Of a stretch of 64,000 nt of DNA, positions 1 to 64,000 are shown piece after piece. Both the position numbers and the translations under genes were made by a program. Source of the stretch: a virus; the IMG/VR virus record IMGVR_UViG_3300043571_000443, positions 1 through 64,000 of that record; one strand, 5' to 3'. The stretch's first letter is position 1. Each line of letters begins with the position of its first letter. Below the pieces are notes generated by a model. It worked only from the letters and a program-made list of their open reading frames with translations. It ran no database searches and was not told the origin of the DNA.

Positions 1-8197: not shown

Positions 8198-8380
8198 CTA
8201 GCCTAGCTGTAGCTGCATGTTGTGGAGTAGGGCGGCTACTTGGTGGTCAGTGAGGTCGTAGCGGGTCTTGGCCTGGCCAACCCAGTAAGCTGGGTCTGCT
8301 TGCCAGGGCTGGCGGGTGAGCCAGCGGGCGGCGTTCCGAAAGGTGGGGGTAGCGGCAGGGGTGGTGGTGAAGGTGGTCAT
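8198..8380 (-). CDS. hypothetical protein
   Basis: ORF with CCACTTACACCGAGGA leader and an upstream promoter. Confidence 0.6.
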   Translation of the reverse strand: MTTFTTTPAATPTFRNAARWLTRQPWQADPAYWVGQAKTRYDLTDHQVAALLHNMQLQLG

Positions 8381-8490
8381 CAGTCGGTCCTCGGTGTAAG
8401 TGGTTGGTGGGTGGGAGGAGGTTGGCTTGTCCTGGCGCTCATCACACTGTCGGTTTCCCGACTCGGCTGTTATCCGCCTCCCATGTCCCT

Positions 8491-8520
8491 AATATACCCC
8501 CACTATATCGGGCTTGTCAA
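8491..8520 (-). promoter_or_regulatory. sigma70-type promoter (GGGGTATATT class)
   Basis: TTGACA-N18-TATATT on -. Confidence 0.6.
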
Positions 8521-8607
8521 TATACCCCAGGTAAATTAGTGGCACAGTAGCTGGCACAGGCCAAGAATTGATCGGAATGATCAATAACTCAGTCAATAAC
8601 TGGCTAT

Positions 8608-8677
8608 AAAAAACCCCAGCCATGGCCGGGGTGTTTAACTCTCAAACGTGCCCGTAAGCACTCCCACGGTGGTGGGG
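8608..8677 (-). ncRNA. solitary repeat unit: repeat, 22-nt guide, terminator (crRNA-like)
   Basis: CCCCACcaccGTGGGA-GTGCTTAC, then GGGCACGTTTGAGAGTTAAACA, then CCCCGGCCATGGCTGGGG-TTTTTT. Confidence 0.6.
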
Positions 8678-8688
8678 CGGCGGTAAAG

Positions 8689-8883
8689 CTAGAACGGCGT
8701 GCCGAGGCAGTCCAAGTCGGCGGGGTCGTCCAGGTTCAGGCTGATCAGCCCGTCAATATCGGCATTTAGCCGGATCCAGACTGTGCTGCCTACCACGGAC
8801 TGCACGGTAGCCTGCATCCAGGGTTTATCGCTGGCTAGGCGGAACGATACGGGGTAGCCGGGGTGTAGGGATAGTCTGCTCAT
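8689..8883 (-). CDS. hypothetical protein
   Basis: TAATG-coupled to ssb. Confidence 0.55.
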   Translation of the reverse strand: MSRLSLHPGYPVSFRLASDKPWMQATVQSVVGSTVWIRLNADIDGLISLNLDDPADLDCLGTPF

Positions 8884-9311
8884 TAGAAGGGGATGTCCTC
8901 GTAGGTGGGCTGGCTGGGCTGGGCTGGCTGGTCCTGGCTGGGGCGCTCGGTCGATACGGCTGCAGCCGGGGAGTTCCTGACGACTTTGGCCATTTTCCAG
9001 GCCTTGACGATCAGCTTGGAGCGACGCTTGCCGGTCTCCCGGTCCTGCCAGCTTTCTTCGTCGATCTGGCCTTCGGTAATGGCTACCCGATCACCCTTAA
9101 GTAGATTGTCGCCAGCCCATTCAGCGGCACGGCCAAAGCACTTGACGGTGATCCAGGCGGAACGGACCTCGCCGGACTGGTCCTTGCCAGCATAGACAGC
9201 GATCCGCATTTCGCAGATCTTGCCGCCGCTGGCGGTAAACCGTAGCTCGGGGTCGGCCCCAAGGTTGCCGACACATTGGACTGAATTATAGGCGTAGGGT
9301 TCTGCAGGCAT
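8883..9311 (-). CDS. ssb: single-stranded DNA-binding protein
   Basis: VGNLGADPELRFT, W.DRETGKRRSK, acidic C-terminus EDIPF. Confidence 0.95.
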   Translation of the reverse strand: MPAEPYAYNSVQCVGNLGADPELRFTASGGKICEMRIAVYAGKDQSGEVRSAWITVKCFGRAAEWAGDNLLKGDRVAITEGQIDEESWQDRETGKRRSKLIVKAWKMAKVVRNSPAAAVSTERPSQDQPAQPSQPTYEDIPF

Positions 9312-9339
9312 GGTTTTGTCTCCTCTGTAAGTGTGTGGT

Positions 9340-10479
9340 CTATGCTGGTTCCCTGATCTGTATTGGCATCACCAAGTACACCTGGCTGCTGCCGGGGGCG
9401 GTGATCGTGGCTGGGCTGGTGGGGGTGTTGGTGTGCAGGATCACTTGCTCACTGCCGAATGCCTTGAGGCCATCCAGCAGGTAGTCGCCGTTAAAGGCCA
9501 TGGGATTCTTAGCTTTGCCCAGCACGTCCTCACCCTGGCCTTCGCTGGCCTCGCAGCCAACCAGCTCCCGCCCGCTGCTGCCCTCTACGTCAGCCTCCAG
9601 CACTAGCTGGCCCTGGTCCCAGCGGTGCCTGACGATGCCAGTCTTGAGGCTGACTTGGTTGGCCACCACCATGATCCGGCTTAGCGCATCGATCCAGTCT
9701 TGCCGGTTGATCATGGTCTCCACCGCAAAGGATTGGGGGATGAGTCGGCGATACTCTGGATACTGGCCCTCCAGCAGCCGGGTGGTAAATACCAGATCGC
9801 CCAGATCAAAGGTGGCGATGGTATTGTCCAGCGTTATCGTTGCTATCCCCTCAGCCTTGCCTAGGTGCTTGCCCAGGGCCTCCAGGCCACGACTAGGCAG
9901 TGTGACAGGGGTAAAGGCTTCAACGCCCTCCTGGACCACGGGGAACACGCTGAGGCGATGGCCATCGGTGGAAGCAACCTCCAGGTCATCGGCAACGGGC
10001 TGCAGGTGAATGCCACAAAGGATCTGCTTACTCTCGTCATCGCTAGCGGTGACCAAGGTGGACTCCAGGGCCCTGGCCAAGGTGCTAGCCTCCAGGGTAA
10101 GCTGCTGGCCCTCTGCCCGTTCGATCAGCGGGTAGTCCTCCCCGGGCTGGCCAGATAGGGAATACTTGCCGCCTAGGGTGTTGATGGTGGCTTGGCTGGT
10201 TTCCGTATCCCAGGTGAGATGCAGAATGCCTTCCATCCGCCCCACCATATCGGTGAATAGCTTGGCCGGTAGCAGGATCTCGCCCTCTACGGCAATGCTG
10301 GCCCTGGTCTTGGCGGTAATGGTTACCGCTCCCAGGTCACTGCCTGTCACCGCCAGGGTATCCCCCTCAGCCTTGAGCAGCAGGTTAGCCAGGACAGGGT
10401 TGCTGGGCCTGTTTGGCACCGCCCGGTTAGGCAGGGCCATGCTGTTGGCTAGGTCTTTGGCATCAATCGTTAGTTCCAT
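9340..10479 (-). CDS. dnaN: DNA polymerase III beta sliding clamp
   Basis: RPSNPVLANLLL, ASTDGHRL, RLLEGQYPEYRRLIP, AFNGDYLLDGLK, YLVMPIQ. Confidence 0.95.
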   Translation of the reverse strand: MELTIDAKDLANSMALPNRAVPNRPSNPVLANLLLKAEGDTLAVTGSDLGAVTITAKTRASIAVEGEILLPAKLFTDMVGRMEGILHLTWDTETSQATINTLGGKYSLSGQPGEDYPLIERAEGQQLTLEASTLARALESTLVTASDDESKQILCGIHLQPVADDLEVASTDGHRLSVFPVVQEGVEAFTPVTLPSRGLEALGKHLGKAEGIATITLDNTIATFDLGDLVFTTRLLEGQYPEYRRLIPQSFAVETMINRQDWIDALSRIMVVANQVSLKTGIVRHRWDQGQLVLEADVEGSSGRELVGCEASEGQGEDVLGKAKNPMAFNGDYLLDGLKAFGSEQVILHTNTPTSPATITAPGSSQVYLVMPIQIREPA

Positions 10480-11029
10480 GGGTTCTCCAGTTAGTACAAA
10501 ATTCAATCTCTGTTCCCTGGCTATTGCCGAAGCGGTGCCAGATAAACCAGGCGCTAGTCACCGAGTCGCGGATACCATCGTTGATGCTGTGGTAGTTAAA
10601 CACGATCAGTTTGGCCGGTGGGTGTTCTGCCAGCCATCTAGCCCGGTTTTCGCAGGGCTCCAGGTAGCTGAGGCGCAACAACATGGCCATGCCCACTCGG
10701 CAATTCTGGAAGGCCAGGGGCAGGATCGCTGGGGCCTGGTTGTAGGGTGGGTTGGTGATCACCCAGTCGTAGCAGGCCATCCGGGCCCAGGCTTGTGGAT
10801 CCGTGGCGTCCATGGTCAGTGCAGCGGGCTTGGTTTCGTCAATGTCGGCGGTATCCACCAGGCGGAACAAGCCAGACTCCTTCAGTACGTCGCTGATCGC
10901 ACCCTCGCCATTGCAGGGTTCCAGCACGGTGGCCTGGTTGCGCCAGGGGACAAAGCGATGGCTATCCAGCAAGGCCCAGGTGAGCAGGCCGGGGGTGGGA
11001 TAGAAGTCGAGGGGTTGGCGGGCAAGCAT
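10463..11029 (-). CDS. phage DNA adenine methyltransferase
   Basis: DFYPTP, LEPCNGEGAI (motif I), WVITNPPY (motif IV), LLRLSYLEP. Confidence 0.85.
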   Translation of the reverse strand: MLARQPLDFYPTPGLLTWALLDSHRFVPWRNQATVLEPCNGEGAISDVLKESGLFRLVDTADIDETKPAALTMDATDPQAWARMACYDWVITNPPYNQAPAILPLAFQNCRVGMAMLLRLSYLEPCENRARWLAEHPPAKLIVFNYHSINDGIRDSVTSAWFIWHRFGNSQGTEIEFCTNWRTHGTND

Positions 11030-11104
11030 GGCGGTTGTCCTTAAGTGTGTGGCTGATGGCTGGCGGCTTATGATTGGGTTTCAATACGGCAAAACACCGC
11101 CATT

Positions 11105-11308
11105 CTAGCCATTGCGCTGAGCCCGTTCGGCGGCGGCTAGCGTTGTTAGATCAGTTCCTAGGGCCGCTGCCAGATCCTCCATAGCCGCAGGGCTCAGGTG
11201 AGGGAATGATCTGCCAGCATCCCAATTACGGACGGTAGACACGGAGACATCTAGTTTCCGCGCCAATTGCTCCTGAGTGAGGCCGGAGGCCACCCTTAGG
11301 GATTTCAT
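11105..11308 (-). CDS. XRE/Cro-type HTH regulator
   Basis: LRVASGLTQEQLARKLDVSVSTVRNWDAG; GGAG RBS; divergent from 11588. Confidence 0.9.
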   Translation of the reverse strand: MKSLRVASGLTQEQLARKLDVSVSTVRNWDAGRSFPHLSPAAMEDLAAALGTDLTTLAAAERAQRNG

Positions 11309-11434
11309 AGTTATCTCCTCTTGGCTGGACATTCCCAATTATCACGCAGATCTCCCAAATCAGGGTAACACAATACCTGATGCTTTCTTGGGATACCTAT
11401 AAGCGATAGCTATTAGAATATTGCTATTAATGAG

Positions 11435-11464
11435 TTGACAGATACCAAGCCCAGGCCCTACTAT
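11435..11464 (+). promoter_or_regulatory. sigma70-type promoter in the divergent switch region
   Basis: TTGACA-N18-TACTAT in an AT-rich intergenic region. Confidence 0.5.
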
Positions 11465-11587
11465 TGAAATATCGACAGCAACCCACAGCCGCTAGCTAAT
11501 AGCCGGGTTCTGTCAGTCCAGAGAAAAGGGGTCCGTCGCGCCAACGACTCGCCCCAAGTTCAATCCACTTACAAAGGATCTTCCCTA

Positions 11588-11914
11588 ATGATACGCCAAA
11601 TTTCCGTAACCGTCCTGGCCGCTTCCCTTTCCCTGTCTGCCCTGCCCACTATGCCCTCCGCGACTGCCGTGGCCTCGCGTGGGGACGGCTACTGCCCATC
11701 GGAGCGCTACAGCTCCGATCCCGACTGTGCCCGCGAAGGCGCTCAACAGTTGAACAAGTCTAGCCGCGACGAGTATCCTCGCTGCCGCAATTGGAGAGCG
11801 GGCCAGCCCCGCCCCGCTGGCTGTCGCCGCAGCGCTGCCGTGCTAGCCAGCGCCGAAAGCGACAAGCGGGATCAATGGCCAGATCGCACCCCTCAGCCTG
11901 GCCACCTGGGCTAG
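11588..11914 (+). CDS. small secreted protein with 4 Cys
   Basis: Signal-peptide-like N-terminus; CCACTTACA leader. Confidence 0.55.
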   Translation: MIRQISVTVLAASLSLSALPTMPSATAVASRGDGYCPSERYSSDPDCAREGAQQLNKSSRDEYPRCRNWRAGQPRPAGCRRSAAVLASAESDKRDQWPDRTPQPGHLG

Positions 11915-11985
11915 AGTCCCCTGGGGCTGGCCCTCGCTGGCCCCAACTTGTTCCGCCACATCCACACCACTTACAGAGAACCACC

Positions 11986-12270
11986 ATGTATCCCACTACC
12001 ATCGAACGCTACGAGCCCACCGTCCTGGACCTAGTCCAAGAGCCGATCAGCGACGATCCCCGAGTGAAAATTTACGTCGCCCAGGTCATCTACCCTTCCG
12101 GGGAATGGTTTAACCTTCATGTCCGGGTCATCCCTGGCCGTGGTGAAGTGTTCCTAGCCACTCAGCTAGCTGGGATCTTTGTTGATGAAGTCCCTGGGGC
12201 CAGGATAGGCGATGTGTCCTGCCCCGCTGATGTGCGGGCCGAAGTGTTTTCTGACGACGACGAATTCTAA
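11986..12270 (+). CDS. hypothetical protein
   Basis: ATG after CCACTTACAGAGA leader. Confidence 0.55.
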   Translation: MYPTTIERYEPTVLDLVQEPISDDPRVKIYVAQVIYPSGEWFNLHVRVIPGRGEVFLATQLAGIFVDEVPGARIGDVSCPADVRAEVFSDDDEF

Positions 12271-12309
12271 ACCACGCTGGGGCCTCCGGGCCCCTTAGGA
12301 GAACCACCC

Positions 12310-12786
12310 ATGGCCGCAACTTTACTGACTGCTACCGTCGAGACCATTGGCAAGCCTAAGACCAGCAAGTACGAAGGCAAGCCCGACTACCGCCCGGTGG
12401 CCTTCAAGCTGCCGGATGGTAGCGAAGTTTGGCGCAACTACAACGTTGGATCGCCTGAACTAGCTTGGCTGCAACGTGGCCAGGCTTACCAAGTAGTCCT
12501 TGACGGCGACAGCGTGACTCCAGTGCAGCCGGAGCAAGCCACTAGCCAGCCACAGGCCCAGCCTAGCCAGCCTGCTACTGGCTATCAGTCAGCGCCCAGG
12601 CTAGACCAGATGGCCAGGGAGGAAAAGGCTGAAATTATCAGCTACATCACCTCCCTGGCTGGCCTCTACGCCTACGCCTACCAACAGGCCCAGGCTACGC
12701 TGACGCCCCATGGCGCACCCCTGGAGGCGATCCAGGCGGCTGCATCTACCACATTCATCCAGGCTGCTAGGCGCTTTCAACTGTGA
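12310..12786 (+). CDS. hypothetical protein
   Basis: AGGAG RBS; two domains joined by a Q/P linker. Confidence 0.65.
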   Translation: MAATLLTATVETIGKPKTSKYEGKPDYRPVAFKLPDGSEVWRNYNVGSPELAWLQRGQAYQVVLDGDSVTPVQPEQATSQPQAQPSQPATGYQSAPRLDQMAREEKAEIISYITSLAGLYAYAYQQAQATLTPHGAPLEAIQAAASTTFIQAARRFQL

Positions 12787-12964
12787 GCGCCACCATCGCC
12801 CGGCTGCGCCCCTGCCTGGCTGGGCGGCTATCCATTTTCCTGCACACACGGGCCCAGCACCTGCGCCAGATCATTGCTAGGCACCCTAAGGATAGGGCTG
12901 CACAGCAAGAGCTAGAGCTAGTGCTAGCCCAGATCAAGTACCTGCCTTTTATCGAGGAATAAGC

Positions 12965-13174
12965 ATGAACCTGCTACCCGCTGACCCGACCCGCGCCGAA
13001 ATCCTGTCCTGCGCCATCGCCTACCTAGCCTACTGGCGGGGTGAGCTGGAGTCTGCGCTAGATGCAGCCAATGTGCTGCACAACAACATCAATGCCCTCC
13101 AGGGCGACTTAGCCGCTGCCCTGTTTGCTGAAATGGCCAAGGTGAACCAGGCCCGGCTGGAGGAAGAACCATGA
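12965..13174 (+). CDS. hypothetical protein
   Basis: GAGG RBS; operon context. Confidence 0.5.
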   Translation: MNLLPADPTRAEILSCAIAYLAYWRGELESALDAANVLHNNINALQGDLAAALFAEMAKVNQARLEEEP

Positions 13175-13317
13175 AACGACGCAAGTCTTTGGCCGACAAC
13201 GTGGCCGCTGAACTACGCCGGGAACTACGGCAACAGCAGCAAGGCCAGGAAACACAGCAAAGCCAGCAACAGGGCTGGTAGGAAACCCTGCAGCAACAAC
13301 TAGACGAGGTGTATTGA
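13171..13317 (+). CDS. hypothetical Gln-rich 48-aa protein
   Basis: ATGA overlap with the previous ORF; fills the operon gap. Confidence 0.4.
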
Positions 13318-13318
13318 T

Positions 13319-13507
13319 ATGGCAACCTATGTTTTTCAGTGGGAAAAAGTTTATTCCCGGGGGATGGTAGAAGGCAGCTCCACTATCCAGATCACCAGCG
13401 GAGACATCCGCATGGGTATCACTGCGGCTCAATTGCAGATCGCTCAGATCCATGCAGTGTCTCCGAACCAAGTCCACATCCGCGACATCCAGCGGATCCA
13501 TGTTTAA
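13319..13507 (+). CDS. hypothetical protein
   Basis: GAGGT RBS; operon context. Confidence 0.5.
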   Translation: MATYVFQWEKVYSRGMVEGSSTIQITSGDIRMGITAAQLQIAQIHAVSPNQVHIRDIQRIHV

Positions 13508-13550
13508 CACCCTGGGGGGAGACTAACCAGGCCACTTACAGAGGAAGACT

Positions 13551-13697
13551 ATGAACACCATCCAACCCGCCGATCTGCCCGTGCCCGCCAGCCAAGGCAT
13601 TGCCAGCCCAGTCGATGCAGCCCTGTTTGCGGTGACTGGTGCCGTTGTGATTGCCATTGCCGCAGCGGAAAACCGGGAGAAAGGCAAGAAAAAGTAA
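13551..13697 (+). CDS. small hydrophobic protein
   Basis: CCACTTACAGAGGA leader; terminator at 13717-13738. Confidence 0.45.
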   Translation: MNTIQPADLPVPASQGIASPVDAALFAVTGAVVIAIAAAENREKGKKK

Positions 13698-13756
13698 GTC
13701 TTTTGCTGCCACCCAAGCCCCGGGCTGGCCGGGGTTTTATCTTGACTCTGGCGAGT

Positions 13757-13819
13757 CCCCACCCTGGTGGGAGTGTTTCAATTTGCAGTTTGCTATCCCA
13801 CTTTGGTGGGAGCAAAACC
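13757..13819 (+). CRISPR. two-repeat mini-array with a 15-nt spacer
   Basis: CCCCACcctgGTGGGA-GTGTTTCA, ATTTGCAGTTTGCTA, TCCCACtttgGTGGGA-GCAAAACC; flanked by terminators at 13717 and 13867. Confidence 0.7.
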
Positions 13820-13909
13820 CAAACGTAAGCAAATTGCGGTAGACTGGATTTGTTAGATGCACTTCAGCCCCGGCCACCCGGGGTTTTTTGTTGTGGGCAT
13901 CCTGGATCC

Positions 13910-14533
13910 ATGGCAACCAAGAAACCCACACCAAAGCTACGATCCAAGCACGCCCCCAAGCCAGCTCCTGGTGCTAGGCGGGGTAACCGGCAGGTGGTAA
14001 AGACTTCCGGCCAGCCTGCTACGCCAGCCTGCAAGGAGCGGGCCTTTGAGCTGTACTGCGAGCTGGGGCCACAATGGGCCGAAATATCTAGGCGACTGAA
14101 GGGCGAAGGCTTTGACCGCTGTGGCAATACGACGATCAGCGGCTGGGCCAAGGCAGGCGACTGGCACGCCAGGAAGCTAGCTATGACTGAAGCGCCAGGC
14201 GAGGCGGCAAAGGTGCCCCACAAGACCAAGGCAGCACCGCCCCCACCGCCAGCGACAGACCTGGGCAGCTACCGCACCAAGAAAACCAACCTGGAGCATG
14301 TCAGGACGGCCATTGAGCAGGTGGTGCAGTCCATCTGTGATGCACGGGCCACCAGCGACCTGCGGGCCATTGGTAGCCTAGCAACGGCGTTGGTAAAGCT
14401 GATTGAACTTGAGGGGAAATTAAGCCCCGCCACGGCAGCCGAACTAGCGGCTAGGGCCGTAGAGCTGGGTATGGATCCAGAACAATTTGTGGCGGCATTG
14501 GCAGAGCAATGGCGGATCGCCAAAGCTGGGTAA
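13910..14533 (+). CDS. putative terminase small subunit (HTH)
   Basis: KERAFELY...EISRRL...TTISGWAKAGDW pattern; preceded by the GGGCA..CT motif. Confidence 0.55.
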   Translation: MATKKPTPKLRSKHAPKPAPGARRGNRQVVKTSGQPATPACKERAFELYCELGPQWAEISRRLKGEGFDRCGNTTISGWAKAGDWHARKLAMTEAPGEAAKVPHKTKAAPPPPPATDLGSYRTKKTNLEHVRTAIEQVVQSICDARATSDLRAIGSLATALVKLIELEGKLSPATAAELAARAVELGMDPEQFVAALAEQWRIAKAG

Positions 14534-15017
14534 GCGCTCCCACGGGGTGGGGTTGCTCAGGGCAAAGAATAACTCCCACGATGGTGGGGTGATCTAGCGA
14601 CCGGAGCGACTCCCACCGAAGTGGGGCTGGGCTGCTGGGTTTGGAAAAACCCCCACCGAAGTGGAGAGGCGTTTGCGAACAGGCCGGGGAGGGGCCGGGG
14701 GCCGGGGCATGGTGGGGAGAAACCCCCACCGAAGTGGGGAGGTGGTTGCGAGTTGTCAAGGCTGACTTTGAAGCTGGCGTGGCGGTCGAGAAACCCCCAC
14801 CGCAGTGGGGAGGTGCTTGCGAGTGTGCTTAGCAGAGCCCTTGATGCCAGCCTAGGCGACGAGAAACCCCCACCGAAGTGGGGTGTGCTTTGCGAGAACC
14901 CGCTGATCGAGGGCTTGACGCTTCGAGACTGGGAGAAACCCCCACCGAAGCGGGGAGGTCTTTGCGAGCAGTTAGGACAAATTGACTCGAAGACGGAAAA
15001 ACCCCCACCGGAGTGGG
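14530..15017 (-). CRISPR. Array C: same 37-nt repeat family as array B plus three distal minimal units
   Basis: Partial repeat 14995-15017; full repeats at 14932, 14860, 14787, 14716, 14643; spacers 26, 35, 36, 34, 36 nt, then 16, 13, 13 nt. Confidence 0.93.
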
Positions 15018-15070
15018 ATCCACCACTGTCACCACAAATTGTCAATGTCCTGCCTACCACTATAGCACAC
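15018..15070 (-). promoter_or_regulatory. array leader C
   Basis: TGTGTGC-TATAGT-GGTAGGCA-GGACATTGACAA on -. Confidence 0.7.
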
Positions 15071-15117
15071 ATCCACCAACCTGGGCACCCTATAAAAAAT
15101 TCTCTGAGGGATCCACC

Positions 15118-15270
15118 ATGAGCGAGGACATCAAGCGCCAAGTTCAAGCCATTGCACTGGAGATTGCCCGCCGCGAGGTCTTTGAACACGAGCTCCGCTT
15201 CACTCTGTCCGGTGCCCTGCTGGGCGCTGTCGCGGTGCTGTCCTGGCTGGTAGCCACGGGGCGGTTCTAG
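15118..15270 (+). CDS. small membrane protein
   Basis: C-terminal TM segment; GGGCACCCTA motif at 15083 and GAGG RBS. Confidence 0.5.
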   Translation: MSEDIKRQVQAIALEIARREVFEHELRFTLSGALLGAVAVLSWLVATGRF

Positions 15271-15272
15271 GG

Positions 15273-15707
15273 CTACGACACCTTGATCTCGCCATCCTGG
15301 GAACCGGCATAGCCCTCTTTGGCCAGCAGGAACCGGCCATCATAGCCATCCCCCACAAAAGCCCGCACAGCTTCGTAACCGACTGGCTGGATATACCAGA
15401 CATAGGCAAAGTTCTTGGCCTCAGCGGTGCCTAGCAGGGTGCCTAGCTGGGCCGCTGTCACCTGGAGTAGGCCAGCCTGGCTGCTAGCGGTATTGGTGCT
15501 GCGGGTAATGCCAGAGCCTATGCTGAGCGACAGCGCTGGCGTAGTGCTGATCGGCTTAAACTTTTTGTCCAGCTCGAAAAACCGTACCGATATACTGGCA
15601 TTGGTGTAGTTGGTGGCAGTATCCGCACTAGGGCGGGTGAATCGCCAGGTTAGCCCGGCTAGGCCAGCTCCCACCAGCACCGTCTTTCCGTTCAAAGCAT
15701 CAGTCAC
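15273..15707 (-). CDS. putative virion structural protein
   Basis: Last gene of the tail-fibre operon; GTG start overlapping the previous stop (ORF can extend to 15749). Confidence 0.5.
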   Translation of the reverse strand: MTDALNGKTVLVGAGLAGLTWRFTRPSADTATNYTNASISVRFFELDKKFKPISTTPALSLSIGSGITRSTNTASSQAGLLQVTAAQLGTLLGTAEAKNFAYVWYIQPVGYEAVRAFVGDGYDGRFLLAKEGYAGSQDGEIKVS

Positions 15708-15987
15708 AGTCGCAGTCCTCCAGGCTAAGTGTGGGTGCAATGGATCCAATATTCAACCCTGCGATAATGGCCGCTACCGCTAGGGCTGGGGCCAGGGTGG
15801 TCAGATCCAGGCTAGGAATAGTGCTAGCCAGTTCCAGGCTAGGATGCTGGGCTAGCAGGTCCAGGGCAGGGGCAAGGCTATCCAGGTGGATGCAGGGGAT
15901 GCACTTGAGCAGGCGTAGCCCCAGGATCAGGCCAGGGTGCAGGCCAAGGGGATAGAGGGTGCCGGTTAGGCCGAGGGGGTAGATCAT
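15700..15987 (-). CDS. hypothetical Leu/Pro-repeat protein
   Basis: ATGA coupling in the operon. Confidence 0.5.
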   Translation of the reverse strand: MIYPLGLTGTLYPLGLHPGLILGLRLLKCIPCIHLDSLAPALDLLAQHPSLELASTIPSLDLTTLAPALAVAAIIAGLNIGSIAPTLSLEDCDCD

Positions 15988-16403
15988 GGCAATGGCACCC
16001 GGTCGACGGCAGACTGGGCGTCGATGGCAGGGTTGCCCTGATCGTCTTGTAGGGCAAATACTTTCCGCACGGTGCCATCCGGGTTGTATTGGGTGGCAGT
16101 GCTATTGGGGTAGTCGATCTTGAAGCGCCCCAGGGTAAAGGCTTGGGCCAGGGCCAGGGTGCTAGCAATGTCCGGGTTCACAGCACCCACCACATCGACC
16201 CCAAGCGGCACGGCCCCAGCGTTGGCAAACCAGCGCACCTCGCCGCCTGCATCAGGTAGCTCCACTACCGCCCGCCAGATGCCGCCGCCCAGGTGGGTAG
16301 GATTTTGCAAAGCACCCAGGGTGGTGCCGTCGAATAGGCGATACTGCACCCCGCTGGTATAGCGAGAGCCCAGGATCGCAGCACTGGTGATAGTTTGGGT
16401 CAT
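15984..16403 (-). CDS. putative virion protein
   Basis: TAATG coupling in the operon. Confidence 0.6.
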   Translation of the reverse strand: MTQTITSAAILGSRYTSGVQYRLFDGTTLGALQNPTHLGGGIWRAVVELPDAGGEVRWFANAGAVPLGVDVVGAVNPDIASTLALAQAFTLGRFKIDYPNSTATQYNPDGTVRKVFALQDDQGNPAIDAQSAVDRVPLP

Positions 16404-16702
16404 TAGGCGACTCCTATGGCAGTAATAGCGCCATCGGTGCGGGTAATGGTCTTGGTACGCACTACCGCAGGGCTGCGGGTGTAGTCAGTCTCGGTGATGC
16501 TGGTAATGGCGCCATTGGTGCGGGTGATGTCTTTGCGGTATAGCTCCGCCCCGCCATTGCTGACATAGATGCTAATCCGCGTAATAGCGCCATTGGTGCG
16601 AGTAATGGTCTTGTAGAACGGTTCAGGCCGCAAGGAGACCAAGGGCAGGACGCTGGTGGTTTCCAGGTTGCCCGAACCGTTTAGCTGGATTGCCTTTGCC
16701 AT
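16403..16702 (-). CDS. putative virion protein with 3x ITRT(N/D)GAIT repeats
   Basis: Internal repeats visible in DNA and protein. Confidence 0.6.
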   Translation of the reverse strand: MAKAIQLNGSGNLETTSVLPLVSLRPEPFYKTITRTNGAITRISIYVSNGGAELYRKDITRTNGAITSITETDYTRSPAVVRTKTITRTDGAITAIGVA

Positions 16703-16706
16703 GGCG

Positions 16707-17228
16707 CTACACCACTGTCAAGGTGATAGGTGGGTCATTTTCAAACACAATTGACGTGGCTGAAATCGCATTGCCAAGTCGTTGTAGGATGACGTTCGCG
16801 CCAGGGGTGGCAGGGGCGGTAGACGAGAAGGCCCCTGCCGCTGTGGCGCTCAAGAATACCGTGCCCACTGTGGCACCGGTGACGGCGGTATTGCGCCCAG
16901 ATAGGTACACCGTGGCATTAGCGGGAGAGGTCACCCCCGTCAGCACATAGCCAAAAGCTTGTCGTCCGTTACTTGCATCTGCTTTCCTGGCGGTTGGAGT
17001 GCCGGAGTTGTCAAAGATATTCACAAAGTCGCCAGCCGTCAGGTTTTCACTGGTGGGCAAGAGTACCGTCTGAAGCTCAACCCCAGGGGGCAAGAAGGTG
17101 GTATCCAGCAGACCCGAGCTATTGGTAGCGATCAGCTTGTTGGCGTCGCCTGCCCCAGCACTGCTGCTAGGCGCTTCGGTTAGGGTAGTGGTGCCGCTTA
17201 CAACGGTCAAAAACTTTTTCGTAGTCAT
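16707..17228 (-). CDS. putative virion fibre or decoration protein
   Basis: SAGAGDANKL..TNSSGLLD, ENLTAGDFVNI..ARKADAS, VFLSAT pattern of phage fibre-type proteins. Confidence 0.6.
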   Translation of the reverse strand: MTTKKFLTVVSGTTTLTEAPSSSAGAGDANKLIATNSSGLLDTTFLPPGVELQTVLLPTSENLTAGDFVNIFDNSGTPTARKADASNGRQAFGYVLTGVTSPANATVYLSGRNTAVTGATVGTVFLSATAAGAFSSTAPATPGANVILQRLGNAISATSIVFENDPPITLTVV

Positions 17229-17232
17229 GGGG

Positions 17233-17631
17233 TCAGATTCCTAAGAGAATGGGAACAGGTTGAAGAAGATTGATCGTCGTGGCTGAGACTGGCTGGGCTA
17301 GCACTAGCAGGATGCCCGTTGCCGGTGGCGTCTGGGTAAGCTGGCCATTGGTGCCCAAAAATATCGGGCTACCTCTGATCCAATTCCACACCGCATCGCT
17401 GATCTCGCCCAGTCGGTAGGCCACGCCTTCGGCGTCCTGGGGAACTGCATAGGGCAAGATGCCAGCGACTCGGTAGGCATGGCTGGGGGTGCTGCTATCT
17501 GCATAGGCAAACTGGCCAGCGTTGTCGAGAATCACCACCCTGAGGGCCGATAGGTTGATGCTGGCGGTAGCGGTGGTGACCGCATCACCGAGGTCAGGGA
17601 GTAATGAGACTGCCTTGTAAATAACGCCCAT
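17233..17631 (-). CDS. putative virion protein
   Basis: W.W..GSPIFLGTNGQLTQTPP; GGAGGAG RBS. Confidence 0.6.
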   Translation of the reverse strand: MGVIYKAVSLLPDLGDAVTTATASINLSALRVVILDNAGQFAYADSSTPSHAYRVAGILPYAVPQDAEGVAYRLGEISDAVWNWIRGSPIFLGTNGQLTQTPPATGILLVLAQPVSATTINLLQPVPILLGI

Positions 17632-17639
17632 AGCTCCTC

Positions 17640-20600
17640 CTATAGCACCAATGCGGTAAGATCGCTGAGCTGGCTATCCAGATTGGCGCTAGCCAGCCCT
17701 ACAGCTTGCCGGATCTCAGGACTGGTCAGACCTGTTGTTGCGCCAGTACCAAACACATCAGCGTTTAGGTTGATCGCATAGCTACTGGCGGCAATCCCGG
17801 TACTGCTGCCGGGGAACGTAATACTCCCGCCTGCAATGCTGAGGGGTGTCGTGCTGTTGGTATTTTCAACCTCTACCCGCCCCGCCTGGTAACTGGTGAA
17901 CGACAGCGCCTCTAGGGTGTCAAAGCTAGCCAGCCGAATGCCTGCTTCTGTGCTGCGCACCCAGCACCACCAAAGAAAAATATTCTGAATCAACTCAACG
18001 CCGTCAGTATCATTGGAATTGATCTGAAGAGTGCCCACACCCTCTAGGGCAATGGCAAACTGAGATAGGCCAGAGCCCGTATTAGCCGGGGTTAGTACGC
18101 CATATTTATTGCTTTGGATCTGGGTGCTGGCAACAATGGCTTCGTGGATAGGCTCTAAGACGGTTGGGCCGATAGCTGCACCCACGGTAATACCGCCTGT
18201 GATACTCCACACTAGCAGGCTGTCTCGGGTATCTAGGAAGCTGCCAGAGGTCGCTGTTCCGCCAGACTCCGCCCAGTAGGTGGCCTTAAGCCGTACCAGG
18301 GCACCATTGGGCAGGCTTAAGTTTTGGGCAAGGCCGCTGCCGCCAGACACCACGACATTGAACAGTTCAGTCTCAGCGGCTAGAGTAAAGTCACCACTGC
18401 CCTGGCTGGTAAAGTCTACCGGGGTGCTGGGAATATTGGCGATGCTAGCGAAAAGTTTACCGTCGCTCCAGTAATAGAAGCCACCATCCTTAAGGACATT
18501 ACTGGTGGTCGTGGGCAAGGTTGCGCCGCTATTGAGGCTAAAGCGTACCTGGGTCCAAGGGGCAGCGGTGGCAAAGGCCGCAGGACGCCCCTGGCTATCA
18601 TTGCCCAGGGTGATCGCATCGGTGGTGGTATTGATAGCGGTGCTGGCTACGGTGAAGCTTTGCACCCTGGCCGCATAGGCTCTGGATCCATCGGCAAAAT
18701 TAGGTGCAGTGAATCGGATCTGGGAAACAATGATGATCTTGGTAGGGTCGTAGATTAGCCCAGGGTCGCTGTAGGGAATGGTGAGGGTGAACGGTCCAAC
18801 ATTGTTAGCCGCCACCACATTCGCCCCCGTCTGGAGGATCAGATTGCTGCCAATGGTGGTGTTCTGGCTGATCGCCAGGGTAGCTCCGGAAGAGACGGTA
18901 AAATTATCGTTATAGGTAGCTTTACTGCTAAGCGTCAGAGTGGTGCCAGCGGCCATGGTAAAGCGATAGGTGCCGGTAATACCTGCCGTGGCCCCAGACA
19001 AGGTAAATCCTTCGTTAAATGTGCCCTCGGCGTCGTCGGTAGCTGTGTAGGCGTAGGGGTAAAATTCACCATTGGCATAGCCGGTGCTGCCGTCGCTATT
19101 GCGCAAGCTGATCAAGCTAGCGCCAATCACCAAAATAGAGAGTGCCTGGAATGCGGTGATCGCAGTAAATAGAGTCAGCGCACCATTGGCGGAGGTTTTG
19201 GTGATGGCCGGGGCAGTGGTATAGCTTTGGGTCAGCAGGTCAATGACCGTATTGAAGCGGTTGAGTTGATTTAGCCTAGCGATCCGGCTGTTATTGCCAG
19301 AGATGAAACTGTTGGCCGCATCGGTGCTGTTGTAGCTCAGCGCTAGGGGTGCGGTATAGGAGGGAATCTGGAAGCTGGATAGGTACTCCGGCAACGTATA
19401 TTGCCTGCTAGTGGGGGCGACCTGAGTGCCCTTCACGTTGACAGTCGCCGTGCCGTCAAAGGCGTCTAGGTTCAGCTCATAAGCATTAACGCCAGCGGTG
19501 GTCACAAAAGCGATCACGGTGCGGTTAGCCACGGTGTTATGGTAGAGCGCACCTAAAAGTGAGTCGGTAGCAGTAGTATTGTGCAGCCAATAAAACAATG
19601 CTGCGCTGGTGGGCACCGCATAGCCGCTGGAGTGCGCAATGGTTTGGCCGTTGATAGTAATGGTGCCGGTGCCATCAAAAATGTTGTCAGCAAAGCGGTA
19701 GAGCAGGTTAATGGTGTCCCCCGCTACCAGCAGGACTAAATCAGAACCCGCCTTTGTAAAACTTAGATGACGGGGCGTAGAAGCACTTAGCCCATTGGTG
19801 GTGAAGGTGGCCTTTACTGCTGGAGCGCTTGATACTGTTGCAGCATCAAAGGCGTAGAGAAATAGCTGATTAGTGGTGCTGGTGGCGATCAAATAGCTAG
19901 TGCCAGCTTTGTAATAAAAATCTAGGTCTCTAGCCGTAACATTGACTGAAAATACAGGGGTGGCGATGTTGTAATAGCCAATAGTAGTTTCGGCGTTGGG
20001 CGCAATGCTTGTCCCATTGACGGTCACCGAGCTGGTGCCATTGAAATTGGCAAGTATTAAATTACGATAAAACGTAGCGGTACTGGTATTGCGAATCGAG
20101 GCAAAGCCATTAGCAAGGTCCGTTGATAGGCGGGCAGCGCTAGGAAAGGCTACACTGGCTAACCGCAATCGGGCACTAACAAATTTGTTGCCAGCCCCCC
20201 AGAACTGTAGCGCATCACCAACGGCGACAGCGTTGGTCAGCCCTGGCGCAAAGGTAACCCTAGCTCGGGTGCCTGCATCAACTAGGTTCGTCCGAGGATT
20301 AACCACCGATACATTGTTGCTGGCGAAATTCACCACATAGATCCGATCACTGGTCGGCGCATAGGCAATGGCGAAAGGCGAACTGCCAACGGTGATAGTG
20401 GCTACGACTGCATTACTGACAGGATTAACCACCGATACATTGCCTTCATTCGCCACATAGATCCGATCACTAGTTGGCGCATAGCCAACGGCGATAGGCC
20501 CAGTGCCAACGGTGATAGTGGCTACGACCGCATTACTGACAGGATTGATCACCGATACATTGTTGGCGGTAGAATTCGCTACATAGATCCGATCACTAGT

Positions 20601-21686
20601 TGGCGCATAGCCAACGGCGCGAGGCCCAGTGCCAACGGTGATAGTGGCTACGACTGCATTAGTGACAGGATCAACCACCGATACATTGTTAGCGCTGTTA
20701 TTCGCCACATAGATCCGATCACTAGTTGGCGCATAGCCAACGGCCCGAGGCGTAGTGCCAACGGTGATAGTGGCTACGACCGCATTAGTGACAGGATTAA
20801 TTACCGACACATTCTGGCCGCTTTGATTCGCCACATAGATCCGATCACTAGTTGGCGCATAGGCAACGGCGAAAGGCCCAGTGCCAACGGTGATAGTGGC
20901 TACGACCGCATTGGTATCAGGATTAACTACCGATACATTGTTGGTGGTAAGATTCGCCACATAGATCCGATCACTAGTTGGCGCATAGCCAACGGCGCGA
21001 GGCCCAGTGCCAACGGTGATAGTGGCTACGACCGCATTACTGACAGGATTGATCACCGATACATTGTTAGCGCTGTTATTCGCCACATAGATCCGATCAC
21101 TAGTTGGCGCATAGCTAACGGCGAAAGGCTGAGTGCCAACGGCGATGGTGCCGGACAGTGCAATAATGCTAGCCGCTGACAGGGTATGAGTCGTTGCACC
21201 ACCAGCCACCGTGAAGCTATCGCCTACCGTTGGCGCAGTCTGAAAGGTGCCATTGCCGTTGTTGAGGTCCAGCGTAGTGCTACCCGCCAATAGGTTAGCG
21301 GCAGTCGTCCCGGCATCTACCAAAATGACTGCACAGCCACCCACGACCGTTGATGGGTCAAAGGCATAGCACCAAATATTGCCCCGATCTCCAGCGGTTA
21401 GCAAATAGCCTACGCCGCCTGAAAAGAAAAATTGTAGGTCAGAGCTAGTCGTGTCATTGGTTTGCCTAAATTGACCTTGGCGATTTGCTTCAGTAAAAGT
21501 GCCGCCATTGCGAAAGTCGCCCCGCCAAAAAGAAACTAGGCTGCCAAGTCCTGCAAACACTAGGCTATTGTTCGGCGCTGCATCGTTAAACCAATACACT
21601 AAGCTTTGATTGGCAAGGATAGGATCAGCCGCATAGGTGGCATTCGCAGGGGTAACTTCAGCCGTCAGGGCGGTATTGACGCTCAT
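17640..21686 (-). CDS. large adhesin-like virion protein with a YVTN beta-propeller
   Basis: 1348 aa, Ala/Thr/Ser-rich; seven TITVG..P.AV.YAPTSDRIYVAN repeats. Confidence 0.75.
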   Translation of the reverse strand: MSVNTALTAEVTPANATYAADPILANQSLVYWFNDAAPNNSLVFAGLGSLVSFWRGDFRNGGTFTEANRQGQFRQTNDTTSSDLQFFFSGGVGYLLTAGDRGNIWCYAFDPSTVVGGCAVILVDAGTTAANLLAGSTTLDLNNGNGTFQTAPTVGDSFTVAGGATTHTLSAASIIALSGTIAVGTQPFAVSYAPTSDRIYVANNSANNVSVINPVSNAVVATITVGTGPRAVGYAPTSDRIYVANLTTNNVSVVNPDTNAVVATITVGTGPFAVAYAPTSDRIYVANQSGQNVSVINPVTNAVVATITVGTTPRAVGYAPTSDRIYVANNSANNVSVVDPVTNAVVATITVGTGPRAVGYAPTSDRIYVANSTANNVSVINPVSNAVVATITVGTGPIAVGYAPTSDRIYVANEGNVSVVNPVSNAVVATITVGSSPFAIAYAPTSDRIYVVNFASNNVSVVNPRTNLVDAGTRARVTFAPGLTNAVAVGDALQFWGAGNKFVSARLRLASVAFPSAARLSTDLANGFASIRNTSTATFYRNLILANFNGTSSVTVNGTSIAPNAETTIGYYNIATPVFSVNVTARDLDFYYKAGTSYLIATSTTNQLFLYAFDAATVSSAPAVKATFTTNGLSASTPRHLSFTKAGSDLVLLVAGDTINLLYRFADNIFDGTGTITINGQTIAHSSGYAVPTSAALFYWLHNTTATDSLLGALYHNTVANRTVIAFVTTAGVNAYELNLDAFDGTATVNVKGTQVAPTSRQYTLPEYLSSFQIPSYTAPLALSYNSTDAANSFISGNNSRIARLNQLNRFNTVIDLLTQSYTTAPAITKTSANGALTLFTAITAFQALSILVIGASLISLRNSDGSTGYANGEFYPYAYTATDDAEGTFNEGFTLSGATAGITGTYRFTMAAGTTLTLSSKATYNDNFTVSSGATLAISQNTTIGSNLILQTGANVVAANNVGPFTLTIPYSDPGLIYDPTKIIIVSQIRFTAPNFADGSRAYAARVQSFTVASTAINTTTDAITLGNDSQGRPAAFATAAPWTQVRFSLNSGATLPTTTSNVLKDGGFYYWSDGKLFASIANIPSTPVDFTSQGSGDFTLAAETELFNVVVSGGSGLAQNLSLPNGALVRLKATYWAESGGTATSGSFLDTRDSLLVWSITGGITVGAAIGPTVLEPIHEAIVASTQIQSNKYGVLTPANTGSGLSQFAIALEGVGTLQINSNDTDGVELIQNIFLWWCWVRSTEAGIRLASFDTLEALSFTSYQAGRVEVENTNSTTPLSIAGGSITFPGSSTGIAASSYAINLNADVFGTGATTGLTSPEIRQAVGLASANLDSQLSDLTALVL
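20280..21150 (-). repeat. 7 tandem coding repeats of about 126 bp (YVTN blades)
   Basis: Recurring ACATAGATCCGATCACT; one blade is 6 bp shorter; boundaries approximate. Confidence 0.9.
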
Positions 21687-22387
21687 GATGTCGCCTCACT
21701 TAGGTAATACTCTAAAGCCCCTTCTCCGCCCCAATAACGCCCAGTCGCTAGATCGTAGTGCCTACATTGCACCGCACGATGGATCATGATTGGAATATCA
21801 AGCTGGTGGCAGCGATGGCAAAACCAGCCATCCTCACCAATCGGTGTTTCTCCTAGGTTGGCCGTCGCCCATACAATCGGCATCTCTGGATCATCTGCCT
21901 GCATCTGGCGAAACACATCACAGTGAATCAGCAAACAAGCAAACCCTGTCACCCAATTGCAAGGCACAATCTCGTCAGCATAGGATAGGTCGGGATAGTA
22001 AAGCCGGTTGTTTTTACTGCAAATAGTGACTGGCAATAATGGATCTTGCTTGAGGGGCACCACTCCGCCAATCACCGGGTAGCCGTGCATCCTGGCGGCA
22101 TAGAAAAGCTGCGCCAGTCCATGGAAGGGCACCACCGTGTCATCATCAACAAACCATAGATACTCTGCATTGTCATCCAGTGCCTTCTGAATTAAGGCAG
22201 TGCGAGCCTCTACGGTATTAAGCCCATCAGTACTGCCATAGCGAATGATCGTGCCATAGGGCCACGCTAGCCCCTCCATCTGGGGCAAGTTCTGTAGCAA
22301 TGGCTGAGACGCATCGCGGCGCGGCTGGGCGATAAAAATGTTAGGCGCTAAATCTTGGATTGCTGTACCAAAAGGGTCTTTAGCCAC
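21683..22387 (-). CDS. GT-A (family 2-like) glycosyltransferase
   Basis: EART, YLWFVDDD, TGFACLLIH..VF, GEDGWFC, CRH. Confidence 0.8.
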   Translation of the reverse strand: MAKDPFGTAIQDLAPNIFIAQPRRDASQPLLQNLPQMEGLAWPYGTIIRYGSTDGLNTVEARTALIQKALDDNAEYLWFVDDDTVVPFHGLAQLFYAARMHGYPVIGGVVPLKQDPLLPVTICSKNNRLYYPDLSYADEIVPCNWVTGFACLLIHCDVFRQMQADDPEMPIVWATANLGETPIGEDGWFCHRCHQLDIPIMIHRAVQCRHYDLATGRYWGGEGALEYYLSEATS

Positions 22388-22557
22388 TAAAGTACCCCCA
22401 ATTTAGTCCACATCTAGTCCAGTCCTTGCACTGCTCCACCACAACCCCGCCATATTCGGGGCTTTCAAGGCTTGAATAGTTGCGGGGAGAGCAGTTAGTA
22501 CCCATGTTCTCGTCTATGGCCCTACTTTTCCTGTTCACTCCTCCATAGTGTGCCCAA

Positions 22558-22844
22558 TGTGCCAGTTGCGATGTGCCAGTTACGCGACTAAGCAATTATC
22601 CTTAGCCTGTGCCAGTTGGTTGTGACAATCGGCCTATGTGCCAGTTGGGCAAGCCAAGCTAACCCGGTTTTCGTTCTCACTATTCCCAATGTGAGACACT
22701 GTAACGAGACTTCAAGGGTTTCAGGCTGTCTCACGCTGTCTTACGGGCTGAAAGCCAGTGCCAGCGGCTAGGATGGCGTAAACGCGTTATTTCTACCTTA
22801 TAAAATACAAATTAGTTAAGGTAAAATGGTTTTGAACTGGCACA
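22558..22844. promoter_or_regulatory. candidate recombination site: TGTGCCAGTT x4, one inverted copy and an inverted core
   Basis: Direct copies at 22558, 22572, 22608, 22637; inverted at 22835; TTCTACCTTA-N16-TAAGGTAAAA at 22791-22826; directly upstream of a recombinase. Confidence 0.5.
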
Positions 22845-22864
22845 CTTACAAAGGATGATCACCC

Positions 22865-23407
22865 ATGGCAGGACAAGCCAAAGTATTAACCCAAGACGAG
22901 ATAGACGCACTCCTGTACCATTGCTCCAGTCCTCGGGACCGGGCGCTGATCGGGTGCATGTTATTTTGTGGCCTGCGAGTAGCCGAAGCGGTGGCCCTCA
23001 GTCCGAGTGATATAAAAGGAGGGATGCTTGTACTACCCAAGGCTAAGACCAAGGGCAAGCTAGCCAGCCGGTCCATTCCGGTGCATCCTAGCCTGGCCAT
23101 GCTGCTGCGACAGTACGGCCCACCCCAGGGCGAGTACCTATTCCCTGGCCGCCATGGCCGGGGCCACCTGCACCCCGCTAGCGCCAGCCAAGTGATCCAA
23201 GATTGCCTTACCCTAGCTGGACTCTCCGGGCTGGGCATCACCACCCATAGCTTCAGGCGCACTGCCTTGACGAAGCTGAGTAATGCTGGAGTACCCCTGC
23301 GGGTGATCCAGCAGATCAGCGGCCATAAAAGCCTGGCCAGCCTGCAGTTGTACCTGCAAGTCACGCCAGACCAGGTGGAGTCGGCGGTGCTGGCGGCGTT
23401 TAGTTGA
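22865..23407 (+). CDS. tyrosine recombinase, catalytic domain only (180 aa)
   Basis: RDRAL, CGLRVAEA, KTK, THSFRRT, QISGH.SL..LQ.Y. Confidence 0.92.
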   Translation: MAGQAKVLTQDEIDALLYHCSSPRDRALIGCMLFCGLRVAEAVALSPSDIKGGMLVLPKAKTKGKLASRSIPVHPSLAMLLRQYGPPQGEYLFPGRHGRGHLHPASASQVIQDCLTLAGLSGLGITTHSFRRTALTKLSNAGVPLRVIQQISGHKSLASLQLYLQVTPDQVESAVLAAFS

Positions 23408-23501
23408 CTCCCACCATTGTGGGACATACACCATCTGGCCGAAGCACCCCCACCATTGTGGGGCCTGCACCCTCTGGCCGAGCCACCCCCACCGCAGTGG
23501 G
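23402..23501 (-). CRISPR. Array F: three minimal repeats with two related 15-nt spacers
   Basis: Spacers GCCAGAGGGTGCAGG and GCCAGATGGTGTATG; handles GTGGCTCG and GTGCTTCG. Confidence 0.8.
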
Positions 23502-23691
23502 CAAGCTAAGGCTAGCATGAGGGGACTGCATTATGAAAATCCAACTTGACTGGCTTGTATACCCGGCCCTATTCCTGGGCGGTGGCCTCTACGGCGGTTT
23601 CTGTGCCTGGCTGTGGCAGCGCACCCGCATCATTGTCATGGAGCGCCGCTACAACCGCATGTATCGAAGCTGGTTAAAGCAACGATGGGAA

Positions 23692-24003
23692 CTACTCGAC
23701 AAGCATCGCTGACCCGTCGCCAGCTAGCTGAGGCGGTGTCCCTGCTAGAACAGCACTGGCCAGCCCTGACGGCACAGCAGGCCCAGGCGCTACAGCGCAT
23801 TTTGGCGAAGCTGGGGCCACTACCGTGAGCAGGCGTAGCCCGATCTGTTGCACCACCTCGGAGCGGCTCAGGCCGAGTTCCTTGGCAACCTGATCCAGGC
23901 CTTCCCAGGCCTCGTCAGTCATGCCCAAACTTCTTTCCTTTTTGCGGTGGCCCCAAAAAGCCTTGCGGGGCCGCAGGTTGGGGTAGATGATGTCTGGTGG
24001 CAT
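23692..24003 (-). CDS. RHH/CopG-like DNA-binding protein
   Basis: RSLGMTDEAWEGLDQVAKELGLSRSEVVQQI. Confidence 0.65.
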   Translation of the reverse strand: MPPDIIYPNLRPRKAFWGHRKKERSLGMTDEAWEGLDQVAKELGLSRSEVVQQIGLRLLTVVAPASPKCAVAPGPAVPSGLASAVLAGTPPQLAGDGSAMLVE

Positions 24004-24056
24004 AAGGGTTCTCCAATTTACCCCTACTATACAGCATGGCCAGCGGAAAGGCTACC

Positions 24057-24620
24057 CTACAGCTTCCACACCCACAGCAGCAGTGCCGCTAGCCCGCCAC
24101 TGGTGACCAGCATGATCCATTGCACGAATAGCGGTTGCTTGGTCCACCAGGCCCAGATGGACTCCACCCATTCTGCCCACCATGGACGGGCACCCCGGGG
24201 TGCATCGCCGGTTACCTCAGTGTGGTGCTGCTCCTGCTTGACTGGCTCAGCCATTAGCTTTGTCCCGCTAGTGTCATCATCATCATGGGAAACCCGGTAG
24301 ACCAGCCCGCCTAGCCATAGTATGTCCTTCTCCATCAGGTCCACCCATAGGCCAGGCTTCAGCGCTCGACTGTTAATATAGGTGCCATTGGTGCTAAAGC
24401 CATCCTTCAGTTCCCACAGCCACACCCGATCCCCCGCCTGGGTAACATCGGTGGCCCGTAGCTCTGCGTGTCGCTTCGAGAGTCGTGAGTCTATAATGTG
24501 AATATCGCATTGTGGATCCCGGCCAATACTCCACAGTCCAGCGGGGGGCGGCCAGGATCCATCCAGCACCCAGTAGGGGTGTTGGCCATCGACTGGGTGT
24601 AGGCAAAGTTTGCGGGTCAT
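24057..24620 (-). CDS. FHA-domain membrane protein
   Basis: IGRDPQCDI, LSKRHA, D.FSTNGTYIN; C-terminal TM segment. Confidence 0.85.
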   Translation of the reverse strand: MTRKLCLHPVDGQHPYWVLDGSWPPPAGLWSIGRDPQCDIHIIDSRLSKRHAELRATDVTQAGDRVWLWELKDGFSTNGTYINSRALKPGLWVDLMEKDILWLGGLVYRVSHDDDDTSGTKLMAEPVKQEQHHTEVTGDAPRGARPWWAEWVESIWAWWTKQPLFVQWIMLVTSGGLAALLLWVWKL

Positions 24621-24705
24621 GGCTATAGAATGCCCAGCCCACCCATCCTGGGGAATGCTGAGAATGTTGTCAGTCCCTACCCGGCCTAGGCCGGGTTTCC
24701 TGCCA

Positions 24706-26016
24706 ATGGCCACCCTCGGCGCACTAGAGCTCAGAGCAGAATGGAAGAAATGGTTAGTCGCCAGCTATGCTGCGGTGCCCACCGACTCGGTGGACCTCGA
24801 CAAACTAGCCAGGAACCTGCTGCCCTGGGCCCAGCCATTGCTAGAGCCACGCCGGTACAAATGCCTATGGGGTGGCCGCGGATCGGGTAAGTCCACCGCT
24901 GCGGCTGATGCGCTGCTGATCGAAGGGGCCCGGCGTAAGTGTCGGGTGCTATGCGCCAGGGAATTTCAGGTGTCCATCAAGGACTCGGTTCACCATCTGC
25001 TAAAGCAACGCATTGAAGACCTGGGGCTGGAGTCCGTGTACTCTGTCCAGGAGGCCCAGATCCTTGGCCCACGTGGCACCCAGTTTATTTTCAAAGGGCT
25101 GCGCCATAACATTAGCTCCATCAAGTCGATCAGCGGCATCACCCATTGCTGGGTAGAAGAGGCCCAAACGATCAGCCAAAAAAGCTGGAATGATCTGGTG
25201 CCATCTATCCGGGCCCCAGGTTCTGAGATCTGGGTAACCTTTAATCCATATCAAAAGACGGATCCTATCTATCAAACCTTCCTGATCAACCCTGGCCAGC
25301 TGGGCGGTGGTAGCTACATCCAGCGGGTGAACTGGGATCTTAACCCGTACTTTCCGCCAGAGCTAGACGCTGAACGCCAAGCGATGCAGGCCACCGATCC
25401 TGATCTTTACCAACACATCTGGGAAGGAGAATGCCTGGAAAATGCAGACTCCCAGGTGCTATATGGCAAGTGGATTGTGGATGAGTTCAAGCCTGCCGCT
25501 GACTGGCAGGGGCCGTACTTTGGTGCTGACTGGGGCTTTGCTGCAGACCCGACCGCTGCGGTTAAGTGCTGGATCCATGGCAACCGGCTTTATGTGGAGC
25601 AAGAAAGCTATGCCCACCGGCTAGAGCTAGACGAAACAGCTAAGCGCTGGATTCGAGATATTCCAGGCATCGACGGCCATGTAGTGCGGGTGGACAATTC
25701 CAGGCCAGAAAGCATCAGCCATGTTAGCCGCCGCGGCATTCCCAGGCTGACAGCGGTGCGCAAGTGGCCGGGCAGTGTCGAAGACGGCATTGCCTACCTG
25801 CGCAACTTTGAGAAGGTTGTCATCCACCCTCGCTGCTCCAATATGGCAACTGAGGCCCGGCTGTACTCTTACAAAGTAGACAAGCTAAGCGGCGACATCC
25901 TGCCTCAGGTAATTGACGCCAACAACCACTTGATGGATGCGCTGCGCTATGCGCTGGGGCCCATGATCCAGCAACGGCAGACTGGCATGGCTCAGTCAGT
26001 GGCTGTATGGGGCTAG
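24706..26016 (+). CDS. terL: terminase large subunit (PBSX family)
   Basis: GGRGSGKS, WVEEAQ, TFNP, DWGF..DP, NHLMDALRY; start uncertain (ORF opens at 24610). Confidence 0.95.
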   Translation: MATLGALELRAEWKKWLVASYAAVPTDSVDLDKLARNLLPWAQPLLEPRRYKCLWGGRGSGKSTAAADALLIEGARRKCRVLCAREFQVSIKDSVHHLLKQRIEDLGLESVYSVQEAQILGPRGTQFIFKGLRHNISSIKSISGITHCWVEEAQTISQKSWNDLVPSIRAPGSEIWVTFNPYQKTDPIYQTFLINPGQLGGGSYIQRVNWDLNPYFPPELDAERQAMQATDPDLYQHIWEGECLENADSQVLYGKWIVDEFKPAADWQGPYFGADWGFAADPTAAVKCWIHGNRLYVEQESYAHRLELDETAKRWIRDIPGIDGHVVRVDNSRPESISHVSRRGIPRLTAVRKWPGSVEDGIAYLRNFEKVVIHPRCSNMATEARLYSYKVDKLSGDILPQVIDANNHLMDALRYALGPMIQQRQTGMAQSVAVWG

Positions 26017-26030
26017 GGCACACTATCAGC

Positions 26031-27527
26031 ATGAATGATCCATCCCTCCCTAACTACCACGACCCTGCGTTAAAAAAGCTGCAGCCAGCGCTGAAGCTAT
26101 GCTTTGACGTATGGAATGGGCTCTATGGGCTCAAGGCTGACTACCTGCCCCAGGCTAGCCGGGAACCCCGGGCCGCCTACGATGATCGGGTGAACCGGGC
26201 CGTATTCAACAACAAATACCGGGCCCAGGTGGAAAGCATCAGCGGCTTGCTGACAGCCTTCGACGTTGAGGGCTACCCGGCCAGCTTCGAGCAAGCTGAA
26301 GCGGATGGCCTATACCTGGACGGTAATGGATCCGACTGGACTAGCTTTTTACGCCAAGCGGATGAACTAGCCCTGCGGGATGGGCTAGTGTATGTGCTGA
26401 CCAATAATGTGCAGCTGAGCCCGGAGGATGCCGCCACCCGCACCGCCGCCGACCGTCGCACCTACCCGCAATGGACGCTGGTAGATCGGCGTAATGTGAT
26501 CAACTGGCGGGGGGAGTTGCGTAATGGATCCATGGTGCTCACCCAGGTCACCCTTGTCATGCACCGGGATCAGACCGTTGGCAGCTATGGATCCATCAGT
26601 GAGCCCTATTACCATACTTTTCGGCTGCTTCCGGGTGATGGCGGTGTCAGCCTGACGGTGGCCCGCATCAGTGACCGTGGGGCGGTGGATATTGTGGACG
26701 AACGCACCGCACCAGTCCAACGGATCCCGCTCCAGGCCTACCCGGATGTGACCAACCCATTCCCCCATGACGGCGACCTGCAGCTACCGTACCTACTGAA
26801 AGCAGCCGAGCTAAACATTAAGCTATTCCGCCAAGAGTCTAGCCTAGATACAATCCAGTATCGGGTAAATGCGCCCACGGTCTATCGGGTAAGCAGCATG
26901 GACTTTACCCAGCGGCCACCGATCATTTTTGGACCCAACCATGTGATCGAGCTGATGCGGGACAGCAATACCACTGCTGCTGGCGAGGACTCGGTAGGGG
27001 TCATCGAGATTACTGGCCAGGGCATTGCTGAACTACGGGAAAGCTGCAACGAAACCCGCCGCGCCATCGACGAAGAAGGGGTAGGGTTCATTGGTGGTGG
27101 CAGTGTCCAGCGATCTGCAACAGAGGCCTACCTAGCCGCCAGCCGATCCAGTGCCAGCCTGAATGGCTATGCTAGGGCCAAAAGCCAGGCTGTCAAAGCG
27201 CTGGTGGCCGACTGGTGCCTATTTACTGGCGAAGACCCCAGTGACGTTGAAGTTGAGATGGATCAGTCTGTTCTGGAGATGCCGCTCGATGCCCAGGAGA
27301 TGGGCGCATTGCTAGGCCTATGGCAAGCAGGCGCTATCGACCATCAAACCTTGCTGGAGCTATTGCGGATGGGTCGCCAGCTGCCGCCTGGTGTCGATAT
27401 TGAAGAGATCATGGAGCGGGTAGCGGTGGAACGCGATGCCGCCATGCCGGGGGCGTCGGAGGTGATTAACGGGATCCTGATGCCAGCCAGCCAGCCCGGG
27501 CAACCTGAAGCTGTACCTGAAGACTGA
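26031..27527 (+). CDS. portal protein (DUF4055-like)
   Basis: Follows terL; YLPQ..RE...Y..R..RA.F.N motif. Confidence 0.85.
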   Translation: MNDPSLPNYHDPALKKLQPALKLCFDVWNGLYGLKADYLPQASREPRAAYDDRVNRAVFNNKYRAQVESISGLLTAFDVEGYPASFEQAEADGLYLDGNGSDWTSFLRQADELALRDGLVYVLTNNVQLSPEDAATRTAADRRTYPQWTLVDRRNVINWRGELRNGSMVLTQVTLVMHRDQTVGSYGSISEPYYHTFRLLPGDGGVSLTVARISDRGAVDIVDERTAPVQRIPLQAYPDVTNPFPHDGDLQLPYLLKAAELNIKLFRQESSLDTIQYRVNAPTVYRVSSMDFTQRPPIIFGPNHVIELMRDSNTTAAGEDSVGVIEITGQGIAELRESCNETRRAIDEEGVGFIGGGSVQRSATEAYLAASRSSASLNGYARAKSQAVKALVADWCLFTGEDPSDVEVEMDQSVLEMPLDAQEMGALLGLWQAGAIDHQTLLELLRMGRQLPPGVDIEEIMERVAVERDAAMPGASEVINGILMPASQPGQPEAVPED

Positions 27528-27532
27528 CAACT

Positions 27533-28768
27533 ATGCACATTCTTGTTTTGGCGGATGCTCCGCCGATGCCGGGCCTGACAACAGGCTTCGGCAGGGTAGC
27601 GGCGCACCTATGCCAGGCTCTGGTAGATGGCGGCCACAGCGTTACCCAAGTGGCGATCAACTACCTGCAGAAGGCCCAGCATTCCTACCCATGGCGGCTA
27701 CTTACCACCAAGGCCGCTGATCCCCTTGGCAATGATCAGCTGGTGGGCCTGATCAAGCGGTTCAAGCCCGATGCCGTGGTGGGCTTCAATGATATCTGGG
27801 TATGCAATCGGTGGTTTTCTATCCTATGGGCGACCTGCAAGAACTTGGGCATCACCCAGATCCCATTCTTTGGTTACTTCCCGGTGGACTGTGCAGGCTA
27901 TGAAGCCGAGCTAGCCCGGCTATTACCCCACTGGGCTGGGGTGGCCACCTACGCCCCCTTCGGGCTAGAGGTGCTGCGGGCCGCTGGCTACCAGGGCGAC
28001 TGCGCCATCATCCCCCATGGCATCGAGCCACCCCTCCAGCCTAGCCGTAGCCTATTGCCAGAGCCACTTAAAGACGCCTGGGTTGTACTGAGGACAGACA
28101 TCAACCGCCCCCGCAAGCGCTATGACCTAGCCATTCAAGCCTTCTGTGAATTTGCCCAGGGCAAGCCATTGCCGCCAGAACCGGGTGCCCCCATCCTCTG
28201 GCTACACTGCGCCGACTATGGTGATGACCTGCCTGTACGGGAGTACTATGAACGCACCCTAGCCAGGACCGGCTATGCGTTCGAGCAACGGCCATTACTG
28301 CGCAGCCATACTGCTGGCGATAACCATCATCCCTTCTGCAGTGATGCCGACCTAGCGGCCATCTATGCCAGTGCTAACTGCTACCTGCAGACCAGCGATG
28401 CCGAGGGCTGGGGCCTATGCCCGGTCGAGGCTAGCCAGTACGGCGCAACCGTCATTCTAGGCAACCACTCGGTCCACGCTGACCTATGGCCAGGGCGAGC
28501 ACTTATGGTGGATCCAATTGACTCGCGCTCAGAAACCTTTGGGCTGCTGCAGATTGACAAGGCTGGTCAGGTGCGCCAGGTTAGGACAGCGCTGGACTAT
28601 CCGGTTGTCTCCAGCCATGACTACGCCAGGGCCCTAGAGCAGGCCTACAGCAACCCCGATCTATGTCAGCAATATCAGCAACAGGCCCGGGAGCATTGGC
28701 AGTCTAGCTCGTTCCAGTGGCCAGTGATTGAGCAACAATTTAGGGATTGGATCGACGGGGCACCCTAA
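27533..28768 (+). CDS. GT-B (family 4) glycosyltransferase
   Basis: TGFGRVA, IIPHG, NRPRKRYD, EGWGLCPVEA. Confidence 0.88.
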   Translation: MHILVLADAPPMPGLTTGFGRVAAHLCQALVDGGHSVTQVAINYLQKAQHSYPWRLLTTKAADPLGNDQLVGLIKRFKPDAVVGFNDIWVCNRWFSILWATCKNLGITQIPFFGYFPVDCAGYEAELARLLPHWAGVATYAPFGLEVLRAAGYQGDCAIIPHGIEPPLQPSRSLLPEPLKDAWVVLRTDINRPRKRYDLAIQAFCEFAQGKPLPPEPGAPILWLHCADYGDDLPVREYYERTLARTGYAFEQRPLLRSHTAGDNHHPFCSDADLAAIYASANCYLQTSDAEGWGLCPVEASQYGATVILGNHSVHADLWPGRALMVDPIDSRSETFGLLQIDKAGQVRQVRTALDYPVVSSHDYARALEQAYSNPDLCQQYQQQAREHWQSSSFQWPVIEQQFRDWIDGAP

Positions 28769-28790
28769 AGTCGTTGCATTGTTCACCGCC

Positions 28791-29186
28791 ATGGCCCTCA
28801 CCGCTGACGACCTTAACCGCATTGTCAAGTATCGCGCCTTTAGCCTAGGTGACGAAGCTGGAGGGCCGCTAACCTGGCAAAGCGTCATGCAGTTAGTACA
28901 AAACCAGATCAACTTTGTCAATGCCCAAGATACTAAGTTCGGCACTGACGTTGCTGGCTTGATCCAGGCTGACCTGGACCAGATGGATGCTGACGATGCC
29001 GCCCAGACCGCAGCAGCCGGCCAAGCAGGCCTAAAGCGAGTGGATGTGATTGAGTATTTTCAAAGTGGATCCACCGTTGGCTACAGCGCCAATATTGAAC
29101 GACTGCGGCTGCGGGTAGCGGCCATGCTCAGCCAGACCTACTCGCCGATGATGGCCGCTGGCACATCTGAACTAGGCCGGGGGTAG
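28791..29186 (+). CDS. putative head-tail adaptor or head protein
   Basis: Position in the head module; LKRVDVIEY; GGGCACCCTA motif upstream. Confidence 0.5.
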   Translation: MALTADDLNRIVKYRAFSLGDEAGGPLTWQSVMQLVQNQINFVNAQDTKFGTDVAGLIQADLDQMDADDAAQTAAAGQAGLKRVDVIEYFQSGSTVGYSANIERLRLRVAAMLSQTYSPMMAAGTSELGRG

Positions 29187-29238
29187 GGCTGGGCACCCTA
29201 TTTTATGACCGGCGTGAAGCCAATATGCGTGATGCACC

Positions 29239-29973
29239 ATGATTGACGAACAACAACAACCGACCCCTGACGCACCCCAGGCGACTCCCCCTAATCCGCC
29301 AGCCAATAGCAGTCAGGATCCAAACAGCGAGACCGCCTATGCTACTTTGCAAAAGGAGCGGGAGGCCCGCAAGGAACTAGAGAAGAAAGCCAAGCAGCTT
29401 GAAACCCAACTGCAAGCCTTCAGCGGCATCGACCCTGGCAAGTACAAAGAAGCCATGGAGATCGCCGCTAAGCAGGCTGAGTGGGAACAACAACAGGCTG
29501 AACTACGGGCCCAGTTTGAGGCAGATGCCCAGGCCAAGTATGAGCCAGTGCTAGAGCAACAACGCCAGCAACTGGCAGCCGCCCAGCAGTCCTTGCTGGA
29601 CTTTCAGCGAGATACGGCCCTGGAGCAGGCGTTTTATGCCGCCGAAGGATTCCCGGGTGAATTTGAGCCTGCAGCATTAGCGCTGCGGGGCCGAGTGCGG
29701 GTGTCGGCCAATGGGCTGGAGGTGTTAGAGCCGGACGGCAAGACACCCGCCTATGTGGCCGACAAGGGCCAGAGCAGGCCCAAGACAGTCGCCGAGTTGA
29801 TCGACGAACTGAAGGGCACCACATCCTGGTTTGCCCGCCATTTCAAAGGTTCTGACCGGCCAGGCTTTGGTGTACTGGGTAGCCCGGGCCAGGGCCTGCC
29901 CGCCGAGGCGACTGGTAAGGATGTATGGGCTGCGGTGACAGCGCAACGCCAAAAACAATTTGGCGGTAGGTAG
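29239..29973 (+). CDS. capsid scaffolding protein
   Basis: Coiled coil (LQKEREARKELEK); directly upstream of the major capsid gene. Confidence 0.75.
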   Translation: MIDEQQQPTPDAPQATPPNPPANSSQDPNSETAYATLQKEREARKELEKKAKQLETQLQAFSGIDPGKYKEAMEIAAKQAEWEQQQAELRAQFEADAQAKYEPVLEQQRQQLAAAQQSLLDFQRDTALEQAFYAAEGFPGEFEPAALALRGRVRVSANGLEVLEPDGKTPAYVADKGQSRPKTVAELIDELKGTTSWFARHFKGSDRPGFGVLGSPGQGLPAEATGKDVWAAVTAQRQKQFGGR

Positions 29974-30059
29974 CCTGGGCACACTAGAACTATCGAGGCG
30001 TGATGCCTCATTAGCCTGCGTGATGCAGCACCACCACAAAAGCTTTTGAGGCATACCCC

Positions 30060-31001
30060 ATGGCATTAACATTAATCGAAGCAAGCAAGCTGACCCAAGA
30101 CCCGGTTACCCGGGCAGTCATCAATGAATTTTCTGCAGGCGAGATCCTTGGATCCATTCCTTTTGAAAATGAGGAAGGTTCTGGGGTTCACTACAACCGG
30201 GTGGATCAACTGCCTGGTGTTGGCTTCCGCGCCCTAAACGAAGCCTTTGACGAGTCCACCGGCGTCATCAACCCGCAGTCTGAAGCATTCCGGTTCTATG
30301 GCGGTGACATGGATGTTGACCGCGCTCTGGTTAACCTGAAGGGCCAACAGGCCCGGGTGGCCCATGAGCAACTGAAGATCGAAGCGCTGCGCCTTGGCTG
30401 GGAGTACCAGTTCATCAAGGGCGACTCCGCTGCTGATCCCCGTGGCTTTGATGGACTGCAAAAGCGGATCACTGGCAGCCAGTTGATCAGCAATGCGGAT
30501 GGCGGTGCAGCACTCAAGCTAACCAAGCTGGATGAACTGCTGAGCCAGGTCAAGTTTACTGGCGGCACCCCGTACCTGATGATGTCTCGCAAGATGAAGG
30601 ATCTGCTAACCGCAGCCTCTCGCGATACCACTAAGAGCGGGTTTATCCAGTATGAACAGGATACTTTTGGCCGCAAGCTACCCCAGTATGGCGGGGTACC
30701 TATCCTGACCGATGACATCAGCTCCCCCATCCTGCCCTTTACTGAGGCCAGCCCTGATGGCGCTGTATCGACCTGCACCAGCGTTTACTGTGTGGTCTTT
30801 GGCCCGCAGATGACCACTGGCATCCAGGGGCGCAATGATACGGCTAGCGGGTTCGGCATCAGCGCTCGGGACTTGGGCGAAGTCCAGGACAAGCCAGTAT
30901 TCCGTACTCGGGTGGACTGGAACTGCAGCTTTGCCATCTACAACGGCTACAGCGTAGCCCGGCTGTATGGCATCACCAATGCTGCTGTAGTGGCCTCCTA
31001 G
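30060..31001 (+). CDS. major capsid protein
   Basis: MALTLIEASKL, LPGVGFRALNE, GGDMDVDR, FDGLQKR, RTRVDW, ARLYGI. Confidence 0.9.
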   Translation: MALTLIEASKLTQDPVTRAVINEFSAGEILGSIPFENEEGSGVHYNRVDQLPGVGFRALNEAFDESTGVINPQSEAFRFYGGDMDVDRALVNLKGQQARVAHEQLKIEALRLGWEYQFIKGDSAADPRGFDGLQKRITGSQLISNADGGAALKLTKLDELLSQVKFTGGTPYLMMSRKMKDLLTAASRDTTKSGFIQYEQDTFGRKLPQYGGVPILTDDISSPILPFTEASPDGAVSTCTSVYCVVFGPQMTTGIQGRNDTASGFGISARDLGEVQDKPVFRTRVDWNCSFAIYNGYSVARLYGITNAAVVAS

Positions 31002-31042
31002 GCTACACCGATAGTTACTAACCCTTACTGGACCTAACGACC

Positions 31043-31498
31043 ATGCCTAACCTATCTGGGGCTAACCCCTCTCTGACTACGCCTAACCTCAAGGTGCGGC
31101 GCCATGACCCAATTGACGAAAGCCTGAAGCTAGCCGCCTTCTCTGGCATCAGCGCTAGCAATACCGCTAGCACCGGCATCGCCCTTAAGGCCGAGAAGAT
31201 CGGCCCATACCTGGCGGTGGTTTGCTACAACGGCCACGAAGCTGATGGATCCAAGTATTGGACCGTCAATGTGACCGGTGCGGATAACTCCAGCTTCACC
31301 AACGAAGTGGCCCTGGGCAGTATTAAGTTACTGTCTGGTAGCAGTGCTCGTAAAGAGTACCTGGCGCTTGATGGTGCGGCTGTTGCTAGCCTGATGGCAG
31401 CCGCTGGCGAAGGGGAAGCGGTCTATGTGCGGGCTACCGCCACCAAGACCAGCACCCCCGGCAACCTGACCGGCCAGGTTTACCTGACCTCTGACTAG
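31043..31498 (+). CDS. putative capsid decoration protein
   Basis: Follows the major capsid gene, before a terminator. Confidence 0.55.
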   Translation: MPNLSGANPSLTTPNLKVRRHDPIDESLKLAAFSGISASNTASTGIALKAEKIGPYLAVVCYNGHEADGSKYWTVNVTGADNSSFTNEVALGSIKLLSGSSARKEYLALDGAAVASLMAAAGEGEAVYVRATATKTSTPGNLTGQVYLTSD

Positions 31499-31533
31499 CG
31501 TCTGTTAAGTTTCTCCTCCGTGGTTCTCCCTCG

Positions 31534-31557
31534 CCCCGGCTTAGGCTGGGGTTTTTT
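31534..31557 (+). terminator. intrinsic terminator ending the head operon
   Basis: CCCCGGC-TTAG-GCTGGGG-TTTTTT. Confidence 0.7.
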
Positions 31558-31558
31558 C

Positions 31559-32872
31559 TTACCGCTTAAACCGCACCTCTACCACCTCATTCCCTTGAAT
31601 GATCACCCGCTCCACCAGTTCAGCATAGAGCTGTCGGCGCTCGGGCGCTTCCAATGTGCTCCAGTCCATCGTGGCTGCATCAATGGCCTGTTGCTGTAGC
31701 CGCTGGCTGCTGGCTAGCACCTGACCCTGGCTGCTACGCCTGGCCAGAATGTCGGCCTCGATAGCCGCTATCTCTTCAGCAATGGCGGAGCGGTGCGCCA
31801 GAGGCTTCAGGGCGGCTAGTTCTTGCTCTAGGGCAGCAATGGTAGGGTCAAAGGCTGTGTCGGCCTGCAGGCCATAGGCGATGGCCTCAGCATGATCGAT
31901 CAAGGCCTCCTGGATAGCGGCTTCGATCATGTCCTGGCGACAGGAACGGGTCTGGGGGCACCGTGGCCGGGTAGGGTATCCTCCGCCATTGGCAGCACAG
32001 ATAAAGTACCGGTTTTTTCCGCGAGAGTTGGGGCGGCACCGACAACCACAACTGCAGGACACAATCGGCGGCACCGCATGGATCCGGCCTTGGTTGTTGC
32101 CCCTCAGCTGACGGTTTAGGTCAATCCAGTACTCGATACGCTTGTACTCATCCTCGCTGATCAAGGCTGGGTGAGCATTGTAGCGCCATTCGTTAGTTTT
32201 GCGATAGTGCAGGTGACCGCGTAGGGTAGGGTTCTTTAGCCACGCCCGCCAGACTGTCCTGTTTCGACCAATGCCGTAGCGGTCTTGCATTAGATGGGTG
32301 AGCTGTAGCAGGTTGCCATGCTCCAGGTAGTAGCTAATGGCCTCCCTGGCCTTTTCCCAGTCTGGCCCCGGCTCGTAGCAGCTATTGTCAGCAGATCGTT
32401 GGTAGCCAAAAGGAGGTAGGCCACCCATCGGCCTGCCCTGTCGGCGTAGCTGCACGTTAGCCCGCTTCAGCCGTGCCGATAGCTCTTCAGAGTAGTAGTG
32501 GGCCATTAGCGACTTAACGCCGGTTGTAAGCAGCCCTGAGGCGGTCTGGAGTGTTATTTCCTGGCCGGTGGTAAGTTCTTTGACAATGACGCCAGCGGTC
32601 TCTAGCTGGGCCAAGCTTTCCATCGCCCAGACGGTATCTCTTGCCCAGCGAGTCCATTCCACCACCCAGACGGTTACCTGGTGCCGGTGCTGGCGTAGTT
32701 CAAGCGCCCGGTCAACTAGGCGTAGAAACTCGGGCCGGTCCCGACGGCGGCCAGACAATGACTCGGTAAATAGTTCGTCAAACTCTACCTGTTGTTGAAA
32801 TTGCTGGATCTGCAGGTCCAGGTTTTGGTCCTTGCTGCTGACCCGGCCATAGCATAGTTGATAGTGCGCCAT
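31559..32872 (-). CDS. large serine recombinase (integrase)
   Basis: YGRVSS..Q, SGRRRDRPEF, RWARD, PPFGY, Zn ribbon CSCG..C..C, coiled coil. Confidence 0.92.
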   Translation of the reverse strand: MAHYQLCYGRVSSKDQNLDLQIQQFQQQVEFDELFTESLSGRRRDRPEFLRLVDRALELRQHRHQVTVWVVEWTRWARDTVWAMESLAQLETAGVIVKELTTGQEITLQTASGLLTTGVKSLMAHYYSEELSARLKRANVQLRRQGRPMGGLPPFGYQRSADNSCYEPGPDWEKAREAISYYLEHGNLLQLTHLMQDRYGIGRNRTVWRAWLKNPTLRGHLHYRKTNEWRYNAHPALISEDEYKRIEYWIDLNRQLRGNNQGRIHAVPPIVSCSCGCRCRPNSRGKNRYFICAANGGGYPTRPRCPQTRSCRQDMIEAAIQEALIDHAEAIAYGLQADTAFDPTIAALEQELAALKPLAHRSAIAEEIAAIEADILARRSSQGQVLASSQRLQQQAIDAATMDWSTLEAPERRQLYAELVERVIIQGNEVVEVRFKR

Positions 32873-32976
32873 GGGTTACGCCCTCCCCCACGACTAGCCT
32901 ACTATGGCGCTACCAGCTAGGGGTGCCATGGCATAACACGCTTGCAGGATGTGTCATGGCGGTACTGGGGTGGGGG

Positions 32977-34071
32977 TCAAGCTGATCGCTCGATTACAGC
33001 AGATGTCCGCCAATAGTAACTTACCTGAGGATCCGCGCCTAGCGTCGTCAACGTCAAGGTGTTTGACTCTGTGTCTATAATTCCGAACCGGTTGCCGCCA
33101 TCCTTAAGATATGGAATGCAGTAGATCTTTGTACCTACAACAGCAGATGTCCGCCAATAGTAACTTACCTGAGGATCCGCGCCTAGCGTCGTCAACGTCA
33201 AGGTGTTTGACTCTGTGTCTATAATTCCGAACCGGTTGCCGCCATCCTTAAGATATGGAATGCAGTAGATCTTTGTACCTACAACAGCGGACGTTAACCA
33301 GCGATACTGTATTTCCGGATCAGCTCCTAAGTCTACTAACTCTAGCGTGTCTGACTCGGTATCTAGAATACCAAACCGATTACCTGCTATTGGGCCAAGC
33401 GAAGGATCGCCTACACTGCTAAAAGGAATGGAATAAATTTTCATTCCTACGATAGCAGATGTATTCCATGAATATATTATATTAGGATCAAGGCCTAATC
33501 TTGTTAACATCAATGTGTTTGACTGCACATTTATAATACCAAAATGATTACTTCCAATTAGCGCTACAGATGGAATGCAATAAATCTTTGTGCCTACACT
33601 AATACATGAAGACCAATTGTAAGTTACCTGAATATTCGCAGTTAGCGTGGTTAAGGTTAACAGATCTAATGCCGTGTCTATAATCCCAAACTGGGTTGTT
33701 CCACTTGTGCCAAAAGACGGAATGCAATAAACGCTTGTGCCTACAACAACAGATGCAAACCAGTTATAACTAACCTGAGAATTAACATTTAGTGTAGTCA
33801 ATGTTAATGAGTTTGATCCTGCATTTATAATCCCGAATTGATTATTTCCGCTTGTGGCGACAGATGGGACACAATATATCTTTGACCCTACGACAGCAGA
33901 TGTAGCCCACTGATAATCAATTTGCGTATCAACTCCTAATGTTTTTAGGCCCAAGACATTTGATTGTGCATTGATAAGACCAAACTGATTCCCTCCAGAG
34001 CCTTCAAAAGGAATGCAATAAATATCGAATTTCTCCCCCCCAAACCATACCCAGCCTAGCTGCCTACCCAT
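32977..34071 (-). CDS. AT-rich beta-propeller repeat protein (putative receptor binding)
   Basis: About 7 repeats W..S.VVGTKIYCIP...FGII. Confidence 0.7.
   Translation of the reverse strand: MGRQLGWVWFGGEKFDIYCIPFEGSGGNQFGLINAQSNVLGLKTLGVDTQIDYQWATSAVVGSKIYCVPSVATSGNNQFGIINAGSNSLTLTTLNVNSQVSYNWFASVVVGTSVYCIPSFGTSGTTQFGIIDTALDLLTLTTLTANIQVTYNWSSCISVGTKIYCIPSVALIGSNHFGIINVQSNTLMLTRLGLDPNIIYSWNTSAIVGMKIYSIPFSSVGDPSLGPIAGNRFGILDTESDTLELVDLGADPEIQYRWLTSAVVGTKIYCIPYLKDGGNRFGIIDTESNTLTLTTLGADPQVSYYWRTSAVVGTKIYCIPYLKDGGNRFGIIDTESNTLTLTTLGADPQVSYYWRTSAVIERSA
32996..33288. repeat. 144-bp tandem duplication, identical by eye
   Basis: 32996-33139 matches 33140-33283, plus 5 further nt. Confidence 0.9.
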
Positions 34072-34073
34072 CC

Positions 34074-34949
34074 CTACTCCTCCTCCATGGCCAGGTCAAA
34101 GGCTGCTGACTGAAACTGCACCGTAAACGACAGCAGTTCAGGCCCGACGGTAACGCCGGTCAAGCCTAGCTTTAGCAAGCTCTTGGCCTCTAAAATCGTG
34201 GTGCCTAGGGTTACTGGCTGGTTCTGACCATTGGCGGTATCGACTAACAGCGTAGCCGTGATGGTGCGGTTTACCTGCTGGTTATTTTGGGTGACCGTCC
34301 AAGCTAATGTACTAGCCCCAGCGCCTTGGGTCACACTAGCCACAACGACTGGATCCGCATTGACCCGCAAGTGCAGCGCCATGATCTTACGCGGCTCATC
34401 GTTGTAGGTGATCAACGGGTATTGCTTAACTGCTGGCGTTTCAATGCCGCCGCTCAGCGAGTCCAGGCCAGAGGCGACCGGGATCCACTTGCCGCCTGTG
34501 TTAGCGCCTGACTGCTGCCAGTAGTACAGCGTCATGGTGTCGCGGTCTAGGTAGCGGTCAAACAAGTACCTAGCCGCCAGAGGTGTCTCGCCCTGGCTTT
34601 GGGTGTTGGGGTCGCCTTGCCATGCCTGGAAGCCTCGCTCCTCAGCGACCTGGGCTAGGCGTTCCCGTAGGTCGCGGATAGCCTGGGCATCGCCGCCAAA
34701 GCTGGCAGGCATACCACCAACTAGGCCATTGTTAGCTGGTACAGCCTGGCCGACCGGCACCCCGCCAGAGGTGACCGTTCCCTTGGGGCGGTAGCTACCG
34801 GCTGCGCCAACGGTGCGATAGTTGCCGCCACCGTCATAGATGGCTGTGCGCTGGGCCTGGTCAGCACTGGCCGACTGGCTAGCCTGCTGGCCCTCTAGGC
34901 GTTGTTGTTGGCTGTTCAGCACCCGGCTGGTGATGGGTTGGGTTGCCAT
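34074..34949 (-). CDS. putative tail protein
   Basis: Operon position. Confidence 0.55.
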   Translation of the reverse strand: MATQPITSRVLNSQQQRLEGQQASQSASADQAQRTAIYDGGGNYRTVGAAGSYRPKGTVTSGGVPVGQAVPANNGLVGGMPASFGGDAQAIRDLRERLAQVAEERGFQAWQGDPNTQSQGETPLAARYLFDRYLDRDTMTLYYWQQSGANTGGKWIPVASGLDSLSGGIETPAVKQYPLITYNDEPRKIMALHLRVNADPVVVASVTQGAGASTLAWTVTQNNQQVNRTITATLLVDTANGQNQPVTLGTTILEAKSLLKLGLTGVTVGPELLSFTVQFQSAAFDLAMEEE

Positions 34950-34966
34950 GGCTAGTCAGGATAAGG

Positions 34967-35647
34967 TTAGCTAGTCGGTAATTCCGCCGTTGGGGCCGTA
35001 AAGTTTGCGGTGTATCGGGCAACACCTTTTGTTACCCTAAAATCGTCTATCCATGCGCCTCCAGAGGCTATAAGAGTATTAGCCTGGATCACGAATGGGT
35101 TATTGTTAATATTCCAGCTTGTGCTATTTGATGCAGACCCCAATGCGACGCCATTCTGAAAAACTCTCATGGTAGTGCCTTGCCTTGTTAAGGCAATGTG
35201 CGCCCAAGTATTAGCGCCAGCAGGCGTCCAGCTAAATTCAACTTCCCATGCTACGTTTTCCAAAAGTACGCCGATCCTTCTTCCACTAGATATTCTGCTC
35301 CCAAAAGCAAACACGTTGCCGGTCTTGCCGAAGCAAAACCTAAAATCAGAGGCAAGGGTTCCGCTATACCTAAGCCAAAACTCTATGGTAAAGTCCCCTG
35401 TACCCCAGTCAAACGCAGCATTGTAAGGGGTCTCAATCGCTCCGCCCGAGATGGATCCATTGCCATACCTAAACTGAGCTGTGGTAATTACAGGGCTGCC
35501 GCTAGAAACTGTCACGGTTCTATTGGCCGGCCCAGAATCCACAAAAGTAGTACTATTATTCGTGCCGTTGCCAAGCAAAAGCAACGAAACATTGTTGTAG
35601 AATGGATCCCTTTCACCCCCAAGCAACCCGACAGGAAACGTAAACAT
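34967..35647 (-). CDS. LamG/ConA-like tail fibre protein
   Basis: DPFYNNVSLLL, GTGDFTIEFW, WAHIALTR, IDDFRVTKGVARY. Confidence 0.85.
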   Translation of the reverse strand: MFTFPVGLLGGERDPFYNNVSLLLLGNGTNNSTTFVDSGPANRTVTVSSGSPVITTAQFRYGNGSISGGAIETPYNAAFDWGTGDFTIEFWLRYSGTLASDFRFCFGKTGNVFAFGSRISSGRRIGVLLENVAWEVEFSWTPAGANTWAHIALTRQGTTMRVFQNGVALGSASNSTSWNINNNPFVIQANTLIASGGAWIDDFRVTKGVARYTANFTAPTAELPTS

Positions 35648-37128
35648 TACTTGAGATCCTTCATCAGGTTACACAATAAAACGGATCCATTGTAAACACA
35701 GCTTAAAACGTCAACCGCATTGGCGGTAGTCGTCAAGGCTGGGGCAGTCCCGCCAGGGAATTTGAATGCTGAGTTATAAGCCAACGTCCTAGATCCTGTA
35801 CCATCTTGGGTAACAATCCATAGGTAAGTGCCCCCTGATCCTAAGTTAGTTGGAGCGCCTAACGTTCTATTGCCGCCTAGCGTGACTGTAAAAACATTCC
35901 CTTGGCTGGCATCTGTGGCGATAGTGGCTGCATCTGTCAGGCTAACCGGAGCAACGACCTGAGCTGCCGTATAAGACTGGCTTCGGTTAGTAGCGGCTAC
36001 GGTGTAAGTTGCGCCGTCGCTTTCAAGCCGCCATTGCAGGCTATTGTTGACGTTGACTAAATCAATCTCGTCTGCACCTGTGCTAGTAATCCCCGCCTGC
36101 TCCGCTAGCACTAACGCCGATGCAGAAGAAACGCTCCCTGACGCCCCTTGAGCCGCTAAGACCTGCCAATAAGTTGCATTGGGTGGAGTGTTGCCGGTAG
36201 TCTGAGCGATGGCTACATAGCTTGTGCCGTCCAGGAATACGCTATCTCTAATCAGATAGGTCGTTGCATTGTTGTAGACTCCTTGAGGATTAAGGCTAGC
36301 CCCCTGTGGCCCGGTAGGCCCCTGCGGCCCCGTCGCTCCTGTTGCCCCAGTGGGACCGGTCGCGCCCTGTGGCCCTGTTGCACCTTGAGGACCGGCAGGC
36401 CCAGTAGCGCCGGTTGCTCCAGTCGCTCCAGTCGGCCCGGCAGGCCCAGTAGCACCAGCCGCCCCAGCCACCCCCCAGGTCAGCGTCACCCCGCCCGCCA
36501 GGGTGCCATTGCTAGCCACATGGGTCACTGCTAGGGTGCGGTCTGTGCCGTTGTCAGTGCTGCTGGTGACGGTGTAGTAAGCAAAGGCCAATGGATCCGA
36601 CTCGTCTAGGATCTGGATCGGGCTACCATTGGCGATGGTGCCAAGCAGGCTAGCGATAGCCGCCCCATTGCGGTCCGTCTCGCTGACATAAAGCTGGGTG
36701 GCACTGGCTGGGCTGGCATTGTTAAGCCGTAGCAGGCCAGCCCCAGGACCGCTGCTGGTGCTAGTGCTGAAGGTATAGCGGATGCCAAAGGCCCCGGCCC
36801 CCGCGTCGCCCCGGGGGATGGTGAAGTCTAGCACCGCCGCTGATGTGGTGCCGCTGTTGGTGACTGTGGCATTGCTGCCAGCGCTGCCAGTCGTGATCGC
36901 CCCAATGCTCACCGTTGCCGCCTGGCCGTCGGCGGCACTGCCCGACATTAGCGCCCCTGCAGTAGTGCCCGTAGTGCGGTACAGCTTACCTGCATTGGGT
37001 GCCGTCAAGCATTGCACCAGGATACCTGCCTCAGTTGGCACATAGCTAGACGGATCGCCGGTGAAAGTCACCACTTTCGAGCTATGGAGCTGGGCCCCAG
37101 TCAGGGTATTATGTTCAACCTCTGGCAT
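35647..37128 (-). CDS. collagen-like tail fibre
   Basis: (GXY)n run; YNNATTY..D.V carbohydrate-binding-like module; [22 protein letters not shown]. Confidence 0.85.
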
Positions 37129-37140
37129 ATCAGTCCCCGT

Positions 37141-37326
37141 TTATGCCTTAGTGTTCCCACTACTACGCCTGCGCTCTGGATCCCAGATGATCGTACAGTC
37201 CTTGAGTGCGTAGTTATACCACGCGCCATCCGGGCCATGGATGATCAGCCGCTGTCCCTGGATCTGGGCAAGGCCCCGTACAGCCGTGCCATCGGTCTTG
37301 GTGACAATTGCCTGTCTTGGTACCAT
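37141..37326 (-). CDS. hypothetical protein
   Basis: Starts directly after the lysin stop. Confidence 0.5.
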   Translation of the reverse strand: MVPRQAIVTKTDGTAVRGLAQIQGQRLIIHGPDGAWYNYALKDCTIIWDPERRRSSGNTKA

Positions 37327-38079
37327 TTAGTTCACCCCTGGATAGGTCCATCGAGCCCGGTAGCCCCGGCCATCAATATGCACAAACCCCTGGCCCCGGG
37401 CTAGCCCACCTCGACTAGCCCACCATGGATCCAAACGATTATACACATTCACCAACGATACACCAGGGATGTGAAAGTCCACCGCATCGCCGACCATGTG
37501 CCGACTCTGACTGGCACCGCCTATCCTGCGGTTAGTCACTGGATCCCGGTACCAGGAGTTAACCACGACTGGTGCGCCGCCGAATAGGCCACGCACATTC
37601 TGCATTACCTCAGCGATCTTGATAATTTTGTAGACCACATCCGGGTTAGCAGGTTGCCGGTAGCTGCCAGCGCTGTCCACATGGAGCGCTTCACCCCAGG
37701 TAAAGCTCTGGCTTTTTAGGCCAATTGAGTCGGTGCTGTAGTAGTTGCCATTGAACCCTGGCAGGACGATGCCATAGCCTTTGGCGGTATCGCTGGGGGT
37801 ATCCTTGGGGTCATTGTCAGCGCCATGGCCTTGGGGGTCCAGGCAATGCTGAGCATAGATCCACCAGGTATTTTTGCGAGATGGGTGCAGGGTGGCCAGG
37901 TTAAAGCCGGTGGCATCGACCGTAAAGCAGATATGGCCATGCTCATGGCGATAGGCCAGGATCGGGATCACGGTGCCTTTTAGCACCTTGGGAATTTCGT
38001 CAGCCTCGAAGCTAGCCGCTGGCTCAGGCAACGGCTTCAGGTAGGTATCGACGGTAATGGTAAGGGTGGGGCGTTCCAT
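37327..38079 (-). CDS. endolysin, peptidase M15 family
   Basis: NSWYRDP..N..IGGASQSRH..GDAVDF, FVHID. Confidence 0.88.
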   Translation of the reverse strand: MERPTLTITVDTYLKPLPEPAASFEADEIPKVLKGTVIPILAYRHEHGHICFTVDATGFNLATLHPSRKNTWWIYAQHCLDPQGHGADNDPKDTPSDTAKGYGIVLPGFNGNYYSTDSIGLKSQSFTWGEALHVDSAGSYRQPANPDVVYKIIKIAEVMQNVRGLFGGAPVVVNSWYRDPVTNRRIGGASQSRHMVGDAVDFHIPGVSLVNVYNRLDPWWASRGGLARGQGFVHIDGRGYRARWTYPGVN

Positions 38080-38231
38080 AGGTTCTCCTGGGTGATATAA
38101 CCTCGACGGCCACTACCAGAACGCCTACGGCCTGCATCCTGGATCCAAACGGCAGCAATGACGATAGTTAGTAGCAGGGCGATAGTACGCATGACTGGAC
38201 CGGGCTAGCTAGCTATAGGGTGCCCAGCCGG

Positions 38232-38327
38232 TTGACAGCCACTAGCCTACGGTTTATAGTTGGGTTGTGACCAAACGAACTCCTAACTCTCAGCCCTCAG
38301 CACCTTGGGAAATGCTGGGGGTTTTTT
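38232..38327 (+). ncRNA. candidate small RNA (promoter, about 60 nt, terminator)
   Basis: TTGACA(38232)-N17-TATAGT(38255); hairpin CCTCAGCA..TGCTGGGG then TTTTTT ending at 38327. Confidence 0.45.
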
Positions 38328-40254
38328 ATACTGTGGCAAACACTTGGATGCCGGAGGCCTCGACCGGCACAGCATTAGCCACCACGATGGTGCCAGTGAT
38401 GGGCTCTGGGTCAGGGGTGGGGTTGCCCACTGTCGGGGCTGGCGTGGTGCCCACCAGGATGCCAGACACCGCCACCTTGCAAGTATCCACCGTATGCTCC
38501 CAGGTGACACTATCGGCCCGGTAGTGCAAGATCCGCCCGGATGGCTCCACCACATTGAAGGGAAACAAGGGCGGTGCGGTCAGCAGTGCATCGGTGACCG
38601 GCAACTCGACGATAGCGGCCCTGTGGCGGCCTGCAATCAGCTTTAGGTGTAGCTGCGCCATGGTTTCACACTGGGCCTGACTGAAGCCATAGGGAAGGGT
38701 ATAGAGCCGCTTTCTGGTGCGGCCGCTGCCACCGCCAGGCTGGGTATAGTTGATGGTGGCCTGGTATTCAACATCCTCAGTAGAAACACCGCCATCCCAT
38801 AGCTCAGCTCGGGGTGGCTGGTTTTCGCCAGATGCGCTGGTGCTACTTGTGGCGGTGGTGACTGCAGCCCCAGCACCTACCTCAGGGCTGGAGTTTTTGA
38901 ACTTTTTAGGATACTTTTCCACCCTGGCCTTTTTCCAGGTATTGTCACCAACCTTGGTCCAGGTGTCGATCTCGCGCTTTACTTCAGTCAGGCTAGTGTC
39001 AGGTTCAACAATGCCGCTTAAGCGGTTTTCTTCGCTTTGATCAACCCAGTACTGGGCCTGTTGCTCGACTCGCTCCACCCGGGTAACAATCTCGTCATCG
39101 GTGTAGCTGTAAGTCGTGGTGGTGCGTTGTACCAAGTCTGCGACAGTTTTATTGCTGCTGCCTGCAAAGTAAGTATAGCGATCTTGGCGAATCTCTTCAA
39201 TTTCCTCAGTCAACCGACCTTGTTTAGTCAGGTCAAAGCGGCGCTCAAGCGTCGTTACCTTCCAGTTGCGGGGAGTACAAGGCCCCATGCCGACCGTCTC
39301 TAGCGGATCTTTGGCCACACCGGAGGGTGGTGCATCCAGCCTAGTGGTAGTGACATGGTACAAAATATTTCCCGTAGTAGACCAGTCGATCACCGTGTTG
39401 GTGCGGCCCACAATGCCAGTACCGGGGCACGACACATTGCCGACCTGGAATGGCTCTCTGTCCCCCTGCACCGTCACCACATCAACAATCGGCTTGGCGA
39501 TGGGTGTACTAACGGTGCCAGTACCCGCCACCTTGATCTGGTCCGGTGGGCTACCTTCGGTCTTTACAGCCTGGTAGGCGACATCGTTAGTACCCAGGGT
39601 GATGGTTGCTGTCGGGCTGGCGATGGCTAGGCTTAGCTGGCCAGCCACCACTGTTCCTGCCGTGTTCTGGTACAGGAACCGATAGTCATTGCTGTAGGCG
39701 ATCTCGCCTGCCTGCTGGACAAAGCTACCGCTAGCGCCTTTGCCCTCTGGCACCGTCAGCGCATAGGGCCATGTGCCTAGGCTGATCTGGCCGGATGGCA
39801 TCTCATTAGCAACTAACAGGTTAGTGGCCGCTGTGGCTGAGTTGAGCGCTGTTCCTGTCGTCACCCCAGTTTTTTCGTCGTCGTACTCAAAGGTATTGTG
39901 CCAGGCTAGCCGACAGCCTAGCTCCAACACAATGCCCTCCCCCGGCGCTGGAAACTCTGGCTCCTCCAGCAAGAACAAGCGCCCCATCGGGTGGACGACA
40001 TAGGCCCCTGCACTATTGGCTACCTCTACCCTGACGGGCTGGCCGGGCCGCCAACGGGTTGGGTTGTCGCGGGGGTCGATGCTTTCTGGGTTGGTGCTAA
40101 CTTTGAGAATTTCCAGCGTTGCCGATACGGTGATCAGCCCCGACTCTGACAGGCTATCCCACTGGGGCAAGAACTCGCCCGCCGATGTACTCCAGTCCTG
40201 CTGGTCAGCGCCAATAAATACCCGTATGCGTCGGCTGCGGATCAATGCAGGCAT
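38326..40254 (-). CDS. tail tip/hub-like structural protein
   Basis: 642 aa, downstream of the tape measure region. Confidence 0.6.
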   Translation of the reverse strand: MPALIRSRRIRVFIGADQQDWSTSAGEFLPQWDSLSESGLITVSATLEILKVSTNPESIDPRDNPTRWRPGQPVRVEVANSAGAYVVHPMGRLFLLEEPEFPAPGEGIVLELGCRLAWHNTFEYDDEKTGVTTGTALNSATAATNLLVANEMPSGQISLGTWPYALTVPEGKGASGSFVQQAGEIAYSNDYRFLYQNTAGTVVAGQLSLAIASPTATITLGTNDVAYQAVKTEGSPPDQIKVAGTGTVSTPIAKPIVDVVTVQGDREPFQVGNVSCPGTGIVGRTNTVIDWSTTGNILYHVTTTRLDAPPSGVAKDPLETVGMGPCTPRNWKVTTLERRFDLTKQGRLTEEIEEIRQDRYTYFAGSSNKTVADLVQRTTTTYSYTDDEIVTRVERVEQQAQYWVDQSEENRLSGIVEPDTSLTEVKREIDTWTKVGDNTWKKARVEKYPKKFKNSSPEVGAGAAVTTATSSTSASGENQPPRAELWDGGVSTEDVEYQATINYTQPGGGSGRTRKRLYTLPYGFSQAQCETMAQLHLKLIAGRHRAAIVELPVTDALLTAPPLFPFNVVEPSGRILHYRADSVTWEHTVDTCKVAVSGILVGTTPAPTVGNPTPDPEPITGTIVVANAVPVEASGIQVFATV

Positions 40255-40321
40255 GGTTGTTGTCCCTAGGTCACAGCCTTAGGGTGCCCTGGGCATTCTG
40301 GAAGCAGCATTTTGAGGGACT

Positions 40322-41071
40322 ATGACATACTGCGAAAAGACAGCCGAAGAGATCCGTGAATCGATGAATAGCCGCTATGACACCAATACGGCCTATTCGC
40401 TGCAGCTATTGTGGGATATTGCCCGCATGGAAGACCTTAACCAAAAGACAATGACCTACCTGGGCGATGACCCAGGGCGGATCCTGGAAGTATGCTGCGG
40501 TCAGGGCGGCTCTGCGCCATACTTGGATCCATTGGCTGACTATACGGGCATCGACATTAGCGATGTGGCTATCGCGCTAGCCCAGCAAGCATTTCCTGAA
40601 TTTAGCTACCAACAGGGTGATGTATGCCAGCTTGACTTTGAAGATGGCACCTTTAACACCGTCATCGCCAAGGAAGCCATCGAGCACCTGTTAGAGCCTG
40701 ACAGGGCGCTCAAGGAATGGCATCGGGTGCTAGCCCCAGGCGGGCTGCTAGTGCTAACTACCCCTAACCGCGACTCGCTCCACCTGCGTATCAATCGCGC
40801 TCTGGGCCACGGCGACTTTCTATGCTCCTACGATCATGTCAAAGAGTTTACCTTCAGCGAGATGACCGCCATGATGGAGTCTGCCGGGTTCAGCATAGAA
40901 GCTAGCTGCGGCTCATTCCTGATGCCCTACTGGGGGATCCCACATGTCGATGGGCCAGTGCGCTACCTGACCGATCAGGATCCATCTGTCGTTGAAATAC
41001 TGCAAGACTTAGGCGATAAAGTTGGCGCTGACTATGGCTTTTGCATGGTCATCAAAGCTCGACGGCGGTAA
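40322..41071 (+). CDS. class I SAM-dependent methyltransferase
   Basis: ILEVCCGQG, GIDIS, GDVCQLDFEDGTF, EAIEH, RVLAPGG. Confidence 0.9.
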   Translation: MTYCEKTAEEIRESMNSRYDTNTAYSLQLLWDIARMEDLNQKTMTYLGDDPGRILEVCCGQGGSAPYLDPLADYTGIDISDVAIALAQQAFPEFSYQQGDVCQLDFEDGTFNTVIAKEAIEHLLEPDRALKEWHRVLAPGGLLVLTTPNRDSLHLRINRALGHGDFLCSYDHVKEFTFSEMTAMMESAGFSIEASCGSFLMPYWGIPHVDGPVRYLTDQDPSVVEILQDLGDKVGADYGFCMVIKARRR

Positions 41072-41567
41072 TCGTCGCCGCCCTGGCCCCGGCATCCTCC
41101 TCCGCCCACTGGCCAATATATTCACTCCAGGCATCCTCTAGCTGTAGCTGCACCGAAAACACGCCATAGCCTACCCGATAGCCTGGCCCCCAGGAGGGCG
41201 TTGTCTGGCTCAGCAAGGTGCGGTTGTTATAGGCTGGGTCTATGACTACTTGATCGACTTCATCAATCAGCCTGAGGGCATTCTGAGTGGACTTTTGGTA
41301 GATGGCCAGGGCCTCTAGGTGTTGGGCCTCGCTGGTGGTTAGCCAGGGCGTCAAGGTCCACAGGAATTTCGGTGCATAGGCAGGGCCGATGATCGGGGTG
41401 GTGCCCCAGTTGGTGGGCGTGCCCGTGGTGTCATAGCCGATAGCGGCCCGCTGGCTGAAGGATATACCTTCCTCGCCCCGGTACAAGGTTAGTACAGCCA
41501 GGCTGGCGGTGTTAAAGTTGGTGGTGCTATTGCCAGCAATGCCGATCCTGATTTCCCCTGCTGCCAT
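41052..41567 (-). CDS. putative distal tail protein
   Basis: TAATG-coupled after the tape measure gene. Confidence 0.55.
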   Translation of the reverse strand: MAAGEIRIGIAGNSTTNFNTASLAVLTLYRGEEGISFSQRAAIGYDTTGTPTNWGTTPIIGPAYAPKFLWTLTPWLTTSEAQHLEALAIYQKSTQNALRLIDEVDQVVIDPAYNNRTLLSQTTPSWGPGYRVGYGVFSVQLQLEDAWSEYIGQWAEEDAGARAATITAVEL

Positions 41568-44500
41568 TACAGTACCCTCCCCCGGGCCAGCGCCCTGACT
41601 TGCTTGATCTGTAGTTCAACTGCATCACTGAGCGGGTTCTGAGTATTCAGGGTAAAGCTAGTGGGGGCCACTACCCGCCGCCCCTGCCGCACCTCTTGCA
41701 ACAGCTCCGATAGCTTAGCCTCGACGCCTGCTATAGACTGGGGCTTGATGGCCATAACGGGCTGACGGGCCATGATGGCCGCTGTTTCGCCTGCAGTATG
41801 CACCCAGCCCCGTCGGGTGGGGGTGATCAGCTCAGGGCCTTCTTCGCCTACCAGGTAGGGCTGGCCAGCCGCAACCGGGCCACCGTCGCGCCGGGCACCA
41901 ATGATCGAACTTAGTGAAGACCCCGACAAAGCGCCTTGAATAGTTGCAGCGGCTTGCTGGCCTCCTCGAACAATGCCTTGCTCTATTTCATTGCCTGCCT
42001 GCTGGCCACCACTCAGAAACGTTTGATTAGCCTGATCGGCGTCAATCAGCTGCAAAATGTCACCTCGCCCTACAGCGCCAAGCAACTCCCTTGCAATCTG
42101 GCTATCAGTGTTCTGCGCGAAATTGATCAAGTCCTTAAGTTGGCCGCCCTGGCTAAGAATCGATTGGAGCTGATTTGCAGCCTGCTCAAATTCTTGGCCT
42201 ACACCTTTGAATAGGCCAGCCTGCTGAGCCTCCCTAAAACGATCCCTGATCAACTGCAATTGCTTCAGTGATTCCCTGTTCTCTTGCTGCTGACTGGTCA
42301 AGGCCTGGGCCAGCAAGCTTGCTCGCTTGCGGTCTAGCTCGACGATTGATTCTTTCAGGCTTTTCTGACTTTGCAGTCCCGCATTTTGATCGCCAATACT
42401 GTCAGTAGCCGCATTAGATTGTTCAGCAGACTGATCAGCGTTTTGTTTTGACGCCTCAGCTTGCTTTTGATCCTCCTCGCTGATCTTTTCTTGAACGTCT
42501 AGCTCTTCATTTTTTGCCTTAAATAGCTGATCGGTTGTCTTGCCAGCTTCCCTAGATGCCGCAGCCGCCTCTTTGCGCAGCCTGACAATTTCCTGTAGCT
42601 GACCGATCTCTTGCTGAGTAGCGCCATTAGCCTGGGCTTTGGACACAGCGATCTCAGCTTCAGTCACCGCAATGTCAGCCAGGACCGTAGCCCGCTGCAC
42701 CTCAGCCTGGGCCAACTGAAACTCAAGGTCTAACTGTTGACGCTTAAATTCAAACTCCTGGGCGATAGCTTGCCGGTTCAATGCGTCAATTTCTTGCTGA
42801 ATGGCCTTTGCTTCAGCTGATCTACCCTCAGCCTCAGCCTGGGCTAGCTTTGTCTGCAGCCGTTCCTGCTCAAGAGTCAACAGCGCCGATTCAACGCCCT
42901 GCTGCTGGGCAAGTAAGGATTGTTCAGTGGAAATGGCCTCCGACCTAAGCCGGATCCGTTCAGATTCGATATTGCTCGACGCCTGGGCCGCGTTAAGCTG
43001 TTCATCTAATGCCTTAATTGCCGCTTCCTTGGCTTGCTCTTCTGCCTGTTTTTTCGCCTGCAGCACCTGCTGGGCTAGGGCAACCCGGTCATTGGCTAGG
43101 GTTAGCTCAACCTGGCGGATCTGGTCAGCGGTCTTCTGCGCGTCTTCACCCTCAGCCGGGGTCAGCTCCTTTAGCTGAGCCAGGAAGTCTTTGTTAGCAT
43201 CAATGCGGTCTTTCAGTGCTTGCTGCTCCGCCTGGGCTAGCTTGGCCGGATCCCCGCCTGCCTCCAGGATGGTAGCCCGGGTGTTGGCAGCGGCTAGCTC
43301 CAGGTCGGATAGGGCCTGCTGGTTAGCAGCAGTAAGCCCTTCAAGGCTCTTTTTCTGTTCCTCAGCCGAATCAGCCAACGCATCACTTACAGCCTGAGCG
43401 ATCTCTTTCTGCTTGTTAGCAATCGCCAGCCGTGCATCAGCAGAATCACGCTCGATAGACTCAATTTCTAGCTGAGCCTGCTGGACTTCTTTGGGATCCA
43501 AGATACCAGCCTCAATAGCTGTCTTTAGCTTGTCGGCATATACCCGATTTTGAGCTACCCGCTTGTTTAGTGCGTCAGCTTCAACCTGCAAAATGCGCGT
43601 CTGGGGCTCGCCTGCCTCGACAAGCTTAGCCTGGGCGTTGAGAGAATCTGTCTCAATTTTTTGTAAAGCCTTAGCGTTCTGAGTCACTAGATCCTGGTAA
43701 CTGTCCACCAAGTCAAAACGTCGCTGAAACTCTAGCTTTTCTTGCTCTAATGCTTTGATAGACGCATTGATCTGGGTGGTAAATTGCTGGTACGCATCGG
43801 CCCCAAGCGTGGCCGGATCCAAGCCTTCCTGCTGGCGTTGTAGCCCTAGCAGGGTGGCATTAATAGCTTCAAGCTGGGTTTGGGCTTGCTTTTGCGAACT
43901 GACGTACTGACCAGTGGCGTTAACCCCTGTCGTACCAAATTGTTCTGTTGATCGAATCACCTCATCGGTGGCAGTAAGTATATTTTCTAATGCTATCTTT
44001 TGGTCATTAAGCTGCTTTTCAGCATTGGTAGTATCGGGCAGTAAGTTAAGAGCTGCGTTTGCACCTGGCACCAAAAGAAGTGCCTGCTGCATACCAGGAA
44101 CAGACTTTATAATCCCGTCAATTCGTTCCCTAATCTGCACCAACTTTTCAGTAATTTTGTCAAGAAAGTCAGTCGGCGGGGGCTCTGCAGGGAACAACTC
44201 CAGTAAACCCTGCCGAGTGGCTGCAGCTTGGCTGCTGGTTCCTTGCAGTTCAAGCTGGACTTCTGCCAAGCTCTTACGAATGTCGTCAGCACCTTCATTA
44301 AGCGCTGCGCCGCCATCCTTGAACCGGCTCAAGGCGACTGACACCGAAGCTATTGCTCCAGCCAGCAATGCGAACTGTGCGCCAGCGCCAGCGGCCCCGG
44401 CAAAGCCCTGGATCGCAGTCCTGGCGGCAGCACCTTGGGCGGCCAAGTTCTGGGCCAATAGCAGGCCGGACCTGGATCCCGTGGCCTGGGCGGTAGCCAG

Positions 44501-46396
44501 CGCTCTTGTAGCTGCAGTTGAAGCGATAACGCTTCTGGTCATGGCGACAAGGCCGCCAGTAATCTGGGTAAATGTGCTGACTAAGTTCTGAGCCCGCACA
44601 GCAATCATCTGCACTACTAATGCTTGGAAGGCTACCTCTACCAGCTTGGTATTGGACAGCAAAGGCTGGAGTGCTTGAACTGCGCTATTGATGACTCCGA
44701 CCAATGCGCTCAGGGTGGGGGCAAGACTGGTAAACAAAGATCCAGCTGCACCAGCAAACGATGCGCCAATCCTGCCGACAGTACCAGCGATCTGTAGCAA
44801 GGAGGCCACAAACCGGCCAGCCGCCTCAGCGGCGCTAACGAACCTAGCGGCTAACTCGCTGATGATTTGTGGGTTGGTCTGCAGTGCCGTGGTGATTCGG
44901 TTTATCTGATCAGCGATGCCTTGGCTAAGTATCTTGGCAATGTCCGTAAACGCCGCTGCCAGCTGGGTGACAAACTCTGGATTGCCGCGCAATGTTTCAG
45001 CAAAACGCTCTCCAGCGTCTGAAATAGCGGTAAAACTGTCGCCCGCCTTAATAATTTCGTTAATTACATCTGTTAAAAATCGAATACTGCCCTCAAGGCC
45101 TATCTCAAAAGCTTTACCCAGCTGATTTCTAAGCGTGTCAATAGATCCACCAATAGTTCTTAAGCTACCATCCAACCCCTCCAGCAAAAGCTTGCCGGTC
45201 TTAACTGCAGCGCCTTCCCCTTGCTGGCTTAATACGGCAACCTCTTCGGTAATTTGCTGGATCCGCTCGATAGATGTGTTGGCAATCGTTTGGAAGGCCC
45301 GACCTCCTTCGATACCAAACAAGGCCTTAAGCACCAGGTCTTGATCTCCCTGACTTAGTGTTTCTAGGCCTGCCTGAATCTCAGGAACAACCTGCAAAAG
45401 ATCCCTAACTTCGCCATTACTATCCCTGACGCTGGCCGCCAAAAGGTTATAAGCTTGGGTAGCTTTCTTGTTTCCCTTGACCAGATCGCCATATTCACTG
45501 TTTGCGCCAGCCGAAGCGGTCTTTAGCCTGTCTAGCGCTGCAGCAAGGTTAGTCCCCGCCTGACTACCCTGGATGCCAGCATCACCCAATGCGCCCAAAA
45601 GGACAGCCGTTGTCGACACAGACTGATTAGCGGCAGCAGCAGCTGGGGCTACATATTTGAACGACTCTCCGAGGCCTGATACCGATGTATTGGTGGCGTT
45701 TGCTGTTGCCACCAGGGTATTAGCGACCTCCAGGCTTTGACTAGCCTGCAACCCATAGGCCCGCAGCGTCTTGGCCACAATATCACCGACTGTCGCCAGT
45801 GATTCTCCTGTAGCCTCTGAGGCCCTGGCAATGCCTTCAAGAGCGTCAGCTGTTTCTGTTGCACTAAAGCCCGCCCTAGTTAATTCAACAGCGGTCTTAG
45901 CGATTTCGATAGGTGTCTTACTCGTGACGATCCCCAGCCGCTCGATCTCGTTACCCAGCGCCTCAAACTGAGGAGTGCCAATGCTCTGGCTAATCGCGCC
46001 AGCCTGCTGCAATGCGCCTTGGAATTCTACAAAGCTAGAGATGGATCCACCGATGACATTACCAACGCCTCTGACGGCGCTGTTGAAGGCTTGAAACCCA
46101 ATCTGGGTTAGCTGTTGCCCAAAGCCCTGCAATAGCCCCTGGAATACCGCATCCAGCTTCCTAGCCTCGCCTGCTGTTGATCGGGTCTGGCCTTCGAGTT
46201 GCCGTAGTTCGTTGATCAGCTGGTCTACCTCAGCCCCGCTCAAATTATAGGCTGCGCCAAGGGCCTTGGCTGTACTGGCCGCCTTTGCATTCTGGTCCTG
46301 CAGTCGCTTTACCTGATCATCCAGGTTCTTGATTTCTTTGGCCGACTGAGCGCCGCCCTGGACACCGATCTTCACCCCAAGTCGTAAATCAGCCAC
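41567..46396 (-). CDS. tape measure protein (TP901-like core)
   Basis: 1609 aa; LGESFKYVAP, GIQGSQAGT, long coiled coils, GGPV..G.PYLVGE.GPEL. Confidence 0.95.
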   Translation of the reverse strand: MADLRLGVKIGVQGGAQSAKEIKNLDDQVKRLQDQNAKAASTAKALGAAYNLSGAEVDQLINELRQLEGQTRSTAGEARKLDAVFQGLLQGFGQQLTQIGFQAFNSAVRGVGNVIGGSISSFVEFQGALQQAGAISQSIGTPQFEALGNEIERLGIVTSKTPIEIAKTAVELTRAGFSATETADALEGIARASEATGESLATVGDIVAKTLRAYGLQASQSLEVANTLVATANATNTSVSGLGESFKYVAPAAAAANQSVSTTAVLLGALGDAGIQGSQAGTNLAAALDRLKTASAGANSEYGDLVKGNKKATQAYNLLAASVRDSNGEVRDLLQVVPEIQAGLETLSQGDQDLVLKALFGIEGGRAFQTIANTSIERIQQITEEVAVLSQQGEGAAVKTGKLLLEGLDGSLRTIGGSIDTLRNQLGKAFEIGLEGSIRFLTDVINEIIKAGDSFTAISDAGERFAETLRGNPEFVTQLAAAFTDIAKILSQGIADQINRITTALQTNPQIISELAARFVSAAEAAGRFVASLLQIAGTVGRIGASFAGAAGSLFTSLAPTLSALVGVINSAVQALQPLLSNTKLVEVAFQALVVQMIAVRAQNLVSTFTQITGGLVAMTRSVIASTAATRALATAQATGSRSGLLLAQNLAAQGAAARTAIQGFAGAAGAGAQFALLAGAIASVSVALSRFKDGGAALNEGADDIRKSLAEVQLELQGTSSQAAATRQGLLELFPAEPPPTDFLDKITEKLVQIRERIDGIIKSVPGMQQALLLVPGANAALNLLPDTTNAEKQLNDQKIALENILTATDEVIRSTEQFGTTGVNATGQYVSSQKQAQTQLEAINATLLGLQRQQEGLDPATLGADAYQQFTTQINASIKALEQEKLEFQRRFDLVDSYQDLVTQNAKALQKIETDSLNAQAKLVEAGEPQTRILQVEADALNKRVAQNRVYADKLKTAIEAGILDPKEVQQAQLEIESIERDSADARLAIANKQKEIAQAVSDALADSAEEQKKSLEGLTAANQQALSDLELAAANTRATILEAGGDPAKLAQAEQQALKDRIDANKDFLAQLKELTPAEGEDAQKTADQIRQVELTLANDRVALAQQVLQAKKQAEEQAKEAAIKALDEQLNAAQASSNIESERIRLRSEAISTEQSLLAQQQGVESALLTLEQERLQTKLAQAEAEGRSAEAKAIQQEIDALNRQAIAQEFEFKRQQLDLEFQLAQAEVQRATVLADIAVTEAEIAVSKAQANGATQQEIGQLQEIVRLRKEAAAASREAGKTTDQLFKAKNEELDVQEKISEEDQKQAEASKQNADQSAEQSNAATDSIGDQNAGLQSQKSLKESIVELDRKRASLLAQALTSQQQENRESLKQLQLIRDRFREAQQAGLFKGVGQEFEQAANQLQSILSQGGQLKDLINFAQNTDSQIARELLGAVGRGDILQLIDADQANQTFLSGGQQAGNEIEQGIVRGGQQAAATIQGALSGSSLSSIIGARRDGGPVAAGQPYLVGEEGPELITPTRRGWVHTAGETAAIMARQPVMAIKPQSIAGVEAKLSELLQEVRQGRRVVAPTSFTLNTQNPLSDAVELQIKQVRALARGRVL

Positions 46397-46997
46397 GGTT
46401 CAGCCCCCTTGCCTCTGCCATTTCTCGTTTCTTCTGGGTCAAGATTGCCTTGTCCTTTTCGTCCTGGCTGGCCATCGCCCAGGCCCTGGACTGCATCGCG
46501 GCTAGCAGATCCCTGGCGGGGGTACTATTGGCTAGCTCCACCGCATCGGCCATGTTGCCATCACAGACTGCCGCTAAGGCCGCTAGCAGCTCCACCCGGC
46601 TACTGACCGGCTCACCACCTAGCAAGGGTGGATGCTTGGCTGGGTAGGGGCTATTGAGGGCCACCAGGGGGGCTGGCGTTTCGCCATCGGCCGGGAACAA
46701 TAGCCAGCGCATCAGCATGGGCGATACCCAGTCAGGGTCGATGCCATTCAATTCCAAGCATCGGTCACAGTGTCGCCTAAAGGCTGGATGCTCCAGGTAT
46801 AGTTCACTCAACGTTTTGTCATCCGGGGCGCTGGCTAGCAATTCCCGCACCAGATCCAGCCGCTCCCAAAATTCATGCCAGCCCTGGGCATTGCAACCCC
46901 AGACCAGTTGATACCGGCCATGACGGTCCCGAAACTCAAGCGCTCCAGTCGTCAATAGCCGGTAGTCAAACCCGTCATCGTCACTAACCCAGGGCAT
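46389..46997 (-). CDS. putative tail assembly chaperone
   Basis: Between the major tail and tape measure genes. Confidence 0.6.
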   Translation of the reverse strand: MPWVSDDDGFDYRLLTTGALEFRDRHGRYQLVWGCNAQGWHEFWERLDLVRELLASAPDDKTLSELYLEHPAFRRHCDRCLELNGIDPDWVSPMLMRWLLFPADGETPAPLVALNSPYPAKHPPLLGGEPVSSRVELLAALAAVCDGNMADAVELANSTPARDLLAAMQSRAWAMASQDEKDKAILTQKKREMAEARGLNRG

Positions 46998-47007
46998 AGC
47001 CGCTTAC

Positions 47008-47784
47008 CTAGACTGTTGCCGTATCCAGGTTGAAGATACGGAATGGCTTATCCCAGCCCGCTGGCGTGGACATACCACAGACCACCTCAACCGTTGGCAC
47101 CCCGTCATCAATGGTGATGGTCGGGTCTTCGGAGATCGACGCTTCGGGGATGTAGATCTTGGTGCCACTGCTAAGCGTTGGCATAAAGATAGTGCCCCAA
47201 AACTCGAACGTACCCCAGCTCTTAGCGCCCGTAGGACCGCCATAGTCCTGAGCATTGTAGGTGGAGCTGGCATAGGCCAGGTAGGCCACGCTAGCGCCCG
47301 CCTGGGCTGCATTGAACGTCAGCGTCGTACCCGACACTGCAACGGTACCGGCACCAGAGCCGCCCACCGTTAGCGCCTGGCCAGCTTGGCCCCACGCGCC
47401 AGACTTGGTAATGACCACCGATACATTGGTAGCACTGATGCCTGCATCGGTGATAGTGTAAGGCCCGGTCGCGGGGACGGTGCCATACTTCAGGGTGGGG
47501 ATGGTGACAGCGCTGGCAGAGCGGGGAAACTGGTTTAGGGCAAAGCCCAGGGTGCCCCAGTCCACTTCGTTGTAGGACAGCGTAAAGCTATAGCTGGTGG
47601 AGCCCTTCACCCGGCTAGCGGTAACCAGGGTGCCTTCGCTGTTAAACTTTTGCGATTCTTTGGACTCAGATTCAGCCGTCAACTCGAAACTTAGTAGCCC
47701 CAGCACCATCATTCGTTGATCGTTTGCGCTGGTGCCAGAGAATGCCGTGGTGCGGATCCACGGATCGCCAATACCTTTGAACAT
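47008..47784 (-). CDS. major tail tube protein
   Basis: Position and size; shares a UTR motif with the capsid gene. Confidence 0.7.
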   Translation of the reverse strand: MFKGIGDPWIRTTAFSGTSANDQRMMVLGLLSFELTAESESKESQKFNSEGTLVTASRVKGSTSYSFTLSYNEVDWGTLGFALNQFPRSASAVTIPTLKYGTVPATGPYTITDAGISATNVSVVITKSGAWGQAGQALTVGGSGAGTVAVSGTTLTFNAAQAGASVAYLAYASSTYNAQDYGGPTGAKSWGTFEFWGTIFMPTLSSGTKIYIPEASISEDPTITIDDGVPTVEVVCGMSTPAGWDKPFRIFNLDTATV

Positions 47785-47866
47785 GATTTTGCCTCTAAAG
47801 CTTTAGTGGGTTGCTGGCATCACGCCATCTTTAGGGGCATCACGCCCACTGGTTTAAGAGTGCCCA

Positions 47867-48289
47867 TCAGCCTGGCCGGTTCTGAACCACCATGGCAAAG
47901 CGTACATCCTGGCGGTAGTCTGGGTCATTGTCAGCCGGTGGGATAATTTCACTGCCGCCATACTGCAGGAATGTTCCCTGGCTAACCTGCCAGCCCGCTA
48001 GCCGTTGGTACAACAGATCGGCCACCTGGTCGCGTAGGCTAAGCTTACGCACCGATATACGACAGTTCAAGGTAATGGTTTGAGTAACGGCACCGGAGAC
48101 GCTGTTCCCTGCCCCCTGAACTGGGCTCCAGGCAATCCAGGCTAGCGTTACCGCATCATTGGCAACAAAGCCGCTCTCGCGCCTGCTATCGGGCAATCCT
48201 TGCACCGCTACGCCTAGGGCAGCGATGGGCGACAGCCGGGCCACCAGGACAGGGATCAGGGTCGTCGTTAGGCTGAATGGGGTGTTCAT
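47867..48289 (-). CDS. putative tail terminator/completion protein
   Basis: Position; ..RLAGW.. motif. Confidence 0.5.
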   Translation of the reverse strand: MNTPFSLTTTLIPVLVARLSPIAALGVAVQGLPDSRRESGFVANDAVTLAWIAWSPVQGAGNSVSGAVTQTITLNCRISVRKLSLRDQVADLLYQRLAGWQVSQGTFLQYGGSEIIPPADNDPDYRQDVRFAMVVQNRPG

Positions 48290-48801
48290 CAAGACTCCAG
48301 GTATTTTCCAAAGGCATCGACAAAGAATGGGATCGCCTTGTCTTGGAACCCATCAAAAATATTACGCTCCGGTAGGCCGGGGTGATTGACCTGCTTAGCA
48401 CTACGCCAGCCGTCCTGGGTATAAAACCGCAGCCGGGCTGCACTTTGGGGCCGGATGACATAGGGCTGGGTGCCTAGAATCACCCATGGCGCATACTCCA
48501 GGTTAGTGCCCACCTGCACCTCGGTAGCGCTGGTGCGGGCAAAGGCTAGGCTAGCCAGTAGGCCGCCATCGCGGCGCAGAATACCCCGGGCCTTCTTGCG
48601 GTATTGCTTTTCGGCTACGGTGGAGGGTGCCAAGGGCGCTAGGGGCTTGCCGCCAATGGTCTGGCCACGGATGATGGCTTCCTTGGATAGGCGCTCGATA
48701 TAGGCCCCCGTGGCATTCAGCACCGGGCCTAGGTCGGAGATCTTAGCCGCATACTGGGCTAGGCTGATTCCCGTGGCAGTGTATTCAACAGAGACAGCCA
48801 T
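48289..48801 (-). CDS. virion morphogenesis (tail completion) protein
   Basis: APLAPST, ILRRDGGL, VGTNLEYA, HPGLPER. Confidence 0.8.
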   Translation of the reverse strand: MAVSVEYTATGISLAQYAAKISDLGPVLNATGAYIERLSKEAIIRGQTIGGKPLAPLAPSTVAEKQYRKKARGILRRDGGLLASLAFARTSATEVQVGTNLEYAPWVILGTQPYVIRPQSAARLRFYTQDGWRSAKQVNHPGLPERNIFDGFQDKAIPFFVDAFGKYLES

Positions 48802-48841
48802 GACGGATCCAGAGCGCTGGATCTAGGGTGCCCTGGGGGTA

Positions 48842-49042
48842 TTACACTGAACGACTGCTACGGGCCTCAAAACGAATACCATTATCGCCGGGAAAAGGTT
48901 GGCGGTGATCGGCTACGCCTGTCAAAATTGCGCCAGGAATACCATTTGGGAACGCCTTACAGGACCATTTGCCAGGCTTGTTGCCAATCAAGTGCTTGCA
49001 TTGGTTGCATCCCGGGAAAGAGCTATAAGAATTCGTAGTCAT
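48842..49042 (-). CDS. small Cys-rich protein downstream of MuF
   Basis: CNQCKH..CKAFPNGIP..H..P.PGDNGIRFE; overlaps the MuF 3' end. Confidence 0.65.
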   Translation of the reverse strand: MTTNSYSSFPGCNQCKHLIGNKPGKWSCKAFPNGIPGAILTGVADHRQPFPGDNGIRFEARSSRSV

Positions 49043-50936
49043 CTTCCTCCGGCCACTGGCTAACATAGTCTACATTTTTTTCATCCCGATCTAACCTGCC
49101 CAATACTCTACCATTCGGGTTCTCTCTAACCCATTTTTCCTCATCATCATTAACTTTCTGTCTAGTTAACTCCCTCCTCCTCTCTCTGGCCTCAGCTGCG
49201 TCTTCATTTCTAACGGTGACGACCTGCTTGGTGTCAAACGCGATCCCATAGCCAAAGTCCTGCAAATAGACAGAATCGTAACCTTTGGCTCTCAAGAATT
49301 GGTTAAGGGCCACGCTATCAATAAGGTTGCTTTGATCCCCTGGAAAGTTCTTGCCTATGTTTGCCAGGTCTTTGGAATTAGTAATGTAAGGCTTTTTGGC
49401 CCTAATGTGAGATGTCAGAATACCTACATCTAGCTCAGTAGTAACTGCTCCGGCATATTGCTCGCCTATTCTTCTGTCAATTCCAAAGTAAACTCCCTGG
49501 CCGAAAATGCCTCGACTATTGCGCTCTGGCATTGCGCCTTCATTAGCAATACTATCAGTCACATCCTTGCGGTTGGCGTGATACCAAGCCATCTGGCCAA
49601 AATAACTATCTTTGAGATAGTCAGATGCTTCCTCGTCACTCATTCGGGCCTTCCAGCTCCGGTTGGCTTTGTCGTCAGCCATAGGAGCATTTATGGCTCT
49701 GTCGACACGGACAACTTGATCGCTCCAATCTGCCTGTTCTTTTCGATTGGCTTCGACCTTTGTAATTTGTGTTTTAGTCAGCTTTGCATCAGCAATTGCT
49801 TTCTTGCTCGGCACATAGCCAGCCTCAATGGCGTTAGCTATCTCTATCTTGTACGCATTGACTGATAACCCCGACTCTTTTCGATCCTTATTCCATGTAG
49901 CATCAGGACTAGACTGATCGGCAAGTAGCTGTTTCCGCAGAATGTGTGCTCTAAAATCTTTGGCGCTTAAATCTGGGATAGCATCAGGGTTCCAATCGAC
50001 TGCCTTAAGAACGGGCTCAGCCTTCGCAATCGCCTGCCCTGGCACCCAGCTAGGCTTAGCCGGGCTGACGCCTGCCTTCTTCTCCCAGTAGGTGGGCCCA
50101 TTGTCTGGCTGCAGGCCCTGGCGCTCCAGGTCGTCTAAGCCTTGCTTGCTGTAGTCTTCGTAAAATGCCGTGTCAATGTCGCTCAGCGACGCCGTTGGCA
50201 GGTAGGTGCAACGACAGCGGGGATGGGCCGGGATCGCTGGCGCTTCGCTGGTCTTCCAGGCTTTGGTGTTGCGGGCATAGCATAGGCTACAGGTGCCCTC
50301 AGCCGGGGTAGCAATCCATTGCACATAAGCGACGCCTGCCTGCTCGTAGCGACTCTTTGCCGCCCCATTGTAGGCGCTCATGGTTTCTGTCCTGGCAATG
50401 GTTTCCGCATTGCTCTTGAAGCTTACCCCCAGCGTCTTTAGCTGGCCTTCGATCTTGCGGGTGCCCCAGCCTTGGATTAAACCTTGCTCTACTACAGCGC
50501 TGATCTGGCTAGCTTGCTGGTTGGAATAGTTGACCAGGCGCTCTCTGAACCGCTCCGCTTGATTACGGACTGCGCCAATCGGGATGGTGGTAAATGGGGC
50601 CTGGAGGCCGATATAGTTCAAGCTATCGCCTGCCATCTGCTGGCCCAGGTCAACCGCCTGCTGGATTACGTCATAGCCTAGCTGCTCAATGGCTTGCTCA
50701 TTGCCAGGGTTAAGGAACTTCAACGCCTCGCCCATCTCCGCTGCAATCGCACCTTGGCGCACCAGGGTAGAAATGCTACCAGCCTGCTGCAGCCGTGGCA
50801 TGGCATCCCGCAGCTTAGCCACCATCGCTCGGTAGCTAACGTCATAGGCCGCTGCAATGCGCTTCAGCACATCCTGACTGGCCTTGTCTAGTTCGGCGTC
50901 GTAGCGGTCGGCAATGTTGACTAGCTGGCGGCTCAC
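49023..50936 (-). CDS. MuF/SPP1 gp7-like head morphogenesis protein with a C-terminal ART-like extension
   Basis: AETIARTE, C..C, PAHPRCRC; extension WYH..GIFGQGVYF..YA..KPY..GYDSV. Confidence 0.8.
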   Translation of the reverse strand: MSRQLVNIADRYDAELDKASQDVLKRIAAAYDVSYRAMVAKLRDAMPRLQQAGSISTLVRQGAIAAEMGEALKFLNPGNEQAIEQLGYDVIQQAVDLGQQMAGDSLNYIGLQAPFTTIPIGAVRNQAERFRERLVNYSNQQASQISAVVEQGLIQGWGTRKIEGQLKTLGVSFKSNAETIARTETMSAYNGAAKSRYEQAGVAYVQWIATPAEGTCSLCYARNTKAWKTSEAPAIPAHPRCRCTYLPTASLSDIDTAFYEDYSKQGLDDLERQGLQPDNGPTYWEKKAGVSPAKPSWVPGQAIAKAEPVLKAVDWNPDAIPDLSAKDFRAHILRKQLLADQSSPDATWNKDRKESGLSVNAYKIEIANAIEAGYVPSKKAIADAKLTKTQITKVEANRKEQADWSDQVVRVDRAINAPMADDKANRSWKARMSDEEASDYLKDSYFGQMAWYHANRKDVTDSIANEGAMPERNSRGIFGQGVYFGIDRRIGEQYAGAVTTELDVGILTSHIRAKKPYITNSKDLANIGKNFPGDQSNLIDSVALNQFLRAKGYDSVYLQDFGYGIAFDTKQVVTVRNEDAAEARERRRELTRQKVNDDEEKWVRENPNGRVLGRLDRDEKNVDYVSQWPEEDDYEFL

Positions 50937-51427
50937 ACCACATCACCCCACTGCACCCGATAGCTAAATACCCCTGATAGCTTTTTGCCTAGCAGTTGAT
51001 CAGGGAGCTGGTACTGGCTAGCCAGGGTAGCGCCTAGCGTAAACTGGCCTTCGTGGTCGAGGTGGCGGCGGTTGCGCTCAACAAAGGCATTGAAGCTGGC
51101 TAAGCTTCCCCAAGTACGCAATAGGCCAGTGCTGGGGTTAATCAGCGTGAAATCCTGTGACAGTCGCCATAGGTAGGCGGGCATCGTCACCCCTGGCCGG
51201 ATCGTCGAGGCTGGCCGCTGGGGTGCCAGGAAGTAACCCTCTAGCGGGATCTCAGTCAGGGTACTGCCCGCCTCCTGCAGTAGCCGATCATTGCCGACCT
51301 TGATCCACGCTACGCCGACCTGGGTAGTCACCAACGACTCCGGCAGCCCGCTGGCGTTGGTGGTAGCCGTAGCTGGCACCGTCATTACCAAAGTAAGGCT
51401 AGCGTACTGGTCAAGGGGCGTCGGCAT
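50933..51427 (-). CDS. hypothetical virion protein
   Basis: Operon coupling. Confidence 0.55.
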   Translation of the reverse strand: MPTPLDQYASLTLVMTVPATATTNASGLPESLVTTQVGVAWIKVGNDRLLQEAGSTLTEIPLEGYFLAPQRPASTIRPGVTMPAYLWRLSQDFTLINPSTGLLRTWGSLASFNAFVERNRRHLDHEGQFTLGATLASQYQLPDQLLGKKLSGVFSYRVQWGDVV

Positions 51428-51767
51428 CCCAGGCCTCCACCACCGCTGGATCGGTGCTATAGGGCCTTGCCAGCACCCTAGGGCATTGCTCCCAGATAGC
51501 AGCTAGGGACGGGTAGCCACCCTCTGGCCGGGCCTCCAGGATCAGCTTGGCCGCACCCTTGCCGATGGTGGGCAGGACGCTGATCTCATCAGCCGTAGCT
51601 GCTGCATTGATCAGGGCCAAAGCTTGGGGCATGGCAGCTGGGCTAGGCGCTGGCAATGGGGCCGGGCTTGACGGCGGCTCAGTAGTCATGCCATGGAGTC
51701 GGATCCAAGCAGGCGCGTCAATGTCTGGAATGGTGATGGACTGGCCATCAGGGTAATAAAGCAACAT
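51411..51767 (-). CDS. helix-hairpin-helix (ComEA-like) protein
   Basis: INAA.ADEISVLPTIGKGAAKLILEAR..GY.S. Confidence 0.7.
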   Translation of the reverse strand: MLLYYPDGQSITIPDIDAPAWIRLHGMTTEPPSSPAPLPAPSPAAMPQALALINAAATADEISVLPTIGKGAAKLILEARPEGGYPSLAAIWEQCPRVLARPYSTDPAVVEAWDADAP

Positions 51768-51770
51768 AGT

Positions 51771-51953
51771 TTAGTGCCACAACTGCATCAGGCCACGGAC
51801 AGCGACCACGACCCAGCCAGCGCTGATCACCGAGGCCCATGCGGTGGATACCCAGGAGCGATGGCGGCGACGGATAGCGACCCGGGTGGCCCCGGCAAAC
51901 AGGAGGCAGGCTGTCATCGCAGCCAGGCCCAGGACAATGTAGACAATAGCCAT
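51771..51953 (-). CDS. small 2-TM membrane protein (holin candidate)
   Basis: Two hydrophobic segments; GGGCACCCTA motif at 51976. Confidence 0.45.
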   Translation of the reverse strand: MAIVYIVLGLAAMTACLLFAGATRVAIRRRHRSWVSTAWASVISAGWVVVAVRGLMQLWH

Positions 51954-52036
51954 AGCAGATCCCCATCGTTTTGCTTAGGGTGCCCAGGCAATAAAAAACC
52001 CCGGGCTGGCCGGGGTGGAAGTAGCGTGGAGTCAGG

Positions 52037-52282
52037 CTACTCTGGCTTATAAAAACATTTGCCAACGGCGCCCCATACCGAGTGAGTGGTGATGTTTTTA
52101 TGCGGAATGATAACACGACTACCATCGAAGATGATGATCAAGTCATCCTTCCGATAGCTGCAACCATCACGATCACCATACAAAAATTGCTGAACTGTGC
52201 CGCCCATGTACTCAGGCGCAAACATGAATAACGCCTGATTTACCTCGGCCCCAAAAGACTGACACATAGTAGGCGTAGACAT
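52037..52282 (-). CDS. hypothetical protein (self-contained unit)
   Basis: Own promoter 52315-52343, CCACTTAC leader and terminator 51993-52015. Confidence 0.6.
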   Translation of the reverse strand: MSTPTMCQSFGAEVNQALFMFAPEYMGGTVQQFLYGDRDGCSYRKDDLIIIFDGSRVIIPHKNITTHSVWGAVGKCFYKPE

Positions 52283-52314
52283 AACTCAATCCTCGTAAGT
52301 GGTTCGATACCTTC

Positions 52315-52343
52315 ACTATACCCCCCCTGTATCGAACCGTCAA
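52315..52343 (-). promoter_or_regulatory. sigma70 promoter, repeated cassette
   Basis: TTGACG-N17-TATAGT; near-identical to 52941 and 54993. Confidence 0.7.
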
Positions 52344-52397
52344 CAGCCTGCAACAAAAAACCCCGGACTGGCCGGGGCAATGCAACAGCCTAGCAGA

Positions 52398-52856
52398 TCA
52401 GACCCTGGCCGCCCAGTGGCGCTCTAGCAGGTCGTCTGCCGTCCTGGCTAAGTTAATTCGGGCACCGTCGTTGATAGCCTCAGAGATAGCGCCAATGTGG
52501 TATGCCGCCATCTTCGAGTAGTATTTCAGCGCCCCAGTCAGGCAGGACATCCACAGCGGCAATTTCTCCCAGGTGGGGCGCTGACTATTGTAAAACTGGC
52601 TGAACCCGCTGATCGGCTCTTGCAACGCCTTGCGGCACTGGGCCAGGCTACTGCCTTGCTGGCTGGCCAGGACCACCAGGGCCTCCATGCAAGCCACATA
52701 CCGGCTAGCCATGGTATCAACAGGCTCACCGCTGACTAGGCCATCGTTCACCAGCTGGATAGCCCGTTGCAGGTCACCCAGGGCATCAGTACTAGCTGGC
52801 CGGATAGCCAGGATGGCTGGCTCTAGATCGGCGAGTCGGGCGAGAGTCTTAGTCAT
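52398..52856 (-). CDS. hypothetical protein
   Basis: 152-aa ORF followed by terminator 52355-52377. Confidence 0.55.
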   Translation of the reverse strand: MTKTLARLADLEPAILAIRPASTDALGDLQRAIQLVNDGLVSGEPVDTMASRYVACMEALVVLASQQGSSLAQCRKALQEPISGFSQFYNSQRPTWEKLPLWMSCLTGALKYYSKMAAYHIGAISEAINDGARINLARTADDLLERHWAARV

Positions 52857-52940
52857 GGGTGGATCCGGTAAACGTCCCCACTAGCCTAGCAGAAACCCGA
52901 ACAAAAGCCTATGGCCGGAAGGAAAAAGCCTAAAGCGGGG

Positions 52941-52969
52941 TTGACGGTTCGATATGCAGGGGGTATATT
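52941..52969 (+). promoter_or_regulatory. sigma70 promoter, repeated cassette
   Basis: TTGACG-N17-TATATT. Confidence 0.7.
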
Positions 52970-53004
52970 GAAGGTATCGAACCACTTACACCGAGGACCG
53001 ACCC

Positions 53005-53208
53005 ATGCCCAAGTTCATTTCCATCCAAGACGGCGCTTACCTGCTCAACCTGGCCCATATCGTCAGCATCGAGGTAAATAAAGGATCCCTGGAAGTTACC
53101 TGCAATGATGGCCAAGGGGCCTACACCATAGATGACCCTGACGAGATGGGGACACTGATGGACGCGATCCAAATCGTGGATTCAAGCGAAGAAGGGATGC
53201 AAATGTAA
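53005..53208 (+). CDS. hypothetical protein
   Basis: Promoter, CCACTTACACCGAGGA leader, terminator 53236-53259. Confidence 0.65.
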   Translation: MPKFISIQDGAYLLNLAHIVSIEVNKGSLEVTCNDGQGAYTIDDPDEMGTLMDAIQIVDSSEEGMQM

Positions 53209-53244
53209 CCCACCCTCCCCACCGCTTCCCCGCAGACCCCCGGC

Positions 53245-53919
53245 CTAGCTGGGGGTTTTGCTTTGGGCCACATAGCTGAGCAGGTCCATTAACCGGCTGC
53301 CCCGCACTGGCGCGATCTGGTCCTCCAGTGGCTGATACTGGCTGATCGCCCGCATCAGCCTGTCGCTGTGGTACAAACCGCTATCGATCTCCGTCTTGCT
53401 AAACCCCAGCGCCATTAGCCCCTCATAGGCAGCTAGAAGGCCCGTGAAGCGTTCCCGGCCTATCCACAGGGTATCTAGCTCGAACTGCACCGGGAAATGG
53501 TCTCTGCTATGGCCATCCTGGGCCCAGGGCAGCACATGTTTCTGGCCAGACTCAGCAATGACAATCGTAAACGGTGGCTCCGGTGGCTCCAGTAGCCAGC
53601 CACGGATCTGAGCTCGGGTGGGCAAGTCCGAGACTACCGGAAAGATGTCTTTGCCGATGGCCTTGGCCTCACCGATCGCAGGCGACAGCAGCACATCGCC
53701 CTGGTACAACCGGCTCAGGGACCGGCCCCATAGCTTACTCCACTTGTCCTTGCCCTGATTCCAGTACCACAGCAGCTTCTCATGGCCGTCGATGGCACCA
53801 TAGCACCGCCCGCATAGCTGGTCGGAGTCTGGGCAACGGGCCATGCTGTGGCCGGTGAAAGTGTCCTTGAGCGCCAAGGGGAAGCTGGCGGGCTTGCCGC
53901 ATAGGTAGCACTCAGCCAT
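53245..53919 (-). CDS. csf1: type IV Csf1 (Cas8-like)
   Basis: CYLCG, TFT, LCGRC, LLEPPEPPF....SGQKH..W. Confidence 0.8.
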   Translation of the reverse strand: MAECYLCGKPASFPLALKDTFTGHSMARCPDSDQLCGRCYGAIDGHEKLLWYWNQGKDKWSKLWGRSLSRLYQGDVLLSPAIGEAKAIGKDIFPVVSDLPTRAQIRGWLLEPPEPPFTIVIAESGQKHVLPWAQDGHSRDHFPVQFELDTLWIGRERFTGLLAAYEGLMALGFSKTEIDSGLYHSDRLMRAISQYQPLEDQIAPVRGSRLMDLLSYVAQSKTPS

Positions 53920-54655
53920 GGTCTGCAACCTCCGGAAAGTGTTTACAAAATTCAGCCCAAAATTCTGGATGGTAGCGCCGCAGGTCACTGAGTCGCCCCC
54001 AGTTTACGCCAGTAGTCCCGATGGGTGGCCCATTGCGCACCGTCAGCCGGTCCCGGTCGTACATGGCAGGGTAGGGCAGTCGGTGGGCGTCGATATAGCA
54101 CCAAATATCCTGGGTGCTCCAAAAGCCGACCGGCGAACATACCCACAGGCCATCCTTACGCTGGTATAGCTCGCCCTTGCCCTTCAGGTACATAGCGCGG
54201 CCCCGAGACTCTTTGCGTAGCCCCCAGGCATAGCCTCGCACGCCATGGGCCTCCTGGTAGTCATCCAGCGGGCCATACATTAGCGCTGCATTAATGCGCT
54301 TGTCCAGGCCGGTCGCCATGGTGCCATCCAAGGGAATGCCATAGTCCTGGTACAGCTTCAGTAGGCTGCGGGGTGGGCATAGCTCGATGATGTTCCAGCC
54401 CTGGCCCTGCAGGTGGTGCAATAGCTCGATGCAGTCCGGCCATTCTGCCAACGGCCCTTGGTTTACCCAGGCAAAAGGGCAGTCCGGCCATACCTGGCGG
54501 ATTAAGTGAGCCATTACCAAGCTATCCTTGCCGCCACTGACTGAGCCATAGGCGTAGCGATCTGTGGCCTCCAGCCAGCGGCCAATAACAGAAAGCGCCC
54601 GGTCAACCTTGCGGGTCAACCAGGGCGCTCGTGAGCCGGTGCCGGTGTTAAGCAA
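53912..54655 (-). CDS. cysH: CysH-like (PAPS reductase family) protein of type IV-B loci
   Basis: SVSGGKDSLV PP-loop, GLRKESRGR, P..FWS..DIW.YI...LPY..YD. Confidence 0.85.
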   Translation of the reverse strand: MLNTGTGSRAPWLTRKVDRALSVIGRWLEATDRYAYGSVSGGKDSLVMAHLIRQVWPDCPFAWVNQGPLAEWPDCIELLHHLQGQGWNIIELCPPRSLLKLYQDYGIPLDGTMATGLDKRINAALMYGPLDDYQEAHGVRGYAWGLRKESRGRAMYLKGKGELYQRKDGLWVCSPVGFWSTQDIWCYIDAHRLPYPAMYDRDRLTVRNGPPIGTTGVNWGRLSDLRRYHPEFWAEFCKHFPEVADHG

Positions 54656-54956
54656 GCTGCATCCGCTCGCTCATTGCATCCGCAAACCATTCGCGGATCT
54701 TGTCTTCGGCATTGTCATAAAAGCGAGTGTTGGAGTCGTCATCCCACTCTTCGTCGTTGAGGTGGGGGACGGTAAGAATGAGTCCGGGGCTATCGTACAG
54801 GTTCCCAACAGAACCCTTGTCCAGGGATCGGTAGGTGCCATCCTCAAACAGCTCAACAACGTAAGCACCGCCGCCCCAGGATGCCTTTGTGGAAGAATCA
54901 ACGGTGGCCTCGAAGTCGATGGCCATGAAGTTATCGAAAGCCTTTTGAATAGTCAT
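54648..54956 (-). CDS. acidic hypothetical protein inside the type IV operon
   Basis: Own promoter (54993-55021) and CCACTTATGAGGA leader. Confidence 0.65.
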   Translation of the reverse strand: MTIQKAFDNFMAIDFEATVDSSTKASWGGGAYVVELFEDGTYRSLDKGSVGNLYDSPGLILTVPHLNDEEWDDDSNTRFYDNAEDKIREWFADAMSERMQLA

Positions 54957-54992
54957 CAGTCAGTCCTCATAAGTGGTTTGTTCCATGCCTTC

Positions 54993-55021
54993 AATATACC
55001 CCCTGCATATCGAACTGTCAA
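54993..55021 (-). promoter_or_regulatory. sigma70 promoter, repeated cassette
   Basis: TTGACA-N17-TATATT; the -35 overlaps the cas6 stop. Confidence 0.7.
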
Positions 55022-55626
55022 CACTTTTCGACAAAATAGCCACAGCCTAGGCGCTGTCTACCTCCTAGCCCTTGCCGCTGGAGAGTCAGCGACGCATCCG
55101 GCGATAGGTCGGCAAAGCTTACCCCGTAGCCCACCACGGCAGCATCCTTGATCCGCAGGGTTTTGCGCTCCCCCAGTACCGGCATAGACTGTACCCCCAA
55201 CCGTTCCAGCGCCTTGCCTAGGGCTATCCCGAACTCAAAAGGTGACACCTGGTCCTGGTACTGGGCTTTGATGGTCACCAGCCTTGCCTCCAGGCTAGGA
55301 CATGGCTGCAGGGATGCACCCGTGAAGGTGCCTAGCTGCACCAGCGCCTTACCCACCCGCAATACTTGCCCGTCCAGGCTACCGAATAGCTCCAGGTTGG
55401 CCAGCTCAGTCCGCACCCCTAGCCAGCTTTCGCTACCCAGTTGCACCCAGCCCTGGCGGTCCGGGATACCGTTGATCGTCTTCAGCGACCAGGCCAGCTC
55501 CTTTAGCCCCGGCAGGCGTTCCACCAGAGCGCTATAAAGCCGGTAGCCATGGTCGGCGGGTATCCTATCGCCCTGCACCGGCCAAGCTAGCTGTATCCAG
55601 GTAGGCGGTGTGGACGGGCATGGCAC
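55018..55626 (-). CDS. cas6: Cas6 (Myxan-type) crRNA endonuclease
   Basis: GDRIPADHGYRLYSAL, LEARLVTIK, VVGYGV, LQRQGLGGRQRLGCGYF; GTG start uncertain. Confidence 0.88.
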   Translation of the reverse strand: MPCPSTPPTWIQLAWPVQGDRIPADHGYRLYSALVERLPGLKELAWSLKTINGIPDRQGWVQLGSESWLGVRTELANLELFGSLDGQVLRVGKALVQLGTFTGASLQPCPSLEARLVTIKAQYQDQVSPFEFGIALGKALERLGVQSMPVLGERKTLRIKDAAVVGYGVSFADLSPDASLTLQRQGLGGRQRLGCGYFVEKC

Positions 55627-56293
55627 AGCGGGCTTTGTTGGCTGATAGCCAGGCGGGGGGTCGCCAGCCCCAGTCGCGGATGGCAATATCAATCGGTCGG
55701 TCCCGGGGCAGGTGGACGGCGGGGATGGGTCGCATAAGTTCACCGTTTGGCCCCCATAGGTGCCAGTCTTGGTCATGGTCCTCTACCTCCCAGTTGGTAA
55801 CTTGCCCGTAGCCATGGGCGCGTTTCTTGCCTAGCCCAGTACAGCCTTGCAATAATGCCGCGATGCCTTCCCGGTCGCCCTGGCAGTACCAGGTGATTGT
55901 CGGTGCCAGCCGCACAAACAAGGGCAGGTCGTAGGCTTTCTCCGCCCCCTGACTGGTATCCCACTTTGCCTTGCGCTTCCCCCAGGCCGGTGGTGGGCTA
56001 TCGATCCCAGGTGCCCAGCGCTTCCTAAATTTGCTAACCGACTCATTGCGGTAGGTGTAGCACGGACTAGAGGTTTGCCAGTACCAATCCTCGCCCAGCC
56101 AACCCTTAGCCAGTGGCATGTGTTCATCCACTACCGGGCGGCTAGCTTCTACGTCCTGGGCGCTAGGGTTGGGGGCCGCCATGCCCCGGGCATCGAGGAT
56201 CAACCACTCCAGCAGGCTAGCCAGATCAGGACTCCAGTCATCAAAGACGGCAATGCCCGACGATAGCCGGGCGGTGACTCGCAGGTTAGCCAT
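55565..56293 (-). CDS. csf3: type IV Csf3 (Cas5-like)
   Basis: LRVTARL, WYCQGDREGI..LL...LGKKRAHGYGQV..W, RPIP, RPPAW. Confidence 0.85.
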   Translation of the reverse strand: MANLRVTARLSSGIAVFDDWSPDLASLLEWLILDARGMAAPNPSAQDVEASRPVVDEHMPLAKGWLGEDWYWQTSSPCYTYRNESVSKFRKRWAPGIDSPPPAWGKRKAKWDTSQGAEKAYDLPLFVRLAPTITWYCQGDREGIAALLQGCTGLGKKRAHGYGQVTNWEVEDHDQDWHLWGPNGELMRPIPAVHLPRDRPIDIAIRDWGWRPPAWLSANKARCAMPVHTAYLDTASLAGAGR

Positions 56294-57449
56294 TGAGCAA
56301 ACCCTTCAGCTCGCTGGACTCCTGGGCCTGGGCTAGAAATTCCTGGTAGACGCTCAGGTAGTCCTGATAGGCATGGTGGGCCTCCTGAGCGGCGCTGGAT
56401 AGCGTCTGGCTGCCAGTAGCTAGCGATAGGAAATGGCCGCGCTCCTGGCCACGCTGATACCAAAATTCTAGCGACACCAACCCATTGCCGCGGTTAGCCT
56501 TGCCGCCGATATAGGGACTTTCGGCAAAGCGCAGTAGGGTATCGACTACCCAGCCAGTCTCGATGGCGGTGGTGTGCAGATCCCAGCGGCTATAGAGCCT
56601 GGAACCCGCCATGATCAGCCGGTCGCTGGCGATCATCTGGTCAGACTTTTTGGCCTTATCCTCACCCTTAGCCTTTGACTTGGCCTCACCCAATAGGCTC
56701 ATCTGGCCTTCCTCCGTACCGCCTGGGAGGAACTTTTGCAACGCTGGATCGTGGGTACTATCGCGGCGGGTGGTTTGGTCTACCGTCAGGTACTGGGTCC
56801 AGTTGCGCAGCATCTTGCGCAGGTAGGGCAGGTGGTCTGCCTTGGCCTGGCGGTAGACTTCAACCTGCTCAGCCGTAGGTGGCTCAAACGGATTAGCTGT
56901 TAGCCTGTCTTTGTACTCCAGTAGTTCCTGCAGCCTGGGCAGTACATCTGGCGGCAATAGGCCGGGAAATTCCCGGTAGATCAGCTCCGCCGACTCGTAG
57001 CACAGCAGATACGCACTACCCACCGCCAGTCGGCCATGGACCATCTGGGCATTCTTCACCCCAAATACCCCGGCAGGCTTGGCCGTACCCAGCACCGACA
57101 GCCAGGGCATCAACTGCCGGATGCGGGTGTCCAGGTCCATATCGTTGGCGGTGCTGCCATCAATGCGGCCGCCAGCAAATAGGGTGTGGTGAACATCTGG
57201 CGATACCTGCAGGGCCAGCGCATCCAGCACACTAGCCATGCCACGGCGGCGTAGGATACCATTCCGCAGCGCATTGCCAGAATAGACAAAGCAGGAGACC
57301 GGGTTCCCCTCCAGGTCCAGCAGCTTGGCCGTCTTGAGGTTACTGACATTGCCTGCTACCTCGCCAATGTGGGACAGCGGGCTTTGCAGGGTCACCTGGC
57401 AGTGCAAGGTGATCCGCTGCCGATCATGGATATCGTAAGCTTCAAACAT
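56286..57449 (-). CDS. csf2: type IV Csf2 (Cas7-like)
   Basis: LQSPLSH, SGNALRNGILRR, LFAGG, P.LSVLG, TRRD, QMI, IGGKANRGNG. Confidence 0.88.
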   Translation of the reverse strand: MFEAYDIHDRQRITLHCQVTLQSPLSHIGEVAGNVSNLKTAKLLDLEGNPVSCFVYSGNALRNGILRRRGMASVLDALALQVSPDVHHTLFAGGRIDGSTANDMDLDTRIRQLMPWLSVLGTAKPAGVFGVKNAQMVHGRLAVGSAYLLCYESAELIYREFPGLLPPDVLPRLQELLEYKDRLTANPFEPPTAEQVEVYRQAKADHLPYLRKMLRNWTQYLTVDQTTRRDSTHDPALQKFLPGGTEEGQMSLLGEAKSKAKGEDKAKKSDQMIASDRLIMAGSRLYSRWDLHTTAIETGWVVDTLLRFAESPYIGGKANRGNGLVSLEFWYQRGQERGHFLSLATGSQTLSSAAQEAHHAYQDYLSVYQEFLAQAQESSELKGLLNG

Positions 57450-57957
57450 CGGTGGTTACCTCTACGTCGATAGCATCGTCTGGCGCATCCTGGCCTAGCG
57501 CCCGGTCTTCCTCAAAGCGCAGGCGGCACAGCACCTGAATGATAGCCGCCCGGGTCCGGCATAGCTCAAGCACATCCCACTCGGTAAAGCCGTCCTTGGC
57601 GATCTGCTGCAGCAAGTCCCGCCAGCCGACAAAGACTAGCGCCTCATCCTGGGTCAGCTCCTGGATCTCGCTCAGGTCAGCGTTTACCCGTAGGATGCGC
57701 TGCTCTGGCTGCACGATGCCGGTCAGTACCGCTGGCCGTAGGTGGCTGATCAAGGCATTGACCAGGCGTTGTAGGTAGTCCTCCAGCGTGGTGGATACCT
57801 CAGCGCTATTCTGGATAGTGGACTCCAGAAAAGTCCAGGTCTTGGTGCCCATGGCTGGACTTTTGGCCCGGTCGCGGCACTTGAACACCCAATAGCTAAG
57901 GGCTGCCGCTAGCCCATAGGCGCTATCGGAGGCATTGGAAAAACCGAATTGACTCAT
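57442..57957 (-). CDS. putative Cas11-like small subunit
   Basis: Helical 171-aa protein first in the csf operon, the usual IV-B position. Confidence 0.55.
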   Translation of the reverse strand: MSQFGFSNASDSAYGLAAALSYWVFKCRDRAKSPAMGTKTWTFLESTIQNSAEVSTTLEDYLQRLVNALISHLRPAVLTGIVQPEQRILRVNADLSEIQELTQDEALVFVGWRDLLQQIAKDGFTEWDVLELCRTRAAIIQVLCRLRFEEDRALGQDAPDDAIDVEVTTDV

Positions 57958-58071
57958 AATGCTTGACAAAACTGCCATTATAGTATCACAACCCTGGCCA
58001 GCCACGACAAAGCCCGCCAGGTGGCCAGCGGGCTGGGGTGGGGGAGTGGGGTGGAGGGGGAGTGTCCTCTT

Positions 58072-64000: not shown

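Follow-up and report, generated by a model that had tools for sequence, protein, structure and literature searches.

A type IV-B-like effector cassette with its own Cas6 in an accessory-gene hot spot of a phage genome

Gene content of the cassette

The window, the whole stretch of DNA analyzed here, runs from base 1 to base 64000 of a virus record that amounts to a complete phage genome (74,186 bp, with a 127-bp terminal repeat). Its minus strand carries a cassette of seven genes, in an order that a preliminary description had read off the sequence and that profile matches have shown to be real.

53245..57957, minus strand: cassette (cas11, csf2, csf3, cas6, small ORF, cysH-like, csf1)
57977..57991, minus strand: P1, predicted promoter upstream of cas11, TTGTGATACTATAAT, extended -10
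57442..57957, minus strand: cas11, type IV small subunit, 171 aa (PADLOC typeIV_Cas11, E 1.9e-5)
56286..57449, minus strand: csf2, type IV Cas7, 387 aa (PADLOC Csf2_0_IV, 4.9e-40)
55565..56293, minus strand: csf3, type IV Cas5, 242 aa (PADLOC Csf3_0_IV, 2.2e-42)
55018..55578, minus strand: cas6, Cmx6 / I-MYXAN family, about 186 aa (PF09559, 5e-47)
54993..55021, minus strand: P2, predicted internal promoter, TTGACA, 17 nt, TATATT
54648..54956, minus strand: small ORF, 102 aa, occupying the variable cargo slot that separates cas6 from cysH
53912..54655, minus strand: cysH-like PP-loop gene, PAPS-reductase family, 247 aa (PF01507, 1.5e-10)
53245..53988, minus strand: csf1, small Cas8-like large subunit of type IV, 247 aa (PADLOC Csf1_0_IV, 2.9e-27)

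The naming of Cas11 is tentative, being a weak match that leans largely on the conserved position of the gene, upstream of csf2 in 28 of 28 related loci; the ATG at 57957 is its actual start codon. Csf1 also matches TIGR03114 (6.6e-10), and the CysH-like protein keeps the PP-loop motif SGGKDS, invariant among the aligned relatives. A longer cas6 ORF, up to 55776 and overlapping csf3, is probably not used. The small ORF gave no match in Pfam, NCBIfam, PADLOC or PHROGs; the same slot is occupied by two other small ORFs in the related loci L002 and L107 and by different ones in L109. The dN/dS values were 0.08 for csf2, 0.10 for both csf3 and csf1, 0.11 for the cysH-like gene and 0.16 for cas6, indicating purifying selection on these five genes (the range of 0.08-0.16 leaves out Cas11), and 0.43 for the small ORF.

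A hairpin terminator at about 58010-58033, read from the sequence like both promoters, precedes P1. P2 overlaps the cas6 stop codon and its motif recurs at about 52940-52975 and 52310-52345 and at 4876 and 8484; a TTGACA-type site follows cas6 in L002 and L109 as well. The cassette appears to form two transcription units, cas11-csf2-csf3-cas6 and small ORF-cysH-csf1, promoters and units alike having been called from consensus only.

Subtype and relatives

The gene content indicates an intact type IV-B-like effector cassette, cysH-linked, helicase-less, Cas11-bearing and provided with its own Cas6. The hallmarks of IV-B are there (Csf2, Csf3, Csf1, the weakly matching Cas11-like protein and the adjacent cysH-like gene), there is neither DinG (IV-A, IV-E) nor RecD (IV-D), and the large subunit is Csf1 and not the Cas10-like HD protein of IV-C. 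Across the whole 74,186-bp phage genome we found no DinG, RecD-like protein or Cas1, and the profiles TIGR03117 and PF13604 gave no match in the 74 kb, with positive controls. The preliminary description was thus right in seeing a cysH-associated, DinG-less IV-B-like module with its own Cas6. The lack of cas6 and array that is typical of IV-B does not apply here: Cas6 lies within the operon and two arrays are located elsewhere in the genome. Cas6 in IV-B is a rare exception, and Pinilla-Redondo et al. reported 12 such loci (PMC7038947). The HerA-like ATPase found upstream is part of a separate variable cassette.

Compared with the type IV-B references, those of Mycobacterium sp. JS623 (PDB 7JHY) and of plasmid pRHL3 of Rhodococcus jostii RHA1, the locus shares Cas11, Csf2, Csf3, Csf1 and the cysH-like gene, the absence of DinG, RecD-like, nuclease and adaptation genes and the location on a mobile element. 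Searched with a Csf2 profile, the PDB gave 7jhy as the best match (4.6e-5, against 3.8e-4 for the IV-A structure 8rc2), while in a Foldseek search with the AF2 model the top matches were type IV-A Csf2 chains (E 4e-12), which outscored the partial IV-B model 7jhy. By tblastn, the nearest plasmid homologues other than the Gloeobacter plasmid described below were RAMP genes of Rhodococcus plasmids with a PAPS-reductase neighbour. Unlike in the references, Cas6 is within the operon, csf1 comes last with cysH internal, the carrier is a phage and not an actinobacterial plasmid, the genome also has arrays, and the N-terminal 150 residues of Csf2 reach only about 30% identity. Type IV-A likewise has a type IV complex and a Cas6-family endoribonuclease (Csf5/Cas6), and it relies on an array and on DinG; the phage lacks DinG and has Cas11 and the CysH-like protein, and its Cas6 belongs to the Cmx6 family, unlike the type IV-A Csf5 or Cas6e-like enzymes.

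We retrieved 325 homologues of Csf2, mostly from metagenome and IMG/VR contigs; a search of 185,579 species genomes gave only 2 matches, both in short contigs of cyanobacterial MAGs. The Cas6-less order cas11-csf2-csf3-cysH-csf1 was kept in about 20 loci, and Cas6 was built into the module in several ways (the window, L001-L005, L108-L110 and pGMOR1). In the Csf2 tree, which holds no reference IV-A, IV-C, IV-D or IV-E sequences, the Cas6-bearing loci formed one clade (support 98/99) with pGMOR1 apart. The wider IV-B clade consists mainly of phage contigs plus one Gloeobacter plasmid, and most of its members have no Cas6. As far as tested, Csf2 showed no grouping with an already described cas6-bearing subtype (such a grouping would have spoken against the preliminary description), and its nearest relatives are Cas6-less modules of the order given above.

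The plasmid is pGMOR1 of Gloeobacter morelensis (NZ_CP063846.1, locus at about 77.4-82.5 kb), with the same architecture of IV-B plus Cmx6-type Cas6. It carries a Csf2 that is 55% identical over its full length, a Cas11-sized ORF, an annotated I-MYXAN Cas6/Cmx6, a hypothetical protein, a PAPS-reductase-family protein and a further hypothetical protein. It differs from the phage in being a plasmid, one that encodes conjugation (type IV secretion) functions and is typed as non-mobilizable, in the order csf2-cas6 with an inserted cupin gene, and in its Csf2, which the tree puts apart from the Cas6-bearing clade of the phages. The one array of pGMOR1 lies 60 kb away, beside a 579-aa 'transposase'. 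Another viral case is the atypical IV-B of the Fuxiviridae, viruses of Bathyarchaeia, which includes a CysH-like protein and has an array associated with it; a role in counter-defence or in conflicts between mobile elements has been proposed for it (PMC10541130). Unlike our phage these are archaeal viruses with a single-spacer mini-array at the locus, and the term 'cas6' is absent from the text of that paper (PMC10541130). With 12 Cas6-bearing IV-B loci and a viral IV-B with a mini-array published, and the same architecture in pGMOR1, the novelty first attributed to the locus was overstated.

Origin of the Cas6

The phage Cas6 scored 156.7 bits against TIGR02807 (cas6_cmx6), for an equivalog cut-off of 98.85, and 160.8 bits against PF09559 (cut-off 26.7), with invariant H20 and GLGGRxRxGCG loop. 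Of the 401 cyanobacterial genomes searched, 44 encode homologues that are 32-45% identical, and the nearest cellular relatives are the Cas6 proteins of cyanobacterial type I-MYXAN (an I-B variant), which share the His and the glycine-rich loop. The likeness ends there: the phage Cas6 has type IV genes as neighbours and not an I-MYXAN locus, there are no I-MYXAN partner genes, and the 36-nt GTGCTCAACGCCTTACGGCATC-type I-MYXAN repeat is absent from the window and from the whole phage genome. Only 15 close homologues were found, and identity falls from at least 54% within the close group on mobile elements to 40-41% for the next matches, indicating a distinct and old clade. In the reading preferred here, one subclade of the phage IV-B clade has taken up a cyanobacterial Cas6 belonging to the Cmx6/I-MYXAN family.

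An accessory-gene hot spot

The genome encodes TerL, portal, Mu-F, tape measure and integrase and the carrier is a tailed, probably temperate phage. Its host is likely a cyanobacterium, a link drawn from the cyanobacterial homologues of its Cas6 and from the nearest named cellular homologues of the phage DnaN, which are cyanobacterial too. In the sister phages the counterpart of bases 53150-62437 is other DNA, about 4.3 kb long in G001 and about 1.9 kb in G002; neither of these phages has any of the seven cassette proteins, and both keep Cas6e and Cas7e. In G004 the cassette is present and the upstream HerA/NurA/MTase genes are not kept. These replacements indicate that the cassette sits in a hypervariable, swappable hot spot of accessory genes and that it moves as a unit.

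Arrays B and C

The preliminary description had also pointed to real arrays in the same genome, and they are indeed there.

6066..6446, plus strand: array B, leader with a TATAGT box, truncated first repeat, five 37-nt repeats
14603..15017, minus strand: array C, same type of leader as array B, 37-nt repeats

Both have the 37-nt repeat CTCGCAAACACCTCCCCACTTCGGTGGGGGTTTCTCC, spacers of 32-37 nt and the tail GTTTCTCC. That they are the cognate guides of the cassette, its own Cas6 cutting the 37-nt repeats so that locus and arrays make up a self-contained, complete IV-B system, was the central proposal of the preliminary description. In its favour, repeats, spacers and promoter-bearing leaders occur in the same genome, the arrays are live since the spacers differ among sister phages, Cas6 is kept under purifying selection, and in some relatives without Cas6 an array with 37-nt repeats lies 1-6 kb from the IV-B module. 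However, arrays and IV-B effector are not inherited together: the full 37-nt repeat, including its 13-nt 5' extension, is found along with Cas6e/Cas7e in G001 and G002, which lack the seven genes, and the repeat family is present in G003, also IV-B-less. Besides, the hairpin with 8-nt tail has the I-E-type geometry of the dispersed minimal repeats around the I-E-like mini-Cascade genes, the repeats adjacent to Cmx6-type Cas6 in nine cyanobacterial loci are one conserved sequence unlike that of the phage, and 38-47 kb separate the arrays from the cassette. The pattern indicates that arrays B and C were inherited with the Cas6e/Cas7e mini-Cascade and are not the cassette's own, which makes the cognate reading quite improbable and corrects the first one: assigning the 37-nt arrays to IV-B by default is not warranted. 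They are a candidate guide source that would be shared, not cassette-specific.

Possible guides and function

The source of the guides and the function of type IV-B are unresolved in the literature (PMC8175902, PMC7038947). Our preferred reading, to which we give a probability of about 0.6, is that of an intact, mobile IV-B cassette in a phage hot spot that captured a Cmx6-type Cas6 and takes its guides from elsewhere than arrays of its own. Cas6 would cleave a repeat-bearing transcript, Cas11, Csf2, Csf3 and Csf1 would assemble on the processed RNA, and the complex would bind a complementary target and leave it uncut, because nuclease and helicase are absent; the CysH-like PP-loop enzyme may act as an accessory of the complex. 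As guide pool we rank first, at somewhat under even odds, hairpin crRNAs from the phage itself, acting in trans. Host I-MYXAN crRNAs, ranked second, seem less likely, and equally so the third choice, non-CRISPR RNAs or something else.

In another reading the cassette would capture host crRNAs. The phage Cas6 would cut the I-MYXAN pre-crRNA of the host and the nuclease-less IV-B would load the guides, an anti-CRISPR at the RNA level; we consider this unlikely, and just as unlikely that the loaded guides sequester or redirect host immunity. The relationship of the Cas6 to I-MYXAN enzymes and the lack of an I-MYXAN-like repeat in the phage itself are consistent with it. Hosts whose Cas6 are only 38-45% identical to that of the phage share a strongly conserved I-MYXAN repeat, and therefore recognition could survive such divergence. 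A role of IV-B as crRNA sponge has been proposed (PMC8175902, PMC7038947), although the authors of the idea judged so complex an anti-CRISPR unlikely (PMC7038947). Against it, an I-MYXAN system in the host is itself a presumption, the Cas6 clade of mobile elements is distinct and old, and the CysH-like protein is left unexplained. If true, IV-B would gain a defined role, counter-defence at the RNA level, and the recruitment of Cas6 in only one lineage of cyanobacteria-linked mobile elements would be accounted for.

We give little chance to a further reading, in which Cas6 would be carried along as a passenger or serve some purpose other than guide supply, with IV-B assembling on non-CRISPR RNAs and working in gene regulation or in nucleic-acid modification via the CysH-like protein. 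In its favour, the only IV-B complex studied biochemically, that of Mycobacterium sp. JS623, did bind heterogeneous non-CRISPR RNA (PMC8175902), most members of the phage clade do without Cas6, and a repeat scan of the Cas6-bearing loci L005, L027 and L108-L110, all short contigs, turned up no array. Against it, Cas6 persists in the module through several rearrangements and in the plasmid, with its His and glycine-rich loop kept and a dN/dS of 0.16. This conservation through rearrangements suggests that these IV-B complexes, at least, use processed repeat-derived RNA.

The system had been called tractable, a doubtful label for a metagenomic phage whose host is presumed. Cas6 and the candidate repeats provide an experimental handle, and sister genomes with and without IV-B, which share their arrays and I-E-like mini-Cascade, offer a natural comparison. 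In pGMOR1 the same architecture is found in a sequenced isolate.

A type IV-B gene set with its own Cas6

The cassette consists of seven genes on the minus strand. Their order, as given in the preliminary description, was borne out by family matches for Cas11, Csf2, Csf3, Cas6, the CysH-like protein and Csf1:

57442-57957, minus strand, Cas11 (PADLOC typeIV_Cas11, E-value 1.9e-5)
56286-57449, minus strand, Csf2 (PADLOC Csf2_0_IV, 4.9e-40)
55565-56293, minus strand, Csf3 (2.2e-42)
55018-55578, minus strand, Cas6 (PF09559, 5e-47; TIGR02807, 156.7 bits, cut-off 98.85)
54648-54956, minus strand, small ORF of 102 aa, no family
53912-54655, minus strand, CysH-like PP-loop protein (PF01507, 1.5e-10)
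53245-53988, minus strand, Csf1 (2.9e-27)

The cassette is a real and well-preserved feature. The CysH-like protein retains the PP-loop SGGKDS and Cas6 the invariant histidine and glycine-rich loop of its family, and the dN/dS values of csf2, csf3, cas6, cysH and csf1 against the related locus L003 were between 0.08 and 0.16. Searches for DinG, a RecD-like ATPase and Cas1, all positive in control genomes, detected none of them in the whole virus record (74,186 bp, 56.6% G+C, 127-bp direct terminal repeat), whose bases 1-64000 make up the window. What the phage carries is an intact, conserved IV-B gene set plus Cas6, without nuclease, helicase or adaptation genes.

Every positive feature of subtype IV-B that we tested was found. 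The helicases of IV-A, IV-D and IV-E are missing, as is the Cas10-like subunit of IV-C. The AlphaFold model of Csf2 (pLDDT 75) had type IV Csf2 chains as its top matches (E-value 4e-12); by sequence profile IV-B (7jhy) comes out slightly ahead, by structure the IV-A chains do, and these are the more complete models. The sole departure from the usual description of IV-B is the presence of Cas6 and arrays in the same genome. This is not unprecedented, since 12 IV-B loci with Cas6 were counted by Pinilla-Redondo et al. (PMC7038947) and an IV-B with a mini-array is described in Fuxiviridae (PMC10541130). In the part of the literature covered, we found no published account of a cyanobacteria-linked mobile-element clade with a Cmx6-family Cas6, nor of such an IV-B co-resident with a Cas3-less I-E-like module.

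The phage is known from metagenomic sequence. By gene content it is a tailed phage (large terminase, portal-like protein, Mu-F-like head protein, tape measure) and encodes both a tyrosine and a serine recombinase. The relatives of its Cas6, the Csf2 matches in cyanobacterial MAGs and a cyanobacterial plasmid, and its DnaN homologues suggest a cyanobacterium as host.

An accessory hot spot

Conserved phage genes flank an accessory hot spot at 53150-62437. Besides the IV-B cassette it contains a second, separate one with an RHH antitoxin-like gene, a weakly MTase-like gene (415 aa), a gene for a HerA-like ATPase and an ORF of 368 aa. These bases are replaced by ca. 4.3 kb in G001 and ca. 1.9 kb in G002, two sister phages, with other genes in their place. 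A third relative, G004, keeps the IV-B cassette at 93.5% nucleotide identity and has the upstream RHH, MTase-like, HerA-like and 368-aa genes replaced. Judging from these comparisons, the cassette (53245 to ca. 58057) is an independent unit. A HerA/NurA/MTase set as helicase or nuclease partner of the IV-B was rejected because it is absent upstream of the same cassette in G004 and in the near-identical loci L001-L004. The hot-spot genes of the three relatives differ and are mostly of unassigned function; family searches of the replacement genes gave no informative matches, bar one with a Bro-N / PDC-S13 match.

Inheritance of arrays B and C

Arrays B (6066-6446, plus strand) and C (15017-14603, minus strand) had been proposed as the cognate guides of the cassette. 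Both begin with a leader containing a TATAGT box and then a truncated first repeat; the 37-nt repeats that follow consist of an extension of 13 nt on the 5' side, a perfect CCCCAC-N4-GTGGGG hairpin and an 8-nt GTTTCTCC tail. This hairpin-plus-tail geometry is that of the dispersed minimal repeats around the I-E-like module near the window start. The 37-nt repeat was found on five IMG/VR contigs. Two of these, G001 (72.8 kb) and G002 (77.5 kb), share synteny with almost the entire phage genome, and both retain Cas6e, Cas7e and their neighbours together with the full repeat; none of the seven cassette proteins is encoded in either. By the comparison of these phages and G004, the cassette is independent of the arrays, which are inherited together with the I-E-like module. 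The proposed pairing is left unsupported, and the shared repeat geometry likewise argues against a specific array-effector pair. Use of the array crRNAs by the cassette in trans may still occur, being compatible with this inheritance.

The I-E-like module itself (208-4867) comprises Cas6e (PF08798, 2210-2821), Cas7e (PF09344) and flanking ORFs of 214 and 354 aa, without Cas3, Cas1 or Cas2; around it, minimal hairpin repeats lie in clusters, separated by very short spacers. In the clusters upstream of the hot spot the number of hairpin copies is 3, 7, 9 and 9 in relatives at 97-99% identity. The conserved leader GTGCTATAGTGGT..GGCAGGACATTGA.AATTTG.GGT is found at array starts (6040-6090; 15090-15000 and 680-600, both on the minus strand), and the truncated first repeat behind it is hairpin plus tail only. 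Sister phages have just one spacer in common and differ in the others; the arrays thus turn over, and they do so despite the phage encoding no Cas1.

Relatives of the cassette

We collected 325 Csf2 homologues, nearly all from metagenome contigs. A Csf2 profile scan recovered 26 IMG/VR viral contigs and, among 185,579 species genomes, two short contigs only, both from cyanobacterial MAGs; tblastn of Csf2 against GenBank phages gave no match. By local tblastn the usual order in the clade is cas11-csf2-csf3-cysH-csf1 without Cas6, as seen in about 20 loci whose Csf2 is 47-67% identical to that of the window. Near-identical relatives with Cas6 are L001-L004, L107 and G004. Cas6 is also present in L108 and L109 with the gene order of the window, in L005 (csf2-cas6-cysH-csf3-csf1), in L110 (csf1 then cas6) and, as a Cas6-like fragment, in L027. 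The Cas6-bearing loci form one clade on the Csf2 tree (support 98/99). Beyond the phages, an annotated I-MYXAN Cas6 adjoins a Csf2 55% identical to ours on pGMOR1, a RefSeq plasmid of Gloeobacter morelensis MG652769; the architecture is that of the phage cassette, yet this Csf2 falls outside the phage Cas6-bearing clade. The next plasmid homologues are RAMP genes on Rhodococcus plasmids; a PAPS reductase is encoded beside them, as is classical for IV-B. The distribution of Cas6, the Csf2 clade and the dN/dS values together indicate that the association of Cas6 with the cassette is old, recurrent and under selection.

Two types of CysH-like protein (PP-loop SGGKDS or SWGKDS, 25-30% identical) are swapped among otherwise related modules, as in L017:11806-13207 and L008:13364-14915 and also in L005, L027, L108 and L109. 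Behind the second type, L008 and L017 each have one more conserved ORF (230 aa), which belongs to no known family. Both types occur within L006:1387-8602, where cas11-csf2-csf3 is followed by two more csf3 / cysH-like / csf1 sets, a layout suggesting that IV-B parts were duplicated or shuffled as modules.

Origin of Cas6 and source of the guides

Close homologues of the cassette Cas6 are few, only 15 in a large protein collection, the 13 closest at 54-98% identity and the next two at 40-41%. A more distant match is the I-MYXAN Cas6 of Synechococcus elongatus (40%), and 44 of 401 sampled cyanobacterial genomes have homologues at 32-45%. A metagenome scan with the Cas6 alignment recovered mostly cellular I-MYXAN Cas6 genes and only four close loci, of which three are too short for an array to be seen.

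We propose a crRNA-guided Csf complex whose formation would depend on Cas6 and which would bind targets without cutting, with the CysH-like enzyme as an accessory, in line with what is generally proposed for IV-B (PMC8175902). For the guides, our leading reading, at a probability of roughly 40%, is that they are the phage hairpin crRNAs shared with the mini-Cascade (the phage Cas6e and Cas7e). The array spacers had no convincing match in GenBank phages (best E-values 0.4-0.5). They matched nothing in this phage, in its relatives or in the related loci examined, and an exact search of IMG/VR with two 23-mer spacer cores was likewise negative. In the 401 cyanobacterial genomes the phage-type repeat turned up no more often than by chance (7 single matches versus 11 in the control).

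Guides taken from host I-MYXAN crRNAs, cut by a Cas6 of the host family, are a less probable source. Arrays neighbouring the cyanobacterial homologues (nine loci) share one conserved 36-nt repeat family, GTGCTCAACGCCTTACGGCATC..., which is unrelated to the phage repeat; it is absent from the whole phage genome, and the array repeat of pGMOR1 is not of this type either. Non-CRISPR RNA, or something else, is about as probable a source as the host crRNAs. The cassette is a useful entry point to this problem, as natural IV-B-plus and IV-B-minus sister phages exist and a sequenced isolate has the same architecture on a plasmid.

Putative transcription units and cargo

Promoters in the cassette are those that we infer from sequence. 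An extended -10 box, TTGTGATACTATAAT (57991-57977), and a hairpin terminator both lie ahead of the cas11 ATG, and a near-consensus TTGACA-17-TATATT site (55021-54993) overlaps the cas6 stop codon. These two sites would divide the cassette into a cas11-csf2-csf3-cas6 unit and a sORF-cysH-csf1 unit. What follows cas6 varies between loci: L002 and L107 have two other small ORFs in this slot and L109 has different ones, in each case preceded by a TTGACA-type site. We regard the small ORF as probable cargo and not a subunit. Neither it nor the 152-aa, 67-aa and 368-aa neighbours of the cassette had informative family matches. The promoter/operator-like motif GTTCGATATGCAGGGGGTATATTGAAGG and its variants (54993-55021, ca. 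52940-52975, ca. 52310-52345, 4876-4900 and 8484-8508) recur ahead of several small genes, which suggests a shared phage regulatory signal.

Arrays near other IV-B modules

In the Cas6-less loci L014:17722-21104 and L017:16339-19316, a 623-627-aa Cas12/TnpB-like protein (PF07282 TNB domain plus OrfB_IS605) is encoded directly upstream of an array whose 37-nt repeat, ending ...TTGAAAC, is present in 11-17 copies; from the IV-B module to this pair it is 3-6 kb in the downstream direction. The arrangement is reminiscent of the published association of IV-B with an inactivated Cas12b3 (PMC12669027, Extended Data Fig. 7). A Cas6-less IV-B module in L008 is followed, ca. 1 kb downstream of its csf1, by an array of seven 37-nt repeats (L008:16631-17080, which is 71479-71928 of the complete 95-kb phage G408). 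No Cas6 homologue was found within the 10-kb flanks there, and a second, decaying array (G408 77865-78338) lies ca. 6 kb beyond the first. Proximity of arrays to the IV-B module is thus common in this phage clade. At locus L197 (140572-142860) pGMOR1 has its only array, eight copies of the 36-nt repeat GTGATCTCGGCTCTCTGGAGGCAAAGGTGGCTGCAC, immediately behind a gene of 579 aa; this gene is annotated as a transposase and may encode another TnpB/Cas12-like effector. A lone type I-D cas3' is also present on the plasmid.
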